Below, piece by piece: positions 1 to 64,000 of a stretch of 64,000 nt of DNA (the stretch's first letter is position 1; every line of letters starts with the position of its first letter). Under the pieces are notes generated by a model, which ran no database searches, was not told where the DNA came from, and was given only the letters and a program-made list of their open reading frames with translations. The DNA is taken from NCBI GenBank assembly GCA_036676395.1, contig JAKFCY010000002.1:864001-928000 (forward strand). The letters are read 5' to 3'. Source of the DNA: Bdellovibrio sp. (GTDB taxonomy: Bacteria > Bdellovibrionota > Bdellovibrionia > Bdellovibrionales > Bdellovibrionaceae). The position numbers and the translations under genes are program-made.

Positions 1-2
1 AG

Positions 3-779
3 CTCGGGGTTGCTATTCAGCGCCACTTTTTATCGCGCAGACTTGCAGAAGCACAACGTTTAAAAGATTCAGAAAAACTACATCAAACGTTATTAAATTC
101 TATTTCTCATGAAATGCGTACACCTTTGACCGCAATTTTAGGAGCGGCATCTGCATTAGAACAACAAAAAGTGGCTAATGATCCTGCTTATGTTCTAAGT
201 GTAGCCGAAGGTTTACATGAAGCTGCAGATCGTCTTAATCGTGTGATCGAAAACTTATTAGATATGAGTCGATTAAGTTCGGGCGTGTTATCATTGAAAT
301 TAGAGTGGCATGATATTAATGATTTATTAAGCGTGGTCGTTAAAAAACTAGAAAAGCCCTTAGCAAAGCATAAAATAAATATTCACTTTTTAAATGAAGT
401 CGTGCTTTTAAAAATGGATTTTCGTCTTATGGATCACGCGCTGGCGAATATTATTTTAAATGCGGCCATCTACACACCGGCTGGATCTGAAATCAATATC
501 AGTTTGAAAAAGTTAGAATCTGAATTTGTCATTAGTATTGAAGACAACGGTGCTGGAATTCCAGAAGACTCATTGTCTAAAATATTTGATAAATTCTACC
601 GCGTGCCTGGCAGTCCAACAGGCGGAACTGGTTTAGGGCTTTCGATTGTGAAAAGCATTATTGAATTACACCGCGGCGAAATTTATGTGGCTAATCTAAA
701 TCCGCACGGAGCTAAATTCACCATCACTCTGCCATTAGAAGACCAGCCAGCTATTCCAAAAGAAGGTTTAAATGGATAA
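3..779 (+). CDS. kdpD: Sensor histidine kinase KdpD, C-terminal part (5' truncated by window edge)
   Basis: Frame is open from the window start: LLNSISHEMRTPL H-box, N-box NIILNA, G1/F/G2 boxes (DNGAG, IFDKFYRV, GTGLGL); overlaps a KdpE-type regulator. Confidence 0.88.
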   Translation, partial: LGVAIQRHFLSRRLAEAQRLKDSEKLHQTLLNSISHEMRTPLTAILGAASALEQQKVANDPAYVLSVAEGLHEAADRLNRVIENLLDMSRLSSGVLSLKLEWHDINDLLSVVVKKLEKPLAKHKINIHFLNEVVLLKMDFRLMDHALANIILNAAIYTPAGSEINISLKKLESEFVISIEDNGAGIPEDSLSKIFDKFYRVPGSPTGGTGLGLSIVKSIIELHRGEIYVANLNPHGAKFTITLPLEDQPAIPKEGLNG

Positions 780-1455
780 AGAGATTCGCGTTTTAATTAT
801 TGATGACGAACAGGCTATTCGTAATGTTTTAAAAATGCACTTAGAAGCAAACAATTATAAAATCAGCGAAGCTGTTGATGGGAAAACTGGTGTTCAGCGT
901 ATTAATGAATTTCATCCGCATTTAGTTTTATTAGATTTAGGATTACCAGATATCAGTGGTTTGGATTTGTTAAAAGAAGTACGCAAATGGTCGCGTGTGC
1001 CGATTATCATTTTAACAGTCAGTGATGATGAGCAAACTAAAGTTAGTCTGTTGGATGCAGGTGCTGATGATTATTTAACAAAACCTTTTGGTGCCAAAGA
1101 ATTGTTGGCTCGTGTGCGGGTGGCTTTAAGAAATGTAGGGCTAATCGAGGCCACACCGGTTTTTAAATCTGATGAACTTGAAGTGGATTTGACATCTAAA
1201 AAAGTTTTAATGAAGGGTAAAGAAATTCACCTGACGTCAACTGAATATGAACTTTTAGCTCGCTTAGTTCGGGATCACGGTAAAGTGATTCCCCAGATGC
1301 AATTGCTAAAACAAATCTGGGGGCGCACTAGTACAGAAGATCAAAGTCACTACTTACGTATTTATATCAATCAATTACGAAAAAAGATTGAAACAAATCC
1401 CTCCGAGCCAAAACATATTCTGACAGAGCCAGGTGTAGGCTATCGGCTTATTTAA
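772..1455 (+). CDS. kdpE: OmpR-family response regulator KdpE
   Basis: Receiver (IIDDE, LLDLGLPD, DYLTKPF) plus winged helix with KdpE-typical HYLRIYINQLRKKIE...HILTEPGVGYR. Confidence 0.9.
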   Translation: MDKEIRVLIIDDEQAIRNVLKMHLEANNYKISEAVDGKTGVQRINEFHPHLVLLDLGLPDISGLDLLKEVRKWSRVPIIILTVSDDEQTKVSLLDAGADDYLTKPFGAKELLARVRVALRNVGLIEATPVFKSDELEVDLTSKKVLMKGKEIHLTSTEYELLARLVRDHGKVIPQMQLLKQIWGRTSTEDQSHYLRIYINQLRKKIETNPSEPKHILTEPGVGYRLI

Positions 1456-1504
1456 ATGCAGTTCATGATAAGTTAAAGTAATGATCAAATTGAGACAACG
1501 AAGT

Positions 1505-1531
1505 TAAGTAAATGTTAAATAATACCGATAA
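1505..1531 (+). promoter_or_regulatory. sigma28 (FliA)-like promoter
   Basis: TAAG-N15-ACCGATAA, 6 nt upstream of ATG 1538. Confidence 0.65.
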
Positions 1532-1537
1532 GTAGGT

Positions 1538-3205
1538 ATGCATTTTAGACTGAATTTAGTTCTTCTAATGATGTCATCTATATTCTTAATACAGTGTTCA
1601 GGTCAAAAACTTGATCTGTCAGGTGCTTCAAACTTAGGAGAAACAATTGTAGACGATGGCTCACGCGCCGATGGCAGCGATCTTGGTGCTATTTACAACG
1701 TAACAACCGTGGTGCAGGCCACGTCGGATATTCCAGAATGGTCTGATGCTGAATTGCCTTTTGCGCCCCCTTCGCGCGCCCGCCAAGCCCTGGGGCAAAA
1801 TTTTTCCGACACCCAGACGCCATTTAAATTTACTTACACGTACCCTGCGAATAATTACAAATTAAATACGGCGCACATCTTAATTGATACATCCCGAGAT
1901 AATTCAGACACTGAAGGGATTTTTGTCGACGGGGTTTTTACAGGCCGTGTGCCCGGAAGTATGGTCGGAACAAGCCCGCACATTATTCACAGACATTATG
2001 TGTGCGTGCAGCAAGTCTGTAATGGTGCTACCGCGCCGACCAATCCATCGAATACTTATTTCATGGACTGGTCACTCACACATTACAAACAAAACACCAT
2101 TAATACCTTTGATTTAGATTTAACAGATTTATTAGCGCCAACAAGTTTAACGGCAGTGGGTGTTGTTTCTGATGGCGTACTGCGTGTTGTTACCGGTGAT
2201 GATTCGCCGGTTTATAAAGCCTTGTTAGTTATGGACGGGATTACGATTTCTAAAACTCCGTTAGCGTGCTCGAATTCTCCGACTTATACTTTTTCTAATG
2301 TTTACATTCACAATGATGGCAATAGTATTGCGCAAGCTGCATTTTCTGGTTCAGTGGTCGCACCTAATACTTCGTGGTCAGCGAATCAAGCAGGCTTTCG
2401 TTCTGTCGAATTTTATTTTGATCCAAAGCTTCCGAATGTAAGTTCGTTGGATTTTATCACAATTTCATCAGCAACAGTAAGTTTACGAGTAAAGAGGCAA
2501 GCCTCAAGTACAGCAGCAATTGTTGTTAATGGTGTTGGTATTGCACAAGCAGGTTTTGATCGCAGCACAGCCACTGTGGGCGTTGAACGTTGGATAGAAA
2601 CTGCGCCAGCCATTGATGCGTGGACTAACTTTGTAAATGCAATTCCTGCAACTAATACAGATACAACAGTCACATTAAATTTGGTTCAGATTTTTGGCGT
2701 GAGCGAAATGAAAAATTTAATAGCGCAAGGAAAGTTAAATATTTCTTTGGCCGGAAGCATGGCAACAGCGTATGGCCAAGCTGCGACTTCGGGGCGCACC
2801 TACAGTGTTACAGTTGCAGGCCCAGAACTTACCTTGTCTGGATCTTTTTACACCGAAATTTGTGCTGTGCCAGATAACCCGACTTCGCCCCTTAGTGATG
2901 ATGGCGAAGTGCCAACAGGTTTAGATCAGGCTAGCCCGATCGTGACGTCAATTCAGGTTGTGAACATCACGCAAAATTCGGCCACGATCCAGTGGTTAAC
3001 CAATGAACCAGCAACAACACAAGTGGGTTATGGTATTGGTAATACAGACACTAATACAACACTAGATTCATCGTTATCTACTTTTCACAGCGTGACGATC
3101 ACCGGATTAAGCGCCTACAAATTTTATACTTATGTCGTTAAATCACAAGATGGCAGCAGCAATTTAACTATTTCTAGTGCTAAAGTTTTTAGGACACAAC
3201 GATAA
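1538..3205 (+). CDS. Secreted beta-rich probable lipoprotein with C-terminal fibronectin type III-like domain
   Basis: Signal peptide ending IQ-C; S/T-rich beta sequence; C-terminal SATIQWLTNEPATTQVGYG...HSVTITGL...YTYVVKSQD FN3 pattern. Confidence 0.7.
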   Translation: MHFRLNLVLLMMSSIFLIQCSGQKLDLSGASNLGETIVDDGSRADGSDLGAIYNVTTVVQATSDIPEWSDAELPFAPPSRARQALGQNFSDTQTPFKFTYTYPANNYKLNTAHILIDTSRDNSDTEGIFVDGVFTGRVPGSMVGTSPHIIHRHYVCVQQVCNGATAPTNPSNTYFMDWSLTHYKQNTINTFDLDLTDLLAPTSLTAVGVVSDGVLRVVTGDDSPVYKALLVMDGITISKTPLACSNSPTYTFSNVYIHNDGNSIAQAAFSGSVVAPNTSWSANQAGFRSVEFYFDPKLPNVSSLDFITISSATVSLRVKRQASSTAAIVVNGVGIAQAGFDRSTATVGVERWIETAPAIDAWTNFVNAIPATNTDTTVTLNLVQIFGVSEMKNLIAQGKLNISLAGSMATAYGQAATSGRTYSVTVAGPELTLSGSFYTEICAVPDNPTSPLSDDGEVPTGLDQASPIVTSIQVVNITQNSATIQWLTNEPATTQVGYGIGNTDTNTTLDSSLSTFHSVTITGLSAYKFYTYVVKSQDGSSNLTISSAKVFRTQR

Positions 3206-3741
3206 TGAAAACAGCTAATTATTTTTTCGTTTTAATATTAAGTTTATTTATTTCAGGCACAGCCTTTGCGCAAGCTAAGCGAGTCTATCGTACTTCACTT
3301 AGTTTGATTCCTTTGACGACGTCAACCAAACAAGCGGGCAATGGCCCTGAGGGCAGCACGATAATGAGCCAATTTGAATTTGGTGTTCACCAGCCTTTTT
3401 GGGGTTATGGCCTTTTCTATCAGTATGACCAGCATGGCGATTTTCAAAAAGATTTAGGCCTTGGCTTAAAATTAGAAGCTACTTATAAAGCGATGTATGT
3501 GGATGTAGGTTATCTTTTAAATGTGCAAAGAGTTTACGATGACCGCACTTATGAAAAAGAAACCGGTGATGGCTATTATTTCGGGCTAGGTGCACGAGTA
3601 GAATTAGGTAAAAATTATTTCTTTAATTTAACTTATAAATACCGCGTGCATAATATTAAAAAACAAGACGACACTTCATTGTCAGATCCCATTGTACAGA
3701 CTGATTCTTATCCGCTGTTAGGCTTGGGAGTCAGTTTCTGA
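3205..3741 (+). CDS. Small outer-membrane beta-barrel protein
   Basis: Signal peptide (AFA-Q), alternating aromatic/Gly strands, C-terminal LGLGVSF beta-signal. Confidence 0.7.
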   Translation: MKTANYFFVLILSLFISGTAFAQAKRVYRTSLSLIPLTTSTKQAGNGPEGSTIMSQFEFGVHQPFWGYGLFYQYDQHGDFQKDLGLGLKLEATYKAMYVDVGYLLNVQRVYDDRTYEKETGDGYYFGLGARVELGKNYFFNLTYKYRVHNIKKQDDTSLSDPIVQTDSYPLLGLGVSF

Positions 3742-4559
3742 GAAACATAATTCTTGCAGTTTTATTTTTGAGTACTTTAAGTTGTGGCAAAAGACCGGCA
3801 GAGCTTTTACGTTTGCAGCAAGCTTATCCCGAAGACTTTCCAATTTATGCGACAGTCGGTGATGGCACCGGACGAATTTGGCAGATTGATCGCGACGGAA
3901 CCAAAACTGAATTTGTATCGGGATTAAGTGATCCGCAAGGTCTTGCCACTGATGGTAAAGGAAATCTCTTTGTGGTTGAGCAGGGGGCTTCGCGATTACT
4001 GCGTTTTGATATTGCCAGTAAAGCACAAACCGTTGTGGCCTCGGGGCTTTCAGTTCCAACCAGCGTGTCTATTGATTCTAAAGGCGAAGTTTATGTCAAT
4101 GAAGAAGGGGCAAATCGAATTCAGAAAATTTCTGACGCTTCAACGTTTGCCAGTTTTTCGAGTGCACCATCAGCTTTTATTTTTGGTCTCGGTGATCAGC
4201 CGATAATTGGTTTTTTTAATTTGAACAGCACGCAGTGGGGATTAGATGGGGCCACGCAGTTTAGCATTCAAAAACCGATTGCCATGGCTAAAGATATATT
4301 AGGCCGAGTTTATGTTTCGGAAGGAACAGATTCTGGCTCACGTATTATTCGCATTGGCCCAACACAAAGTGATAGCACTGAAGTGGTGGTTAATGGTTTA
4401 AATGGAGCTTTTGGTGTGATTATTGATCGCAGCGGAAATCTGTTTGTGGCCGAGACCGCTGAATCGCGTATTGTATTCGTGACACAAAATAATCAACTGT
4501 ATAAATTTGTCGATTTAACCGCGCCACTGTATATGACAATGACGCGTGTTCTTGAGTAA
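3738..4559 (+). CDS. NHL/beta-propeller repeat probable lipoprotein (probable CTG start at 3738; ORF track start 3768)
   Basis: Repeats of GL.xP.GLA.D..GNLFV.E; extending to CTG gives the signal MRNIILAVLFLSTLS-C. Confidence 0.7.
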   Translation: MRNIILAVLFLSTLSCGKRPAELLRLQQAYPEDFPIYATVGDGTGRIWQIDRDGTKTEFVSGLSDPQGLATDGKGNLFVVEQGASRLLRFDIASKAQTVVASGLSVPTSVSIDSKGEVYVNEEGANRIQKISDASTFASFSSAPSAFIFGLGDQPIIGFFNLNSTQWGLDGATQFSIQKPIAMAKDILGRVYVSEGTDSGSRIIRIGPTQSDSTEVVVNGLNGAFGVIIDRSGNLFVAETAESRIVFVTQNNQLYKFVDLTAPLYMTMTRVLE

Positions 4560-5702
4560 CTAGACTCTCATCATAGTTTCATTTGAAAATTTGTTACGCT
4601 TGTAAGGCAAAGAACTCATCAGAGTTTTAATCTCTAAGTCTTTCATATCTTCGAAAGTTTGATCCCAGGATTTACTATCTAAATAGTCATCAACTTTTTT
4701 AAGCCACTCTGGGTTTTGTTTGGTTTTCATGACTTCTTCACAAGCCGCTAAAAAACAAGTCGCGGTCCTTGCCGTTTTTACTAAACCTAGAGGTTCATAC
4801 GTTTCAATAAGAATATCTTGCGGCGTTGCGACCACCGGGCGGCCTGTGGCTAAGTACTCATACATCTGGGTGGTTGTGTTCGTGTTTTTATCTTCTTTGT
4901 AGGGCGCGATAGTGACATCCCAACCGGCAAAATAATGCGGAAGGTATTTGTAATCTTTGCGACCAAAGAAATAAATATTTGGTCTGCGCGGAAGATCATT
5001 GTAACAACTGCCAACCATTGGGCCGACTAAAATAATATTCCAGCTCGGGCGGTAATCTGCCAGGTCAGTGAGTAAATCAAAATTAAGCTGATTGCTGATT
5101 TCTCCGCAAAATCCAAGTTTTGGTCCTGAAATCTTTTTCTGATCCAGGGGTTCATTCACAAGCCGCGCTTGACGAAAGTGTGCCAGATCAATGCTGTTTG
5201 GAAAATTATGTATATTGTGATGTTGGCTTTTTCTATGCGAGTAAAGTTTTTCATTCGCGGCAAAAACCAAATCTGCTTTTTCTAAAAGTTCGATTTCATG
5301 AATCGATAATTCTGAAGGTTTTTCAGAATTGGTTTCTTTAACGCAATCATAAATCGTACTGATCGGTGATAGGTGGCGACTATAATTAATAGCATCAGCT
5401 GAATCATACCTTACTGAAAAATTAATAATAAATTCATCTTCGATAAGGTCATCGACCACGCGTTTCATCGCTTCAGTGACTTCCTTAGAGGTCAGATCTG
5501 CTGGCAATACGGGTTTGATCACTTCAACGCCGTTTTCAACAAAGACTTTGCGATAACTGATTTGAGTCGTGTCTGTAAAAAGTGGCTCTTCAACAAAAAA
5601 GACTCGGCGATATTTTGCATATCTTGAAAGTAAATGTTGCGTACGTTGATAAACAAAGCCCCAGCGAGTTTGAGAAAATGCTAACAGATCATTCTTAATC
5701 AT
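4560..5702 (-). CDS. GT-B fold glycosyltransferase (group 1-like)
   Basis: WGFVYQRTQHL...VFFVEEP, IYDC, ADLVF, PNIYFFG, YEYLATGRPVVAT; G-rich RBS before ATG 5702. Confidence 0.8.
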   Translation of the reverse strand: MIKNDLLAFSQTRWGFVYQRTQHLLSRYAKYRRVFFVEEPLFTDTTQISYRKVFVENGVEVIKPVLPADLTSKEVTEAMKRVVDDLIEDEFIINFSVRYDSADAINYSRHLSPISTIYDCVKETNSEKPSELSIHEIELLEKADLVFAANEKLYSHRKSQHHNIHNFPNSIDLAHFRQARLVNEPLDQKKISGPKLGFCGEISNQLNFDLLTDLADYRPSWNIILVGPMVGSCYNDLPRRPNIYFFGRKDYKYLPHYFAGWDVTIAPYKEDKNTNTTTQMYEYLATGRPVVATPQDILIETYEPLGLVKTARTATCFLAACEEVMKTKQNPEWLKKVDDYLDSKSWDQTFEDMKDLEIKTLMSSLPYKRNKFSNETMMRV

Positions 5703-5745
5703 AATGTATCCCCCAATTAAAACGAACAAGTGATGTGGGGTGATT

Positions 5746-5762
5746 TGCACTATAAATGCCAA
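5746..5762 (-). promoter_or_regulatory. sigma54-like promoter for the glycosyltransferase
   Basis: Minus strand TTGGCATTTATAGTGCA = GG-N10-GC. Confidence 0.55.
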
Positions 5763-5811
5763 TAAGAATCGGCTTTGTAGCGGTTACGAAAAATCTATTC
5801 GGGGTGAATTC

Positions 5812-5833
5812 GGCATTCTGATACCAGAATGCC
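5812..5833 (-). terminator. Hairpin, probable terminator of the 5849-7843 gene
   Basis: GGCATTCTG-ATAC-CAGAATGCC perfect 9-bp stem just after the stop codon; weak U tract. Confidence 0.5.
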
Positions 5834-5848
5834 CCAAGCTAAAGATTG

Positions 5849-7843
5849 TTAGTGCGTTTGGATGAGTGTTCCGTTTTTAAGAATAAGTTCTTCTAAGTTA
5901 TACGGAGAACCATCTTCTTTTAAGAAGTTTCTTAAGTTGTATGAACGATCTAAGATATAGTTGTTTTGATCGATAATGTATTTAAATAAATTAATGCGAT
6001 TAAAACTTTCTTCTGATGGGTATTTTTGTACGCCTGAACCCATCTCGTGACCCGAGAAAGAAAACTGCACTAAAATACATTCGGGTACCGTTTCTTCGTT
6101 AATCACGTTAGCAAAGATCGCTAAACCATAGTCTCCGAACAGATCATTTTTAAGAGATAACTGATCAAAAAGTTTAAACTTATCATTTAAAGGAACTCCG
6201 GCGCTAAAAATGTAAGTTAAGCTGTTAATGATTTCATGTCTTTCTTTTTTGTCGACTTTATTTTGTAGTGATTTAATAGCGCTAAATAATTTATCTACTC
6301 GCTGTTCGATCATATCGCGGCTAAGATTTTGATTTAATTCAAAAATTTTATTAGTCACATAAAGTTCAAAGTTAACATATGAATTGTGATATTTATCACG
6401 CACAGATTTGCCTTCATGCGGAAACTTAATCACATTTTTAATAGCTTTTGGCATGTGTTGGCCAGTGGTCTCGTAAAATTCTAAATATTTTTTCTGGCGA
6501 AGGCTATAGTGTCTGCGCGATTTTGAAAAGTGAACGCCGACAACGCTTGTTTTGTTGTCTTGGCTATCTGCTTTAAATAATAGATTTAATTGTGAACGTT
6601 TTTCTTTTTCCCAGTTGTCAAAAAGGCTGAATTCGCTGTTTTTACCTACAGAATGTAAGAAATAGTTTTCTTTATCGTCTGCTTGATCACCAACAACTGC
6701 GATTTGGGCGTCAGATGAGTTATTGTTTCTTGTGTATTTAACTAAACGAATTAGGTTAAACGTGCTTGAGCTTTCATCTGCTTCTGTATGGTTTTCAGCG
6801 TTGATGATTTTGATCACGCGTTTTTTATTATCGGCTAAGTTTTTATCTGCGGCTGCGATTGCGTTAAATTGCGAAAGATCAGCAAATAGATTCTCATTAA
6901 ACTGACGGCGGTCTTTTAAGAATTGTGATGCTGAAATATATTCGCGCACTAAATCTACATTAAAGATTTTCATTTTTTGCGCAACGATAGAATCATAAAG
7001 ATTACGCGCATCTGTAGAATCAAGATTTAAAACATAATCACCTAAGTAAAGATCGGTCGTGCGATCAGTGGTAGATCCTGTAAAGATACGGTCATCTAAT
7101 AGTTTTTCAACAACCAGTGAAGTCACCGGATCGTGAGTAAATAATTTAACACCGGCAAACCAACCGCGGTTTTTATCGTTCACGGCGATGATTTTTAAAC
7201 GGATCAAGTTATCGCTCATGCGAAAGATCTGAATGTCAAATTCGCCATTAATAAAATAGCGGTAGCCTGCATTTAACGGAAGACTTGCGCCTAAGGTTTT
7301 TAAAATATTGGCACTGGCTTCAAATACAAGCGGAATACGGTAACCGATAAAATCGCCAGTTTTAAAAACTAATTGGCCATTATCACGGCGAAAGAAATCC
7401 TGCGCTGAACGCGGAATTTTTGTTACCGGATCATACGGTAAGCGCAATAAAGAGTCTTTACGGTTTTTAAATTGCTGAATATAAGTGATTTGCTTTTTAG
7501 CACTCACGCCAACATGCACAGGCAGATCGTAATTAAAAATGCGTGAATCAATACCGGCTTTGACTTCCCAGATATCAATACCTGAGTAGTTTTGTGCGAC
7601 AGATGGATTAGAAATAAATTTATATTGTCCGCCAATTTCGATACCGTGAAATAACTCAATTGAAGGAAGGTTTACTTTCTGAGTTAATTTTGAACTGCGG
7701 ATAGAATCTAAAAAATCAGCCCAGATACCATCATTTTTTTTAACTTCGGTTTTGCTGACATCTGCATTTTGCGCAAAAGCTATATTGGCCGTTAAAAGTA
7801 AGGCAGCTGTAAAAGCTTTAAACATGTTCTGGGTCTGTTTCAT
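5849..7843 (-). CDS. Secreted hypothetical protein (664 aa)
   Basis: Long ORF, signal peptide (AFA-Q), AAGGA RBS; no recognisable motif. Confidence 0.75.
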   Translation of the reverse strand: MKQTQNMFKAFTAALLLTANIAFAQNADVSKTEVKKNDGIWADFLDSIRSSKLTQKVNLPSIELFHGIEIGGQYKFISNPSVAQNYSGIDIWEVKAGIDSRIFNYDLPVHVGVSAKKQITYIQQFKNRKDSLLRLPYDPVTKIPRSAQDFFRRDNGQLVFKTGDFIGYRIPLVFEASANILKTLGASLPLNAGYRYFINGEFDIQIFRMSDNLIRLKIIAVNDKNRGWFAGVKLFTHDPVTSLVVEKLLDDRIFTGSTTDRTTDLYLGDYVLNLDSTDARNLYDSIVAQKMKIFNVDLVREYISASQFLKDRRQFNENLFADLSQFNAIAAADKNLADNKKRVIKIINAENHTEADESSSTFNLIRLVKYTRNNNSSDAQIAVVGDQADDKENYFLHSVGKNSEFSLFDNWEKEKRSQLNLLFKADSQDNKTSVVGVHFSKSRRHYSLRQKKYLEFYETTGQHMPKAIKNVIKFPHEGKSVRDKYHNSYVNFELYVTNKIFELNQNLSRDMIEQRVDKLFSAIKSLQNKVDKKERHEIINSLTYIFSAGVPLNDKFKLFDQLSLKNDLFGDYGLAIFANVINEETVPECILVQFSFSGHEMGSGVQKYPSEESFNRINLFKYIIDQNNYILDRSYNLRNFLKEDGSPYNLEELILKNGTLIQTH

Positions 7844-7946
7844 ACGTATATCCTTTTTAAAATAGGGATTTATTCACATTTTATTAAAATGCGATAAATA
7901 GACCAAGATCCGTTGACATATGTAAATTATATGTAAATATAGAGGG

Positions 7947-9176
7947 ATGAACCCTACTCAAAGCCTTATTAAGTATTTATTAGTGGATTTGAATTCCTTC
8001 TTTGCCTCTTGCGAGCAGCAGGATAATCCCAAGCTTCGTAATAGGCCGATAGCTGTGGTTCCGATGCTTACAGACAGCACCAGTGTGATTGCCTCCAGCA
8101 TTGAGGCTAAGCGTAAAGGCGTAAAAACTGGAACTCGAGTCAGCGATGCTAAAAAGATGTGTCCGGGGATTATCTTTATCGAAGGTCATCACAAACGTTA
8201 CACTGAATACCATCATAAAATAGTTAAAGCGGTGAATGAAGTTTGTCCGGTCGAAAAAGTTTTATCTATAGATGAGGTGGCTTGCGAACTTATCGGCCGT
8301 GAGATGGTTGAATCAACGGCTATCGAAATTGCCAAAAAAATTAAAACCCATATTTTGCAAACTGTCGGCGATTGTCTGACGACATCTATCGGTCTTGGCC
8401 CGAATATTATGATTGCGAAGATGGCTTCAGATTTAGTGAAGCCTGATGGATTAGTTTCTGTACCTGCAGAAAAAATCGGGCAAACCTTTGATCATCTGCC
8501 CATCGAAATTATTTCGGGTGTGGGTCATAACATGAAAAGAAATTTAAACGCCAAAGGTTTTCACACCGTCGGGCAGCTGCGCGCGCTTTCGCCGCAACAA
8601 CTGCGTACTGTGTGGGGCGGGATTGTGGGTCTTCGGTTATCTGAAGAATTGGCAGGACGGAATATTCACCGCGCAGAAACCGTAACAAAAGGAATGTCGC
8701 ACGAACATGTGCTGCCGCCGCAATTGCGGCATCCACAAGGAGCTACCGAGATTTTATTAAAGCTTGCGACAAAACTTTCGGCGCGTCTGCGCGAGGGAAA
8801 TCAAAAATGCAAAACTTTAAATGTCTATATGAAAGACCAATACGGTCTGGATAGTTTAGAAAAATCGGTTTCTTTTTCTGAAACAAATGATACTTTTTTT
8901 ATTTTGCAGCAGGTTAAAAATTTGACCAAAGCAGGTGCGCCAGAGCGTCCTTTAAAAGTGGCTGTGTCAGTTTCTGGTTTAACGAATGCGAATGAAGAAC
9001 AGCTTAGCTTATTTGCTGACCCGAAAACGCAAAAGCTGGGTCATATTATGGATGTGATTAATAAAAAGTATGGTCCGAATACTTTAATCCCTGCTGAATT
9101 TCTTGATGTGACCGATCAGGCGAAGGTGCGAATTTCGTTTAGTCATATTCCTAAATTAGAAGATGAATTTGAGTGA
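7947..9176 (+). CDS. dinB: Y-family DNA polymerase IV (DinB/DinP)
   Basis: VDLNSFFASCE, SIDE catalytic motif, AKMASDLVKPDG, clamp-binding QLSLF. Confidence 0.88.
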   Translation: MNPTQSLIKYLLVDLNSFFASCEQQDNPKLRNRPIAVVPMLTDSTSVIASSIEAKRKGVKTGTRVSDAKKMCPGIIFIEGHHKRYTEYHHKIVKAVNEVCPVEKVLSIDEVACELIGREMVESTAIEIAKKIKTHILQTVGDCLTTSIGLGPNIMIAKMASDLVKPDGLVSVPAEKIGQTFDHLPIEIISGVGHNMKRNLNAKGFHTVGQLRALSPQQLRTVWGGIVGLRLSEELAGRNIHRAETVTKGMSHEHVLPPQLRHPQGATEILLKLATKLSARLREGNQKCKTLNVYMKDQYGLDSLEKSVSFSETNDTFFILQQVKNLTKAGAPERPLKVAVSVSGLTNANEEQLSLFADPKTQKLGHIMDVINKKYGPNTLIPAEFLDVTDQAKVRISFSHIPKLEDEFE

Positions 9177-9199
9177 GTTTGGGATTAGGGTAATGACGA

Positions 9200-9246
9200 A
9201 GCTACCATCCTTGGCGGGCTTCTGACGGCGTCGTGCCGTCAGATCA
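9200..9246. repeat. 47-bp dispersed hairpin repeat, copy 1
   Basis: 43/47 identical to 16464-16510; stem TCTGACGGC/GCCGTCAGA. Confidence 0.85.
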
Positions 9247-9273
9247 AGGGGAATTTTTTAGGAAGGTTTTTTT

Positions 9274-10230
9274 ATGGAGTATCGTCGTTTAGGTCAGTGT
9301 GGTCTTAAGGTTTCTGCTTTATCTTTTGGGTCTTGGGTTACGTTTTCAAATCAGGTAGATACAAAACTTGCGGCTAACTGTATGGCTGCGGCTTATGAGC
9401 ATGGTGTGAATTTTTTTGACAATGCTGAAGTTTATGCCGGTGGAAAATCCGAAACTATTATGGGCGAAGTTCTAAAAAAATTAGAATGGCCTCGTTTGAA
9501 ATATATTGTTTCGACAAAATTTTTCTGGGGCATTACTGATGGTCCGAATGAACGTAATACTTTAAATCGTAAATATTTATTAAATGGAATCACAGGTTCA
9601 CTTAAACGTTTGCAAATGGATTATGTGGATCTTGTCTACTGTCATAGACCTGATCCTAATACGCCTATCGAAGAAACTGTCTGGGCGATGCATGATATGA
9701 TCGAACGTGGTTATGCTTTGTATTGGGGAACATCTGAATGGAATGCTTCTGAGATTGATCAAGCTTATCAAATCGCTGAAAAATATCACCTACGTAAACC
9801 AGTGGTTGAGCAACCGCAGTATAACTTATTATGGCGTGATCATGTTGAAAAAGAGTTGGCTCCGATTTTTGATAAATATGGTACGGGGTTAACAACTTGG
9901 TCACCGTTAGCTTCGGGTTTATTAACTGGAAAATACTTAGGCGGAAATGTTCCTGAAGGGTCACGCTTAAGTTTAGAAAGTTTAGGCTGGTTAAAAGAAG
10001 ATGCACTAAGCACTGAAAAAACCGAGAAGGTAAAAAAGTTTGTTGGTATCGCTAAAGAGTATGCTTTTGACCCAGCACAATTGGCTCTTGCTTGGTGTTT
10101 AAAGAATAAAAATGTAAGCACTGTGATCACTGGCGCTTCAAAAGTAGAACAAGTCCATCACAATATGAAAGCGATGGATCTTGTTGCTAAAATTGATGCT
10201 GAACTTTTAAAGAAATTGAACTCGATCTAG
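9274..10230 (+). CDS. Aldo/keto reductase, Kv-beta-like subfamily
   Basis: [51 protein letters not shown]. Confidence 0.92.
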
Positions 10231-11000
10231 CTAAACCAATACGAGCGCATTGAGATCGAACCATTCTGAATTTCGTTGTAAACGACTTCTGGCGGAACGG
10301 TTCGATTTTCAAAACTGGCTCCTAGGCAATACACTAGCGGTAAAAAATGTTCTGGCGTTGGTACTGCTAATTTGCCAGCAGGGTGTTTATCCCAGTTTTC
10401 AATTAAATTTTGATCGTCGCGATTTTTAACCTGTTGGTGAACCCAATGATCAAAATCTGAACTCCACGCCATGACCGGCGCTTTTTCTTTCCAGTCAAAG
10501 TTTCGTAAGTTGTGCACGATATTACCTGATCCTAAAATTAAAATGCCTTGCTCGCGTAAATCCGCAAGTTTTTCAGCCAAGCGGTAATGTTCAGTAAAAG
10601 ATTTACTGCGATCTAAACTTAATTGCACAACCGGAATATCTGCTTTCGGAAAAAGGTGAACTAACGTTGACCAGGCCCCGTGATCTAAACCCCAGCTGTT
10701 ATCGGGTTTAATTCCAAGTTCTGTTTTTTTATCAAACATTTGTGGATACCCTGATGGCTGATATTTAATTTCATATAACTCATCAGGAAACCCTGACATG
10801 TCATAGATTTGTCTGGGTTTTGTATCCATCGTAAAGTGGGTACCATTAGCAGTCTCCCAGTGAGCCGAAATCATTAAGATCGCTTTCGGTGGATTTTTTA
10901 ATAATCTTTCACCTAGGTCATTTAATGTTCTTGAGTACTCGTTATCAGCTAGCGCATTCATCGGTGAACCGTGGCTAATAAATAAAATGGGTTGTCTCAT
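10227..11000 (-). CDS. ygiD: DODA-type extradiol ring-cleavage dioxygenase (YgiD/LigB family)
   Basis: [45 protein letters not shown] before ATG 11000. Confidence 0.88.
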
Positions 11001-11021
11001 GGTGTCCTCCTTACGCATTAA

Positions 11022-11636
11022 CTACTTGGCTTTTGCACCTTGTACTTTTAAAGAAATCGTTACTTCATCACCGACAACGGGGCCAACTTCAACGGCTTTG
11101 CTCCATTTTAAACCGAACTGTTGACGGTTAATTTTTGTCGAAGCATTGAAGGCTGCTTTTTCGTTGCCGTAAGCATCTTTAACTACACCTAAAAATTTAC
11201 CATCTAAAGTGACTTCTTTGGTTTTATCTTTAATTGTTAGATCACCGACGACTTTAAAATTTTCAGGGGTGCCTGTGATTTTTTTACTTTTGAAAGTCAT
11301 TTTCGGATATTTTGCGACATCAAAAAAATCTGCGCTTTTTAAATGTTTATCGCGGTCGCCATTTGAGGTGTCGATTGTTGATACGTCAATTGATGCAGTT
11401 ACTTTTGAATCTGTGAATTTATCAGCTAATTCAATCTCACCGTCATATTTGGTAAAGCGGCCTTCGACTGTTGAAATCACTAAGTGGGGGATTTCAAAGC
11501 CTACTTTTGAATGCGCTTCATCTAACGTGTATTTGCCGGCTTGGCTTGAAGCCGCAGCTTTTTTGTCAGCAGCTTGAGTTGTAAAGCCTAAAGTACTGAT
11601 GGCTAATGCGATTAATAGTGTTTGTTTGTGGTTCAT
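11022..11636 (-). CDS. yceI: YceI family periplasmic lipid/polyisoprenoid-binding protein
   Basis: Signal peptide, HSKVGF, RDKHLKSADFFDV, GDLTIK. Confidence 0.9.
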   Translation of the reverse strand: MNHKQTLLIALAISTLGFTTQAADKKAAASSQAGKYTLDEAHSKVGFEIPHLVISTVEGRFTKYDGEIELADKFTDSKVTASIDVSTIDTSNGDRDKHLKSADFFDVAKYPKMTFKSKKITGTPENFKVVGDLTIKDKTKEVTLDGKFLGVVKDAYGNEKAAFNASTKINRQQFGLKWSKAVEVGPVVGDEVTISLKVQGAKAK

Positions 11637-11723
11637 AGTGTTTCTCCTTGTAAGTAAACAACGTTTGTTAAAGTTAGTATCGCCCGAAATTCAGTGTTGC
11701 AAAAGACCCTATAATTGGAAATA

Positions 11724-11745
11724 ATTGTTCCAATAGTGGAACAAT
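11724..11745. promoter_or_regulatory. Perfect inverted repeat, probable LysR operator
   Basis: ATTGTTCCA-ATAG-TGGAACAAT between the divergent yceI and LTTR genes. Confidence 0.65.
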
Positions 11746-11761
11746 GTGAGGGCTTTCAAGA

Positions 11762-12658
11762 ATGGAACAACTGGGTTTAGATCTGAATCTTGCTAAAATT
11801 TACGTCAAAGTGATCGAATATAAGAGCTTTAGCCAGGCCGCGCGCATGTTGCGTATGCCAAAGTCCACGATCTCGCGCTCGGTCAGTCAGTTAGAAAAAG
11901 ACTTAGGCATTCAGTTAATTCTTAGAACGACTCGTCAATTCAGTATGACTCACCAAGGTGAAACCTTCTATCACGACTGCAAACACCTCCTGGGCGATTT
12001 TGAAGTTAAGGTGAATCAGCTGATAGAAAGCAAAAAAGGTGCTAAGGGAACCGTTCGCGTAACAGCGCCATTAGATCTTGGGGTTGCGGTGTTAAACCCG
12101 CTGATCATAGAGTTCATTGAAAGTTATCCGTTAGTTGAAATTGAGGTCGATTATTCAGATGAAGTTGTTAATTTGGTGCGTGAAGGATTTGATTTAGCTT
12201 TAAGAATCGGAACCCCGAAAGACAGCCGTTTAAAAATGAAAAAAATCGGTGAGTCCTCTTTTTCAGTGATGGCCACCAATGAGTTCTGGCAGCGCCATGG
12301 TTATCCGCAAAAGCCCCAAGACCTAGATGAATTGCCCTATATGCATTTCAGCCGGTTCGGTCGATCGATTAGATTTAGCAATGGCAAAGAAAATTTCAGC
12401 ATTAAAAATGAACCACGCATTACGATTAATAATTTAGAATCGTTAAAAAGTATCGTGTTGGCGTCGCAAGGTTTTAGTATAATACCAGATTTTTTTGCAA
12501 AGACAGAAGTGCAAAAAGGAACATTAGAAGTGGCCTTAAAGTCTTATAAGGCCGTCGCCGTACCGATTTACTGGGCGATGCCAGAGCATAAAGAAAATGC
12601 TCTGGTGATTAAAAATTTTAGGGAGTTTATCACTCCCAAAATTCGCGTCAGTTTATAG
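11762..12658 (+). CDS. LysR-type transcriptional regulator (CrgA-like)
   Basis: SFSQAA...KSTISRSVSQLEKDLGIQLILRTTR HTH; VNLVREGFDLALRIG. Confidence 0.92.
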   Translation: MEQLGLDLNLAKIYVKVIEYKSFSQAARMLRMPKSTISRSVSQLEKDLGIQLILRTTRQFSMTHQGETFYHDCKHLLGDFEVKVNQLIESKKGAKGTVRVTAPLDLGVAVLNPLIIEFIESYPLVEIEVDYSDEVVNLVREGFDLALRIGTPKDSRLKMKKIGESSFSVMATNEFWQRHGYPQKPQDLDELPYMHFSRFGRSIRFSNGKENFSIKNEPRITINNLESLKSIVLASQGFSIIPDFFAKTEVQKGTLEVALKSYKAVAVPIYWAMPEHKENALVIKNFREFITPKIRVSL

Positions 12659-13570
12659 AAGTAAAAGCATGCTGGCGATGCCAGAATAGAATTTGATTTG
12701 GCGATCACGAATCACATGCGGATTGCGCACGCCTAATAAATAGAAGTGACGGTAATCTAAACACTGCTCCCAGTGTTCTAAATTAAGAACAAAAGATTTA
12801 TCAGAACGTACTTTATTTAAAGTTTTTTCTGTTGTCGGGATATTCGTCGTCCAAGTCGCCGATGCGAAACTTACGATACCATCTGAGGGTCCTGTGATGA
12901 AGGCATCAGTCACACTTAGTACGGCCGTCATATTGGCTGCATTGGTGATATCCCAGTTAACGGGTTGGTAACCACCGTAAGCGATAATTTTAAGAGTTGA
13001 AGGTACGCGCACAGATTGAATAAATTTTTGCACGTACGGTGTAGTTAATTGGCGAAGACCATCTAAACGGGCTAAGTCCATTAAAGCTCTGAATGGCCAA
13101 GAGTTCTCACGCCATTTTTCGACGAATTCAACGCCATTAAATGGAGTACTTACCGTAACTAGTGTCTTAATATAGCGGGCGCCTTTGTTGATCGCGTATA
13201 AAGCGTATAATCCACCAGCACTGTGGCCGATCACATTCACTTCAGCATTAGGAGCCAACTGCTTAAGGTTTACGAATAACTTTAAAACGCGTTCGCCGTT
13301 ATCTTCGATAGTGCCAACAGGGTTTAATTTTTGCGCAATCACTACAGTGTAGCCCTTGCTTTGCATCGCTTGAACGATGTCGCCTGAAAAATACTCTGGC
13401 GCGAACGTATTGAAGAAGCCTGGCACAAACACAGCGATGCGTTTTGTACTTGCTGACAAATTGTCGGTCGTTAAGATTTGATCATTATTTGACTCTAACA
13501 ATTGAGCATTAGCAAAAAGTGGTGAAAACACCACAGATAGAATCAAAATTAAAGATGTAAGTTTTACCAT
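12653..13570 (-). CDS. Secreted alpha/beta-hydrolase lipase/esterase
   Basis: Signal peptide, GHSAG nucleophile elbow, STPFNG, SDGIV, late His. Confidence 0.85.
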   Translation of the reverse strand: MVKLTSLILILSVVFSPLFANAQLLESNNDQILTTDNLSASTKRIAVFVPGFFNTFAPEYFSGDIVQAMQSKGYTVVIAQKLNPVGTIEDNGERVLKLFVNLKQLAPNAEVNVIGHSAGGLYALYAINKGARYIKTLVTVSTPFNGVEFVEKWRENSWPFRALMDLARLDGLRQLTTPYVQKFIQSVRVPSTLKIIAYGGYQPVNWDITNAANMTAVLSVTDAFITGPSDGIVSFASATWTTNIPTTEKTLNKVRSDKSFVLNLEHWEQCLDYRHFYLLGVRNPHVIRDRQIKFYSGIASMLLLL

Positions 13571-13781
13571 GTATCCCCCCCGGAAAACCTTGCGAAACTT
13601 GGGTAAGAACCTAAGCTTAGGAACCTTGGGCTGTCACTAACGGTGAATGAAAAAACAAAAATTAGAGTTAAAAACCTATAAAATTCACCTTAACGTAAAT
13701 TTGACATGTTGCGACATCGCTTGAAATAGAGTATAAAGGTAGGCGTCTCAGAACACACACGGACCTTTGGGGGTACAATAT

Positions 13782-14354
13782 ATGTCAAACACGGAATCAA
13801 CTCCGACAGCACCAGCTATTAACGTTAAAGATACTGGTAGAACAAAAGAAGACGAAATCGAAATTAATGATGAAGATGAATTAGAATCAGCAGGTAAGGT
13901 TCACGACCGTTTCGGTGGTGATGACGATATCTCAGTAGATGCAGGCTTAGATAACACACAAGCTTTAAACTTATTATCTGAAGAAGATGAAGACTTTAAC
14001 TTTGATGCTGTAGAAAACATTTTAGAACTTCCTGAAAATGAATTTCCTAAATTTACTTTAGCAAAAAATAAAGCGCGCTTTTTACGTATGGTATCTTGGT
14101 ACCGTCAAAAAGAAGAGTGGATCGAAGTAGCTCCTTTATCTGGAGTACAAAAGCTTTTCAAACAACAAACTAAAGAGCTTGAAGGCATCCGCGCATCTAA
14201 AATGGATTACGAAATGGAACTTGAGACAGGAACATTAACTCCGTCACAACGTTCTTACAAACGTGACGAATTAAAAATGTGCCGCGTACAAGAAAAAATG
14301 GCTGTTCACTTAATCTCTAAGTTACAGTTAAAAATCAAATCTGGCCGTCGGTAA
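13782..14354 (+). CDS. Hypothetical protein (acidic N-terminus, helical basic C-terminus)
   Basis: ORF with GGGGG RBS and an upstream TTGCGA-N17-TATAAA promoter (13709-13737). Confidence 0.75.
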   Translation: MSNTESTPTAPAINVKDTGRTKEDEIEINDEDELESAGKVHDRFGGDDDISVDAGLDNTQALNLLSEEDEDFNFDAVENILELPENEFPKFTLAKNKARFLRMVSWYRQKEEWIEVAPLSGVQKLFKQQTKELEGIRASKMDYEMELETGTLTPSQRSYKRDELKMCRVQEKMAVHLISKLQLKIKSGRR

Positions 14355-14430
14355 TTTGGCTGCCGTTCCGGCAGACAATTCTCGCTAGAATACATTTGAA
14401 CGAATAATTAAAACGGATCATGATTAAAAT

Positions 14431-15147
14431 ATGATCCGTTTTTTATTTCTGGCGCTATTACTTATTTCTCAAACCTCAGTGGCTGCGACCATTCAAGGTT
14501 TTAGTGATGAGCATTTTTATCCCATGGTTGAACGCGCTCGTGGGCAAAAATCAAAAAACTTATTAATCGCCGGCGCTATTCTTTCAGCGGCTAGTTACGA
14601 TAAACAGTATGAAATTCCCAAAGTCACCGCGAGCCAAATTAAAATGGGCGAAGATTTAGGCGGGGGAGTGTTCTCTGGTCTAATCATTGCCTCACAATTT
14701 ATTTTTGACAGTGATACTTATAATTACCAATCGCATTTGCGCGGTTTAGCTTATGATATTGGTTTTGTTTTTGGAATGAAGGCTCTCTTGCATGGGCGCT
14801 GGCCCGGAGCCAATTATGATTACCAAGCTTTTCCCTCAGCACATGCATCGATTGCATTTATGAGTGCGACAAGCCTGACATATGCCTATGGTTGGCCAAT
14901 GGCCATCATTGCTTATCCTGCGGCAACATTTGTTGCTTACTCGCGCTTAGGGTATGATTGTACTCGTTTGTCAGATGTTATCGCAGGAGCTACGATCGGC
15001 ATCTGGCTTGGCAGAGCCAGCTACTATGAAAATGCAGATGCCGCGAAAGATATTCGTCTACAGAAAAATCCAAAGATAACTTCACTCGAAGTTTTTCCGA
15101 TTTTCTCAGCAAACCAAATTGGAACAGTTGTTTACTATTCGTTTTAG
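14431..15147 (+). CDS. PAP2-superfamily phosphatase
   Basis: K...RWP, FPSAHAS, SRL...SDVIAGA motifs; the third-motif His is not evident (YDCTR), so activity is uncertain. Confidence 0.75.
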   Translation: MIRFLFLALLLISQTSVAATIQGFSDEHFYPMVERARGQKSKNLLIAGAILSAASYDKQYEIPKVTASQIKMGEDLGGGVFSGLIIASQFIFDSDTYNYQSHLRGLAYDIGFVFGMKALLHGRWPGANYDYQAFPSAHASIAFMSATSLTYAYGWPMAIIAYPAATFVAYSRLGYDCTRLSDVIAGATIGIWLGRASYYENADAAKDIRLQKNPKITSLEVFPIFSANQIGTVVYYSF

Positions 15148-15243
15148 CCCTAGTCTCACGACCAGAAAATTTTGTTTTGAGTCGTTCTAAGCCTCGTAAA
15201 ATCGTTATAAGCATTTATTCTCAATATATTTCTCATCTGCCCC

Positions 15244-15270
15244 TAAAGGTTTTCTATTTCATTCCGATAC
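15244..15270 (+). promoter_or_regulatory. sigma28-like promoter of the Fis-like gene
   Basis: TAAA-N15-TCCGATAC. Confidence 0.55.
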
Positions 15271-15370
15271 ATTCATTGTGAGTCATTTGAATCATACAGG
15301 TACAAAAGACTTTAGATTTTAACTTAATGTTTAATGGCGTAACGCCAAGACGATTAACGAGGGAGGCCTA

Positions 15371-15808
15371 ATGGCTCGATCATTTGTATACATTGTATCA
15401 GAGAATCCTGAAGTCGTTGAGAAGGTAAAAAAATCTTGCGAAGGTCAAGATGTTAACTTTTTCAATTATTCGGGGCCGCAATGGAGAGAAGGAATGGACA
15501 ATCCATTCTTCAGAACACAACTAACTAACGGTGTTCCAGCTCTTACTGCCGGTTTAACACCCATCACTCATGAAGGTGGAAACAACGTAGTTTCTTTCCC
15601 TCAGGCTTCTTCTGGTCAAACAGAAAAAGTTCAGAAGATGGAAGACATGGAAGCTCGTGCTATCGAAGCTGCTATTTACCAATACAAAGGTAATTTAACA
15701 GAAGCGGCAAAAGCATTAGGCATCGGCCGTGCTACTCTTTATCGTAAAGTAAAACAATATCACATCGACCCCTCCCAAGCTCGACGTCGTAAACTTGTTG
15801 CAGCTTAA
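15371..15808 (+). CDS. Stand-alone Fis-type HTH (HTH_8) DNA-binding protein
   Basis: GNLTEAAKALGIGRATLYRKVKQY; no AAA+ domain; GGAGG RBS. Confidence 0.85.
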   Translation: MARSFVYIVSENPEVVEKVKKSCEGQDVNFFNYSGPQWREGMDNPFFRTQLTNGVPALTAGLTPITHEGGNNVVSFPQASSGQTEKVQKMEDMEARAIEAAIYQYKGNLTEAAKALGIGRATLYRKVKQYHIDPSQARRRKLVAA

Positions 15809-15855
15809 TTGCTGTAACAACTCGCGACCGATATTTGATTTAATCAAAATGAAAC

Positions 15856-15893
15856 ATACGGCTGGACCTTTGGTCTGGCCGTATCGTTTTTTT
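15856..15893 (+). terminator. Intrinsic terminator
   Basis: ATACGGCTGGACC-TTT-GGTCTGGCCGTAT followed by a T7 run. Confidence 0.75.
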
Positions 15894-15936
15894 GCCGTTT
15901 GTATGAGAGAATTATTTATAAGCCCACGGAGAGAAT

Positions 15937-16446
15937 ATGACTAAACCAAATAAAATTTTTGCGGCCCTTGTAGGTGTTATCGCGATCGCTTTTACGACTC
16001 ATTATTTTTTTGTAAGCAGCATTGAAGAAAATGATCGTGAAGTTGCTAGTTTTGGTGAACGTAATTCTGTGGATCAAATTAAATGGGAACATAACTTAGC
16101 CCGTGATTTGGCTGCGGGAAAAGTAAAAACCCAATTACCTTCGCAAGTTTCTTGGCAAGATGTGTTCGTCTATGAATTTTTACGTGGCCAATACAATATT
16201 TCTTTGAAACAAGGTCAGATTGACCGCATCACTTTGCAAGACCAACATGAAGGTTTTGCTATTGATGTGAACCAGTTTATGAAAGACTACGGCTCTAAGA
16301 TGAAAAACTTCACGAAATTCGAAGTTAAAAAAATAGATGCTAAGCAAGACATCGTTGAGCTTATGGATGCTTCTGGGCATGATGCTGGCGCGTTTTTATT
16401 TAATCGCAATGACCAAGGTCGAGTGACTGAGATAGTCGTACAATAA
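15937..16446 (+). CDS. Membrane-anchored hypothetical protein
   Basis: N-terminal TM helix, GGAG RBS. Confidence 0.7.
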   Translation: MTKPNKIFAALVGVIAIAFTTHYFFVSSIEENDREVASFGERNSVDQIKWEHNLARDLAAGKVKTQLPSQVSWQDVFVYEFLRGQYNISLKQGQIDRITLQDQHEGFAIDVNQFMKDYGSKMKNFTKFEVKKIDAKQDIVELMDASGHDAGAFLFNRNDQGRVTEIVVQ

Positions 16447-16463
16447 CGCGGGCGGTAGCGCGG

Positions 16464-16510
16464 AGCTACCATCCTTGGCAAGCTTCTGACGGCTTCCTGC
16501 CGTCAGATCA
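16464..16510. repeat. 47-bp dispersed hairpin repeat, copy 2
   Basis: 43/47 identical to 9200-9246; here followed by a T run (terminator-like). Confidence 0.85.
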
Positions 16511-16562
16511 TTTTTTTAGAAAATTAGACTCTGTTTTTCCTCTGAAATACCGATAAAACTGT

Positions 16563-17807
16563 ATGGTATTTCCAGATTTAAATACATTTGAAATTTCTGA
16601 ACAAAAACATAAGCCGCTCGTGCCGATTCGTGTTCTTTCATTCGTGATTGATTACTTTATTTTTGCACCGGTGATCAGCTTTTTAGTGTTAGTGTTTTTT
16701 CACAGTGGGGTAGATATCTACCGCAGTTTTCCGAAATCGGCTGAAGCTCAATCTGTCTTTGGGTATTTAGTTGTTGGCTATGTGATTTTATCTACTTTTT
16801 TTCAGGCGGTGTTTATGTCGTTTATCGGCGCAACACCAGGTCAGTATTTTTTAAAACTTAAAGTTGAATTTAAAAATACCCAGTATCCGATTTTTTTACA
16901 GGCCTGGGCCCGCCAGCTTGGTTTTGTGATTAGTTTTTTATTTTTAGGTATTCCATTTTTAAAAGCTTTGGCTGATGAAAACGGGCAGTGCTTTTATGAA
17001 AAGATGACTGAGTCTCAGTTAGTGTCGCGTTGGCCGATGGATTCTAATTCTTATTTTTTTAAAGCTATTGATGTTGATCGTAAATTTTGGTCAGCTTCAC
17101 TTGCAACGATCAGTTCATTTTTAATTGCTCTTGGGCTAGTGATGTTTTGGAAGAACTATCAGTTTGTTCTTACGTCTCCTGACACTTATGCAAAGATCAA
17201 AGCTAAGAAAAAATCTTGTACTGAGTTTGTTCATTTAGACTCAACTGATCGGTTACGTTATGCTATTGCAATGAATTTAGTGGGCACAGTCAGTGATGCC
17301 TGCCTTGATCAGGAAGCTGATTTTGTTTTATGGCGTAATTTTACGGATGACCGCGCCTTGGCTTATTTTGCTAAGTTTGTTTCTAGCAATAATGACCGTT
17401 TAGAAAGCAGATATTTAAAGCAGGCCTGTACAGAAGATGAATCTTCAGAAGGCTGTTACTGGGCGACTACATTTACCGAAAATAATTTCGCAGCGATTCG
17501 TAATAAGCCTGAAATGGCCAGAACTTTGTTAGGTAAAGTTTTACTTTACGAGTTTGCATCTAAAGGTAATACGAAGAAACGCCTTCAGGCTTTTAATGAT
17601 TTAAAAGAATACGTTAATTTTAAAAGTGTGAAGAAGTATCTTCTGTTAGAAAATTTAAATTTAAACTTAAATAAAGATATGGAAGAATTAACAGCTAAAA
17701 CTACTCTGCAAGATCCAAAAGCACGCCGTCCTGCTAATTTCGAGCCTTTGAAAAAAGAACCTCTGCTAGACAGCGATGAAATTAAAACGCTGATCGAGGA
17801 TTTATGA
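16563..17807 (+). CDS. RDD-domain membrane protein with C-terminal extracytoplasmic Cys-containing region
   Basis: RVLSFVIDY, GATPGQYFLKLKV, AWARQ RDD pattern. Confidence 0.75.
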   Translation: MVFPDLNTFEISEQKHKPLVPIRVLSFVIDYFIFAPVISFLVLVFFHSGVDIYRSFPKSAEAQSVFGYLVVGYVILSTFFQAVFMSFIGATPGQYFLKLKVEFKNTQYPIFLQAWARQLGFVISFLFLGIPFLKALADENGQCFYEKMTESQLVSRWPMDSNSYFFKAIDVDRKFWSASLATISSFLIALGLVMFWKNYQFVLTSPDTYAKIKAKKKSCTEFVHLDSTDRLRYAIAMNLVGTVSDACLDQEADFVLWRNFTDDRALAYFAKFVSSNNDRLESRYLKQACTEDESSEGCYWATTFTENNFAAIRNKPEMARTLLGKVLLYEFASKGNTKKRLQAFNDLKEYVNFKSVKKYLLLENLNLNLNKDMEELTAKTTLQDPKARRPANFEPLKKEPLLDSDEIKTLIEDL

Positions 17808-18757
17808 TTTTTCCTGGCGATATCTATCAGCAAAAAATTCAGCCAAGCTTAACGCCAGTTTGGATATTGATGGCGATCAATGTGTTTGTGTATTTATTTA
17901 CCTTAGTGGGGTATTCAGATCCAGGTCGTAATTATCGTCCTGAAATTTACCAGGAAAAGATCGCCAAACTTTCTGAGATGTATCGGCAAACGTTAGACCC
18001 TATTGAACTTGAAACCTATAACCCGCAAAATATTCCGGCGATGATTCGTGATTCGCGCTTTTGGTTACGGGCCCAGAATTTTCCGTTTAAGGGCGATCAG
18101 GTTAAAATTGAAGACACAAAAATATTTTTAGCAGACCTGCGCTCTGAATATTTAAAGTCTCCGCAGTACACTTTTGGTTTATCTCCGTCGCCAACTTCAT
18201 TGTGGGCCTGGTTTACCTATCAGTTTTTACATACTGGTTTTTTTCATTTAGCGATGAATTTATTTTTTTTATTCTTAGTGCTTTCGGTTTTACAAAAAAT
18301 GGTTCCACAAAGCTGGGTTTACTCAGTGTATGTCATCAGCGGTTTAGGTGGCGGGGTCGCGTATCTTTATATGAATCAATTTAATGAAATCGCAGTTCTT
18401 GGAGCCAGTGGCGCCATTTGTGGTTTGATGGCCTTTTTGGCTGTGATTGGCAATATAAAAAATATTGAGTGGAGTTATTTTTTATCTCCGCTAAAAGGTT
18501 ATTACGGTATTATTTATTTACCGGCTTTTTTGCTGTTTCCGGTTTATTTGCTTTCAGATTTTACCACAGTTCTTTATTACACCTCAGGGGTGCAATCATC
18601 GGTGGCGCATTCAGCGCACATCGGGGGCACGCTGGTTGGGTTTTTATTGGGATTATATTTTCTGTGGGATCAAAAAGTTAAAATGAATGTCTTAAATAAT
18701 TGGGGCCATGCCCTGTCGCAAGAAGACTATTCTGAACTACGCGATAAAATCAGTTAA
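17804..18757 (+). CDS. Rhomboid intramembrane serine protease
   Basis: YQFLHTGFFHLAMN, GASGA, AHIGG; ATGA overlap with the RDD gene. Confidence 0.9.
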   Translation: MIFPGDIYQQKIQPSLTPVWILMAINVFVYLFTLVGYSDPGRNYRPEIYQEKIAKLSEMYRQTLDPIELETYNPQNIPAMIRDSRFWLRAQNFPFKGDQVKIEDTKIFLADLRSEYLKSPQYTFGLSPSPTSLWAWFTYQFLHTGFFHLAMNLFFLFLVLSVLQKMVPQSWVYSVYVISGLGGGVAYLYMNQFNEIAVLGASGAICGLMAFLAVIGNIKNIEWSYFLSPLKGYYGIIYLPAFLLFPVYLLSDFTTVLYYTSGVQSSVAHSAHIGGTLVGFLLGLYFLWDQKVKMNVLNNWGHALSQEDYSELRDKIS

Positions 18758-19399
18758 TTATTTTCTAAAGTGATAATCTCCATCATACACAATTGTGCGT
18801 TTCGCTGGTGTTGAGCCATCAACCGGTGAACCTGCTTGTGCATACGAGAAAAGTAAATCTCCCACGGCAAAACTTCCCGAAGCCATATTGTAGTGCATAG
18901 CTGTTGTATATTTTATTTGTCCGTACGTTGGCATAATCGTCGAGCCACATGTGCGGCCGGCAACACTTTGAGCAATTCCAGATGACCAATTTGTCAGGCC
19001 ACAATAACTTGAACTGTTCAGCGTATTCGCTGCACCTGCAGTAGCAGGAGTGAGCGACAGAATATAGTAAGTCCAATCAACTGAAGCTTCATCGCCAGCT
19101 GCCGGTTGATATGTGATGGCTGCAGAGTAGGTACCTTTATATTCAGCGGTGAAATGCAAAGTCCCGCAGTTTGAGCCAGTATTGTAAACTCGCATTGTCG
19201 TCGTAAAATTATCACCCGAAAAGACTTGTTGCTGTGAAACGTCTGAATAACAAGGAGCGTTCCAGGTACCATGTAGCATAGCTAAGCCACCATTCGGATT
19301 ACTTGGAATTTCTATTTCAAGTTCTGTTTGAGATCCGCCACAACTTACTAAAATTGAGAAAGTTAAGGTTGTTAGAAAATAGATGAGAACGTTCTTCAT
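18758..19399 (-). CDS. Hypothetical lipoprotein
   Basis: MKNVLIYFLTTLTFSILVS-C lipobox from ATG 19399; sigma28-like promoter at 19407-19433. Confidence 0.7.
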   Translation of the reverse strand: MKNVLIYFLTTLTFSILVSCGGSQTELEIEIPSNPNGGLAMLHGTWNAPCYSDVSQQQVFSGDNFTTTMRVYNTGSNCGTLHFTAEYKGTYSAAITYQPAAGDEASVDWTYYILSLTPATAGAANTLNSSSYCGLTNWSSGIAQSVAGRTCGSTIMPTYGQIKYTTAMHYNMASGSFAVGDLLFSYAQAGSPVDGSTPAKRTIVYDGDYHFRK

Positions 19400-19519
19400 A
19401 CTGTTCTCATCGGAAGTCGAGGTGTTAACTTTAAATAAACTAGGTTTGTATGTCTTGTTCTGAAACACAAATGGATGATGTTACCCCTTTGTGCTTCAAA
19501 AGATATGTTGGAATAAAAA

Positions 19520-22483
19520 CTACTGATTCTCTTCAGGAGCAAAGCCACGGCGCATGGTGTTTTCAGTCACAACGATAGGCTCAGTGAATTGTTTTAAATA
19601 ATCAGGGCCGCCGGTTTTTGAGCCGATGCCTGACATTTTGTATCCACCGAACGGGTGACGATCAACCATTGCACCGGTGATGCCGCGATTGATGTACATG
19701 TTACCCACTTCAAGTTCTTGCTTCACACGTTCAATGTTGGCAGGGCTACGCGAAAACACACCGCCTGTTAACGCGTACTCAGTAGAGTTCGCGATTTCAA
19801 TAGCGTGAGTTAAGTCTTTGGCTCTGATCATCGCAACGATGGGGCCGAAGAATTCGTTTTGAGCTACGTCATCAGATGATTTCACATCACCAAAGATTGT
19901 GATTGGCACGAAGTAGCCACCTTGTGGGCTTTCGCCTTTGAATAACACTTTGTACTTAGCACTTGCTTGCGCGATTGAATTATTTAAACGATCGTACGCC
20001 TCTTGATCCACAACTGGGCCGAAATAGCCTTTTGGATTTTCTGCTGAAGAAATCTCGATTGATTTTGCGCCTTCAACTAAACGCTGTGTGAATTTTTCGT
20101 AAACTTCGTCTAACACGATCACGCGTGATGCTGCCGAACATTTTTGTCCTGCAAAACCAAATGCTGAGTATAAGACGTTGTCGACGGCTTCATCTAGATC
20201 GGCATCGCTATCGATGATCATGGCGTTTTTTCCGCCCATTTCGATAATACAACGTTTTACGTGCTGTTGGCCTGGTTGAACAACAGCTGCGTTTTTAGCA
20301 ATTAATAAACCAACTACTTTAGATCCAGTGAAAGCGATTGTCGTTGTGTGCTTGTGCTTTACAATGTAGTCGCCAACGATTTCGCCGTAGCCAGGTAAAA
20401 ATTGGAGCACGTTTTCTGGAAGGCCAACTTGTTTGAATAAATCAAATAAACCTTGAGCTACTAATGAAGACTGTTCAGCAGGTTTCATAACTACTGTGTT
20501 ACCAGTAACTAAAGCTGCAGCTACTTGGCCTGCTAAGATGGCTAAAGGGAAGTTCCACGGAGAAATCACAGATACAACGCCACGAGGTTTGTAGATGTAG
20601 TGGCTGATTTCGCCCGGCGCATGGCCTACGCGTAATGGGTTAGCCAATTGGCGTTGGTGACGGGCATAGTAGCGTAAAAAATCAATCGCTTCGGCCACGT
20701 CGCCGTCAGCTTCAGCCCATGGTTTACCGACTTCAACGATTTGGTGAGCCATTAATTTGTATTTATTTTTTACCATAAGGTCGGCAACATCGTCTAAAAA
20801 TTTAGCTCTACGGTAAGTATCTACGTTTTTCCAAGATTTAAAAGCTTCATGGGCTTTTGTCATTGCAGTTTCTGCAACTTCAACCGATGCCATAGTTACT
20901 TCAGCCACAACCTGCGCGTGACGAGAAGGATTCACGCGGTTAAAGATTTCGCCTGTCGTGATTTTTTGCCCGCCGACAATGGGTTGAATTTTAACTGGTA
21001 ATTGTGATTTTAAATTTTGAATCGCTTTGAGGGTTTCGGTACGAACTTCTTCAACCGCGAAATCTAAGTAAGGTTCGTTGTGAAATTGATTTGGATTCGT
21101 TTCAGGGTTTGGATTTGTCGGAGTTAATCCAACAGAAGGATCTTTTAATAATTCAGCTGTAGTTTTACCTTCAGCGAATTTTCCCCGCAACCAAGATTCA
21201 TTCGATGTGTTTTCTAATAAACGACGAACCAGGTACGCCATGCCAGGAATAAGTTCACCCACCGGAGCGTATTCACGCACGCGGTAACCCATGTCTGATA
21301 ATGATTTTTTAATCGGCTCAGCCATTCCGTAAAGCATTTGCACTTCGTAAGCGTTTTTTGGCAGTCCAAGTTGTTCGGCTTTAACAATCGCAGCACTGAT
21401 CGTACGTACGTTGTGAGACGCAAGGGCCACGCGAATGAATTTGTAGTTTTCTAAAATGTAATTAGCGCAAAGTTCGTAGTTGGCATCTGATTCAGCTTTA
21501 TTTAAATAAACTGGAATCGACCAACCTTTTTGTTTGGCTTCGATAGTTTCAGAATCCCAGTAAGCACCTTTTACTAAGCGAATAGTAAAAGGTACGCCGC
21601 GGGTTCTTGCAAATTCAACATAGTCTTTAACATCTGCGTATGAATCACGTAAGTAAGCTTGCACAACGCAACCGAAGAATTTGTAGTTTTTAAATTCAGG
21701 CTCAGAGATTAATTCTTTAAATACTTCTACGGTTAAATGTTTTACTCCGTAGTGTTCCATATCTAAATTTACGAATACGCCAAGATCCATACCTTTTTTG
21801 AAGATTGGACGAAGACGTTCTTTTAACATCGCTTTAGATTCATCCCAAGCTTTGTCATTAATTTGTGAATACACCGCCGTCATTTTTACTGACACGTTGA
21901 TTTTTGGGATTGGTCCGTCAGCATCGCGGTCTAATAAAGGGTTTTCATCCCATTTCGCGGCATCTTTGGCTAACCATTCGATTAATTCCATGTAGCGTTT
22001 TTGATATTCTAAAGCTTCTTTTTCAGAAAGAGTCGCTTCACCTAAAATATCTACTGTGAAAGTTAAATTATTTTTTCTAGCTTTTTTTAATACCGATAAA
22101 GCTTCATCAGGTGTTTCACCCGTGATGAACATTTTCGCCATCGACGTCACATTTTTTTTAATCGCTCCGGCCATTAAACTGGGTGCTAGTGAACCTAAGC
22201 CAAGACCCATATTGAATACCGCTGGTAATTCAGTTTTGCCACCTTCAGAGAAATATTCTTTTAAGTGCGTGGCAACGCCATCAGCTGAAGTTAACGAAGG
22301 TAATACGTCAACGAATCTGAACATGTTGGTTTTGAATTTTTCATTCTTCATCGACCAATCCATCACTGAACCGTACCAGAAGTCTTTTGAAAATAATGAG
22401 CCTTTAGATTGAGATTCCATACGTTTAAGAATCTCTTCACCCTTAGATTGGATTTTTAACTGATTGTCTTGCATATGCGACAA
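19520..22483 (-). CDS. putA: Bifunctional proline dehydrogenase / glutamate semialdehyde dehydrogenase PutA
   Basis: IRLVKGAYW, ASHNVRT, YLVRRLLEN; ALDH motifs PWNFP, EMGGKN, FAGQKCSA, EFFGP; no N-terminal RHH domain. Confidence 0.95.
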   Translation of the reverse strand: MSHMQDNQLKIQSKGEEILKRMESQSKGSLFSKDFWYGSVMDWSMKNEKFKTNMFRFVDVLPSLTSADGVATHLKEYFSEGGKTELPAVFNMGLGLGSLAPSLMAGAIKKNVTSMAKMFITGETPDEALSVLKKARKNNLTFTVDILGEATLSEKEALEYQKRYMELIEWLAKDAAKWDENPLLDRDADGPIPKINVSVKMTAVYSQINDKAWDESKAMLKERLRPIFKKGMDLGVFVNLDMEHYGVKHLTVEVFKELISEPEFKNYKFFGCVVQAYLRDSYADVKDYVEFARTRGVPFTIRLVKGAYWDSETIEAKQKGWSIPVYLNKAESDANYELCANYILENYKFIRVALASHNVRTISAAIVKAEQLGLPKNAYEVQMLYGMAEPIKKSLSDMGYRVREYAPVGELIPGMAYLVRRLLENTSNESWLRGKFAEGKTTAELLKDPSVGLTPTNPNPETNPNQFHNEPYLDFAVEEVRTETLKAIQNLKSQLPVKIQPIVGGQKITTGEIFNRVNPSRHAQVVAEVTMASVEVAETAMTKAHEAFKSWKNVDTYRRAKFLDDVADLMVKNKYKLMAHQIVEVGKPWAEADGDVAEAIDFLRYYARHQRQLANPLRVGHAPGEISHYIYKPRGVVSVISPWNFPLAILAGQVAAALVTGNTVVMKPAEQSSLVAQGLFDLFKQVGLPENVLQFLPGYGEIVGDYIVKHKHTTTIAFTGSKVVGLLIAKNAAVVQPGQQHVKRCIIEMGGKNAMIIDSDADLDEAVDNVLYSAFGFAGQKCSAASRVIVLDEVYEKFTQRLVEGAKSIEISSAENPKGYFGPVVDQEAYDRLNNSIAQASAKYKVLFKGESPQGGYFVPITIFGDVKSSDDVAQNEFFGPIVAMIRAKDLTHAIEIANSTEYALTGGVFSRSPANIERVKQELEVGNMYINRGITGAMVDRHPFGGYKMSGIGSKTGGPDYLKQFTEPIVVTENTMRRGFAPEENQ

Positions 22484-22491
22484 TTTTTACG

Positions 22492-23130
22492 CTAGTTGGT
22501 ATCCCATTGGCAAACTAAAAGCGGCTGGTTTACAGGACGTGTTTTGTCTCTTAAAACGGCCTCTAATTTATCTCCGGATTTCAACGCGCCAACACCAGAA
22601 GGAGTGCCCGTTAATAGAACATCATGAGGAGAAACGGGAAAATGCGCTTTAATATATTTTAAAAGCGTTTCGGGGCTAAAAATCATGTCAGAAGCATCAC
22701 CAAGTTGTTTAGTTTCGTTATTGATTTTTAGTTCTAATTGCAATGATTCAAGATTAGGCACAGATCCAATTTCAAGCCAGGGGCCCATAGGGCAAGAATC
22801 GGTAAAAGATTTAGCCAAGGTCCATGGCAGGCCATTTTTTTTGGCATCAGACTGGGCATCGCGCGCTGTCAAATCAAGGGCTAAGGTAAAGTGCGAAAAT
22901 TGTAAATCTTCATTCAGCCAGAAGGCGATTTCTAATTCGTGGTGGATTTCTTTTGACCAAGGCGGAAGGTGAATCACGCTTCCGGTTGAAATTGAATTTC
23001 CTGATTTTAAAAAAATCACCGGATTTGCCGGAACTTCGGCTTTCATTTCTTTAGCGTGATCGGCGTAGTTGCGACCTGCAGCCCAGACATTGCGAACAAG
23101 TTGTTGATGAAAAGTGTTTTTCTCAACCAC
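22492..23130 (-). CDS. Fumarylacetoacetate hydrolase family protein
   Basis: GRNYADHAKEM, HHELE, DLTARD, WTLAKSF, LTGTPSGVG. Confidence 0.9.
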   Translation of the reverse strand: MVEKNTFHQQLVRNVWAAGRNYADHAKEMKAEVPANPVIFLKSGNSISTGSVIHLPPWSKEIHHELEIAFWLNEDLQFSHFTLALDLTARDAQSDAKKNGLPWTLAKSFTDSCPMGPWLEIGSVPNLESLQLELKINNETKQLGDASDMIFSPETLLKYIKAHFPVSPHDVLLTGTPSGVGALKSGDKLEAVLRDKTRPVNQPLLVCQWDTN

Positions 23131-23131
23131 T

Positions 23132-24652
23132 TTATTTAAGCGCTTCTTCGATTCTGTCTTTTTTCTGGCGATTGCGATTCACAAAGTTTCGCATAGCTTT
23201 ATCTAACTGCATATTAAAATCAAAATCACCGCTAACATCGGGATGTTTTTTCATATTTTTAAGAAAAGCCACGTAATCATCATTCGATAAAAATGTCATT
23301 GGCGCATTTTTAGATGTCTTGGTCATTGGCCCTACATTAAAACGAAGCCCGGCACCAGCATGGCAGCCAAGACAAGAGCCATTGATATTATCTACTGGCC
23401 CATTTAAGCGGGTGTTGCTGCGATCTAATTCTGGGGGTAAGTCTGCGCCAAGGGCTACGCGGGCTGTGATGTGATTATTGGTAGCTCGATCAAAGATATG
23501 GCTTTGGCCAGCATCAAGGCCAAATTGTAAGCCTGCAGGGCGCATGTACTTTAAAGCTTCTGGAATATCCATATCGGCTAAGTGTTCATTTTTATGATTC
23601 AGATCAATGTAGTAAGTTAACATAATCCAATTTTTTAAAACCGGATTTGTTCCTTTTAAGCGTGAGTCTTTTAGCGAAATATCAATTTGCACTAAAGCGA
23701 CATTTTGCAACTGACGCAGACTTTCATCTTTAGCTGTTTTGCCATCATCTTGACGGGCATGACTGACGTGAGTCCACCAGTTATAAGTTTTTAAATCGCC
23801 AGAACTTGCAGCCCACTGGCCACGCATTTGGTTTTCCCAGTCAGGCATGGCGTTGAATAATAATTTAAAAGCAAGGCCACCGTCTTTGGCAATAAACTGG
23901 GGGCGCATTTCGGTGATTTGTGGCAGCAGGCTATTTTTCTCGTGAAAAAATTCGGCATAACCATCGCAAACGGGTTGATTGAAATATGAAATTCCCCAAG
24001 TCACTGCGTCTTCAGTCATTTCTACATTTTTAGGAACCGTGTACACGTGTGTTGTTCTGATTGGAAATTCTTTAGTTAATCCATGAATAGCTTCGCGGCC
24101 TTTTTCAGTCACGTTAAGCCAGGGCGTATGGCACCAAGTGCGTAAACTATTTGATCTGAAATGATTTTCGTATTGAGTTTTACCTTTTGTGTTATCGGCA
24201 TCAAACCAGCCTTCGAAAATATATCGTTGCAGCATGTGCGCTAACTTTTCTGCATCTTGTTTGTTAGATACATCTAAGTTTTGTCCAACCCATGGCATTT
24301 CTTTAACATTTTTACGAGCTCTGTTCTTTGCTTTCTTCGCTAAAGTAGAAGAACTTTCTTTAAATTTAAAAAGTGGATCAAAAGGTTTTAAAGCTAAAGA
24401 CTTTGCCTTTGCTAAATCCTGATCGCACATTAAGGGCTGTAATTTTTTGTTAGAATTGCGTCCAATCGGTGTTGCTTGCATCACATCCAAAACGACAAAT
24501 CCATTTTCAAAATTATCTTGGGGATAGTTTATTTTTCCACAACCCGTAACTTCGTCATTTGTGGGCGTGCGATTTTTTTCTGTTGAAGTGCAACCTAAAA
24601 CAAACAAAAGACCAATTAATGAAACTGCGCTGGTCGCTTTTAATATTGCCAT
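23132..24652 (-). CDS. Hypothetical lipoprotein with a single CxxCH (possible c-type heme protein)
   Basis: VLG-C lipobox; SCLGCH near the C-terminus. Confidence 0.65.
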   Translation of the reverse strand: MAILKATSAVSLIGLLFVLGCTSTEKNRTPTNDEVTGCGKINYPQDNFENGFVVLDVMQATPIGRNSNKKLQPLMCDQDLAKAKSLALKPFDPLFKFKESSSTLAKKAKNRARKNVKEMPWVGQNLDVSNKQDAEKLAHMLQRYIFEGWFDADNTKGKTQYENHFRSNSLRTWCHTPWLNVTEKGREAIHGLTKEFPIRTTHVYTVPKNVEMTEDAVTWGISYFNQPVCDGYAEFFHEKNSLLPQITEMRPQFIAKDGGLAFKLLFNAMPDWENQMRGQWAASSGDLKTYNWWTHVSHARQDDGKTAKDESLRQLQNVALVQIDISLKDSRLKGTNPVLKNWIMLTYYIDLNHKNEHLADMDIPEALKYMRPAGLQFGLDAGQSHIFDRATNNHITARVALGADLPPELDRSNTRLNGPVDNINGSCLGCHAGAGLRFNVGPMTKTSKNAPMTFLSNDDYVAFLKNMKKHPDVSGDFDFNMQLDKAMRNFVNRNRQKKDRIEEALK

Positions 24653-24759
24653 GAAATTACTCCCTATACTTAAAGTTTATGCAACGGGATCATTAACCGA
24701 AAGGCCTGATTGCCGGCTGCTGCCCATAGGTCTAGATTGACACAGAAATGACTCAAGGC

Positions 24760-25263
24760 TTAAGCAGCTCCACGAGATTTAAACTGCCAAATTCCTTCTT
24801 CGGTAATTTTAAATTCAATGTATTGCGCAGGAGCCCAGCCAGCAAATTCGTAAGAATTTAAATTTTTATCGCAGTTGATCACAGTCATAGCTTCTTCAAC
24901 CCAGTCATAGTGAGTGCAGGCGTAAACCACCTGGTTTTTATTTTCTGGTTGTGCCGCTTGAAAGGTGTAAAAATTAATTAATTTTTGCACGCGCGCGCGA
25001 AACTGTTGTGATGTTTCGTTAAGGTCGCGTAAATTTAAATCATTTTTTAATTCAGATTTGGGTTTAAAATTTTCGATTAAATCATGCAGCGTTTCTTTAG
25101 TTCTAATCATATTAGAAAATAAACAAACAGTTGGTACTGGCAGAACTTTGCCTTTAGTCATCTCTAAAAGCTTACGTGATTGTTCATGGCCCTTGGCGCT
25201 AAGGCTTGGGTTTTCAGGCGGCTCCATTGATTTATGACCATGACGAAATAATATAAAAATCAT
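24760..25263 (-). CDS. Histidine phosphatase (SixA/PGAM family)
   Basis: LFRHG, LSAKGHEQ, RTKET, ACTH; likely ATG at 25263. Confidence 0.8.
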   Translation of the reverse strand: MIFILFRHGHKSMEPPENPSLSAKGHEQSRKLLEMTKGKVLPVPTVCLFSNMIRTKETLHDLIENFKPKSELKNDLNLRDLNETSQQFRARVQKLINFYTFQAAQPENKNQVVYACTHYDWVEEAMTVINCDKNLNSYEFAGWAPAQYIEFKITEEGIWQFKSRGAA

Positions 25264-25319
25264 CCATTGAGCGTACCTAATACCTTGAGAACATGTCACG
25301 AATTTGCTAATTTAAAGTT

Positions 25320-26213
25320 ATGTCAAAAATTTACCGCTATTGCTCTAATGATTTTACCGTACGTGCTGCTGCTGTTGACGCAACTCAAGTTGTGCAAGAG
25401 ATGCAGATGTTGCAAAACACTTTGCCGATTGCAACCGTGGGTGTTGGTAAAGCCATGGTGGGCGCGCTGTTAATGGCAGCCCAGTTAAAAGATAAGCAGC
25501 AAGTGGGGCTTTTATTTCGCGGTAATGGCTCGATTAAAAGTATTTATGCTGAAGCCGATTACGAAGGCAGCGTTCGCGCATTTACGCCAAACCCTGGTTA
25601 TGAACCTGCTAATTACGATAAAGGTTTAAGTGTTGCTGAAGCCTTAGGAAAAGGAACTTTAAGCGTTGCTCGGCATCAGCCTTTTCAGAAATCACCATTT
25701 CACGGCACTGTTGAACTTGTGACCGGCGAGATCGCTGAAGATTTGGCACATTATTTACATCAATCCCATCAAATTCGTTCAGTCGTAGCATTAGGAATTT
25801 ATCTAGATGAATACGGTAAGTGTGTTAAGGCCGGTGGTGTAATTATTGAAATTATGCCTGGTGTAGATGAAAAAAATGTTAGTGCTATTGAAGCCAATAC
25901 AGCAATCATGCAACCAAGTGTTTCAAAAATTTTGATGGAGGGTGGAAAACCGTTCAATCTAGTTGAGCCATTTATGTTGGGTATTCCATTTACAGAATTA
26001 GATCATCCCCATGAAGCAAAGTATTTTTGTCCGTGTGATAAAGATCGCGTCAAAGGCGCTTTATCAATTTTAGGTATGGCCGAACTGCAAGACATCATCG
26101 ATAAAGGTGAAGAGCAAGAAGTGGTCTGTCAGATGTGTGGTAAGCCTTACTTAGTCACCATTGATGAAGTGTCAGAACTTAAAGAAGTGCTTCATAAAAA
26201 TTCAATGCACTAA
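25320..26213 (+). CDS. hslO: Hsp33 redox-regulated chaperone
   Basis: GEIAEDLAHY..QSHQI.S, AGG..IEIMP, CPC...CQMC zinc centre. Confidence 0.92.
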   Translation: MSKIYRYCSNDFTVRAAAVDATQVVQEMQMLQNTLPIATVGVGKAMVGALLMAAQLKDKQQVGLLFRGNGSIKSIYAEADYEGSVRAFTPNPGYEPANYDKGLSVAEALGKGTLSVARHQPFQKSPFHGTVELVTGEIAEDLAHYLHQSHQIRSVVALGIYLDEYGKCVKAGGVIIEIMPGVDEKNVSAIEANTAIMQPSVSKILMEGGKPFNLVEPFMLGIPFTELDHPHEAKYFCPCDKDRVKGALSILGMAELQDIIDKGEEQEVVCQMCGKPYLVTIDEVSELKEVLHKNSMH

Positions 26214-26669
26214 TTACGGGTGAATGCCGCAGGCAACTTTGCCGAGTGACTTCCCATCTTTGTCGATGACCTGTAAGACGAATACTTTATTTTTTAAAGT
26301 TAAGGTATGAATAAAATTATCGAGGCCAGCATCATGGCCACTGAAAGTAATGTTATTGTTGGGATCGTAATATCCGAAGGCATATGGTCCGTTGGCATAT
26401 TCTTTAATATCTGAACGATATCCCCATTTACTTTCAGTTGGAATCTTCGAAGCATCAATAAGGTCTAATGGATTTTTACAGTCTCCGTTTTCATAAATAA
26501 AAACACCGTAGTGAAGTTTAGGATCGGTATCGTAGAGTGAAATACCCACAGGTTTACCTTCAGTCGAAATAATCCCACTGGTTAGGTTGGGCGGGGATGG
26601 ATTTAAAATTATTTTTGCTTTTGCAAGACAGGCGAAAGAAAGGCCAATGGCCAATACGAATAGACGCAT
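26214..26669 (-). CDS. Secreted protein resembling a Cu/Zn-SOD fold lacking metal ligands
   Basis: Signal peptide; YGVFIYENGDC and GKVACGI mirror the SodC motifs HGFHIHENGDC and GARVACGVI. Confidence 0.5.
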   Translation of the reverse strand: MRLFVLAIGLSFACLAKAKIILNPSPPNLTSGIISTEGKPVGISLYDTDPKLHYGVFIYENGDCKNPLDLIDASKIPTESKWGYRSDIKEYANGPYAFGYYDPNNNITFSGHDAGLDNFIHTLTLKNKVFVLQVIDKDGKSLGKVACGIHP

Positions 26670-26749
26670 GATCCCCCCCCGAAACTTAATTTTATATATA
26701 GAGAAAAGACTTCTCTAGTTCTTCGGGGGAATTCTCAATTTAAGACAGT

Positions 26750-26770
26750 TTACTTAGCCGCAGTTTGCTT
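26750..26770 (-). repeat. Partial copy of the 3' end of the 27608-28168 gene
   Basis: 19/21 identical to 27608-27628 (KQTAAK* vs KQTVAK*). Confidence 0.75.
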
Positions 26771-26899
26771 ACAGAATTAGATCATCCCCATGAAGCAAAG
26801 TATTTTTGTCCGTGTGATAAAGAGCGCGTCAAAGGCGCTTTATCAATTTTAGGTATGGCCGAACTTAAAAAATTACTACATAAAAATTCAATGCATTAA
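26769..26899 (+). pseudogene. Duplicated, internally deleted 3' fragment of hslO
   Basis: 26769-26865 matches 25990-26086 (96/97); 26861-26899 matches 26175-26213 (34/39); 93-bp deletion between GAACT microhomologies. Confidence 0.9.
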
Positions 26900-26941
26900 A
26901 AAAAAATCCCGCATCTTTTAATGAGATGTGGGATTTTTTTT
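26899..26941. terminator. Bidirectional intrinsic terminator
   Basis: A-run ATCCCGCATCT...AGATGTGGGAT T8. Confidence 0.8.
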
Positions 26942-26988
26942 GCGTAGCACGCTTAAGCCGGATGTTGACCGTCGTCAGGGCGCATCGA
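26907..26988. repeat. Left arm of ~80-bp imperfect inverted repeat
   Basis: 26943-26988 is 37/46 identical to the reverse complement of 27489-27534; the adjacent terminator hairpins are also related. Confidence 0.85.
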
Positions 26989-27008
26989 TGGACATTTGAT
27001 AATGTGTG

Positions 27009-27410
27009 TTAACCGGCACAGCCAATGCATTCATACCATATTGAGTGCTTTTCTGGATCAAAATTTCCAAATTCATCTACATCAAGCTGAACGCCCATTT
27101 TTTCTCGGCCCTTGCCCCATTTCTGCGTTTGCGTACTAACAACATAACATGATGTACCTGCAGGAGCTGTGTGACAGCTAAGAGTTTCCCATCTTAATTT
27201 ATTTAGTGGAATTTTTTTGCCGTCTTGAGGTTTATCTGCATTATCAATAATTGCAGCTATTACTGAAGCTTTAAACTTTGTTGTCATTTCTGATGCAGTT
27301 TCGCGAGTGCTTTTTGATAAAGGCTTGAAAGAAGGTTTGTTTTTCTCGCCAGCAAATGTTGAAAGCCCAATCGACAACAATAATACGAAAGTAACCGTTC
27401 TGATTTTCAT
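27009..27410 (-). CDS. Small secreted Cys-containing hypothetical protein
   Basis: AGGAG RBS before ATG 27410, signal peptide (TFA-G), four Cys. Confidence 0.7.
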   Translation of the reverse strand: MKIRTVTFVLLLSIGLSTFAGEKNKPSFKPLSKSTRETASEMTTKFKASVIAAIIDNADKPQDGKKIPLNKLRWETLSCHTAPAGTSCYVVSTQTQKWGKGREKMGVQLDVDEFGNFDPEKHSIWYECIGCAG

Positions 27411-27488
27411 AGTAATAATTTCTCCTATAGCTATTATGCTCATCACGGGTGGGTAAATAAAGTCTAGATCTTATTAGCGCAGCCTGTG

Positions 27489-27570
27489 TCGACACACTTT
27501 GACGACGGTCCACATCCGACTTAAGAGTGCCACGAAAAAATAAAACCCACATCTTGTTAAAAATGTGGGT
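27489..27570. repeat. Right arm of ~80-bp imperfect inverted repeat, including a terminator-like hairpin
   Basis: Reverse-complement match to 26907-26988; hairpin CCCACAT/ATGTGGG at 27546-27569. Confidence 0.85.
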
Positions 27571-27607
27571 AATTATTAGCTTTAATTTTATTAATTATAA
27601 AATTAAA

Positions 27608-28168
27608 TTACTTAGCTACAGTTTGCTTGCTGCGAAGAGCGGCTTTGCAGATAGATACTTTTTCTTCGTATTCATCCTGGCGGGCATTTAAAACCGTTTT
27701 GTAACCGCGAAATCTTTGAATGCGGTCGACTAAAAATTCTTCGGTCACTGCAACTAGTTTTTTCTGTTCATCGATGCCGATTTTGAAATCATCTTCTTTA
27801 TCTGTGATGCGTTCTAATGGTTCTGTCCACATCAATTTACCATCGCCGCCGTTGCGTGGGTCTGATAACTGGATTTTACATTCGCGAAGTACGCCGTATA
27901 AACCAAGAGATCCGAATCTGCGGTTACCGTAAACGCGGTCTTCTAATTCATAAACTTCATACTGAGTTTTTCTAAGTTCTTCGTTTAAAGAAACTTTCTT
28001 TTGAAAAATGGCATTGCCATCTTTCACGCCGATTGAACTTTCGCCATTGATTTGATTTTTATGATCAAGGTTAGTGTCGATGTCGCCCACTTTATTGGGA
28101 TTTGTTTTACATGAAAATAAAACAGTTGTTGTTAGTGCGGCTACCAGAAATAAATTTAGTGATCTCAC
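27608..28168 (-). CDS. Hypothetical lipoprotein (coiled-coil)
   Basis: GTG start with AGGAG RBS, LFS-C lipobox. Confidence 0.75.
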   Translation of the reverse strand: MRSLNLFLVAALTTTVLFSCKTNPNKVGDIDTNLDHKNQINGESSIGVKDGNAIFQKKVSLNEELRKTQYEVYELEDRVYGNRRFGSLGLYGVLRECKIQLSDPRNGGDGKLMWTEPLERITDKEDDFKIGIDEQKKLVAVTEEFLVDRIQRFRGYKTVLNARQDEYEEKVSICKAALRSKQTVAK

Positions 28169-28389
28169 GAAGAGCTCCTTTTGATGTAAGAATAGTTTAG
28201 AGGAGTTGCTTTCAAAAGGGCATCATGTCGGGCGTTAATCTGTTGTATTAAAAATACTTATGGCAAAATGCGAAGCTGGTGGCTCAGTGTTTTCTGAAAC
28301 CAGCGAAGAAAAGTTTGTGATAGGTTGGGTTCGCTCACTTTGGGCTCTACGACTGTAGATGGGAGCGGGCTTGTTGTACTTCTCTATAT

Positions 28390-28406
28390 AGCAATGAGCT
28401 TGCCAA
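28390..28406 (-). promoter_or_regulatory. sigma54-like promoter
   Basis: Minus strand TTGGCAAGCTCATTGCT = GG-N10-GC with TTGC; palindrome TCTCATAATGAGA at 28410-28422 directly upstream. Confidence 0.65.
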
Positions 28407-28651
28407 GTTTCTCATAATGAGATTTTTTAATTAAATCATACACTTACATGACTGGTGCCACGATGGAACTTCTTGGTCCAAAAAATTCCTCATATAAATA
28501 GAGAAACTGGGATCAAAAGGTAACACGGCACCAAGTGTGTCAGGGGTGTTATCGTTTTTTGTCAAAGAGCTGTTTTAATCTCGAAGTGATACGGCCAAGT
28601 CTAATATATGCGAGCAAACTTGGTCATAAAGTTGAAATAATGTATTTTGAC

Positions 28652-29296
28652 ATGAAATTAAACTACTTCTTACGCTTTATTATGTTTGTTTTTATTGGTG
28701 CTGCCTTAAATGCGTGCGCACCTAAAAAATCAGAAGACTGTGGTTTTGTTCAGAATGTTTATGGCCAAAGAATTTCATGGAAATCATCTTCACCAATTCA
28801 ATTATATGTTAGCCAAAATGTTCCGGCGTCTTTAAGACCTGCGATTCACCGTGCTGCGGCAAGCTGGGAGCAAACGTTAGGGCGCAAAGTTTTTGAAGTG
28901 ATTGAAGAAAATTCTTCACAAACTTCGACGCCAGGTCGAGATAAGAAAAATGGTATTTACTTTTTATCGCAATGGGAGTCAGATAGAAAGTCTGAGCAAG
29001 GTCGCACGTCAGTCTACTGGGCTGGAGATGAGATTCAAGAAGCTGATATCCGTATCAATTCTGCAGATTTTAACTATTACGATCAGAACCCTCAACAACT
29101 TGTAAGAACAGCTAGCAATAAAACCTCGGCAGGGTATAACTTCGAGGCGCTGGTTCTGCACGAGTTAGGTCACTTTTTGGGTCTGAAACATCGCGAAAGC
29201 ATGGGCACGGTAATGGCAAAAGAACTTGGCGCCTACTCAGACAGAATCAAATTGGCCTCGGTCGATGCTGAATCTGTACAATGTGAATATAAATAA
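28652..29296 (+). CDS. Matrixin (M10) family zinc metalloprotease, probable lipoprotein
   Basis: HELGHFLGLKH metzincin motif, TVM Met-turn, EADIRIN, LNA-C; exact start uncertain (28640 or 28652). Confidence 0.85.
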   Translation: MKLNYFLRFIMFVFIGAALNACAPKKSEDCGFVQNVYGQRISWKSSSPIQLYVSQNVPASLRPAIHRAAASWEQTLGRKVFEVIEENSSQTSTPGRDKKNGIYFLSQWESDRKSEQGRTSVYWAGDEIQEADIRINSADFNYYDQNPQQLVRTASNKTSAGYNFEALVLHELGHFLGLKHRESMGTVMAKELGAYSDRIKLASVDAESVQCEYK

Positions 29297-29333
29297 TTGA
29301 AGTAAGAAAAAAAGAGAAGAAGAGAGAATAGAT

Positions 29334-29552
29334 ATGAAAAATTTAAATCAAACACAAGAATCAAAAGCACAAATCACTGAACCAACAGTGTTACCTGATT
29401 TAAATATGTCTGTTTACAATGAATTACATGATCAAACTCAAAGTTCGGTAAATGTATTAGCGATGATTAACGAGCAATTTAAGCAAATCCATGAAATGGG
29501 TAAACGTCGTTCGTTATTGTTAAAAGAAGTTTCAGGATATTTAGTTAAATAA
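29334..29552 (+). CDS. Small hypothetical protein
   Basis: 72-aa ORF with a purine-rich leader, followed by a terminator. Confidence 0.65.
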   Translation: MKNLNQTQESKAQITEPTVLPDLNMSVYNELHDQTQSSVNVLAMINEQFKQIHEMGKRRSLLLKEVSGYLVK

Positions 29553-29573
29553 TTTCTTAAATTTAGTTTAGGC

Positions 29574-29606
29574 AAAAAAAAGAGAGCTTGTAGCTCTCTT
29601 TTTTTT
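29574..29606. terminator. Bidirectional intrinsic terminator
   Basis: A8-GAGAGC-TTGTA-GCTCTC-T run between convergent genes. Confidence 0.85.
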
Positions 29607-30318
29607 AGCTTTCTTCGTCAAAGCGAAGAGATTCTAATTTCGGAATAAAGAATCTGACGTAATCGCCTTGGCGTTCGCGGGTCATACCTTCTGAAGCCAC
29701 TGGGCGTTCGAATTTAAATTCTTCGTGAAATGTTTGAAAGTTATTCGTGCTGGTTTTTTTTATGCCCTCATCGACTGAATCCTGAAATTTTCTTTTTCCA
29801 GAAATAGTCGCGCGGTTATTAGCTACAGACATTCTCAAATTATCTTTTTCATGCTCTGGTGCATAGGCTTCAATAACATACCCATCGTTCATTTCAGAAA
29901 CGCGGCTACCGCGATCTTGCACTTTGTAGAATTGATCGGTTTCTTTAGTTACGTAATTTTGCACCATCGGTGCTGGCTTTTCAGTAGAGATTGAGCGGGC
30001 GCTGGCTACTGAAGCTTGATTGCCTTGGTTGTTATTACTTTTTTGTTGAACATCTTTACGGCTGTAAGTAGCCGCTTTTATTTCCTGACGTTCAGCTTTG
30101 AGAGCTTCATTGTTTTCGTTAGCATCGTTTTTGATATGATTGATCGCCGCTGCAGAGTCTTGATCAATTTCTTTGCTTAACTCAATGTACTTAGCTTTAA
30201 GATTTTTCAAATCATCGCGCTGAGCTTCGGCGAGTTGTTTTTTACGTTCAGTTTTTTCTTGCTGAACTTGCTGTATGTTGTCTTGCGATTGTCTTCGAAT
30301 TTGTATTGAATCTGCCAT
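29605..30318 (-). CDS. Protein with N-terminal coiled coil and C-terminal Hsp20/alpha-crystallin-like domain
   Basis: DGYVIEAYAP...LRMSV.NNRATISGKR...TFHEEF...V...G...RFFIPK. Confidence 0.65.
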   Translation of the reverse strand: MADSIQIRRQSQDNIQQVQQEKTERKKQLAEAQRDDLKNLKAKYIELSKEIDQDSAAAINHIKNDANENNEALKAERQEIKAATYSRKDVQQKSNNNQGNQASVASARSISTEKPAPMVQNYVTKETDQFYKVQDRGSRVSEMNDGYVIEAYAPEHEKDNLRMSVANNRATISGKRKFQDSVDEGIKKTSTNNFQTFHEEFKFERPVASEGMTRERQGDYVRFFIPKLESLRFDEES

Positions 30319-30371
30319 AGATAAAGCATAGCAAAACTTGTCTCAAAATAAGACGGGCAGAAAGTCTAGAT

Positions 30372-30656
30372 TTAGGGAGCTGTAGGCGTCGTGGCAGCTT
30401 GTGCGGGTTCGCGCTTTTCAGGTTGCACACAGTGTGATTTAAAGTCACTTGTGCGGCCTTTACAGCGCCAAGTCTGCGTGTAGCTGATGGTTTCGTCTGG
30501 CTTTAAGGTAAAAAAAGTAAGGTACTGTTCCGGGTCTAAGGTCGAATCAAACTGTCTGTTTTCGCCGGTTTTTGTATTGGTGATCATCAGTGTGAATACG
30601 CGGTATTCAGCAAAGGTGTTTAGACTCAGTAAAAAAACAAAAAGGAAAGCTTTCAC
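30372..30656 (-). CDS. Small secreted hypothetical protein
   Basis: Signal peptide (TFA-E), two Cys; sigma28-like promoter at 30664-30690. Confidence 0.7.
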   Translation of the reverse strand: MKAFLFVFLLSLNTFAEYRVFTLMITNTKTGENRQFDSTLDPEQYLTFFTLKPDETISYTQTWRCKGRTSDFKSHCVQPEKREPAQAATTPTAP

Positions 30657-30671
30657 TTTCCTTTTATCGGT

Positions 30672-31481
30672 TTACTTTTTAGCTGTCTTGATTTTTTGAT
30701 CCATGGCTTGACGTAATTCTTTTACTTTAGAGCCAATGATACGGTGATTTTTATCAGCGATACTAGAATTTACTAGCACAAAGTCGATATATGGTAAGAG
30801 GGTTTTTACGTTTTCAGCAGATGTGCCCGAAGCTACGCCCAGGGGATGTTTGCCAATAACTGATCTTGCAGCTTTTGCACGTGTTGGATCAGTGGCTACG
30901 CCGGTTTTTGGACCTGTGATCACGATACCATCAACCCAACCCATAGCTTGAATGGCAGAGCGCTCGACAGTTTTAGTGGGGTCAACCGGAGTAGAGTATT
31001 TCATGTGAATCCCACTTACGTAAAATACGTCAGCTGGTTTTAGGGCATCAATAGCATGCAAACTTGTTTCAGGCGCTTCTTTAATTAAATCTACGGCAGA
31101 AAAATCTGTCCAGGCGATTTGTAAATTATGTTTTTTGGCTAATTCAAAAGTCTCTTTGTAGGTCATTAATTTTTCATCAGGGCCTAGTAAATTTACACCA
31201 AAAGTTTTAGTTGGGTATTTTGCCTTGATAGCCCCTAAAGCTTCATCTAATTTTTTGTAATCGCCGGTTTCCCAAACGATGGCATCGGCGCCATTGTTGA
31301 AAGCTTCTTCGCAGTCTTTAAGGTAATCTTCAAGATTGCTGTTTACGTAGCCAACAATCCACATTTGTTTTTTTGTGCCGAACTTTTGCGTGAAAAAATC
31401 ACGACGGGTTTGGTAGTCAGAAGCTTGCATAGGTTGTGAGTATAGAACTAAAGCTGCTAAAAAATAAATAAATACTTTCAT
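30672..31481 (-). CDS. BtpA/SgcQ-like TIM-barrel protein with apparent signal peptide
   Basis: GADAI, FGVNLL, IHMKY, DGIVITG.KTG, ASGTS.ENV...DFVLV.SS. Confidence 0.65.
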   Translation of the reverse strand: MKVFIYFLAALVLYSQPMQASDYQTRRDFFTQKFGTKKQMWIVGYVNSNLEDYLKDCEEAFNNGADAIVWETGDYKKLDEALGAIKAKYPTKTFGVNLLGPDEKLMTYKETFELAKKHNLQIAWTDFSAVDLIKEAPETSLHAIDALKPADVFYVSGIHMKYSTPVDPTKTVERSAIQAMGWVDGIVITGPKTGVATDPTRAKAARSVIGKHPLGVASGTSAENVKTLLPYIDFVLVNSSIADKNHRIIGSKVKELRQAMDQKIKTAKK

Positions 31482-31511
31482 GAGATACCTTTCAAAATTT
31501 TTAATTAAAAA

Positions 31512-31880
31512 TTAGTGCGATGAATGATTTTTATTCGAACGCATATTGTTTTCGATAATATAGAAATAAGCTCTGATCAGGCGCTCTTGATCTTCAACTG
31601 ACAAACTTTTTACGTAACTTTGTTTGGCGGTTAACGTTTTGAATTGAAGAAGTTTTAACAAGTCATCCTGAATTTTTTTAAGATTTTCGACTTGAAAAAA
31701 ATCATCTTCAGTAAAGGCTTTTTGGAACACTTCGGCGATGTGGCGGTTGTCAAAAAGCAAATGAACGCCCATTTGGGATTGATCTAAAATTCCTTTTAGA
31801 TTCTTAAGCTGATCGTCATTTAAATAAACTTCTACTTTAGACAAACGAGGGTGTTCCTTCTTAATTAAAAGCCTACTCAC
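31512..31880 (-). CDS. Hypothetical protein
   Basis: 122-aa ORF with normal composition; possible sigma54 site at 31956-31971. Confidence 0.7.
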   Translation of the reverse strand: MSRLLIKKEHPRLSKVEVYLNDDQLKNLKGILDQSQMGVHLLFDNRHIAEVFQKAFTEDDFFQVENLKKIQDDLLKLLQFKTLTAKQSYVKSLSVEDQERLIRAYFYIIENNMRSNKNHSSH

Positions 31881-31987
31881 TGGATGGGGAGTTTCAATCA
31901 GAATCGATTGACTTTATTAGTCATTCGAATTCTGCTTAGTTGTCGTAGAGTTCAGTGCTATATTTTTGCCATAAAAAGGGATAACAC

Positions 31988-32968
31988 ATGAGTAAAGTTG
32001 CCAGTAAATTGAACAATAAGTTAAATAAAAAAATTGGCTCTGGCTCGCGTACTAAAAGTAAGCAGATAAAAATTAAAGTCAAAGCGGGCGCACAAAAAAA
32101 GAAATCTGCAAAAAAAGTGAAAGCCCAAGCCCATAAAGCTTCGAAAAAAATTCAAGATAAAGAGCTTATTGTTATCGATGAAACACAAGGTCTTATTTTT
32201 GAAAATGACAAAACCCTTTTTGGTTATTTTTCTGAACAAATCAAAGCGATGGAAGAGCGTTACGCAAAACACTATGCGCCTTCGCGTGATTTTACTGAAT
32301 CAGAGATCGATGCTAAAGAAAATTACCTTGAATCAACTTTAGATGATCCAGATGAAATCTGGATCGATGCTGAAACTTTTCCGGATGTTCCGTTATATGC
32401 ATTAATTAAAACAGTTGATGATCCAACCGAACCTTTTATTTATGTTGCCGTCGTGTATTTAAACACCGAAGACAAATATCCTAGTTTTGTATTTATCCAC
32501 TTTGCCACAAAAGACACTCAGTTAGCTGAAATGTTCCGAACCAAAGAAATCATCTATCACAGAAAACTTGAAGCCATTCAATTTGCTTCGATTGAAGGAG
32601 ATTCTCTTTTAGAAGGCGATCACTTAGCCATCGGGCTTTTAGAATCGATGATGATTTTGCGCAATGAAAAAGATGTGCCGCCTGATCAATTTCAGGCTTT
32701 TGCTGAACAGCGCGATGAGACGATTAATAGCCCCGATGAAATTTGGCGTAAAGTCGATTCTGAAGGCCACACCTTAGTGACATTTATTCGTGATATCTCT
32801 GATTTTAAAGCCGACCATTTTTATATCGTGGTGACAGAAGAAGATCCCAATACCGAAGTGCACTCATTATTATTTTCGTTTCCGACAAATGATTCAACAT
32901 TAGTTGATCGTTATCGTCAGGGCGAAAATTTAGAAGCTGAAGAAGTATCTCAGGAAAGTTCTCACTAA
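31988..32968 (+). CDS. Protein with Lys-rich N-terminal tail and two tandem PDEIW (BECR/PBECR2-like) domains
   Basis: Internal duplication STLDDPDEIW...FATKDTQLAEMFR and ETINSPDEIW...FPTNDSTLVDRYR. Confidence 0.6.
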   Translation: MSKVASKLNNKLNKKIGSGSRTKSKQIKIKVKAGAQKKKSAKKVKAQAHKASKKIQDKELIVIDETQGLIFENDKTLFGYFSEQIKAMEERYAKHYAPSRDFTESEIDAKENYLESTLDDPDEIWIDAETFPDVPLYALIKTVDDPTEPFIYVAVVYLNTEDKYPSFVFIHFATKDTQLAEMFRTKEIIYHRKLEAIQFASIEGDSLLEGDHLAIGLLESMMILRNEKDVPPDQFQAFAEQRDETINSPDEIWRKVDSEGHTLVTFIRDISDFKADHFYIVVTEEDPNTEVHSLLFSFPTNDSTLVDRYRQGENLEAEEVSQESSH

Positions 32969-33047
32969 AAGGGGGAAAACCCAACTGCGGGGGGACACAG
33001 TTGGGCTTTGGGGGATTACTTTATTTTTCGTGAGCTATTAAGGACTC

Positions 33048-33737
33048 TTAGAAGCAAGTCGCTTGGTAGTAGCTTGTGTAGTTTGCTGATGTCCAACCAG
33101 TCACATCAGTTGTAGCTAATGGGTGTAAGTCTCTTAAAATTTGTGCTCTGGCAGAACCATCTGAGTTGTAAGCGTAATCTGCTGCAACACCTAAGAATTG
33201 TGGAATTAAAATATTTTGTTGAGCCACGATGCTTCCAGTTGAGCTGTACACTACAGCTTTTAATACTTGGTATTCACCAGCGGCGTCGTTCAGATCGATG
33301 TAATAACCTTGTGAAGTGGTTACTGTGCTTGCAGTAATAGATGATGCTGCAGCTTGATCAACAGTACCTGATGATAATACATAGCGAGTTGAGTTTAATT
33401 GTGTTGGCTCTAAGAAAGCTTGTGAGCCTGTAACTTTCCATTTAAAGAAACGAATGGTGTTACCAGCAGCAGTTGCTGCTGCTGATAAACGATTAAATTT
33501 AATTTTTACTAAGCTGTTATTAATTGTGCCTGATGAGTTTTTAACTGCAGAGATATTAACTGACATATCGGCGCCAACTGATTTTTGGCATGAAGTTACA
33601 ACTTTAGTTCCAGCATTTGTAACAGTAGATGATTGTACTGTTGTTGTTGTTGCTGATTGTGAAGACTTTGATGTTCCACAAGAGCTTAATGTTAAAAGTG
33701 CTGTTGCTGTTAAGAAGAGTGTAGTTGTTAATTTCAT
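33048..33737 (-). CDS. Ser/Thr-rich hypothetical lipoprotein
   Basis: LSS-C lipobox; GGGGGA RBS. Confidence 0.75.
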   Translation of the reverse strand: MKLTTTLFLTATALLTLSSCGTSKSSQSATTTTVQSSTVTNAGTKVVTSCQKSVGADMSVNISAVKNSSGTINNSLVKIKFNRLSAAATAAGNTIRFFKWKVTGSQAFLEPTQLNSTRYVLSSGTVDQAAASSITASTVTTSQGYYIDLNDAAGEYQVLKAVVYSSTGSIVAQQNILIPQFLGVAADYAYNSDGSARAQILRDLHPLATTDVTGWTSANYTSYYQATCF

Positions 33738-33779
33738 ATATCCCCCGATATGTGTTTGTTAGTTGTTACAATGGTATAA

Positions 33780-33795
33780 AGCAACAGACGGGCCA
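33780..33795 (-). promoter_or_regulatory. sigma54-like promoter
   Basis: Minus strand TGGCCCGTCTGTTGCT = GG-N10-GC; palindromes at 33798-33810 and 33849-33867 upstream. Confidence 0.7.
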
Positions 33796-33937
33796 TATCT
33801 CATTCTGAGAGTGTTATTTTAAATAGTATAATTTTGATCTAAAAACGAAATTCTCACTCTGAGAATTGAAGTTTGAGTCGTATTGAAACACACGGTGATT
33901 TGCGGCACTAGCTGTCGACGATATTTACAACGGTGAT

Positions 33938-36262
33938 CTACAGCCCGAGCTCAACCCAAGTGATGCCATCGCCACCAGAGTCTTGGTTTCCGGCTTTCCA
34001 TTTTTTCACATACACCGAACGTGAAAGATAAGTGCGAATCGCTTTTTTAAGTGACTCTGTGCCGTGGCCATGAACGACTTTAAGACGATCTTCTTTTTGT
34101 ACCGAAGCTTTGTCTAAAGCGAATTCTAGTTCTGAAAGTGCTGTTTCTACAGTTTTACCGCGCAGGTCAACCACGCGGTCTTCATCGTGAAATGAAACCT
34201 GTGTGCTAGAACGTTGCACGAGTTGGTTTGTCGGATTTGCAAACTTGTGCGCCGGTTTTAGATCTTGCCAGTGCAATTGCAATCTGATCGATTGCGATAA
34301 AATCATCACTTCACCTTTTGAGTTCGGAAGTGATTGCACGATACCATCTTGATTTAATGAAGAAACAAATACTTTACTGCCTGGCGGAAATTTTTTTCCG
34401 AACTCTGCAGCAGTTTGTATGCTTTGTGTTGTAATGGTTTGATTGCCTTTTACGATTTCAGGCAAGTTGTATTTAATATCTTGCAGTTCGCGATGTTTAT
34501 TTAAAAGGGCTGCAGCTTTGGCTGTCGTGATAGCATCTTCGACTTTAGCAGAAGCTTTTTTTAAAGTTTTTTCTAATTCGTTTTCTTTTTGACGTTCAAA
34601 CTGTTGAATTTGTGATTCAAGTGATAGGCGTTTTTTCTCAACGTCTTTAAGTTCTTTTTTTAATTTATCCTGAAGATTGCCGATGTCTCTTTTTAAATTT
34701 TCAATTTCTTCAAGCTGCGATAATTTTTTTTGCGCCAGTGGCGATAAATTATCCGTAGCTTTAGCAATAATAGCTGGGTCAACACCAACACGTTTTGCAG
34801 TGAGTAACGCTAACGAATCACCCGGAATTCCAGGCAAGAAATGATACGTAGGTTTTCCGCTGCGTGAATCGTATTCTAAGCTTCCGTTAATAACGACATC
34901 TTCTGGTTTCCAGCCAGTTTTAAGCGGGCTTAAATGCGAAGTGATAATCGCAAAAACGCCATTGTCTGCGTAAGCTTCAATGAATGAACGTGCTAAGGCG
35001 CTGCCTTCTTCAGGGTCAGTAGAGCCGCAGATCTCATCGACTAAAATTAAATTTTCTGTGCCTTTAAGTTTCAGGGCTTGGTCTAAAGTTTTTAAGTGAG
35101 CTGCAAAAGTACTAAGATCTTCATCCACACTTTGCGAATCGCCAATGCCCGTACAAATATCTTTAAAGAAAGGTAAACTTGAGGCGCGATCAGCACAGAT
35201 CGGTAACCCACAACGAGCCATTTGGGCGGCTAAGCCGATGGATTTAAGCAGAACAGTCTTACCGCCGGCATTCGGGCCAGATAACATCAAAATTGATTTT
35301 TCAGGAGTCAGAGTTACGCTGTTGGCAATAACTGGTCTGCCGGTCATTTTTAAAAGCGGGTGAAACAGATCGCGCAGATCAACTTTGTCATTACTGAATT
35401 TACAAGGTCTTGCGCCTAGCTGAATTGTTAATTGAGCTTTGGCTAGTAAGACATCAGCTAATAACATTTCTTTTTCAGTTTTTTCAAAGCCGACTTTTTG
35501 TGTAGCTAAATAATTTGAAATCTCGACTAATAATCTTTCGATTTCTTCATCAATTTCAACTTCAACATGACGAAGACGGTTATTGATCGGAATAATCGCT
35601 TCAGGTTCGATGTAAACAGTTTGTTTGGACTGCGATGAAGCATGAATCACGCCCGGAACAAAGTGCTGCATGCCACCTTTAACCGGAATAACCCAACGGC
35701 CTTCACGGGTCGTAACAAATCGTTCTTGCAACATGTGTTCGATATCGTGATCTTTAACCAAACGATCCATTTGGTTTTGAATCTGGCGGCTTAGAGAATC
35801 TTTTTCTTTAGATAAGCTGTATAATTTTTCAGAAGCATCCATGCGGATATCGCATGAGGGTGTGATCAAATTATCAATCGCAGACAATGGTTCTTCAGCG
35901 TTCATTAATTTTTCGTGAAGATCTAAAGCCCAAGCTGTCGATTGTTCTTTTAAAGCTTCTTTAAGAGCAATCACTTCTAGGCAAAAATGTCTGACGTCTT
36001 TTAATTCTAAAGGTTTTAAGACGGCACTTTTGCGAACACGGGTAATCCATGTGGCAAAAAGGTCTAAACTTTCCATATGTGGTCTTATGCCACCGGCTAA
36101 AATGCCTAAAGCACTTTCGATTTCGTAGAAACTTTTTTCAGCAGCTTCGGAAGACACTAAAGGCTGAATGCCTTCGACAATAGTTTTGCCTTGGTCAGAC
36201 GTCGCGTAGGCTGCGGTCTTTTCTAAAATTTCAGACCAATCAAGATTTTTTATTGCGAGCAC
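33938..36262 (-). CDS. mutS2: Endonuclease MutS2
   Basis: SGPNAGGKT P-loop, IGDSQS..LSTF, DEICGSTDP.EG, C-terminal Smr (DLRG...VHGHG); GTG start at 36262 after a G-rich RBS. Confidence 0.93.
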   Translation of the reverse strand: MLAIKNLDWSEILEKTAAYATSDQGKTIVEGIQPLVSSEAAEKSFYEIESALGILAGGIRPHMESLDLFATWITRVRKSAVLKPLELKDVRHFCLEVIALKEALKEQSTAWALDLHEKLMNAEEPLSAIDNLITPSCDIRMDASEKLYSLSKEKDSLSRQIQNQMDRLVKDHDIEHMLQERFVTTREGRWVIPVKGGMQHFVPGVIHASSQSKQTVYIEPEAIIPINNRLRHVEVEIDEEIERLLVEISNYLATQKVGFEKTEKEMLLADVLLAKAQLTIQLGARPCKFSNDKVDLRDLFHPLLKMTGRPVIANSVTLTPEKSILMLSGPNAGGKTVLLKSIGLAAQMARCGLPICADRASSLPFFKDICTGIGDSQSVDEDLSTFAAHLKTLDQALKLKGTENLILVDEICGSTDPEEGSALARSFIEAYADNGVFAIITSHLSPLKTGWKPEDVVINGSLEYDSRSGKPTYHFLPGIPGDSLALLTAKRVGVDPAIIAKATDNLSPLAQKKLSQLEEIENLKRDIGNLQDKLKKELKDVEKKRLSLESQIQQFERQKENELEKTLKKASAKVEDAITTAKAAALLNKHRELQDIKYNLPEIVKGNQTITTQSIQTAAEFGKKFPPGSKVFVSSLNQDGIVQSLPNSKGEVMILSQSIRLQLHWQDLKPAHKFANPTNQLVQRSSTQVSFHDEDRVVDLRGKTVETALSELEFALDKASVQKEDRLKVVHGHGTESLKKAIRTYLSRSVYVKKWKAGNQDSGGDGITWVELGL

Positions 36263-37874
36263 GATGCCCCCTCTCAAGAATTGAAAGCAAAATCAGAACC
36301 CATAATGCCCAATCCCAATATCCATATTTGCTGTAGAAAGTTAATTTCGGATTTTTAGTGTACGGCACAGTGTAAGTGTGCGCCCATTTTTTATAAACTG
36401 GAGACTGTTCTAAAATTTCTCCGTTGGCTAAAATAATGGTGCTAATGCCGGTATTTGTTGATCTGATCAGAGGCCGGCGATTTTCTAAACCGCGCGCTAA
36501 AGTCATGATCATGTGCTGGTAAGGTTCAGCCCAATCGCCAAACCATGAGTCGTTTGTTAAATTAAAAAATATTTCTGCACCGATTTTTGATAAGCCGCGC
36601 GAGAATCCTGGGTTTAAAGATTCATAACAAATTTGCGGACCCAAAGTTAATTCTTGGTTTGCCAGTGGGATGGCTTTTTGCACTGGGCCTGGTCCGCGTT
36701 CGTAAACTCCGACAAACGGAAAAAGTTTATATAAAAACGGAGCCTCTTGGCCAAATGGCATGTACTCGCCAAAAACTAACAGATCAGTTTTGTAGTAAGG
36801 TGCTGCCACTTCACCATCGGGGTTTATGAAAAACACTGAATTGCGAATGATCAGATTTCCCATATGGTCGCGTTTGTAAGTGTCTTGTGAATAGGCGCCA
36901 GTGACTAATGTTTTTTGCCAGGTTTTTACTTTTGCTAAAATACTCTGTTGGCTGGGTTTGTAGTGATAAACTTTGTCTAAGGCCACAGGTAAAGCGGTTT
37001 CTGGCCAGATGATCAAATCGGTTTCGTTATTCACGCGCGCTAGTTCTTGTTCAGTGGCATCGAAGTATGAATTAAAAACAAACGGTTGGTAGTCATAACC
37101 TTTTTCAGCCTGCAGTTTTTCTTCGTTAGAAATATTGGCCTGAACGATGGTAACTTTAACGTGGCTATCGGTTTTGCTGAACTCTTGTTTTTTGTTTTGG
37201 CCAATGAGAGCAAGACCGATCACGCAAGTAAAAGTCGCAGCAAGAACTGATAGCGCTTTTACCTTGTGGGTTTTAAACGTCATTGCGGCATATAGAAGCA
37301 TCGCCTGAAAAATAAAAATCAATGCTGAGATTCCCCAAAAGCCGATAGTGTCAGCCCATTGTGCTAGGGGGGATTTGATCCATAAAAGGGTGTAACCTAA
37401 ATTCCATTCGAAAATGCTCGGCCAAGTGCGCTCTAGCAGAATATGAACTAAGGCGATCGTAAAAATAAAAGCTGTCGTTTGTAGATTGAATTTTCGTTTA
37501 AGGTAAGTGGCGGCAACTAACGAAAATGGAATGTAGAGGTGAATAAATGAGGCAAATAGCACCAAGGCAGCAAGACTCAGGGGAGCATTGAGATGCCCAA
37601 ATTCACGTGCGGTAAAGTAGATCCAGTTGAAGCCCAAAAGGGTTAATGTAAATTGCGAAAGCCAGCCTAAAAAGAAAATATATTTATAGTTTTTACTCTG
37701 TGAAGCTGCCAAAACCGCCCACCAAAGTGGGAGGTAGCAAAAGCCAATTGCCCATGGCGGATAGGGAATGTAAGAAGTTCCAATCAGTACGCCGCTAAGC
37801 AAAGCTAAAAAGCTTAAAAAAATAATGCTTGGATTATTATAATTCCTCTTGAAAACTTCGCTGATTTTAGTCAT
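36240..37874 (-). CDS. lnt: Apolipoprotein N-acyltransferase
   Basis: Multi-TM; VQANI, WPETA, KTDLLVFGEY, QICYE, TNDSWF, RSTNTGIS. Confidence 0.93.
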   Translation of the reverse strand: MTKISEVFKRNYNNPSIIFLSFLALLSGVLIGTSYIPYPPWAIGFCYLPLWWAVLAASQSKNYKYIFFLGWLSQFTLTLLGFNWIYFTAREFGHLNAPLSLAALVLFASFIHLYIPFSLVAATYLKRKFNLQTTAFIFTIALVHILLERTWPSIFEWNLGYTLLWIKSPLAQWADTIGFWGISALIFIFQAMLLYAAMTFKTHKVKALSVLAATFTCVIGLALIGQNKKQEFSKTDSHVKVTIVQANISNEEKLQAEKGYDYQPFVFNSYFDATEQELARVNNETDLIIWPETALPVALDKVYHYKPSQQSILAKVKTWQKTLVTGAYSQDTYKRDHMGNLIIRNSVFFINPDGEVAAPYYKTDLLVFGEYMPFGQEAPFLYKLFPFVGVYERGPGPVQKAIPLANQELTLGPQICYESLNPGFSRGLSKIGAEIFFNLTNDSWFGDWAEPYQHMIMTLARGLENRRPLIRSTNTGISTIILANGEILEQSPVYKKWAHTYTVPYTKNPKLTFYSKYGYWDWALWVLILLSILERGHRARNKKS

Positions 37875-37892
37875 CCTTATAACAGGTAGCAT

Positions 37893-38642
37893 ATGAATGT
37901 AGAATTAGCAGCTGAAATTCGATTCCGTTGTCCTCACTGTCAAAAGTTATTTTGCACAGATCAGACAGCCTTTGAAGGCTTGACAGCTCACGCCCATGGC
38001 GCTGACTTTCAATGCACAGACTGCCAAAAAGATTTCATTTTAAGCCGTGAAGTTTTAAGCTCTGGTCTTTACGAAACCTCAGAACTTCGTAAAACTCAAT
38101 TTGCAAATTGCCCGAAGTGTTCAGGGCTAAAACCCATAGGCCAAGATGAATGCCCAAATTGCGGTGTGCTTGAATCAAAGTTCACTGAAATCCAAAAAGT
38201 TGAAAACCCACGTTTGTTTCAACTGAACAAAGCTTGGCAAGTTATTCTGAAAGACATTACTTCAGATCAGTCGCACCAGTACTTTTTAGATCAGGCCCAA
38301 AAACAATCAGCACTTAATTTTGCAGCCCAAAAATACACTGATCTTAAAAAAATCATGGGTGAAGATCCCTTGATCGAAAAGTATTTAAAACAAATTGAAC
38401 ACCGCTTAGATGCGCATGTTAAATCACAGTTCAACCAATCACGTGGTGAAAACCCCGAAGCGCAGCAGTCATTACTTGCAAGTGGCCGCTTGTTTATCTT
38501 TGTCGCTTTGTTTGGAACTTTTATTTTGATTCTCAATAAGATTAAGCCACTATTTCCGAATTTGACGGGCTTGGTAGTGGCTGTGACAGTTCTATCTTAC
38601 GGGCTGTGGTTTTTAACTCGTCCCACAGTCAAAAAGAATTAA
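37893..38642 (+). CDS. Zinc-ribbon membrane protein
   Basis: Four CxxC motifs, two C-terminal TM helices. Confidence 0.7.
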   Translation: MNVELAAEIRFRCPHCQKLFCTDQTAFEGLTAHAHGADFQCTDCQKDFILSREVLSSGLYETSELRKTQFANCPKCSGLKPIGQDECPNCGVLESKFTEIQKVENPRLFQLNKAWQVILKDITSDQSHQYFLDQAQKQSALNFAAQKYTDLKKIMGEDPLIEKYLKQIEHRLDAHVKSQFNQSRGENPEAQQSLLASGRLFIFVALFGTFILILNKIKPLFPNLTGLVVAVTVLSYGLWFLTRPTVKKN

Positions 38643-38652
38643 TTGCGAACGG

Positions 38653-40065
38653 CTAGTTTTCGTTAGTTTCGGTTTTTGTACCTAAACGTTCAGGTGCTTT
38701 GATGATAGCTTTCTTAGCTGGCTTTTGCCCCATGGCTTTTAAGATATCATTACCAAAAGCAGCCATTTGATCGACTTGCTTGCGATTACCCACATTTGGA
38801 TCAACGCCTGCGGCTTTACCCGAAGAAAAAAAGCTGCGATCCATAGTATCTAAAAATTTAGTTCCGGCAAATCCAGTGCTTTTTTCTAAAATCGTTAACG
38901 ACTTAAATAAATTTAACTGGCGAGCCGTACGCGTCTTATTAGCTAAGGATAGCGAAGAATCGCCTGTAGCTAAGATAAATCTTTTTACATCATCGGCTTG
39001 GCCGTAAAGTTCTTTATCGGCGATAACTAAAACGGCCGCACCGGTCACAAAGGCCGTGGCTTGTGAAGTACCAGTCATTAAACCGTAAGAGTTATTCGGT
39101 AAGCATGATAAAATCGTTTGCCCCGGTGCTGCGATATCCACAGTCTCTGTGCCATAATTTGAAGAGGATAAAACTTCGGTTGTTGGATCAATCGCCGTGA
39201 CTGAAATAATATTTTTTAATTTGTAATCAGCCGGGTAGTAGTGATGTTCATCAGAATTTGAACGTTCATTGCCGGCAGCAGCGACAAACAGAATTCCTTG
39301 TTTTTCAGCGGCAGCCACAGCGTCGTGTTCTTCCTGAGAAAACTCAGTGCCACCACCTGAATAATTGATGACATGCGCACCCATTTTAACAGCGTAGTTG
39401 ATCGATTGAATTGTATTTTTTAAATTGTCTGTATTTGGAACTTTCGGATCGTAATATTTTAAAATCATTAAACTTACATCGGGTGAAATGCCGCTAATAC
39501 CTTTACGGTTTCCAGCTTCTGCGCCGATGATGCCGGCAATATGAGTGCCGTGCCCATGGTTATCATCAAGTTTTGCATTCTGTGATACAAAGTTCCAACC
39601 ATAAATGTCATCGGCAAAACCATTGCCATCATCATCAATCCCATTTGAGGCTTTATTGCGGCCTTTGGCATCAAGACCAGTTTCGCCTGGGTTTTTCCAA
39701 AGATTATTTTTTAAGTCTTCATGATGAATATCAATGCCGGTATCAATGACCGCCACGATCACTTTTTTGCTGCCTCGGGTGATTGACCACGCGCGGGCAG
39801 CATCAGATTTTTTTAAACCCCAAGCTTGTTTAATCGCCGGATCATTGAATAAAGCAGAAGGCTCGTTTGGAACTGTCGTTGACGAGTCGACAACGGTTCC
39901 AAGTTCTAATGTTCTATTATCAACTTTTTTAATTTTTGCTTTTTGTGATTGCGCTGTACGTTCAGGAGACAGGTCACGATTTTTCTTGTATAACAAGAAT
40001 CCGCCCATTGAAAAACAGAACACAGCAAAAGTACCAATAACAGCATTTAGAAGTTTATTATTCAT
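38653..40065 (-). CDS. Subtilisin-like (S8) serine protease, N-terminally anchored
   Basis: VIDTG, HGTH, AAGN, GTSQA; sigma28-like -10 at 40073-40080. Confidence 0.92.
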   Translation of the reverse strand: MNNKLLNAVIGTFAVFCFSMGGFLLYKKNRDLSPERTAQSQKAKIKKVDNRTLELGTVVDSSTTVPNEPSALFNDPAIKQAWGLKKSDAARAWSITRGSKKVIVAVIDTGIDIHHEDLKNNLWKNPGETGLDAKGRNKASNGIDDDGNGFADDIYGWNFVSQNAKLDDNHGHGTHIAGIIGAEAGNRKGISGISPDVSLMILKYYDPKVPNTDNLKNTIQSINYAVKMGAHVINYSGGGTEFSQEEHDAVAAAEKQGILFVAAAGNERSNSDEHHYYPADYKLKNIISVTAIDPTTEVLSSSNYGTETVDIAAPGQTILSCLPNNSYGLMTGTSQATAFVTGAAVLVIADKELYGQADDVKRFILATGDSSLSLANKTRTARQLNLFKSLTILEKSTGFAGTKFLDTMDRSFFSSGKAAGVDPNVGNRKQVDQMAAFGNDILKAMGQKPAKKAIIKAPERLGTKTETNEN

Positions 40066-40114
40066 AATGTGTTTATCGGTACTTTAAGACGCAAATCTTA
40101 AGACTTAAGATGGC

Positions 40115-41962
40115 TTATTTTGATACAGTTGGGGCATTCATCACAAGATCAGTATTCTTGATAAAATTCTCTGGAAAACCAAATTCTTTACTTGGGTTCT
40201 CTAGACGATCATAAAAAAGAAGATTACGGGCGATGATTTTTACATAAAGTCTAGTTTCGTCATAAGGAATCTCTTCGATGAAATCAACAATATCGAATTT
40301 AGGGCGAAAACGGGTTTTTAACCAACGCGATACAGCCCCGGGTCCAGCATTGTACGCGGCAGCGACAAGGGCGTATTGGTCTTTTTGCTTTTTAACTTGC
40401 GCCGATAATTCATAACTGCCGATTTTAATATTGATTTGCGGATTAAATAAATCTTCAGCTTTTTTATATTCGACTTTGTGTTTGCGGGCTAATTGTTTGG
40501 CTAATGGTGGAATCACCTGCATCAGGCCATAAGCATTGGCGGGGCTGCGTGAATTCATATTAAACGCAGACTCTTGGCGCATGATCGAAAATATTAAACT
40601 TGAAGGCAAGCCTGTTACCGAGGCCATTTCTTTAACTTCAGTTTGGTATAATCTTGGAAACAAAAGATCATATTTTTGCACTAGAATATCTTGTTTTTGT
40701 TCGATTGGAAGTTTAGAAAATGCGATGAATAAGGGTAAAAAACGTTGCCCGCGGTGAGCCAACTCTAATCCCAGTACAGTTAATTGTTCTGGGTTGTCAG
40801 TTAACGCTAAAGTCGTGCGCTCGGCTAAATCAACTTCGTCATGCTGTAATAATGCATTAAATAAATCTTTTTGTTTTGGTGTTAGAAAAGATAACGATTT
40901 ATCAAAATTAAATTTTTCAGTGGCCTTTAGTGAATTAAAAGCCGGAACTTTTTGTCCGAGTTCATCGTAAGCTAAAAGCGAATAATAACTGTAAAAGTCT
41001 TCTTGGGTCATTTGTGTCCAGATTTTCACAGCATCATCTTTTTTATCGATACGAACAAGGCTGCGCGCCAGAAAAAAATTAGCGCGTGATTTTTCAGCCA
41101 CATCCATTGTTTCAGTGACTAAAACTTTAAATGCTTCAGAAGCTTGTGCCCACTGTTCGTCTTTGTAAAGAACCCAAGCTTTTGTCCACAATAGTTTTTC
41201 ACGGGTTAGAAGTGCATTTTTCGAAGGCCCTTTTTTGAGGTCTTCTAAAACACTATCATAAAGGGCTAATGCATCTTTAAATTTTTCTTCATCTTCTTTA
41301 ACTTTGCCAAGCAAATATGAAATGTCAGATAGATTTTGCTGTTCGATTTTTTTAAAGGCTGTGATAGTTGCATTTAATAGGCTATCAGCTTTTTTAAATT
41401 CGTTATCTGAATAATAAATGCGGCCTAAATTCACCGAAGCTTCTAAATACAGGTCTTGATGTTTAATGTTTTTAGAATCTTTTTTAAATGTTTTTAAAGA
41501 TAGAACGTGAAAATCTTTAAGAACCTTAAGGGCGTCAGTCTTTTTGTTATTGTTGCGGTATTTAATGCGCAACTGTTTTAACAAAGCCATTTTTTCGATG
41601 GGCTTTTTTTCTTTGCTGATTTGTTTACGTAAACTAGCAATAGATTCGGTTTCAGCCATGGCCACCTGAGCCGTAGCTGAAACAGGTGTTGGCAATAATA
41701 AAATATTAGCTTCAGCTATTTCTTGGATAAAGATTCGCCGTTCAAAATCAGTTACAGATTTCATATCATAATTAAAGCCGGGGCATTTTTTAATACCGCG
41801 AATTCCGGCTAAAGAACTTAAGGCAAAGTTTTTGTCTTGTGAAGCTTTAGTCAGTTGTTCGCAAGACATGTCTTTAATTTTTGTATAGCCCAAAAGCTGC
41901 GCATGAGAGCAGGCAAAAAAGAAGGGTATTACAAAACAGAACTTTTTTAAAATTGAAATCAT
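40115..41962 (-). CDS. Soluble lytic murein transglycosylase (Slt-like, TPR plus SLT domain)
   Basis: IMRQES, GLMQV, AAYNAG, EIPYDETRLYV. Confidence 0.9.
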   Translation of the reverse strand: MISILKKFCFVIPFFFACSHAQLLGYTKIKDMSCEQLTKASQDKNFALSSLAGIRGIKKCPGFNYDMKSVTDFERRIFIQEIAEANILLLPTPVSATAQVAMAETESIASLRKQISKEKKPIEKMALLKQLRIKYRNNNKKTDALKVLKDFHVLSLKTFKKDSKNIKHQDLYLEASVNLGRIYYSDNEFKKADSLLNATITAFKKIEQQNLSDISYLLGKVKEDEEKFKDALALYDSVLEDLKKGPSKNALLTREKLLWTKAWVLYKDEQWAQASEAFKVLVTETMDVAEKSRANFFLARSLVRIDKKDDAVKIWTQMTQEDFYSYYSLLAYDELGQKVPAFNSLKATEKFNFDKSLSFLTPKQKDLFNALLQHDEVDLAERTTLALTDNPEQLTVLGLELAHRGQRFLPLFIAFSKLPIEQKQDILVQKYDLLFPRLYQTEVKEMASVTGLPSSLIFSIMRQESAFNMNSRSPANAYGLMQVIPPLAKQLARKHKVEYKKAEDLFNPQINIKIGSYELSAQVKKQKDQYALVAAAYNAGPGAVSRWLKTRFRPKFDIVDFIEEIPYDETRLYVKIIARNLLFYDRLENPSKEFGFPENFIKNTDLVMNAPTVSK

Positions 41963-41973
41963 TGTGGTGTATC

Positions 41974-44235
41974 CTAGCTGTAATGAAATTCTAACATCTT
42001 GTTTGTTTGCGAAAAAGTAACATTAATCTTTCCGCCATTTTTTAATTTACCGAATAATAACTCATCGATGATACGGGCTTTCACCAGCTCATCAATTTTA
42101 CGGTGCAGCGGTCGAGCGCCATACACCGGGTCATAGCCAGATTCAGCAATAAAAGTAACTGCTGAATCGTCATACATAAAATCAACTTTTTTAGCTGCCA
42201 GGGTGTGTTTTAGCTCGGTTAAAAATTTATCGACGATATTTTTGATTAAATCTAATGTTAAACCGTTAAAATAAATAATTTTATCTAAACGATTAATAAA
42301 TTCTGGGGCAAAAGTTTTTTTGATGGCTTCGGCGCTGACTTGACCGGGCATACTTTTTCCTAGACCAATGCTTCCGCGGGCAACATCGGCAGCTCCTGCA
42401 TTTGAAGTCATCACTAAAATAGAATTTTTAAAATCCACAGTTCGTCCGTTACCATCTGTTAAGCGGCCGCCATCCATAATTTGTAATAAAATATTGTAAA
42501 TATCTGAATGCGCTTTTTCAATTTCATCTAATAAAATTAAAGAGTACGGCGCTTTTGAAACAGCCTCGGTAAGTTGTCCGCCTTGTTCAAAGCCCACATA
42601 TCCCGGAGGCGCCCCGACAAGGCGCGAGATCGAGTGTTTTTCCATGTACTCACTCATATCAAAGCGTTGGTAATTAACGCCAAGAATTCGCGCCAGTTGT
42701 TTACAGACTTCGGTTTTACCAACACCGGTTGGGCCTGCAAATAAAAAGCTTCCCCACGGTTTTTCTTTGGTTTCTAAACCACTTCTGGCAAATTTAATCG
42801 CCTGAGTTAAGGCCGAGATCGCATCATCTTGGCCAAAGATTAAAGATTTAAGTTTGATATCTAAATCTTTAAGCTGGCTTAAATCATCTGATGATAATTG
42901 TGTTGTCGGTACACCTGAAATTTTTGAAATGATCGCTGCTACGTCTTCAACATCGACTGTTTTTTGTTTTTTTAGCTTAGTGGTTGAACCCACTTCATCT
43001 AAGATATCAATCGCTTTATCCGGAAGTTTTGCTGAAGTTAAATATTTTACTGATAATTCAACACAGGCACGAATCGCAGCTTTTGTGTAAGTCACATCAT
43101 GAAATTTTTCATATTGAGCTTTTAGGGCTTCTAAAATCTGTACGGTATCTTCGATGGTTGGCTCTTTGATGTCGATGCGCTGAAAACGGCGATTAAGACC
43201 GCGGTCTTTTTCAAAGTGCTGGCGATACTCTTGAAAAGTTGTGGCGCCAATACAAGAAATTTCACCTTTAGAAAGGGCAGGCTTTAATAAGTTTGCCGCA
43301 TCCATTGAAGAGCCAGAGGTTGATCCAGCGCCTACGATATTATGAATTTCATCAATGAATAAAATAATATTCGGGTCGGCTTTGGCTTCTTTTAAAATAT
43401 TTTTTAAGCGGCCTTCAAAATCACCACGGTATTTTGCACCAGCTAAAAGCGAACCCACATCGACAGAATAAATGACTTTATTTAATAAAAATTCAGGAAC
43501 TTGGCCCTGGTTAATTTTTTCAGCTAAACCTTCAACGATGGCTGTCTTACCAACACCGCTGTCACCAATAATTAAAGGGTTGTTTTTTTGGCGACGACCT
43601 AAAGTTTGAATCATTTTTTCAATGATATCTTCGCGCCCTACTAAGGGATCTTTTTTGCCACTGCGTGCGTAATCATTTAGATTAATCGCAAAATCTTCTA
43701 ATGCTGTTGATTTTTTATCAGCAGCATTAGAAGCGCGCGTATCATCAGTCGTTGATTCAGTTCCTGACGGAGAGCTGGCTGATAACTCGTGGCTTACGAC
43801 CGAGATCACATCAAATTGGCTTAGACCCATTTTTTGTAAAACAAAAGCAGCTTTCGATTTTTTTTCATCAAAGACAGAAATGAAAACTGAAAGCTCATTG
43901 ATTTCAGATCTTCCAGAGTTTTGCATTTGCAAGGCCGCGCGTTCAAAAGCACGATGAACTGAAACGGTGAGTTGAGCTTTCCATTCGTTCAGATCGCCTT
44001 CTGGACTTAAAACTTTTTTCTCGTCGTCAGAAAGCGTTTCGTTTTTATTAATATGTTTTTGTAATTCTTTTTTAACTTCGGCGACATTCACATTTAGTTT
44101 ATCGCAAACTTCAATCACCTGCGGCGCTTCTAGCAGAGTAAATGTGAAATGCTCAAGCGTAACAAATTCATGCGATTTTTTGGTCGCAAGATCGATGGCT
44201 TTACCTAATCTTTTATCAAGTTCTTTAGATATCAT
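41974..44235 (-). CDS. clpA: ATP-dependent Clp protease ATP-binding subunit ClpA
   Basis: Two AAA+ modules ([16 protein letters not shown]), no M-domain, IGL loop, downstream of clpS. Confidence 0.93.
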
Positions 44236-44246
44236 AAGTTCCGCCT

Positions 44247-44660
44247 TTACTTGTCTTCTTCAACAATACATTTTAACGGGTATTTATTGCTTTTAGCAAA
44301 CTGGTTCACTTGTAAGGCTTTGGTTTCAGCCACTTCAAAAGTATACACCCCCGCGACACCAGAACCTAGTTTATGGACGTCTAGCATGATCTTTTCTGCG
44401 CTTTTGTCGTCATGTTTAAAAAAAGTTTTTAAAACATAAACAACAAAATCCATCGGTGTGTAATCATCATTTAAAAGTAAAACTTTATAAAGACTAGGCT
44501 CTTCAGTTTCGACTTCATCCAATAAATCAATACCGGTTGCAGAATCGTTCTTGCCGCCACTATCATTTTGTCCAGATAACTGGATTTTGTAGAATGAAGA
44601 AACATGTGTTTTGCCTTTGGCAAAGTCGTTCTCAGGTTGATACGTGTTTGTTTGATACAT
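44247..44660 (-). CDS. clpS: Clp protease adaptor ClpS
   Basis: YKVLLLNDDYTPMDFVV, MLDVH, AETK, PLKC; start uncertain. Confidence 0.92.
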   Translation of the reverse strand: MYQTNTYQPENDFAKGKTHVSSFYKIQLSGQNDSGGKNDSATGIDLLDEVETEEPSLYKVLLLNDDYTPMDFVVYVLKTFFKHDDKSAEKIMLDVHKLGSGVAGVYTFEVAETKALQVNQFAKSNKYPLKCIVEEDK

Positions 44661-44793
44661 AATTATTATTCTAGTCAAGGTACGGTTAAAATCAACGAAC
44701 AAAATTCATTTCAATACTTGTCAACGCCGATGAATGTTATAATATTTAGGTGTGTGTCGTTACTTATTAAATATAAAAGGGGATAAAGTTATT

Positions 44794-45393
44794 ATGAAAA
44801 ACACTGGGACGTTAAACAATAAAGGTTTCTCGCTAGTTGAGCTTATGATCGTTGTCGCGATCATCGGTTTATTAGCCGCTGTGGGTGTACCACAGTATCA
44901 AAAATTCCAAGCACGTGCTCGCCAAGGTGAAGCTAAATCTTCATTAAGCGCATTGTATGCAGCTGAGCAAAGTTTCTACGGTGAATGGAATCAATATTCA
45001 GTAGATTTAAAAAACATTGGTTTCGGGGTAACTGGAACTGGTTTAAGATATGTTACTGGATTCTCTGGGACTGCAGCATGTGCACCTTATACTACAGCTA
45101 ACGGTGCTCCGACAGAATTAACAACTATTGAAAACCGATGGAGTGACGGTACGGCTATTTGTACGACGCAATCGCCCGCAACTTGGGGAACAGGTACTAA
45201 CTGTACAAAGTATTTCACAACTAAACCAGCTCAGCCTGCGACAACTACAGCTTGCGCAAACACTGCTGGAGCTCAGGCTTTTACAGGCGTAGCCGGTGGT
45301 AATCCAAATAATAAGTTATCAACTACAACAACTGATATTTGGAGTATTAATCAACTTAAAAAAATCGCTAACAACACGCCAGGTATTCAATAA
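44794..45393 (+). CDS. pilA: Type IVa major pilin
   Basis: Prepilin site KG|FSLVELMIVVAIIGLLAAVGVP, FQARARQGEAK. Confidence 0.85.
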   Translation: MKNTGTLNNKGFSLVELMIVVAIIGLLAAVGVPQYQKFQARARQGEAKSSLSALYAAEQSFYGEWNQYSVDLKNIGFGVTGTGLRYVTGFSGTAACAPYTTANGAPTELTTIENRWSDGTAICTTQSPATWGTGTNCTKYFTTKPAQPATTTACANTAGAQAFTGVAGGNPNNKLSTTTTDIWSINQLKKIANNTPGIQ

Positions 45394-45397
45394 GCTA

Positions 45398-46060
45398 ATG
45401 CTTAACTTAGTACTAGGTCTATCAGTTTTAATAACGTGGCTTTCGAGCCACGTTTTTTTTTCTAAAAGCTATGATCGCTTTGAAGAGCCTTATCTTGCGC
45501 CACCAAAATCAATCCAACATTTTACGGCGGGTTTTAAAATTCAAGTGGCCGATTCATTATGGATGCGTGCCGTTCAAGATTTCGATCACTGTTCAAATCG
45601 TTTAGCTGAAAATGTCTGCGAAGGTAATTCGTGGTTGTATTCAGTTTTAGATTTAGCTAGTACGCTTGATTCAAGACTAGAGCCGGTGATGTATCAAACC
45701 GGCGGATTAGCCCTTTCAATTTTAGTCGGTGATGTTGAAGGTGGGGCAAAAATACTTGAGCGTGGCAGCCGAGTTTATCCTGACAATTGGCAAATTTCTT
45801 ATGCTGCTGGTTATCATGCCTTATACGAAGAAAAAAACAAAGCCAAGGCCGCCAGATATTATTTGCGGGCTTCAGAAAAAGGCGCACCTGATTGGACACG
45901 TTTGCTTGCGGGCCGTTTAGCCAGTGAAGGCGGCGATATTGAGTATGCCGATAAGATCTTAGAAGACATGATTGCTCAAAACCAAGACGAAAAGCTCGTA
46001 AAACGCCTAAAACTTAAACTAGAAGAAGCTAAGTCAGAAAATAAGACGCTGACGAAGTAA
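45398..46060 (+). CDS. Pilin-associated membrane-anchored TPR-like protein
   Basis: ATG 4 nt after the pilin stop, N-terminal TM, helical repeats (ILERG...YPDNWQI). Confidence 0.65.
   Translation: MLNLVLGLSVLITWLSSHVFFSKSYDRFEEPYLAPPKSIQHFTAGFKIQVADSLWMRAVQDFDHCSNRLAENVCEGNSWLYSVLDLASTLDSRLEPVMYQTGGLALSILVGDVEGGAKILERGSRVYPDNWQISYAAGYHALYEEKNKAKAARYYLRASEKGAPDWTRLLAGRLASEGGDIEYADKILEDMIAQNQDEKLVKRLKLKLEEAKSENKTLTK
45433..45461 (+). terminator. Intrinsic terminator after pilA, inside the next ORF
   Basis: AACGTGGCT-TTCG-AGCCACGTT continuing into a T9 run. Confidence 0.75.
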
Positions 46061-46117
46061 AAAACTCTCTTTTCCATTCTTGACCTTTGCGATGAAGACC
46101 TCCTATTTTAGTCTGCT

Positions 46118-47248
46118 ATGTCTACAAAGCGCGATTACTATGAAATTCTGAGTGTTGAACGTAACGCTGATGGCGATACGATTAAAAAAGCTTACCGAAA
46201 GCTGGCGATGCAGTATCATCCGGATCGTAATCCCGGCGATAAAGCAGCCGAAGATAAATTTAAAGAAGCAGCCGAAGCTTACGAAGTTTTAAGTTCACCA
46301 GAAAAAAAAGAAAAGTACGATCGTTTTGGTCACCAAGCCTTTCAGCAGGGCGCTGGTGGTGGCGGTGGCTTCCATGACATGAACGATATTTTTTCGCAAT
46401 TTGGCGATGTGTTCGGTGATTTTTTCGGCGGCGGCGGAAGCCCTTTTGGCCAATCGCGCGGTGGTCAGTCGCGTCCACGCGGTCCACGTAAAGGATCAGA
46501 TCTGCGCTACATCACTGAAGTTGAATTAGCTTCGGTTTTATCTGATGGTGAAAAACAAGTTGAATTTGAAACTGAAGAGCACTGCTCTGATTGTAATGGT
46601 TCAGGCGCCGCTAAAGGGTCGCAAGCTGTAACTTGCAAAGTGTGTAAAGGCCAAGGCCAAGTGATTCGTCAACAGGGCTTTTTTACCATGGCGACAACTT
46701 GCTCAGCGTGCGAAGGCACGGGCGAAACGATCGAAAATCCATGCAAAACTTGTCATGGCAAAGGCCGCGCAAAAGTAAAACGTAAAATTAAAGTAAACCT
46801 TCCAGCCGGTGTTGATAACGGCACACGCCTTCGTATTCAAGGCGAAGGTGAAGGCGGCTACAAAGGTGGCCCTGCCGGAGATTTATTTGTCGAAATCAGA
46901 GTGAAAGATCACGATGTGTATGAGCGCGAAGGTGATCATTTATTTGCTGATCTTGATATTGCCTTTGAGCAATTTATGTTAGGCGGCGAAATTAAAGTCG
47001 ATGGCCTGGATGGCGAAATCGAAGTTGATGTGCCACGCGGTGCTCAACCTGGCGATAAAATCAAAATCTCAGGACGAGGCGTTCCGTCTTTACGAGGCTC
47101 ACGCCGAGGCGATTTGCTCTTCACATTACACCCAGAATTCCCTAAAAAAGTGACTCCTGAAGAGGAGGCTTTGCTGAGACAGTTAGCAGAGCTGCGTAAG
47201 ATCAAGGTCGGTAACGAGAAAAAGGGCTTTTTTGGACGTAAAAAATAG
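46118..47248 (+). CDS. dnaJ: Chaperone DnaJ
   Basis: HPD J-domain, G/F-rich linker, four CxxCxGxG. Confidence 0.97.
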
Positions 47249-47270
47249 CCAAAAAGTAGGGTTTCGAGAC

Positions 47271-47299
47271 CTTGACGAGGTCAGAATGCGACCCACATT
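47271..47299 (+). promoter_or_regulatory. Possible heat-shock (sigma32-like) promoter of dnaK
   Basis: CTTGAC-N15-CCCACATT; dnaJ has a similar CTTGAC...CTCCTATT at 46079-46107. Confidence 0.45.
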
Positions 47300-47369
47300 A
47301 ATAGTAATTAAAAATAAGAATTTATATAATTAAAGATTAAGTAAAAAGAATAATTGGAGATAAAAGAAC

Positions 47370-49292
47370 ATGGGAAAAATTATCGGTATTGACTTAGGAA
47401 CTACAAATTCATGCGTAGCTATTATGGAGGGCGGAGAGCCTAAAGTATTAGTTAACGAAGAAGGCGCACGCACAACCCCTTCAGTTGTAGCTTTCACTAA
47501 AGATGGCGATCGTTTAGTTGGTCAAATTGCTAAACGCCAAGCTGTAACAAATCCAGAAAACACAATCTTTTCTGCGAAACGTTTTATCGGTCGCAGATAT
47601 GAAGAAGTTCAAAGTGAATTAAAATTAATTCCGTACACTGTTGAATCAAAAAATAACGGTGCAGATACGGCCTTTAAAATTCAAGGTGGCAAATCAGCTT
47701 CACCAGAAGAAATCGGCGCAGCCGTTTTAGGTAAATTAAAAAAAGTTGCTGAAGATTATTTAGGTGCTGAAGTTACGGATGCAGTTATTACTGTTCCTGC
47801 GTATTTTAACGATGCGCAAAGACAAGCAACTAAAGATGCAGGCCGTATTGCTGGCTTAAATGTTCGTCGTATTATCAACGAACCAACAGCAGCAGCATTA
47901 GCTTACGGTTTAGATAAAAAGAAAGATCAAAAAATTGTAATCTACGATTTCGGTGGTGGTACATTTGATATCTCTATTTTAGAAGTTGGTGACGGCGTTG
48001 TTGAAGTTAAATCAACAAACGGTGACACTCACTTAGGTGGTGATAACTTTGACGTGATCATCTTAGAATGGTTAATCACTGAATTCAAAAAAGACCAAGG
48101 TATCGATCTTAAGAATGATAAAATGGCTTTACAACGTCTTAAAGAGGCAGCTGAAAAAGCTAAGATCGAATTATCTTCGGCGCAAGAATCAGACATTAAT
48201 TTACCGTTCATCACGGCAGATCAATCTGGCCCTAAACATTTACAAATTAAATTAACACGTTCTAAATTCGATCAAATGACTGAAGATTTAGTGAAACGCT
48301 CTATCGAGCCATGCAAAAAAGCTTTAGCTGATGCGGGCATTTCGACAGCACAAATCGACGAAGTGGTTTTAGTGGGTGGTTCGACGCGTATTCCTTCTAT
48401 CCAAAAAGCTGTGAAAGACTTTTTCGGTAAAGAACCAAATAGAACTGTGAACCCAGATGAAGTTGTAGCTTTAGGGGCTGCGGTTCAAGGTGGGGTATTA
48501 GCGGGTGATGTTAAAGACGTTTTATTATTAGACGTAACGCCGTTATCACTTGGTATTGAAACTATGGGTGGCGTAATGACGACTCTTATCGAGCGTAATA
48601 CGACAATTCCATCGAAAAAATCTCAGGTGTTCTCAACTGCTGCAGATAATCAACCAGGCGTTGATATTCACGTGTTACAAGGCGAACGTAAAATGGCTAC
48701 TGATAATAAATCTTTAGGCCGCTTCGAGTTGTCTGGAATTGCTCCAGCTCCTCGTGGTATGCCGCAAATCGAAGTGGTTTTTGATATCGATGCGAATGGT
48801 ATCTTACATGTATCTGCATTAGATAAAGCGACGAACAAATCGCAACAAATCAAAATCACGGCGCAATCTGGTTTATCTGAAGATGAAATTAAAAAAGCAG
48901 TTAAAGAAGCTGAAATGCAAGCCGACTCTGATAAAGAAAAAGCGGAAGCAGCTCAGACACGTAATAATTTAGATAACTTGATTTACCAAACTGAAAAGTT
49001 GGTCACTGAAAACGCAGAAAAACTTGGCGCGGATGCAGAACCTGTGAAAACAGCAGTAGCAGATGCTAAAAAAGTTTTTGAAAATAAAGCAGCAACTACG
49101 GCTGAATTAAAAGCGGCGTTTGAAGCCTTACAAACTTCATCACACAAAGTGACTGAGGCTTTATATAAAGCTGGCGGCGCACAAGGTGGTGGTGATGGTT
49201 CTGGCGGCGGTAACGGCGCTGGTGGCGCACCTAAAGACGAGAAAAAAGAAGGCGACGATGTCATCGACGCTGACTTTAAAGACGTTAACTAA
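47370..49292 (+). CDS. dnaK: Chaperone DnaK (Hsp70)
   Basis: [26 protein letters not shown]-terminal DADF. Confidence 0.98.
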
Positions 49293-49315
49293 TTCGTTTT
49301 AGTGTAAAATTAGCT

Positions 49316-49345
49316 AAAAGGCCGATCAATAGATCGGCTTTTTTT
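49316..49345 (+). terminator. Intrinsic terminator of dnaK
   Basis: GCCGATC-AATA-GATCGGC followed by T7. Confidence 0.85.
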
Positions 49346-49411
49346 ATGCAAAATGGACTATCGAAAAGGTTTCATATTGCCAATTTCAGGGTCATTGGCC
49401 ATACTTTGGAT

Positions 49412-49975
49412 ATGAAAAAAATCACTGCTGAAAACTTCACTTTTACCGCTTTATTAGTCATCGCTGCTGGTTCTCGTTTAATCCAACATAGTTGGAACTT
49501 CACCGCTGTTATGGCTTGTGCTTACGTTTTTGCAATCCTTTTTCAAGGTTCAAAAACCAAAGCTATCTTGCTTCCAGTATTAGCAATGCTTGTGTCAGAT
49601 TTTTTTATCGGTTTAAATTCGCCAAAGTTTTTTCACTCAGCGATGGCGTTTGTTTATTTAGGAATTGGCCTTGCTTTAGTGCCGTTTTTCTTAAATCGTA
49701 AAGTAACAGACAAATCATTAGTTCGTATCGCGGCTATTCTTGGTGGTAGTTCGATCTTTTTCTTAGTTTCAAATTTTGGTGTTTGGGTGATGGATGGCAT
49801 GTACCCAATGACAACGGCTGGCTTAATTCAGTGTTACACAATGGCGATCCCATTTTTTCAAAACCAAATCGCTGCAGATATTATCTTAACTCCGCTTTTA
49901 TTGTTCGCGGCTAAACGCGTGTTAGCTCTTGATTTTTTTCAGGTCGAAGTCGGCCAAAGCAATAAGCGAGCGTAA
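49412..49975 (+). CDS. Multi-pass membrane protein, DUF6580/BtuM-like putative vitamin transporter
   Basis: RLIQHSWNFT, MLVSD, FFLVSNFGVW, YP...GL..CY.MAIPFF. Confidence 0.65.
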   Translation: MKKITAENFTFTALLVIAAGSRLIQHSWNFTAVMACAYVFAILFQGSKTKAILLPVLAMLVSDFFIGLNSPKFFHSAMAFVYLGIGLALVPFFLNRKVTDKSLVRIAAILGGSSIFFLVSNFGVWVMDGMYPMTTAGLIQCYTMAIPFFQNQIAADIILTPLLLFAAKRVLALDFFQVEVGQSNKRA

Positions 49976-51040
49976 AGAATTACCGAAGTAATTAATATGG
50001 CCTAATTTCTTTTTAGGTCTATTTTCTTTTTTATCATACCAATGAAGTTTACCTTGCAGGCCGACTAGAATAGTGGGTTTTCTGTACGAAGTGCCCACGA
50101 TATTTTGCATTAAAAAATGTTTTGTCGATTGCACTTCAAGCGGAAACTTTTGATCAGCCACAGCACGTAAATGCATTTCGAACTGATCAAAAGAAAAAGC
50201 ATCTTGCGTGATATGACCTGAATTATGCACGCGAGGCGTGATTTCATTCACTAATAATTTAGAACCGACATCAAATAATTCAAAGTTAATCAGGCCCACA
50301 TAGTTAATGCGATTTAAAAGCGATGTGATTTTTTTAGTAAGTTCATTGCTTGCCGGATGAGTGTCGGGGCCCCATACGCGAAAACACTGTTGATTTTTTT
50401 GCAGCGAATTTAAAAGCGGGTACATAAAAATATCGCCGGCTTTATTGCGGCAGACGATTAATGATTTTTCACTTTTAAAATGCACGAATTTTTCGGCGAT
50501 AAACTGAGTTTCCTGGTTTTTATGGGTGCGTTTAAATAATTCAAACTGCGCTTTAGTTTTAATAATAAAAGTGCCGTGGCCATCGTGGCCGCCTAAGCGT
50601 TTTTTTAAAACCAATTCGCCATCAAAAACTTTATAGGCTGCTTCTAAATCATCTTTGCCGGTGATCTTAATAAAATCGCTGGTCGGAATTTGATAATCCC
50701 ATAAAAGCTCTTTTTGCGGCCAGCGATCTTGTAAAATCGCCAAATGTTCAAGATCAGGAATACAACGTGTTTTTGTTTTTTGTAAACCACGGGCAATCGT
50801 GCGCGCGGGAATAAATTCAGTCTCTAGGGTAATGACTTCAACGGCGCGAGCCAATTTTAAGATATCGTCTTCGTTATAGATTTTACCTTTGATCCAGGCA
50901 TTGGCATAACCAACAGCAGGATCGTCTTTATCCTCTGATAAAACCGTGACGTGAAAACCCATTTGGCGTGCCCGCTGAGTCATCATTTGAGCGAGTTGCC
51001 CGCCACCTAAAATCCCTATCTTTTTTCCGATAATCGCCAT
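49922..51040 (-). CDS. purK: N5-CAIR synthase (PurK)-like ATP-grasp protein
   Basis: IGILGGGQLAQM, QDR..QK, NEITPRVHNSGH, KKLGH; no purE in the window. Confidence 0.75.
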   Translation of the reverse strand: MAIIGKKIGILGGGQLAQMMTQRARQMGFHVTVLSEDKDDPAVGYANAWIKGKIYNEDDILKLARAVEVITLETEFIPARTIARGLQKTKTRCIPDLEHLAILQDRWPQKELLWDYQIPTSDFIKITGKDDLEAAYKVFDGELVLKKRLGGHDGHGTFIIKTKAQFELFKRTHKNQETQFIAEKFVHFKSEKSLIVCRNKAGDIFMYPLLNSLQKNQQCFRVWGPDTHPASNELTKKITSLLNRINYVGLINFELFDVGSKLLVNEITPRVHNSGHITQDAFSFDQFEMHLRAVADQKFPLEVQSTKHFLMQNIVGTSYRKPTILVGLQGKLHWYDKKENRPKKKLGHINYFGNSLRSLIALADFDLKKIKS

Positions 51041-51051
51041 ACACATACATT

Positions 51052-52092
51052 ATGCAATTTAGTTTTCCGTTATGTCTAGCCCCAATGGTGGGATTATCTC
51101 ACGTAGTTTTGCGAAAAATCGTTTTCGATTATATGCCGCAAGGACATGAGACTATTTGGCCAACCGAGATGCTAAATTCGCGCAGGGTACCGCAAGAAAA
51201 ATTAGGCGAAACCGCAGAAACTTTATTATTTGAAGGTGAACGCAACTTGGTTCCGCAAATTTTAGGTAACGAAAAAGCCGACATTCAAAAAACAATTCAC
51301 AAAATGATTTATGAATGGGGAGACGTCGGCACAGTTTCTGGCATCGACATCAACATGGGGTGCCCCGTGCAAAAAGCCTTAAAACACAATTACGGCGTCG
51401 CACTTATGGGAGACTTAAATTACGCAGCCCAAGTTGTGGAATTCGCAGCCACAGCCAGTGATAAACCAGTATCGGTCAAACTTCGTGCCGTCGGCAGTGA
51501 TAAATCAATTCCAGAATTAATTCATTTTGTAAAAACATTGCGTGATGCCGGCGCTCAGTGGATCACTTTACATCCACGAACTGCGGCACAAAAACGCCGT
51601 GGCCAAGCCGACTGGAATCAAATCACCGAATTAAAAAAAGCCTTAGATATTCCAATCATCGGTAACGGTGACATTCAAACAGCTGATGATGTTTTTTCGA
51701 TGTTAGAAACCACAGGCTGTGATCTGGTCATGTCGGGCCGTGGTTTGGCGGCGCGCCCATGGATGATGTGGCAAGTGGCCTATCGTAAGGGTTTAACTCA
51801 TGAAATTCCGCCGCTGACTGAATATGAAGAAGGCGCTGAGTACGGAAAAATGCTTTTAAAATTTATCCATTTAAGCCGTCATTTTTTCTGTGAAAAACTT
51901 GGCTATAAACCTGAATACGCCTTTCGTAAAATTCAATTTTTCGTGCGCACTACGCATGTCTGGCTTGAATGGGGTCACCCACTGACTTCAGAAGTAAACC
52001 GTTCAAAAACGTTTGAAGAGATGCTTGAGCGCGTAGAAAAGTTCTTCGCTCAGCCGCAAAGAATGTTGCCTTACACTGAATTACGCCAGTAA
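51052..52092 (+). CDS. tRNA-dihydrouridine synthase family protein
   Basis: LAPMVG, DINMGCP, SVKLR, LHPRT, IGNGDI, MSGRG. Confidence 0.92.
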   Translation: MQFSFPLCLAPMVGLSHVVLRKIVFDYMPQGHETIWPTEMLNSRRVPQEKLGETAETLLFEGERNLVPQILGNEKADIQKTIHKMIYEWGDVGTVSGIDINMGCPVQKALKHNYGVALMGDLNYAAQVVEFAATASDKPVSVKLRAVGSDKSIPELIHFVKTLRDAGAQWITLHPRTAAQKRRGQADWNQITELKKALDIPIIGNGDIQTADDVFSMLETTGCDLVMSGRGLAARPWMMWQVAYRKGLTHEIPPLTEYEEGAEYGKMLLKFIHLSRHFFCEKLGYKPEYAFRKIQFFVRTTHVWLEWGHPLTSEVNRSKTFEEMLERVEKFFAQPQRMLPYTELRQ

Positions 52093-52102
52093 GCTTTCAA
52101 GT

Positions 52103-52618
52103 ATGCCTTTAGTCATACGCCAATTATCCCCGCAAGATGAAGCTGCCTTTTTTGAAGGAATGAAGCTGTGGTCAGAAAAAGACCTCGGTTGGTATACATT
52201 TTCATGGAAGCCAGGAATGTCATATCAAGATATGCTTAAGATTCTAGAAGATGAATGCGCTGGTCGTAATATAGCTGCAGGACGAGTGGCGCACACAATG
52301 CTCTATGCATTTTTAGATGGTAAAATCATTGGCCGCGTAAGTATTCGTCATGAATTAAATGATTTTTTACTTCGTCGCGGCGGCAACATCGGTTATTCAG
52401 TGGCTGAAAGCTATCGCCGCAAAGGCTTTGCTACCGAGCTTATGAAAGCAGGGATGGATTACTGCAAAACTTTAGGTTTAGCGAAGATCTTGGTCACTTG
52501 TGATGATGAAAATGTGCCATCATGGAAAATCATCGAAAAATTCGATGCCACTTTAGAAAACAAATTTATCGACGAAATCGAGAATAAAACCATTCGCCGC
52601 TATTGGGTAAAATTATAA
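52103..52618 (+). CDS. GNAT family acetyltransferase
   Basis: IRHELN..L...GGNIGY, RRKGFA, LVTCD..N.PS.KIIE. Confidence 0.88.
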   Translation: MPLVIRQLSPQDEAAFFEGMKLWSEKDLGWYTFSWKPGMSYQDMLKILEDECAGRNIAAGRVAHTMLYAFLDGKIIGRVSIRHELNDFLLRRGGNIGYSVAESYRRKGFATELMKAGMDYCKTLGLAKILVTCDDENVPSWKIIEKFDATLENKFIDEIENKTIRRYWVKL

Positions 52619-52630
52619 CGCATTAAATTT

Positions 52631-52671
52631 GCTCGGGGTTTAGGTCAACAATGTTGACTGAAGCCCTGAGT
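52631..52671. terminator. Long hairpin between convergent genes
   Basis: GCTCGGGGTTT..GTCAACA/TGTTGAC..AAGCCCTGAGT; no strong U tract. Confidence 0.5.
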
Positions 52672-52708
52672 GCCGAAAACGCGTTATTTTTCTAGAGTTG
52701 ATAACTGA

Positions 52709-54277
52709 TTACGATAAATGAGCGACTTGGCGTGAATTCAATGAAGATGTTTTCTTCACTGAAGAAGCTGTCACAGACTGTGTGCCAAGGCCTTTGGCGA
52801 TAGCTTGGGCTTTCATGAATGGTGGAATATCACGTTTTTTTACGCCTTCGCAGAAATCGGCTTTGATGATTTCGAAAGCTTTTTCGCTATCATCGGTGCG
52901 CATGATAATATAGTCGTAAGCTTTTTCGGCGAGATTCATCAATGAGATAGAATGAGTTTCTGAGTATTTCTCAGATAAATAATCTACGAATTTCATGTAG
53001 TTCCAGAAGAATGAGCCTTCGAAAGTACTGATCCATTTCATAAACTGCGGAAAATCACCGCTATTAGCATATAGATCCCAGAACTTCGCAAAGCGGTTCA
53101 TGGTCTGCAAAGTGTTATAGTCCATCGTCGAAGTTGATAGAATTTGGTACGGCGAAAAATCTTGGTAGCGCATTTTGAATGTCGTCTCGTGGCGCACGAT
53201 CGGAGTTCCCTTAAGGCGCTTAAGGATTCCCACTTGAATCTCGTGGGGGCCCAGCTGAGCTAGGCGGTCAAAGCCTTCAGCGAAAGATTCTAAAGTCTCG
53301 CCGGGTAAACCTACGATAAGATCGGCGTGCGTGTGCACATGTGTATTCTCGTTGATGAACTTGAAATTTTCTGCAACTTTAACAAGATCATTTTTTCTTG
53401 AGACATTTGTTGCAACTACTGGATTTAACGTTTGAATACCGACTTCGAATTGTAAACTTCCGGCAGGAAATTGTTTAATCAGCTCGCGAATTTCAACTGG
53501 CAAACGATCGGGCACCATTTCAAAATGCAGAAATAAACCTTTATCCAGATGCTGCATAAAGAAGTTTAAAATCTTAGTAGAAGTCGTTGGGCTTAAATTA
53601 AAAGTGCGATCGACGAACTTAAAACAGCGGGCGCCCCTGTTAATAAGTATTTCGATATCAGCTAAGAATTGATCTAAATTAAAGCTGCGTACCGATTTAT
53701 CAAGAGACGATAGGCAGTATTCGCATTTGTACGGGCAGCCGCGCGAGGCTTCAACATAGATCACACGGTTTGCAATATCATTATCACTATATAGATAGTA
53801 CGGCAGTTTTAAATCGGGCAGTAAGGGAAGAACTCCGCGGATGATTTTGTCTTGGCTATCGTGGCCAGACAGGTGTTCACGGCAGAACTGTGGAAAAAGA
53901 AGATCGGCTTCGCCGCAGATAATATGATCAGCTAATTGATAAAGTCTTTGGCCTTCGGTTTCGTAAGAGACTTCTGGGCCGCCAAGTACAAGTTCTATAT
54001 CTGGCGCTACTTTCTTAAGAATTGAGCAAACTTCAAAGACCTGTTCGTTATTCCAGATGTAGACGCCGAAGCCGACGATCTTTGGATTTAGGTTTAAGAT
54101 CTTTTCAACGATGTTGCGCGGGTTTTCTTTGATGGTCCATTCGATAAGTTCAGTTTTATCAGTCATCTCTGCCATTTGGGCATAGATATAACGTAAGCCG
54201 AATGAGCTGTGCTGGTAGGTGGAATTCAATGTGCAGATCAGGATGTCTTTTTGGATCTCGGTTTTTGGGTGGCTCAT
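52709..54277 (-). CDS. Cobalamin-binding radical SAM protein
   Basis: B12-binding region (VGFGVYIWN, GGPEVS), EASRGCPYKCEYC. Confidence 0.9.
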   Translation of the reverse strand: MSHPKTEIQKDILICTLNSTYQHSSFGLRYIYAQMAEMTDKTELIEWTIKENPRNIVEKILNLNPKIVGFGVYIWNNEQVFEVCSILKKVAPDIELVLGGPEVSYETEGQRLYQLADHIICGEADLLFPQFCREHLSGHDSQDKIIRGVLPLLPDLKLPYYLYSDNDIANRVIYVEASRGCPYKCEYCLSSLDKSVRSFNLDQFLADIEILINRGARCFKFVDRTFNLSPTTSTKILNFFMQHLDKGLFLHFEMVPDRLPVEIRELIKQFPAGSLQFEVGIQTLNPVVATNVSRKNDLVKVAENFKFINENTHVHTHADLIVGLPGETLESFAEGFDRLAQLGPHEIQVGILKRLKGTPIVRHETTFKMRYQDFSPYQILSTSTMDYNTLQTMNRFAKFWDLYANSGDFPQFMKWISTFEGSFFWNYMKFVDYLSEKYSETHSISLMNLAEKAYDYIIMRTDDSEKAFEIIKADFCEGVKKRDIPPFMKAQAIAKGLGTQSVTASSVKKTSSLNSRQVAHLS

Positions 54278-54765
54278 GCAGCCGTTGTTTTAGCGAATCC
54301 CTCTAGAATGTCATAGCATTTTCTGATTTCTAAAAAACTTTCATGGCATCCGCCACTATCTGGGTGGTTTTTCAACGCGGCAAGTTTATAAGCTTTTTTT
54401 AACTGCAAAAGTGTGAATCCCTCGGGAAACAGACGGTGGGCTACAAGGATCGGAAGTTCCATGGCGTACAATAAAGATTCGTAGGCTTTGAATTGTGTCT
54501 CGGTCATGCCTTGAGATTTCAATTTAAATTCACGAGCAGTCACTGTTCTGTCTGTAAAGTTTTGTCTGTAGGAATACGATGAAACTGAATGATTTTGCAC
54601 TCTTACGTTAGGCATATCATTTTGCAAACTACCCATTAAATGAGAGAGAAAAGCAGGTTCTAAGGTGCCGGAAATCTCTTGCGAATGTTCAATGTTTATC
54701 GCTGTTTCAGTCTCGTTTTCAGAGTTAAGATTTTCTAAAATTTCAGCGAAAGAAGTGTCTCTCAT
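54274..54765 (-). CDS. C-terminal J-domain protein
   Basis: LKKAYKLAALKNHPDSGG; ATGA overlap with the radical SAM gene; CCCGATAA 7 nt before the ATG. Confidence 0.8.
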   Translation of the reverse strand: MRDTSFAEILENLNSENETETAINIEHSQEISGTLEPAFLSHLMGSLQNDMPNVRVQNHSVSSYSYRQNFTDRTVTAREFKLKSQGMTETQFKAYESLLYAMELPILVAHRLFPEGFTLLQLKKAYKLAALKNHPDSGGCHESFLEIRKCYDILEGFAKTTAA

Positions 54766-54984
54766 AGAGACTTTATCGGGATAAATTCCCCGCTACCAGA
54801 GTAGAGAAGTTGCGATCCCCCTCTAAAAAAAGTGAAAATAATTGTTTTTTTCTCTCGACAAAGGGTTTTTCCTAGACTTATGCTTAGATTCACTAAGACT
54901 TTTATATTAAGACGATCGTCAATGATGATGACCGTCATGAGATTGAAAACAATGCCTTAACAACCCTTAACGGAGGAATTAACC

Positions 54985-55365
54985 ATGGCAAAGAAAACAG
55001 CAAAAAAAGCAGCTCCTAAAAAAGCTACAGCAAAAAAAGCAGCTCCTAAAAAAGCCGCTCCTGCAAAAAAAGCAGCTCCTGCGAAAAAAGCAGCTCCTAA
55101 AAAAGCCGCTGCTAAACGTCAACCAAACGCAGCTTTCATGAAAGCTTTAACTCCATCTACTACTTTAGCAGCTATCGTTGGTGCTTCTGCATTACCTCGC
55201 ACTGAAGTTGTTAAAAAATTATGGGCTTACATCAAAAAGAACGGTTTACAAGATTCTAAAAATCGTCGCAACATCAACGCTGACGACAAATTAAAACCAA
55301 TCTTCGGAAAAAACCAAGTTTCTATGTTCGAAATGACAAAACTTGTTTCTAAGCACTTAAAATAG
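54985..55365 (+). CDS. SWIB/MDM2-domain protein with histone H1-like AKKAAP repeats
   Basis: PRTEVVKKLWAYIKKNGLQD...INADDKL...SMFEM; GGAGG RBS. Confidence 0.9.
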   Translation: MAKKTAKKAAPKKATAKKAAPKKAAPAKKAAPAKKAAPKKAAAKRQPNAAFMKALTPSTTLAAIVGASALPRTEVVKKLWAYIKKNGLQDSKNRRNINADDKLKPIFGKNQVSMFEMTKLVSKHLK

Positions 55366-55406
55366 GTTTTAGTTTTCTTAGCTCGTCGCAAGACGGTAAG
55401 AAAGAT

Positions 55407-55437
55407 AAGGTCAACCTTCGGGTTGGCCTTTTTTTTT
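55407..55437 (+). terminator. Intrinsic terminator
   Basis: AAGGTCAACC-TTCG-GGTTGGCCTT followed by a T run. Confidence 0.85.
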
Positions 55438-55471
55438 GCTATTATGCCCCCTCGAGAGTATACTCTTGGGC

Positions 55472-56245
55472 ATGTCAAACTCCCGCGCCCCAGTTCCTTT
55501 CAACAAGGACGAAATTCAAAAAATGCGTACTGTCTGCAAAATGGCCGCAAAAGTTCTTAACTACACAGCCAGCAAGGTTAAGCCGGGTATTACTACTTTA
55601 GAATTAGATAAAATTGCTGATGATTACACAAAATCAATCGGCGGAATTTCAGCCTGCATTGGTTATCACGGGTATCCGTTTGCGACCTGCATTTCGGTGA
55701 ACGAAGTGGTTTGTCACGGGACTCCGTCAGACTACGTGATCAAAGAGGGCGATATTTTAAATATTGATGTCACCGTTAAAAAAGATGGCTTCTTCGGAGA
55801 CACGTCTAAAACCGTGATGGTGGGTAAAGTTTCAAAAACTGCGGCAGATATTGTCGATGCAGCTTATAACGCCATGATGACCGGCATAGAAGCCATCAAG
55901 CCTAATGGATACACAGGTGATATCGGTTTTGAAACTAACAAATATGTCACTCGTCGCGGCTACACCACAGTTAAAGAAATCGGTGGTCATGGCATTGGTA
56001 GAATCTTTCATATGGATCCCTTTGTGCCGGCTTTCGGTAAACGCGGTAAAGGCGAAAAGATCATACCTTGGACATGTTTCACGGTTGAACCCATGGTGAA
56101 TGAGGGCGAAGAAGACTTCGAAGAGTTTTCTATTCCCAATTCAGATATTAAGTATTACATAACTACGGATAAGAAACTTTCTGCCCAGTTCGAGCACACG
56201 ATATTGATTACAGACACAGGATATGAAATTTTAACCCTTGAATAA
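55472..56245 (+). CDS. map: Type I methionine aminopeptidase
   Basis: CISVNEVVCHG, NIDVT, GDTS, GHGIG, TVEPM, SAQFEHT. Confidence 0.95.
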   Translation: MSNSRAPVPFNKDEIQKMRTVCKMAAKVLNYTASKVKPGITTLELDKIADDYTKSIGGISACIGYHGYPFATCISVNEVVCHGTPSDYVIKEGDILNIDVTVKKDGFFGDTSKTVMVGKVSKTAADIVDAAYNAMMTGIEAIKPNGYTGDIGFETNKYVTRRGYTTVKEIGGHGIGRIFHMDPFVPAFGKRGKGEKIIPWTCFTVEPMVNEGEEDFEEFSIPNSDIKYYITTDKKLSAQFEHTILITDTGYEILTLE

Positions 56246-56254
56246 GGAACACAC

Positions 56255-57691
56255 ATGAGAACACAAGCATCTAATAACGCAAAAAAAACAGCCGCTTCTA
56301 AAGCGATCGCTGCCGCCGTATCAAAAAGCAAAACAGCAGTAAAAAGCAAGTCAGCAAAAAATGCGACGGCTAATGATTACCGCGTTTGCAAAGAAGCTAT
56401 GGAAAATCCTAAAGTATTCGCTGAATTAGCTCGTTGGGGCCGCGAAGAAATTAAAATTGCTGAAAAAGAAATGCCAGGTTTAATGGCTATCAGAAAAGAG
56501 TTCGGTAAATCGCAACCGTTAAAAGGTGCGAAAATCGCTGGTTGCTTACACATGACAATTCAAACTGCAGTGCTAATTGAGACTTTAACTCACCTTGGAG
56601 CTGAAGTTCGTTGGTCATCTTGCAATATCTTCTCTACGCAAGATCAAGCAGCAGTAGCCATTGCTGCAACTGGTGTTCCGGTTTTTGCTTGGAAGGGTTT
56701 AACTGAAGACGAATTCAACTGGTGTATTGAACAAACAATCACTGGCTGGGGTAAAGAAGGCTACAACATCATTCTTGATGATGGCGGCGACTTAACAAAT
56801 ATGATGCATACTCCTAAGTTTGCACACATGCTTAAAAAAATCGTTGGTGTTTCTGAAGAAACAACAACTGGCGTACATAACTTAGAAGTTATGTTAAAAA
56901 ATAAAAAATTAAAAATTCCTGCAATCAACGTAAATGATTCAGTAACTAAATCTAAATTCGACAACTTATACGGTTGCCGTGAATCATTAACTGACGCTTT
57001 AAAACGCGCTACAGATGTAATGATGGCTGGTAAAACTTGTGTTGTTGCCGGTTACGGAGACGTAGGTAAAGGTTCTGCTTTCTCTATGAAAGGTTTAGGC
57101 GCTCGCGTTCTTATCACTGAAATCGATCCTATCTGCGCATTACAAGCAGCTATGGAAGGTTTTCAAGTAGTAACTATGGAAGAAGCAGCTCCAATCGCTG
57201 ATATTTTCGTAACAGCTACTGGTTGCTGCGATATCATCACTGAAAAACATTTCAATAAAATGAAAGACAACGCGATTGTTTGTAACATCGGTCACTTCGA
57301 TATCGAAATCGATATGGCTTGGTTAAACAAAAATTCAAAACAACGCGAAATCAAACCGCAAGTTGATGTTCACACATTGAAAAACGGAAACGAAATCGTT
57401 GTTCTTGCTAAAGGCCGCTTAGTGAACTTAGGTTGCGCTACAGGGCATCCATCTTTCGTAATGTCTAATTCGTTCACTAACCAAGTGTTAGCGCAAATCG
57501 AATTATTTAAAAACGGCGCAAAATACAAAGAAATCGCGATCTACCGTTTACCTAAACACTTAGACGAAAAAGTAGCGGCATTACACTTAGGTCAAATCGG
57601 CGTTAAATTATCTAAACTTACTTCTAAACAAGCTAAGTATTTACATTTAAATGAAGAAGGACCATTCAAACCTGAGCACTACCGTTACTAA
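56255..57691 (+). CDS. ahcY: Adenosylhomocysteinase
   Basis: [47 protein letters not shown]. Confidence 0.97.
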
Positions 57692-57717
57692 ACGGTAGCT
57701 CCTCAAAAAGAGGGACT

Positions 57718-58506
57718 ATGATAACATTCATGTTTATCAGTTTATCGATTCTTCCTATTTGCGCGCTGGTTTCCGGCGCGCTTTTTTTGCGCGTAAAAAA
57801 TCAACCTTTACATGTGCCATCGTTTTTACTTTTTGGCTTTTTAACGATGTATGTAGATTTTCATTATTATTACCGCGCGTATGAAGTTACGTTTTCGAAA
57901 GAGCAGTGGGGGCCAGCGGCTACCACGATGGGTATGTTTTCAATTGTCACAACATTGAATGCGGTTTGTTTTGGTTTATTGGGCGCGGGGATTTATTCGC
58001 TTTTCAGCCGATTGACTAAAAAACAAGACGCTTACGCAAAACTATCAACCACAAAAATCGCAGCAGTTTTAATTTTGGCGATGTCGACAGCGACGTTTCA
58101 GATTATGAATCATCACAGTCAATCAGCCAGTCAAAAAATCATTGCTAAAGCGTCTGGTGATTTAACGCCTGAGCTTGTGAGTGAACTATTACAGATTAAT
58201 CAGAACATAAAAGATAAAACAATGATTACAACATTGTTAATGAATCCGAACTGTCCTGAAGCTGTTTTAAATGAGTATTCACAAAAAGACGCTGTTTTAT
58301 ACCGCGCTTCGGTTTTAAAAAACCCGAATGTAACCCAGGAAATTGTGACCAAGTTGGCAACGGATGAAAACGAAGTTGTCAGATATCATGTAGTTATTAA
58401 TAAAAAAGTCACGAATGAGCTGTTGGCGCAACTCTCTCAAGACCCAGCCAAAGATGTGCGTAAGAAAGCACAGGCTATGTTAGAAAATCGTACCGAGAAA
58501 AAGTAA
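57718..58506 (+). CDS. Membrane protein with C-terminal LRV/HEAT-like repeats
   Basis: Four TM helices; repeated NPN.....L..LA.D....VR. Confidence 0.7.
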   Translation: MITFMFISLSILPICALVSGALFLRVKNQPLHVPSFLLFGFLTMYVDFHYYYRAYEVTFSKEQWGPAATTMGMFSIVTTLNAVCFGLLGAGIYSLFSRLTKKQDAYAKLSTTKIAAVLILAMSTATFQIMNHHSQSASQKIIAKASGDLTPELVSELLQINQNIKDKTMITTLLMNPNCPEAVLNEYSQKDAVLYRASVLKNPNVTQEIVTKLATDENEVVRYHVVINKKVTNELLAQLSQDPAKDVRKKAQAMLENRTEKK

Positions 58507-58535
58507 AAAAAAGCGGAGTAGATCTCCGCTTTTTT
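58505..58535. terminator. Bidirectional intrinsic terminator
   Basis: A8-GCGGAG...CTCCGC-T6. Confidence 0.85.
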
Positions 58536-58544
58536 ATTTCTAAT

Positions 58545-59093
58545 CTAATTTGTTTTGATCTGATCGATATAGTATCTTAATTCGCCGATACTTTCGCGAA
58601 TATCACCTAAAGCGCGATGCGCATTCTGCTTACGATACATTTTATCAAATTTATTATTAAAAATAATCTTCCAAGAGCTTACGTCTAACATTCTGTAATG
58701 TAGGCGCTCGGCGATTTTTGGAAAATACTTATCTACAAATAAACGATCTTGCGTGATCGAGTTACCGGCCATGATCGGGCGAAATTTTTTGTCTTCTTTC
58801 CATTGTGGCCAGTGACGGTCAATCATCGAAGTCACATGAAATTCAACCGTATCTGGCTCCATACCGTTCGGCACAGCCGCCGTTAAGCCCGAAGCGCCGT
58901 GATGTTCGGTATTCCAGGCATCCATCGCGTCTAGGTACTTTTGCGGCTGTTTAACGATGGCTTCAAAGCTATCTAGCTCTTTGAAATCTAAGTCTGTGAT
59001 AATGCAGGCGCATTCGATCACGACTTCTTTGTTTACATCAAGGCCTGTCATTTCCATATCAAGCCAAAGAAGTTTTGAGATTTTATCTAACAT
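58545..59093 (-). CDS. orn: Oligoribonuclease
   Basis: WLDMEMTGL, HHGASGL, AGNS..QDR.F, HYR.LDVSS, HRALGDI.ESI.EL. Confidence 0.94.
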   Translation of the reverse strand: MLDKISKLLWLDMEMTGLDVNKEVVIECACIITDLDFKELDSFEAIVKQPQKYLDAMDAWNTEHHGASGLTAAVPNGMEPDTVEFHVTSMIDRHWPQWKEDKKFRPIMAGNSITQDRLFVDKYFPKIAERLHYRMLDVSSWKIIFNNKFDKMYRKQNAHRALGDIRESIGELRYYIDQIKTN

Positions 59094-59104
59094 GTTTTTA
59101 AAAC

Positions 59105-59434
59105 CTATTTCTTAGTTTCAGTTTTTGCTTCAGGTAATTGAACTTTGTAGTTATCGCCTGCAGATTTAACGGCTGCATCTAATGCTACTGTATCTAAAGT
59201 TTTACCTTCTTTTAAGCGTAAAGAGATTTTGCCAAGTTGTTTTTTGCTATCAATAACAGTTACGCCGCAAGATTCAAAATTTTCAGACAATTTAGCATCA
59301 GCACATACTTTTTTACTGATCATTTTAGTGCAAGCTGCGCAGTGAACGCCTTCTACGATCAGGTCGGTTGTAGCATCAGCAGCAGGCGATAAAGTCGCAG
59401 TCAAAGTAATAAGCGCAATAATAAGCGTTTTCAT
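59105..59434 (-). CDS. Periplasmic heavy-metal-associated (HMA-like) protein
   Basis: Signal peptide; VEGVHCAAC. Confidence 0.7.
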   Translation of the reverse strand: MKTLIIALITLTATLSPAADATTDLIVEGVHCAACTKMISKKVCADAKLSENFESCGVTVIDSKKQLGKISLRLKEGKTLDTVALDAAVKSAGDNYKVQLPEAKTETKK

Positions 59435-59612
59435 AGGGGGCTCCTTCAGGATTTTGTCGAAAACCTAGTATGAACCAAAGTCGGCACACTGGGAATCGGG
59501 AAATTATCCCCAAATAAGTTTTTATTGCTATTTTATTACGCAGTGTAAAAAAAGTAGTTGAAAACAAACCGTCTTTCCCAATATATTGGTCCCACTGCAA
59601 ATATTACTTAAC

Positions 59613-59689
59613 GGAGTTGTAGTTAAGTTGGTTATAACGTCCGCCTGTCACGCGGAAGGCCGCGGGTTCGAGTCCCGTCAACTCCGCCA
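59613..59689 (+). tRNA. tRNA-Asp(GTC)
   Basis: Cloverleaf: acceptor GGAGTTG/CAACTCC, anticodon stem TCCGC/GCGGA with GTC at 59647-59649, TTCGA T-loop, encoded CCA. Confidence 0.97.
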
Positions 59690-59796
59690 TTTTTCTCATG
59701 AATAATTTCAAATACTTAGATACGATTTTTCCTAAGAAGCCGAACGGGTTTCGAACTTTTTTATAATAAAATAATTTTAACGATTGGAAGGCGCTT

Positions 59797-60477
59797 ATGG
59801 AAATCGGAATTATAGGTTCAGGAAATATTGGGAGCATTCTTGCGAGTCATCTTACGAAGCTTGGTCATAAAGTATTTATCGCGAACTCGCGTGGCCCAGC
59901 CACTTTAGAAAAAGTAGCTGCCGAAACAGGAGCCTCGCCAGTAACTGTTGAAGATGCAGCAAAGGCGAAAGATATTGTGATCATAACAGTTCCTGAAAAG
60001 GCCATACCTAATCTGCCAATTGAGATCATTTCAAAAAGTTCTGCGATTATAGTTGATACGGGCAATTACTATCCAGCACGCGATGGACAGATTCAAGACA
60101 TTGACGGTGGTTTATCGGAATCAGAATGGGTAGAGCGTATGTTAAAGCGCTCAGTCGTTAAAGCATTTAACAATATTGTAGCGCCAAGTTTAGCTTCAAA
60201 GGCATCACCTGCAAAATCAGCCAGTCGTGTGGCTTTGGCTATATCTGGTGACAATTTACAAGCTAAGCAAAAAGTTTCGGAATTAATTAACGCCATTGGA
60301 TTTGATGTTGTTGATGCTGGTAAGCTTTCAGAATCGTGGAGACAGCAGCCCGGCACACCAGCATATTGTCGCGATTTAACTGCCAGCGAACTCAGATCAG
60401 CGTTGATGCAAGCAGAAGTGAAAAAAATTGATGATTATAGACATGAGGCCAATGAACAAGCACGTCCATATTTTTAG
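59797..60477 (+). CDS. NADP-dependent oxidoreductase (F420_oxidored family)
   Basis: IGSGNIG Rossmann motif, ANSRGP, VDTGNYYP.RDG, VKAFNNI, SWRQQPGTP. Confidence 0.88.
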   Translation: MEIGIIGSGNIGSILASHLTKLGHKVFIANSRGPATLEKVAAETGASPVTVEDAAKAKDIVIITVPEKAIPNLPIEIISKSSAIIVDTGNYYPARDGQIQDIDGGLSESEWVERMLKRSVVKAFNNIVAPSLASKASPAKSASRVALAISGDNLQAKQKVSELINAIGFDVVDAGKLSESWRQQPGTPAYCRDLTASELRSALMQAEVKKIDDYRHEANEQARPYF

Positions 60478-60511
60478 GGAGCTAAATGGCTCGCAAATAA
60501 GTTCTAAACTC

Positions 60512-60534
60512 GTCCCATTGAGTCCGCCATTTTT
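60512..60534 (+). repeat. Degenerate direct repeat of the tRNA-Asp 3' end (att-like)
   Basis: GTCCCATTGAGTCCGCCATTTTT vs GTCCCGTCAACTCCGCCATTTTT (59672-59694), 19/23. Confidence 0.7.
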
Positions 60535-60735
60535 TGATGGGTTAAAGTTAAGTACTTAATAAATCTATCGGATCTAAAATCATAAAAATTTTAAGAATCA
60601 GCAAGGGCCAAATAAGGGCCATCGGTGATTTTGGCTTATCTTCAATAGCAAAATCTACGACTCTAACGGCTTGCTTTAAATGAACATGGTTAAGATGCGC
60701 GTAATCCATTGCCTGATCTGAGTAGGAGTTTGCTT

Positions 60736-61557
60736 ATGGGCCCATTGGACGAAAATGAACTTGGAGATAAATTAAAAAGCAATTTATGGGAGCCAGATCC
60801 CAGATCTTTATGCTTTGGCATGATAACGCCAACCATTGATCGCTACATTGAATGGATGTCAAAAGCTAAGCTAAATAAGGAAGTGCCTTTAAGTGTGAGA
60901 CAGTATTTTGCCAGCGCTCGAAATACATTTATTTATTCATTTTACGATTATGGAATGAGTATGCCCGCGCAACTTTACGCTTTTTCAATCTTAGAGAATA
61001 CAATCAAGCGGCGATTTAAAGAGTTGAATATTCAATTTGACGATTCATGCGGCTTGGGAGTGATGTTTAAGTTAGCGAAGAAAGATAATTTTTTTTCCTT
61101 AGAAAGCTTTAATAATGATATTAATATACATGACCAGTTTCATAGATATATACATTATTGGGCGGATCACGGAAGCTCTACATTCATCTATAAAGAACCG
61201 AAGTGCTTCCCAGTAGCGTTTAAGTTTATCGATTATATAAGAATGCGGACCAATAAGTTGATAGCAACTACCCTTAGGCAAATAAAAATAACGGGTAGAA
61301 TTAATGAGTGTATGCATTCTATCGTTAACCGTTTTGCCCAACAAATAAAGTCGATGCTTAGATCAATTTCAAAATATATGTACAAAATTAGACAAAGCAA
61401 ACATCCCGAAAGTTTGCCTAAATTTTCAGGAAAGAGAAATCTTTTGGCTCATGGTCAAGAGATGATGGACTTGCCGTGGGAGGCATCTCATACAATATCG
61501 CTCTGTGCAAAAGGAATAAATAGTCTGTACCATCCAAGTGTTGAGAGCAGATTTTAG
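60736..61557 (+). CDS. HEPN-like putative ribonuclease
   Basis: Helical protein with a helix-2 Glu (AFSILE) and R-x4-H (KRNLLAHG); AGGAG RBS before ATG 60736. Confidence 0.6.
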   Translation: MGPLDENELGDKLKSNLWEPDPRSLCFGMITPTIDRYIEWMSKAKLNKEVPLSVRQYFASARNTFIYSFYDYGMSMPAQLYAFSILENTIKRRFKELNIQFDDSCGLGVMFKLAKKDNFFSLESFNNDINIHDQFHRYIHYWADHGSSTFIYKEPKCFPVAFKFIDYIRMRTNKLIATTLRQIKITGRINECMHSIVNRFAQQIKSMLRSISKYMYKIRQSKHPESLPKFSGKRNLLAHGQEMMDLPWEASHTISLCAKGINSLYHPSVESRF

Positions 61558-61562
61558 CTGTT

Positions 61563-62471
61563 TTAAATGGGTTTGATTTTAGTAATTTCCTCATTAATCC
61601 AGGCTCCAATGTGTGGGAGAAACTTATCTATCATTGCTAAGTGGTACTTAATTCTAATTCCAACAACTGCTTTAATGAGTGAAGTTTTTGTTCGGTGCTC
61701 AATTAAAATAGCGGTTAGCTTAGCAGAGCGTAGGGACTCATTATTTGTGGATAATTTTATATCTTGGGGAATTCCATAAATTATATAAATGCCGCAACCA
61801 CTCATGCCTTTCAAGGAAGGAGCTGTTTGCCAAGTGTCATTAATCACAATTTGAGTGTCGCCAGAAAGAGCTACATGTTCTGATTCATTCAATTTAAGTT
61901 TTGAATACTCATTAGAGTCGAGTTCGAAGAAGCTGCATACATCAATAGGGTTTCGATCAGATCTTTGATAAAATTTCGATCTGCTTGCTATAAATCCAGT
62001 AGCTATATGTAAATGAACACCAGTAGGTTGTGTTAAATCGAGGTGCTCTAAATTTAAAGCACAGCTTTTTATATCATCAGTTACTTGGTCTTTTTGTATA
62101 TGGAAAACTGCTGCATCGAGAGGGTCGTCTTGGTGCGTTCCAGAAGCTCCTTTCCCAGTGCTGAATCGATCTCCATTTAAAAAATGAAATTTGCCCTCGC
62201 AGCCTATGATTACTGGGTAATCTTTGTATTCCTCAATGGCGTGAGATGCTGTGAAAATAAAGTGCTCCGTTGAGAGCTTTATAAGGACCCCAGATGCAAT
62301 TTGTATAGGAGGATTTGATATACCTGGAGGTTTAGATAAATTTAATACGTAAAGTGGAACAGAGGCTTGAGGCATTTTTTTAAGTATATCTCTTGCGGCA
62401 CTAGCTCGGTTTTCAAGTTCTCCAAACATTTTTTTCAGTAAAGGGTGTTTTGGATTAAATTTAGACTTCAT
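61563..62471 (-). CDS. Cytoplasmic trypsin-like serine protease
   Basis: ASGVLI...FTASH (His), LDAAV (Asp), GMSGCGI (Ser); no signal peptide; start uncertain. Confidence 0.75.
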   Translation of the reverse strand: MKSKFNPKHPLLKKMFGELENRASAARDILKKMPQASVPLYVLNLSKPPGISNPPIQIASGVLIKLSTEHFIFTASHAIEEYKDYPVIIGCEGKFHFLNGDRFSTGKGASGTHQDDPLDAAVFHIQKDQVTDDIKSCALNLEHLDLTQPTGVHLHIATGFIASRSKFYQRSDRNPIDVCSFFELDSNEYSKLKLNESEHVALSGDTQIVINDTWQTAPSLKGMSGCGIYIIYGIPQDIKLSTNNESLRSAKLTAILIEHRTKTSLIKAVVGIRIKYHLAMIDKFLPHIGAWINEEITKIKPI

Positions 62472-62594
62472 TTTAACATTATAACTTCGGAGTGAATAAT
62501 TGCGAGAGTACTTTAAATTGGGGCAGTGTGTTTGAGTGTTTTGTGTAACAGCTTGCATTTTAAGCAACACCTTCGTTGTCAGTTTAATTATTAA

Positions 62595-63653
62595 GTGATT
62601 GAATACTCGAAGATGAGTGGGCCAACGACTAAAAATATATTAATTGATCCCAAGGATGTTAGCGTACCTCCAGAAATTAAAGAGGCCGCGATAATGGGGA
62701 ATTTAACCATCTTTGTTGGCAACGGAGTGTCTCGCCTATATGGCCTCCCATCTTGGAATGGTCTTGCTGATGCAATGCTAAAATCTTTAGTTAATAATAA
62801 GCAAATAAATCACAACACTCACGAATTATTATTAAAGTATCCAATAAAAACTAAAATTTCGATTGCCGATCGTTTTTTTAAGCAGAATTTAGCAACTGGT
62901 GCATATTCTGATATGTATTATGGTTCAATGTTGAAAGTCGATGAAGCCGTTAAAAAAAAGATTTTTACGTATAGTTTGATTGCGAAATGTGGCTGCAAAT
63001 TTATAACGACTAATTATGATTTATTATTCGCCGAAGCATTGAATGGAAACCTTGTCGAAACGGGAGATATTAACCGTGCCGACGTTGAAAATCAGGGATC
63101 GCAAGAAAAAATAGCTGTAAAGAAATCTCAAAGTTATGAAGTAATTAGTAGTCTTAACGATTTTTCCAAAACTAATGTTTTAGAAAAAAACTTTTTAGTT
63201 CATTTGCATGGTTCACTTAGTGATGAAAGTAAAATCGTTGCATCGACAGCTGATTATTTAAATTTATATAGTAATGAAGATAACAGAGATAAACTCACGC
63301 AGATTTTTGATAAGCAAACAGTAGTGTTTATTGGTTATGGGCTTGATGAGTTGGAGATCTTGGAATTCATTTTTAAAGCTGCTAACAGAGAAAGTGGTAG
63401 TCAGTTTTATTTACTGCTCTCACTATTATCTCATGAACTAGAAGTAATACAGCATTTAGAGCAGTACTATAAAGAACAGTTAAATGTCACATTGCTAACA
63501 TATTGCCGAGATCAAGAAGGTTATCTTGCATTGAATCAAGTCGTTGAGAACTGGGCAAAAGAGTTAGAAGGTTTGGTTCAATCTCCGAATCAACCTTTCA
63601 AATTTAGAGTACTGGAAGGTTTGATGAAAGACCATGAGAAGGCGGACTTGTGA
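62595..63653 (+). CDS. Stand-alone SIR2-like (SIR2_2) putative NADase
   Basis: IFVGNGVS..GLPSW, FITTNYD, HLHGS, VFIGYGL.E. Confidence 0.85.
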   Translation: MIEYSKMSGPTTKNILIDPKDVSVPPEIKEAAIMGNLTIFVGNGVSRLYGLPSWNGLADAMLKSLVNNKQINHNTHELLLKYPIKTKISIADRFFKQNLATGAYSDMYYGSMLKVDEAVKKKIFTYSLIAKCGCKFITTNYDLLFAEALNGNLVETGDINRADVENQGSQEKIAVKKSQSYEVISSLNDFSKTNVLEKNFLVHLHGSLSDESKIVASTADYLNLYSNEDNRDKLTQIFDKQTVVFIGYGLDELEILEFIFKAANRESGSQFYLLLSLLSHELEVIQHLEQYYKEQLNVTLLTYCRDQEGYLALNQVVENWAKELEGLVQSPNQPFKFRVLEGLMKDHEKADL

Positions 63654-64000
63654 AAAAAAGCCAGCTAGCAACGCAAATTATTGAAGTAATTTCCAAAGAT
63701 GAAAGTAGCTCGACTTATTTCTTTGGTAATTCAAAAGATCCAGATTTGTTTATTCCGTTAAAAGAAGCAGGTTTCTTTGATATCTCCAAAGTGCCGCCAA
63801 TTATTCGTATTGACGAGTCCAAATATAGATATCCTCAGTGGCCACAAAATCATTATTTAAAAATGGTCGCTCAAGCACTTCGAAAAAATGAAGAGGTGCG
63901 TAGCAAAAACATTACTAAGTTCTTAGAAACACTTCGAAATCTATACCCAATTGGAGACAATCAAATAATAGCGGATTTCGTGTTCGAGTGTGTCACTTTG
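63650..64000 (+). CDS. Hypothetical protein coupled to SIR2 (3' truncated by window edge; absent from the ORF track)
   Basis: GTG at 63650 overlaps the SIR2 TGA; open to the window end: MKKSQLATQIIEVISKDESSSTYFFGNSKDPDLFIPLKEAGFFDISKVPP...YPQWPQNHYLKMVA... Confidence 0.75.
   Translation, partial: MKKSQLATQIIEVISKDESSSTYFFGNSKDPDLFIPLKEAGFFDISKVPPIIRIDESKYRYPQWPQNHYLKMVAQALRKNEEVRSKNITKFLETLRNLYPIGDNQIIADFVFECVTL

Follow-up and report, generated by a model that had tools for sequence, protein, structure and literature searches.

At the right-hand end of a 64,000-nt window of Bdellovibrio sp. DNA (the whole stretch that we analysed), a gene for a small SIR2 protein overlaps the start of a second open reading frame. 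Is this pair a new two-gene anti-phage system, a known system encoded in two pieces, or what is left of a single broken gene? We found that the locus is very probably a naturally split two-gene DSR1 (defence-associated sirtuin 1), in which the genes for a SIR2 NADase and its sensor would be co-transcribed and translationally coupled. By sequence comparison, both halves are homologous to DSR1 and colinear with fused relatives, and both the split and the predicted catalytic residues are kept. The pair is therefore a common natural variant within a known system, not a system of a new kind; it is real, conserved and under-annotated, and its interest is modest.

SIR2 effector gene and overlapping partner

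The two genes, the SIR2 motifs and the junction occupy the following positions in the window. Motif conservation refers to an alignment of 23 SIR2 proteins, split and fused forms combined.

62595..63653, + strand: SIR2 effector gene, 352 aa, GTG start (ORF list, Pfam, PADLOC)
62613, + strand: ATG, an alternative true start of the SIR2 gene that may be used instead
62718..62732, + strand: GNGVS, residues 42-46, the GxGxS loop, which from general knowledge of sirtuins we take to be NAD-binding (G42, G44 and S46 invariant in 23/23)
63006..63020, + strand: TTNYD, residues 138-142, with the putative catalytic Asn140 (T138, T139 and N140 invariant in 23/23)
63201..63215, + strand: HLHGS, residues 203-207, with the putative catalytic His (H203, H205 and G206 invariant in 23/23)
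63639..63645, + strand: Shine-Dalgarno-like AAGGCGG within the 3' end of the SIR2 ORF, 5 nt ahead of the sensor GTG
63650..63653, + strand: GTGA stop/start overlap, the translational-coupling junction (ORF list and sequence)
63650..64000, + strand: 5' part of the sensor gene, GTG start, 117 codons within the window, open at the 3' end

Pfam matched the SIR2 ORF to PF13289 SIR2_2 (E 4.9e-19) and found no further domain in its 352 residues. This agrees with the preliminary description, which had reported a SIR2 of this length with intact TTNYD and HLHGS motifs and no fused sensor, followed by a GTGA-overlapping ORF of at least 117 codons. The latter begins with GTG at 63650, and in the genome it does not end early past the window but runs to a full length of 940 aa (window-equivalent 63650-66472; L002 3651-6473). 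The sensor had no match in Pfam, NCBIfam or PHROGs and none in the PDB, whether searched as a single sequence or as a narrow sensor-family profile, and sensor relatives were not found in phage records. RefSeq and the atlas clusters label this half of the system 'hypothetical protein'.

Match to DSR1 and to fused relatives

The two ORFs tile the PADLOC Dsr1 model PDLC04166 (1227 positions) end to end, and together they make up one DSR1. SIR2 residues 23-347 aligned to model positions 11-304 (E 2.9e-45), followed by partner residues 7-931 on positions 309-1221 (E 2.5e-71), and Dsr1 was the sole PADLOC family that matched the partner. The partner had been called unrecognised, which it is not: it corresponds to the C-terminal sensor of DSR1. 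The accompanying proposal of a candidate two-gene anti-phage system survives in that the two-gene pair is real, but the pair fits a system already described, so the suggestion of novelty does not.

Alignment to the closest fused relative (P0012, 1280 aa) placed the two genes in the same order along one chain. SIR2 residues 16-351 shared 44% identity with P0012 residues 7-350, and partner residues 3-935 shared 36% identity with residues 355-1277. The gene boundary coincides with P0012 residues 351-354, which is also the domain boundary, and no segment has been gained or lost. Tiling and colinearity both uphold the earlier reading of a split sensor/effector pair, possibly the two-gene form of long SIR2 fusions.

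The NCBIfam Dsr1 equivalog NF041818 (cutoff 1400 bits) scored the SIR2 ORF at 25.1 bits and did not match the partner. All fused relatives tested failed this model too, with a best score of 57.9 bits, and sensor identity to fused DSR1 from other clades was only 22-25%. Judged from these comparisons, NF041818 is narrow and the clade of the pair lies outside it, branching distantly within the DSR1 family.

A profile built across both sensor clades (described below) weakly matched PDB chain 9n00_A (E 8.7e-4), with profile 302-485 on chain residues 908-1088; we confirmed PDB 9N00 to be apo SeAvs7. The match comprises three colinear stretches inside the SeAvs7 sensor, two of them weaker than the profile 302-485 stretch, and is marginal, with an i-Evalue of 0.032 for the best single stretch. 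It agrees with the published homology of the Dsr1 and Avs7 sensors, but is weak.

Split and fused forms across genomes

A relative of the partner was carried by 4 of 182 genomes of the family, counting the source genome (G000). Two of these have the split layout: a 350-aa SIR2 ORF overlaps a 946-aa partner ORF in a different genus (G060), and a 348-aa SIR2 ORF overlaps a 931-aa partner ORF in a member of the same genus (G153). The proteins of both are 34-36% identical to those of the window, and both the overlap and the frame offset differ. The remaining genome (G079) contained a fused form of 1240 aa. When 5.8 billion proteins were searched by word index, six clusters of stand-alone proteins (935-947 aa) proved close to the query, as did, to an equal degree, a fused protein of 1294 aa with SIR2_2; two others were distant.

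In species-representative genomes we found 145 sensor relatives, from which 80 loci were kept. HMMs made from the window's SIR2 and sensor were run on the stop-to-stop ORFs at 83 loci, and effector classes were defined by all-against-all clustering of upstream ORFs and N-terminal extensions. A SIR2 effector was present at 32 of the 83 loci, as a separate gene directly upstream of the sensor in 30 (the window's included) and fused in 2; a small nuclease-like effector was present at 40 (26 separate, 14 fused), a fused TIR at 3, and 8 were unclassified, mainly at contig edges, all of these being non-independent counts biased towards the window's clade by the choice of loci on similarity to the query. 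The partner thus occurs with SIR2 in 30 split loci, and split and fused homologues both exist.

Split SIR2 loci spanned Pseudomonadota, Thermodesulfobacteriota, Planctomycetota, Bacteroidota, Elusimicrobiota and others. The cultured Vibrio coralliilyticus has the same pair on a finished plasmid, as two intact annotated genes with an 8-nt overlap. They are annotated as 'SIR2 family protein' (306 aa) and 'hypothetical protein' (942 aa) and tile the Dsr1 model likewise.

Exhaustive phmmer searching of 1.84 billion cluster representatives returned 1559 sensor relatives at E <= 1e-3 and 147 at E <= 1e-30. Word-indexed and phmmer searches together supplied 157 sensor proteins for a census, which came to 135 full-length sequences once 22 fragments were set aside. 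Most of these (110/135, median 938 aa) stand alone, as classified from the proteins without their genomic context, and the other 25 are fused to SIR2 (15), TIR (6) or a nuclease-like domain (4).

FastTree phylogeny of 81 sensor domains placed the window's protein in an all-split Bdellovibrionales subclade within a SIR2-dominated clade, with a second clade dominated by the nuclease-like effector. This tree requires at least 15 changes of arrangement and at least seven changes of effector type. Among the 30 closest proteins, IQ-TREE nested fused forms among split ones, with at least six arrangement changes. By these trees, then, fused and split forms interconvert readily, and with switching this frequent they presumably work alike.

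Junction of the two genes

The junction reads GAC TTG TGA, with the partner GTG at 63650-63652 and the partner frame at -1 relative to SIR2. The partner frame is closed upstream by a TGA at 63635-63637, so an indel could fuse the two ORFs only within the 13 nt at 63638-63650, where there is neither a homopolymer nor an X XXY YYZ heptamer. A run of seven A residues lies at 63653-63659, but its first base is the last base of the SIR2 stop and slippage on it therefore cannot join the frames. A 642-nt contig from a different sequencing run (depth 5.5) matched 63490-64000 with 0 mismatches and 0 gaps, as an only partly independent confirmation, since that run shares a study with one possible source run. 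Contigs of two further runs span 63200-63429 only, short of the junction, and a third further run yielded no contig. The preliminary description had cited the -1 frame stop at 63635 and the lack of a slippery site against a frameshift artefact, and this argument is strengthened by the second-run contig and by the overlaps conserved elsewhere. Promoter predictions were at chance level (15 found versus 15.2 expected), and no terminator was found between or after the SIR2 and sensor genes.

Across the 30 split SIR2 loci, stop/start overlaps of 8 nt (ATGnnTAA type) occurred in 15, of 4 nt in 8 and of 1 nt in 2, making 25/30 with one of these overlaps and 5 with other spacings, where the partner start was taken as the start codon closest to the SIR2 stop, a rule biased to short overlaps. 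The partner lies in frame +1 at 19 loci, in frame +2 at 10 and in frame 0 at one. At 28/30 loci the sensor start was preceded, at -20 to -5, by an SD-like 4-mer, compared with a background of 14% for random positions within these genes; as the loci are related to one another, a binomial p-value exaggerates this difference. At many loci a conserved Glu-Val close to the C-terminus of SIR2 supplies the SD-like motif. The junction features are consistent with translational coupling of independently initiated genes, and not with decay or programmed frameshifting.

We weighed two rival explanations of the two ORFs. The ORFs might be the pseudogene remains of a single-chain DSR1 that was recently frameshifted, or that was interrupted by an assembly error. 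Their colinearity with fused relatives, with a boundary only a few residues from the domain junction, is what such an event would leave; one indel in an overlap of this kind could interconvert the forms, and fused and split proteins are adjacent in the tree. However, the indel would have to fall in the homopolymer-free 13-nt interval, the second run's contig has an identical junction, and neither ORF is truncated or has lost its motifs. The split is also kept in G060 and G153 despite their divergence, in 27 more loci of other phyla and on the finished plasmid; across split loci the overlaps are canonical and SD motifs are present, and stand-alone sensors outnumber fused ones by 110 to 25. We consider a broken gene very improbable. 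Programmed ribosomal frameshifting or read-through, yielding one fused DSR1 polypeptide, has in its favour the -1 frame of the partner, the overlap of the ORFs and the presence of the A7 run at the junction, but that run cannot bypass the stop on which it begins, and the interval open to recoding holds no slippery heptamer. The +1, +2 and 0 frames seen across loci fit no single recoding mechanism, and a start codon with an SD-like motif in 28/30 loci points to independent initiation. We give recoding almost no credence. Two separately translated proteins forming a split DSR1 remain our reading of the locus.

Genomic context

The pair has a mobile defence-island context, and two features of the window mark the left side of the island.

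59613..59689, + strand: tRNA-Asp, left edge of the island (ARAGORN; synteny break versus G137)
59719..64000, no strand assigned: in-window part of the ~7.9-kb island bearing the pair (blastn versus G137)

The island runs to window-equivalent 67650 and is missing from the closest relative (G137), in which the flanks are 91-93% identical. By blastn, window 58549-59718 corresponds to L096 1428-2609 of that genome, and the alignment resumes at L096 2644 with window 67651; the tRNA flank of G137 thus picks up, 35 bp on, at the equivalent of 67651. GC content is 36.4% in the island versus 39.6% and 41.0% in the flanks. There were no direct repeats of >=9 nt at the island ends, and a Pfam or PADLOC scan of three other island ORFs (282, 335 and 343 aa) found no TIR. 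The island has a further ORF of 226 aa at 59797-60477. The three Bdellovibrionaceae loci with the split layout have only the SIR2 and sensor genes in common, so these two form a unit of their own. The pair in G060 directly follows DISARM DrmA-DrmB-DrmC, with the end of DrmC overlapping the start of SIR2.

Proposed mechanism

In our model, gene 1 would encode the SIR2 NADase effector and gene 2 a ~940-aa helical sensor equivalent to the C-terminal part of single-chain DSR1. The two would be co-transcribed; the GTGA overlap would couple their translation, and the sensor gene would have an SD of its own. The proteins are likely to assemble into a complex equivalent to the single-chain protein, in which the 940-aa protein would keep SIR2 inactive. 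The sensor probably binds a phage protein produced in infection. Such binding is likely to activate SIR2, probably via oligomerisation, leading to NAD+ hydrolysis and a block to phage replication. The leading candidate for the protein that turns on NAD+ hydrolysis is the major capsid protein (MCP), by analogy with EcDsr1 and SeAvs7, an assignment that we make tentatively. The pair is far from characterised Dsr1, as its failure against NF041818 indicates, and to propose a capsid trigger is thus to extrapolate from homologues that are distant.

The published work on which this model draws concerns DSR1 and Avs7. In B. subtilis, DSR1 was reported to defend against phi29 with transient NAD+ depletion and no culture collapse (Garb et al., preprint). 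A preprint and a Nature paper on Avs7 and Dsr1 describe their sensors as homologous and the phage MCP as the trigger of EcDsr1 and SeAvs7; according to this work, disruption of the effector abolishes the toxicity of both, and AlphaFold3 models of EcDsr1 have a bilobed, sharply bent helical-repeat sensor. The helical bilobed sensor architecture that we assume for the window's pair is taken solely from this literature. The texts of the preprint and the Nature paper do not name a two-gene or operon layout, nor does that of the preprint name a stand-alone sensor form; 'split proteins' are mentioned only in the Methods of these works, and their supplementary tables may list split forms.

The pair could also operate by a different logic, with the sensor acting as an inhibitor or antitoxin that restrains an active SIR2 until infection, or sensing a non-capsid phage protein or nucleic acid. 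Separate genes would permit a stoichiometry other than 1:1 and differential turnover of the two proteins, EcDsr1 is only a distant relative of the clade, whose trigger may therefore differ, and the nuclease-like and TIR effectors of the sensor family need not share one activation mode with SIR2. Against this, the frequent interconversion of fused and split forms argues that both work alike, and an inhibitor that is covalently fused cannot be released. In the Avs7/Dsr1 publications, moreover, the trigger of EcDsr1 and SeAvs7 is the MCP, and toxicity is lost with the effector. We regard this different logic as quite improbable and favour the switchable complex equivalent to single-chain DSR1.

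Implications for DSR1

Catalogues and models of DSR1 treat it as a single-gene system. In this sensor clade the split form predominates (110/135 full-length proteins), and DSR1 censuses probably undercount it, since its sensor half is without a Pfam domain and is labelled 'hypothetical protein'. A natural split lets SIR2 and sensor be expressed, titrated and mutated apart to study switching. Repeated switching between fused and split forms illustrates the modular rebuilding of defence systems, as does a sensor family on which SIR2, TIR and nuclease-like effectors are exchanged. The basic picture of DSR1 is unchanged by the locus, and we see the finding as useful and unsurprising.

A bolder interpretation would make the two-gene layout the default: a modular platform in which one phage-protein sensor family works in trans with exchangeable, separate effectors (a SIR2 NADase, a small nuclease-like protein or a TIR), with single-chain DSR1 as a derived, minority form. 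We think this unlikely. If it were true, effectors could be swapped by replacing the upstream gene, the stoichiometry of the complex would perhaps not be 1:1, and a single sensor might serve more than one effector.

Comparison with known systems

DSR1. The pair shares with single-chain DSR1 of the PDLC04166 branch its module order, an N-terminal SIR2 (GxGxS, TTN, HxHG) followed by a sensor of ~900 aa, and by analogy its expected output, NAD+ depletion. DSR1 is one polypeptide there, whereas here it is encoded by two overlapping ORFs with a stop in each frame.

Short pAgo and SPARSA. SPARSA (SIR2-APAZ with a short pAgo) is likewise a two-gene operon that puts a SIR2 NADase under a separately encoded sensor. 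Short pAgos have been described with SIR2, TIR and nuclease effectors, the same kinds as those found with the Dsr1-like sensor. In contrast to SPARSA, the window's partner contains no Argonaute and no APAZ, and a protein is expected to trigger it, in place of guided recognition of nucleic acid; neither ORF had a pAgo or APAZ match in PADLOC or Pfam.

Other SIR2 systems. The remaining candidates were rejected by the same scans. No Sir2-HerA partner domain was matched in PADLOC or Pfam. The Avs (STAND) systems, including Avs5, were set aside on a partner with no Pfam domain and Dsr1 as its only PADLOC family. For Thoeris, the ThsA match of the SIR2 ORF was weak and restricted to the SIR2 core (E 4.1e-7, PADLOC), and the three scanned island ORFs lacked a TIR. 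The preliminary description had judged the partner unlike HerA, pAgo, TIR or a STAND NTPase, and the PADLOC and Pfam scans likewise returned no such match.

Avs7. The sensor of SeAvs7 (PDB 9N00/9N01/9YIX) is reported to be homologous to that of Dsr1 and MCP-triggered. Avs7 differs in having its own STAND NTPase between effector and sensor and in forming ATP-bound tetramers, whereas the window's pair is without an NTPase, and the likeness in sequence to the window's sensor is marginal.

DSR2. Like the pair, DSR2 joins a SIR2 NADase to a large helical sensor that is reported to bind a phage structural protein, the tail tube in the case of DSR2. It differs in being a single chain and in its sensor family, as the partner had no DSR2 match in PADLOC or the PDB. 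Similarity to DSR2 chains in the PDB was seen at the SIR2 N-terminus, where residues 15-79 matched weakly (E 1.7e-6).

Genomic island

The split DSR1 pair was carried on a ~7.9-kb island adjoining tRNA-Asp, which spanned window positions 59719-64000 and continued to window-equivalent 67650 (positions 1-7651 of L002, a stretch of the genome that extends past the window). Genome comparison showed that the closest relative, G137, lacked this island. The island contained six ORFs, of 226, 282, 335, 352 (SIR2), 940 (sensor), and 343 aa, and had a GC content of 36.4% vs. about 40% in the flanks. We found no integrase within the island and no terminal repeats of at least 9 nt at its ends.

SIR2 gene and divergent ORF

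The GTG of the SIR2 gene (62595) was only 24 nt away from the annotated start of a divergent ORF:

Window 61563-62570, minus strand: 335-aa ORF pointing away from the SIR2 gene

In the alignment, SIR2 homologues started at about residue 16 of the protein encoded here, so the true SIR2 start may be the ATG at 62613 instead of the GTG. The 335-aa ORF was a near-orphan, with two distant homologues among 5.8 billion proteins. It matched a PADLOC LmuA model weakly (E 6.5e-10, residues 92-266), as it did phrog_36721, and contained a GMSGCG motif that, read by eye, appeared serine-protease-like. This ORF could be an additional defence gene.

Compared with most other split SIR2s, those of the three Bdellovibrionaceae loci had in common an insertion of ~25-40 residues between TTNYD and HLHG:

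Window 63021-63200 (SIR2 residues ~143-202): region with the insertion in the three Bdellovibrionaceae SIR2s, alignment columns ~170-215

Alternative effectors

A second, larger class of loci combined a Dsr1-like sensor with a nuclease-like effector of 220-300 aa, either as two genes (26 loci) or fused (14 loci):

L015, L027, L031, L054, L078, and 21 other loci: nuclease-like effector as a separate gene
L024, L032, L047, and 11 other loci: nuclease-like effector fused to the sensor

PADLOC returned no match for this effector in L054 and L078, the two ORFs searched of the 26 encoded separately, and its Pfam matches were only sub-threshold, to the predicted pPIWI-associated nuclease pP_pnuc_1 (E 3.6e-5 to 8e-3). 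One Patescibacteria locus (L028, 2684-6214) encoded a LexA DNA-binding domain (E 1.4e-10), the nuclease-like domain, and the sensor in a single 1177-aa chain.

Three further loci had a TIR domain fused to the same Dsr1-like sensor, identified by TIR_2 matches (E 1e-9 to 1e-3):

L068 3473-6772: TIR-sensor fusion
L073 2196-5537: TIR-sensor fusion
L082 3347-6727: TIR-sensor fusion

These fusions formed a single clade nested among the split SIR2 forms in the sensor tree.

Unusual arrangements

In G060, a Bdellovibrionaceae genome of another genus, a split DSR1 pair was appended to a DISARM DrmA-DrmB-DrmC operon (L088, 92-9837). Successive genes overlapped along this array, which suggests a single transcription unit. 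At L072 the sensor itself occupied two ORFs, 3407-5461 (685 aa) and 5567-6826 (420 aa), covering HMM positions 8-496 and 537-884, respectively; either the gene is disrupted here or the sensor itself is divided between two genes. An Arenicellales genome contained a second SIR2-like ORF ~2.5 kb downstream of its split pair (L034, 9203-10585); this ORF was still open after 461 aa, where the locus ended, and had an E value of 1e-49 against the SIR2 HMM.
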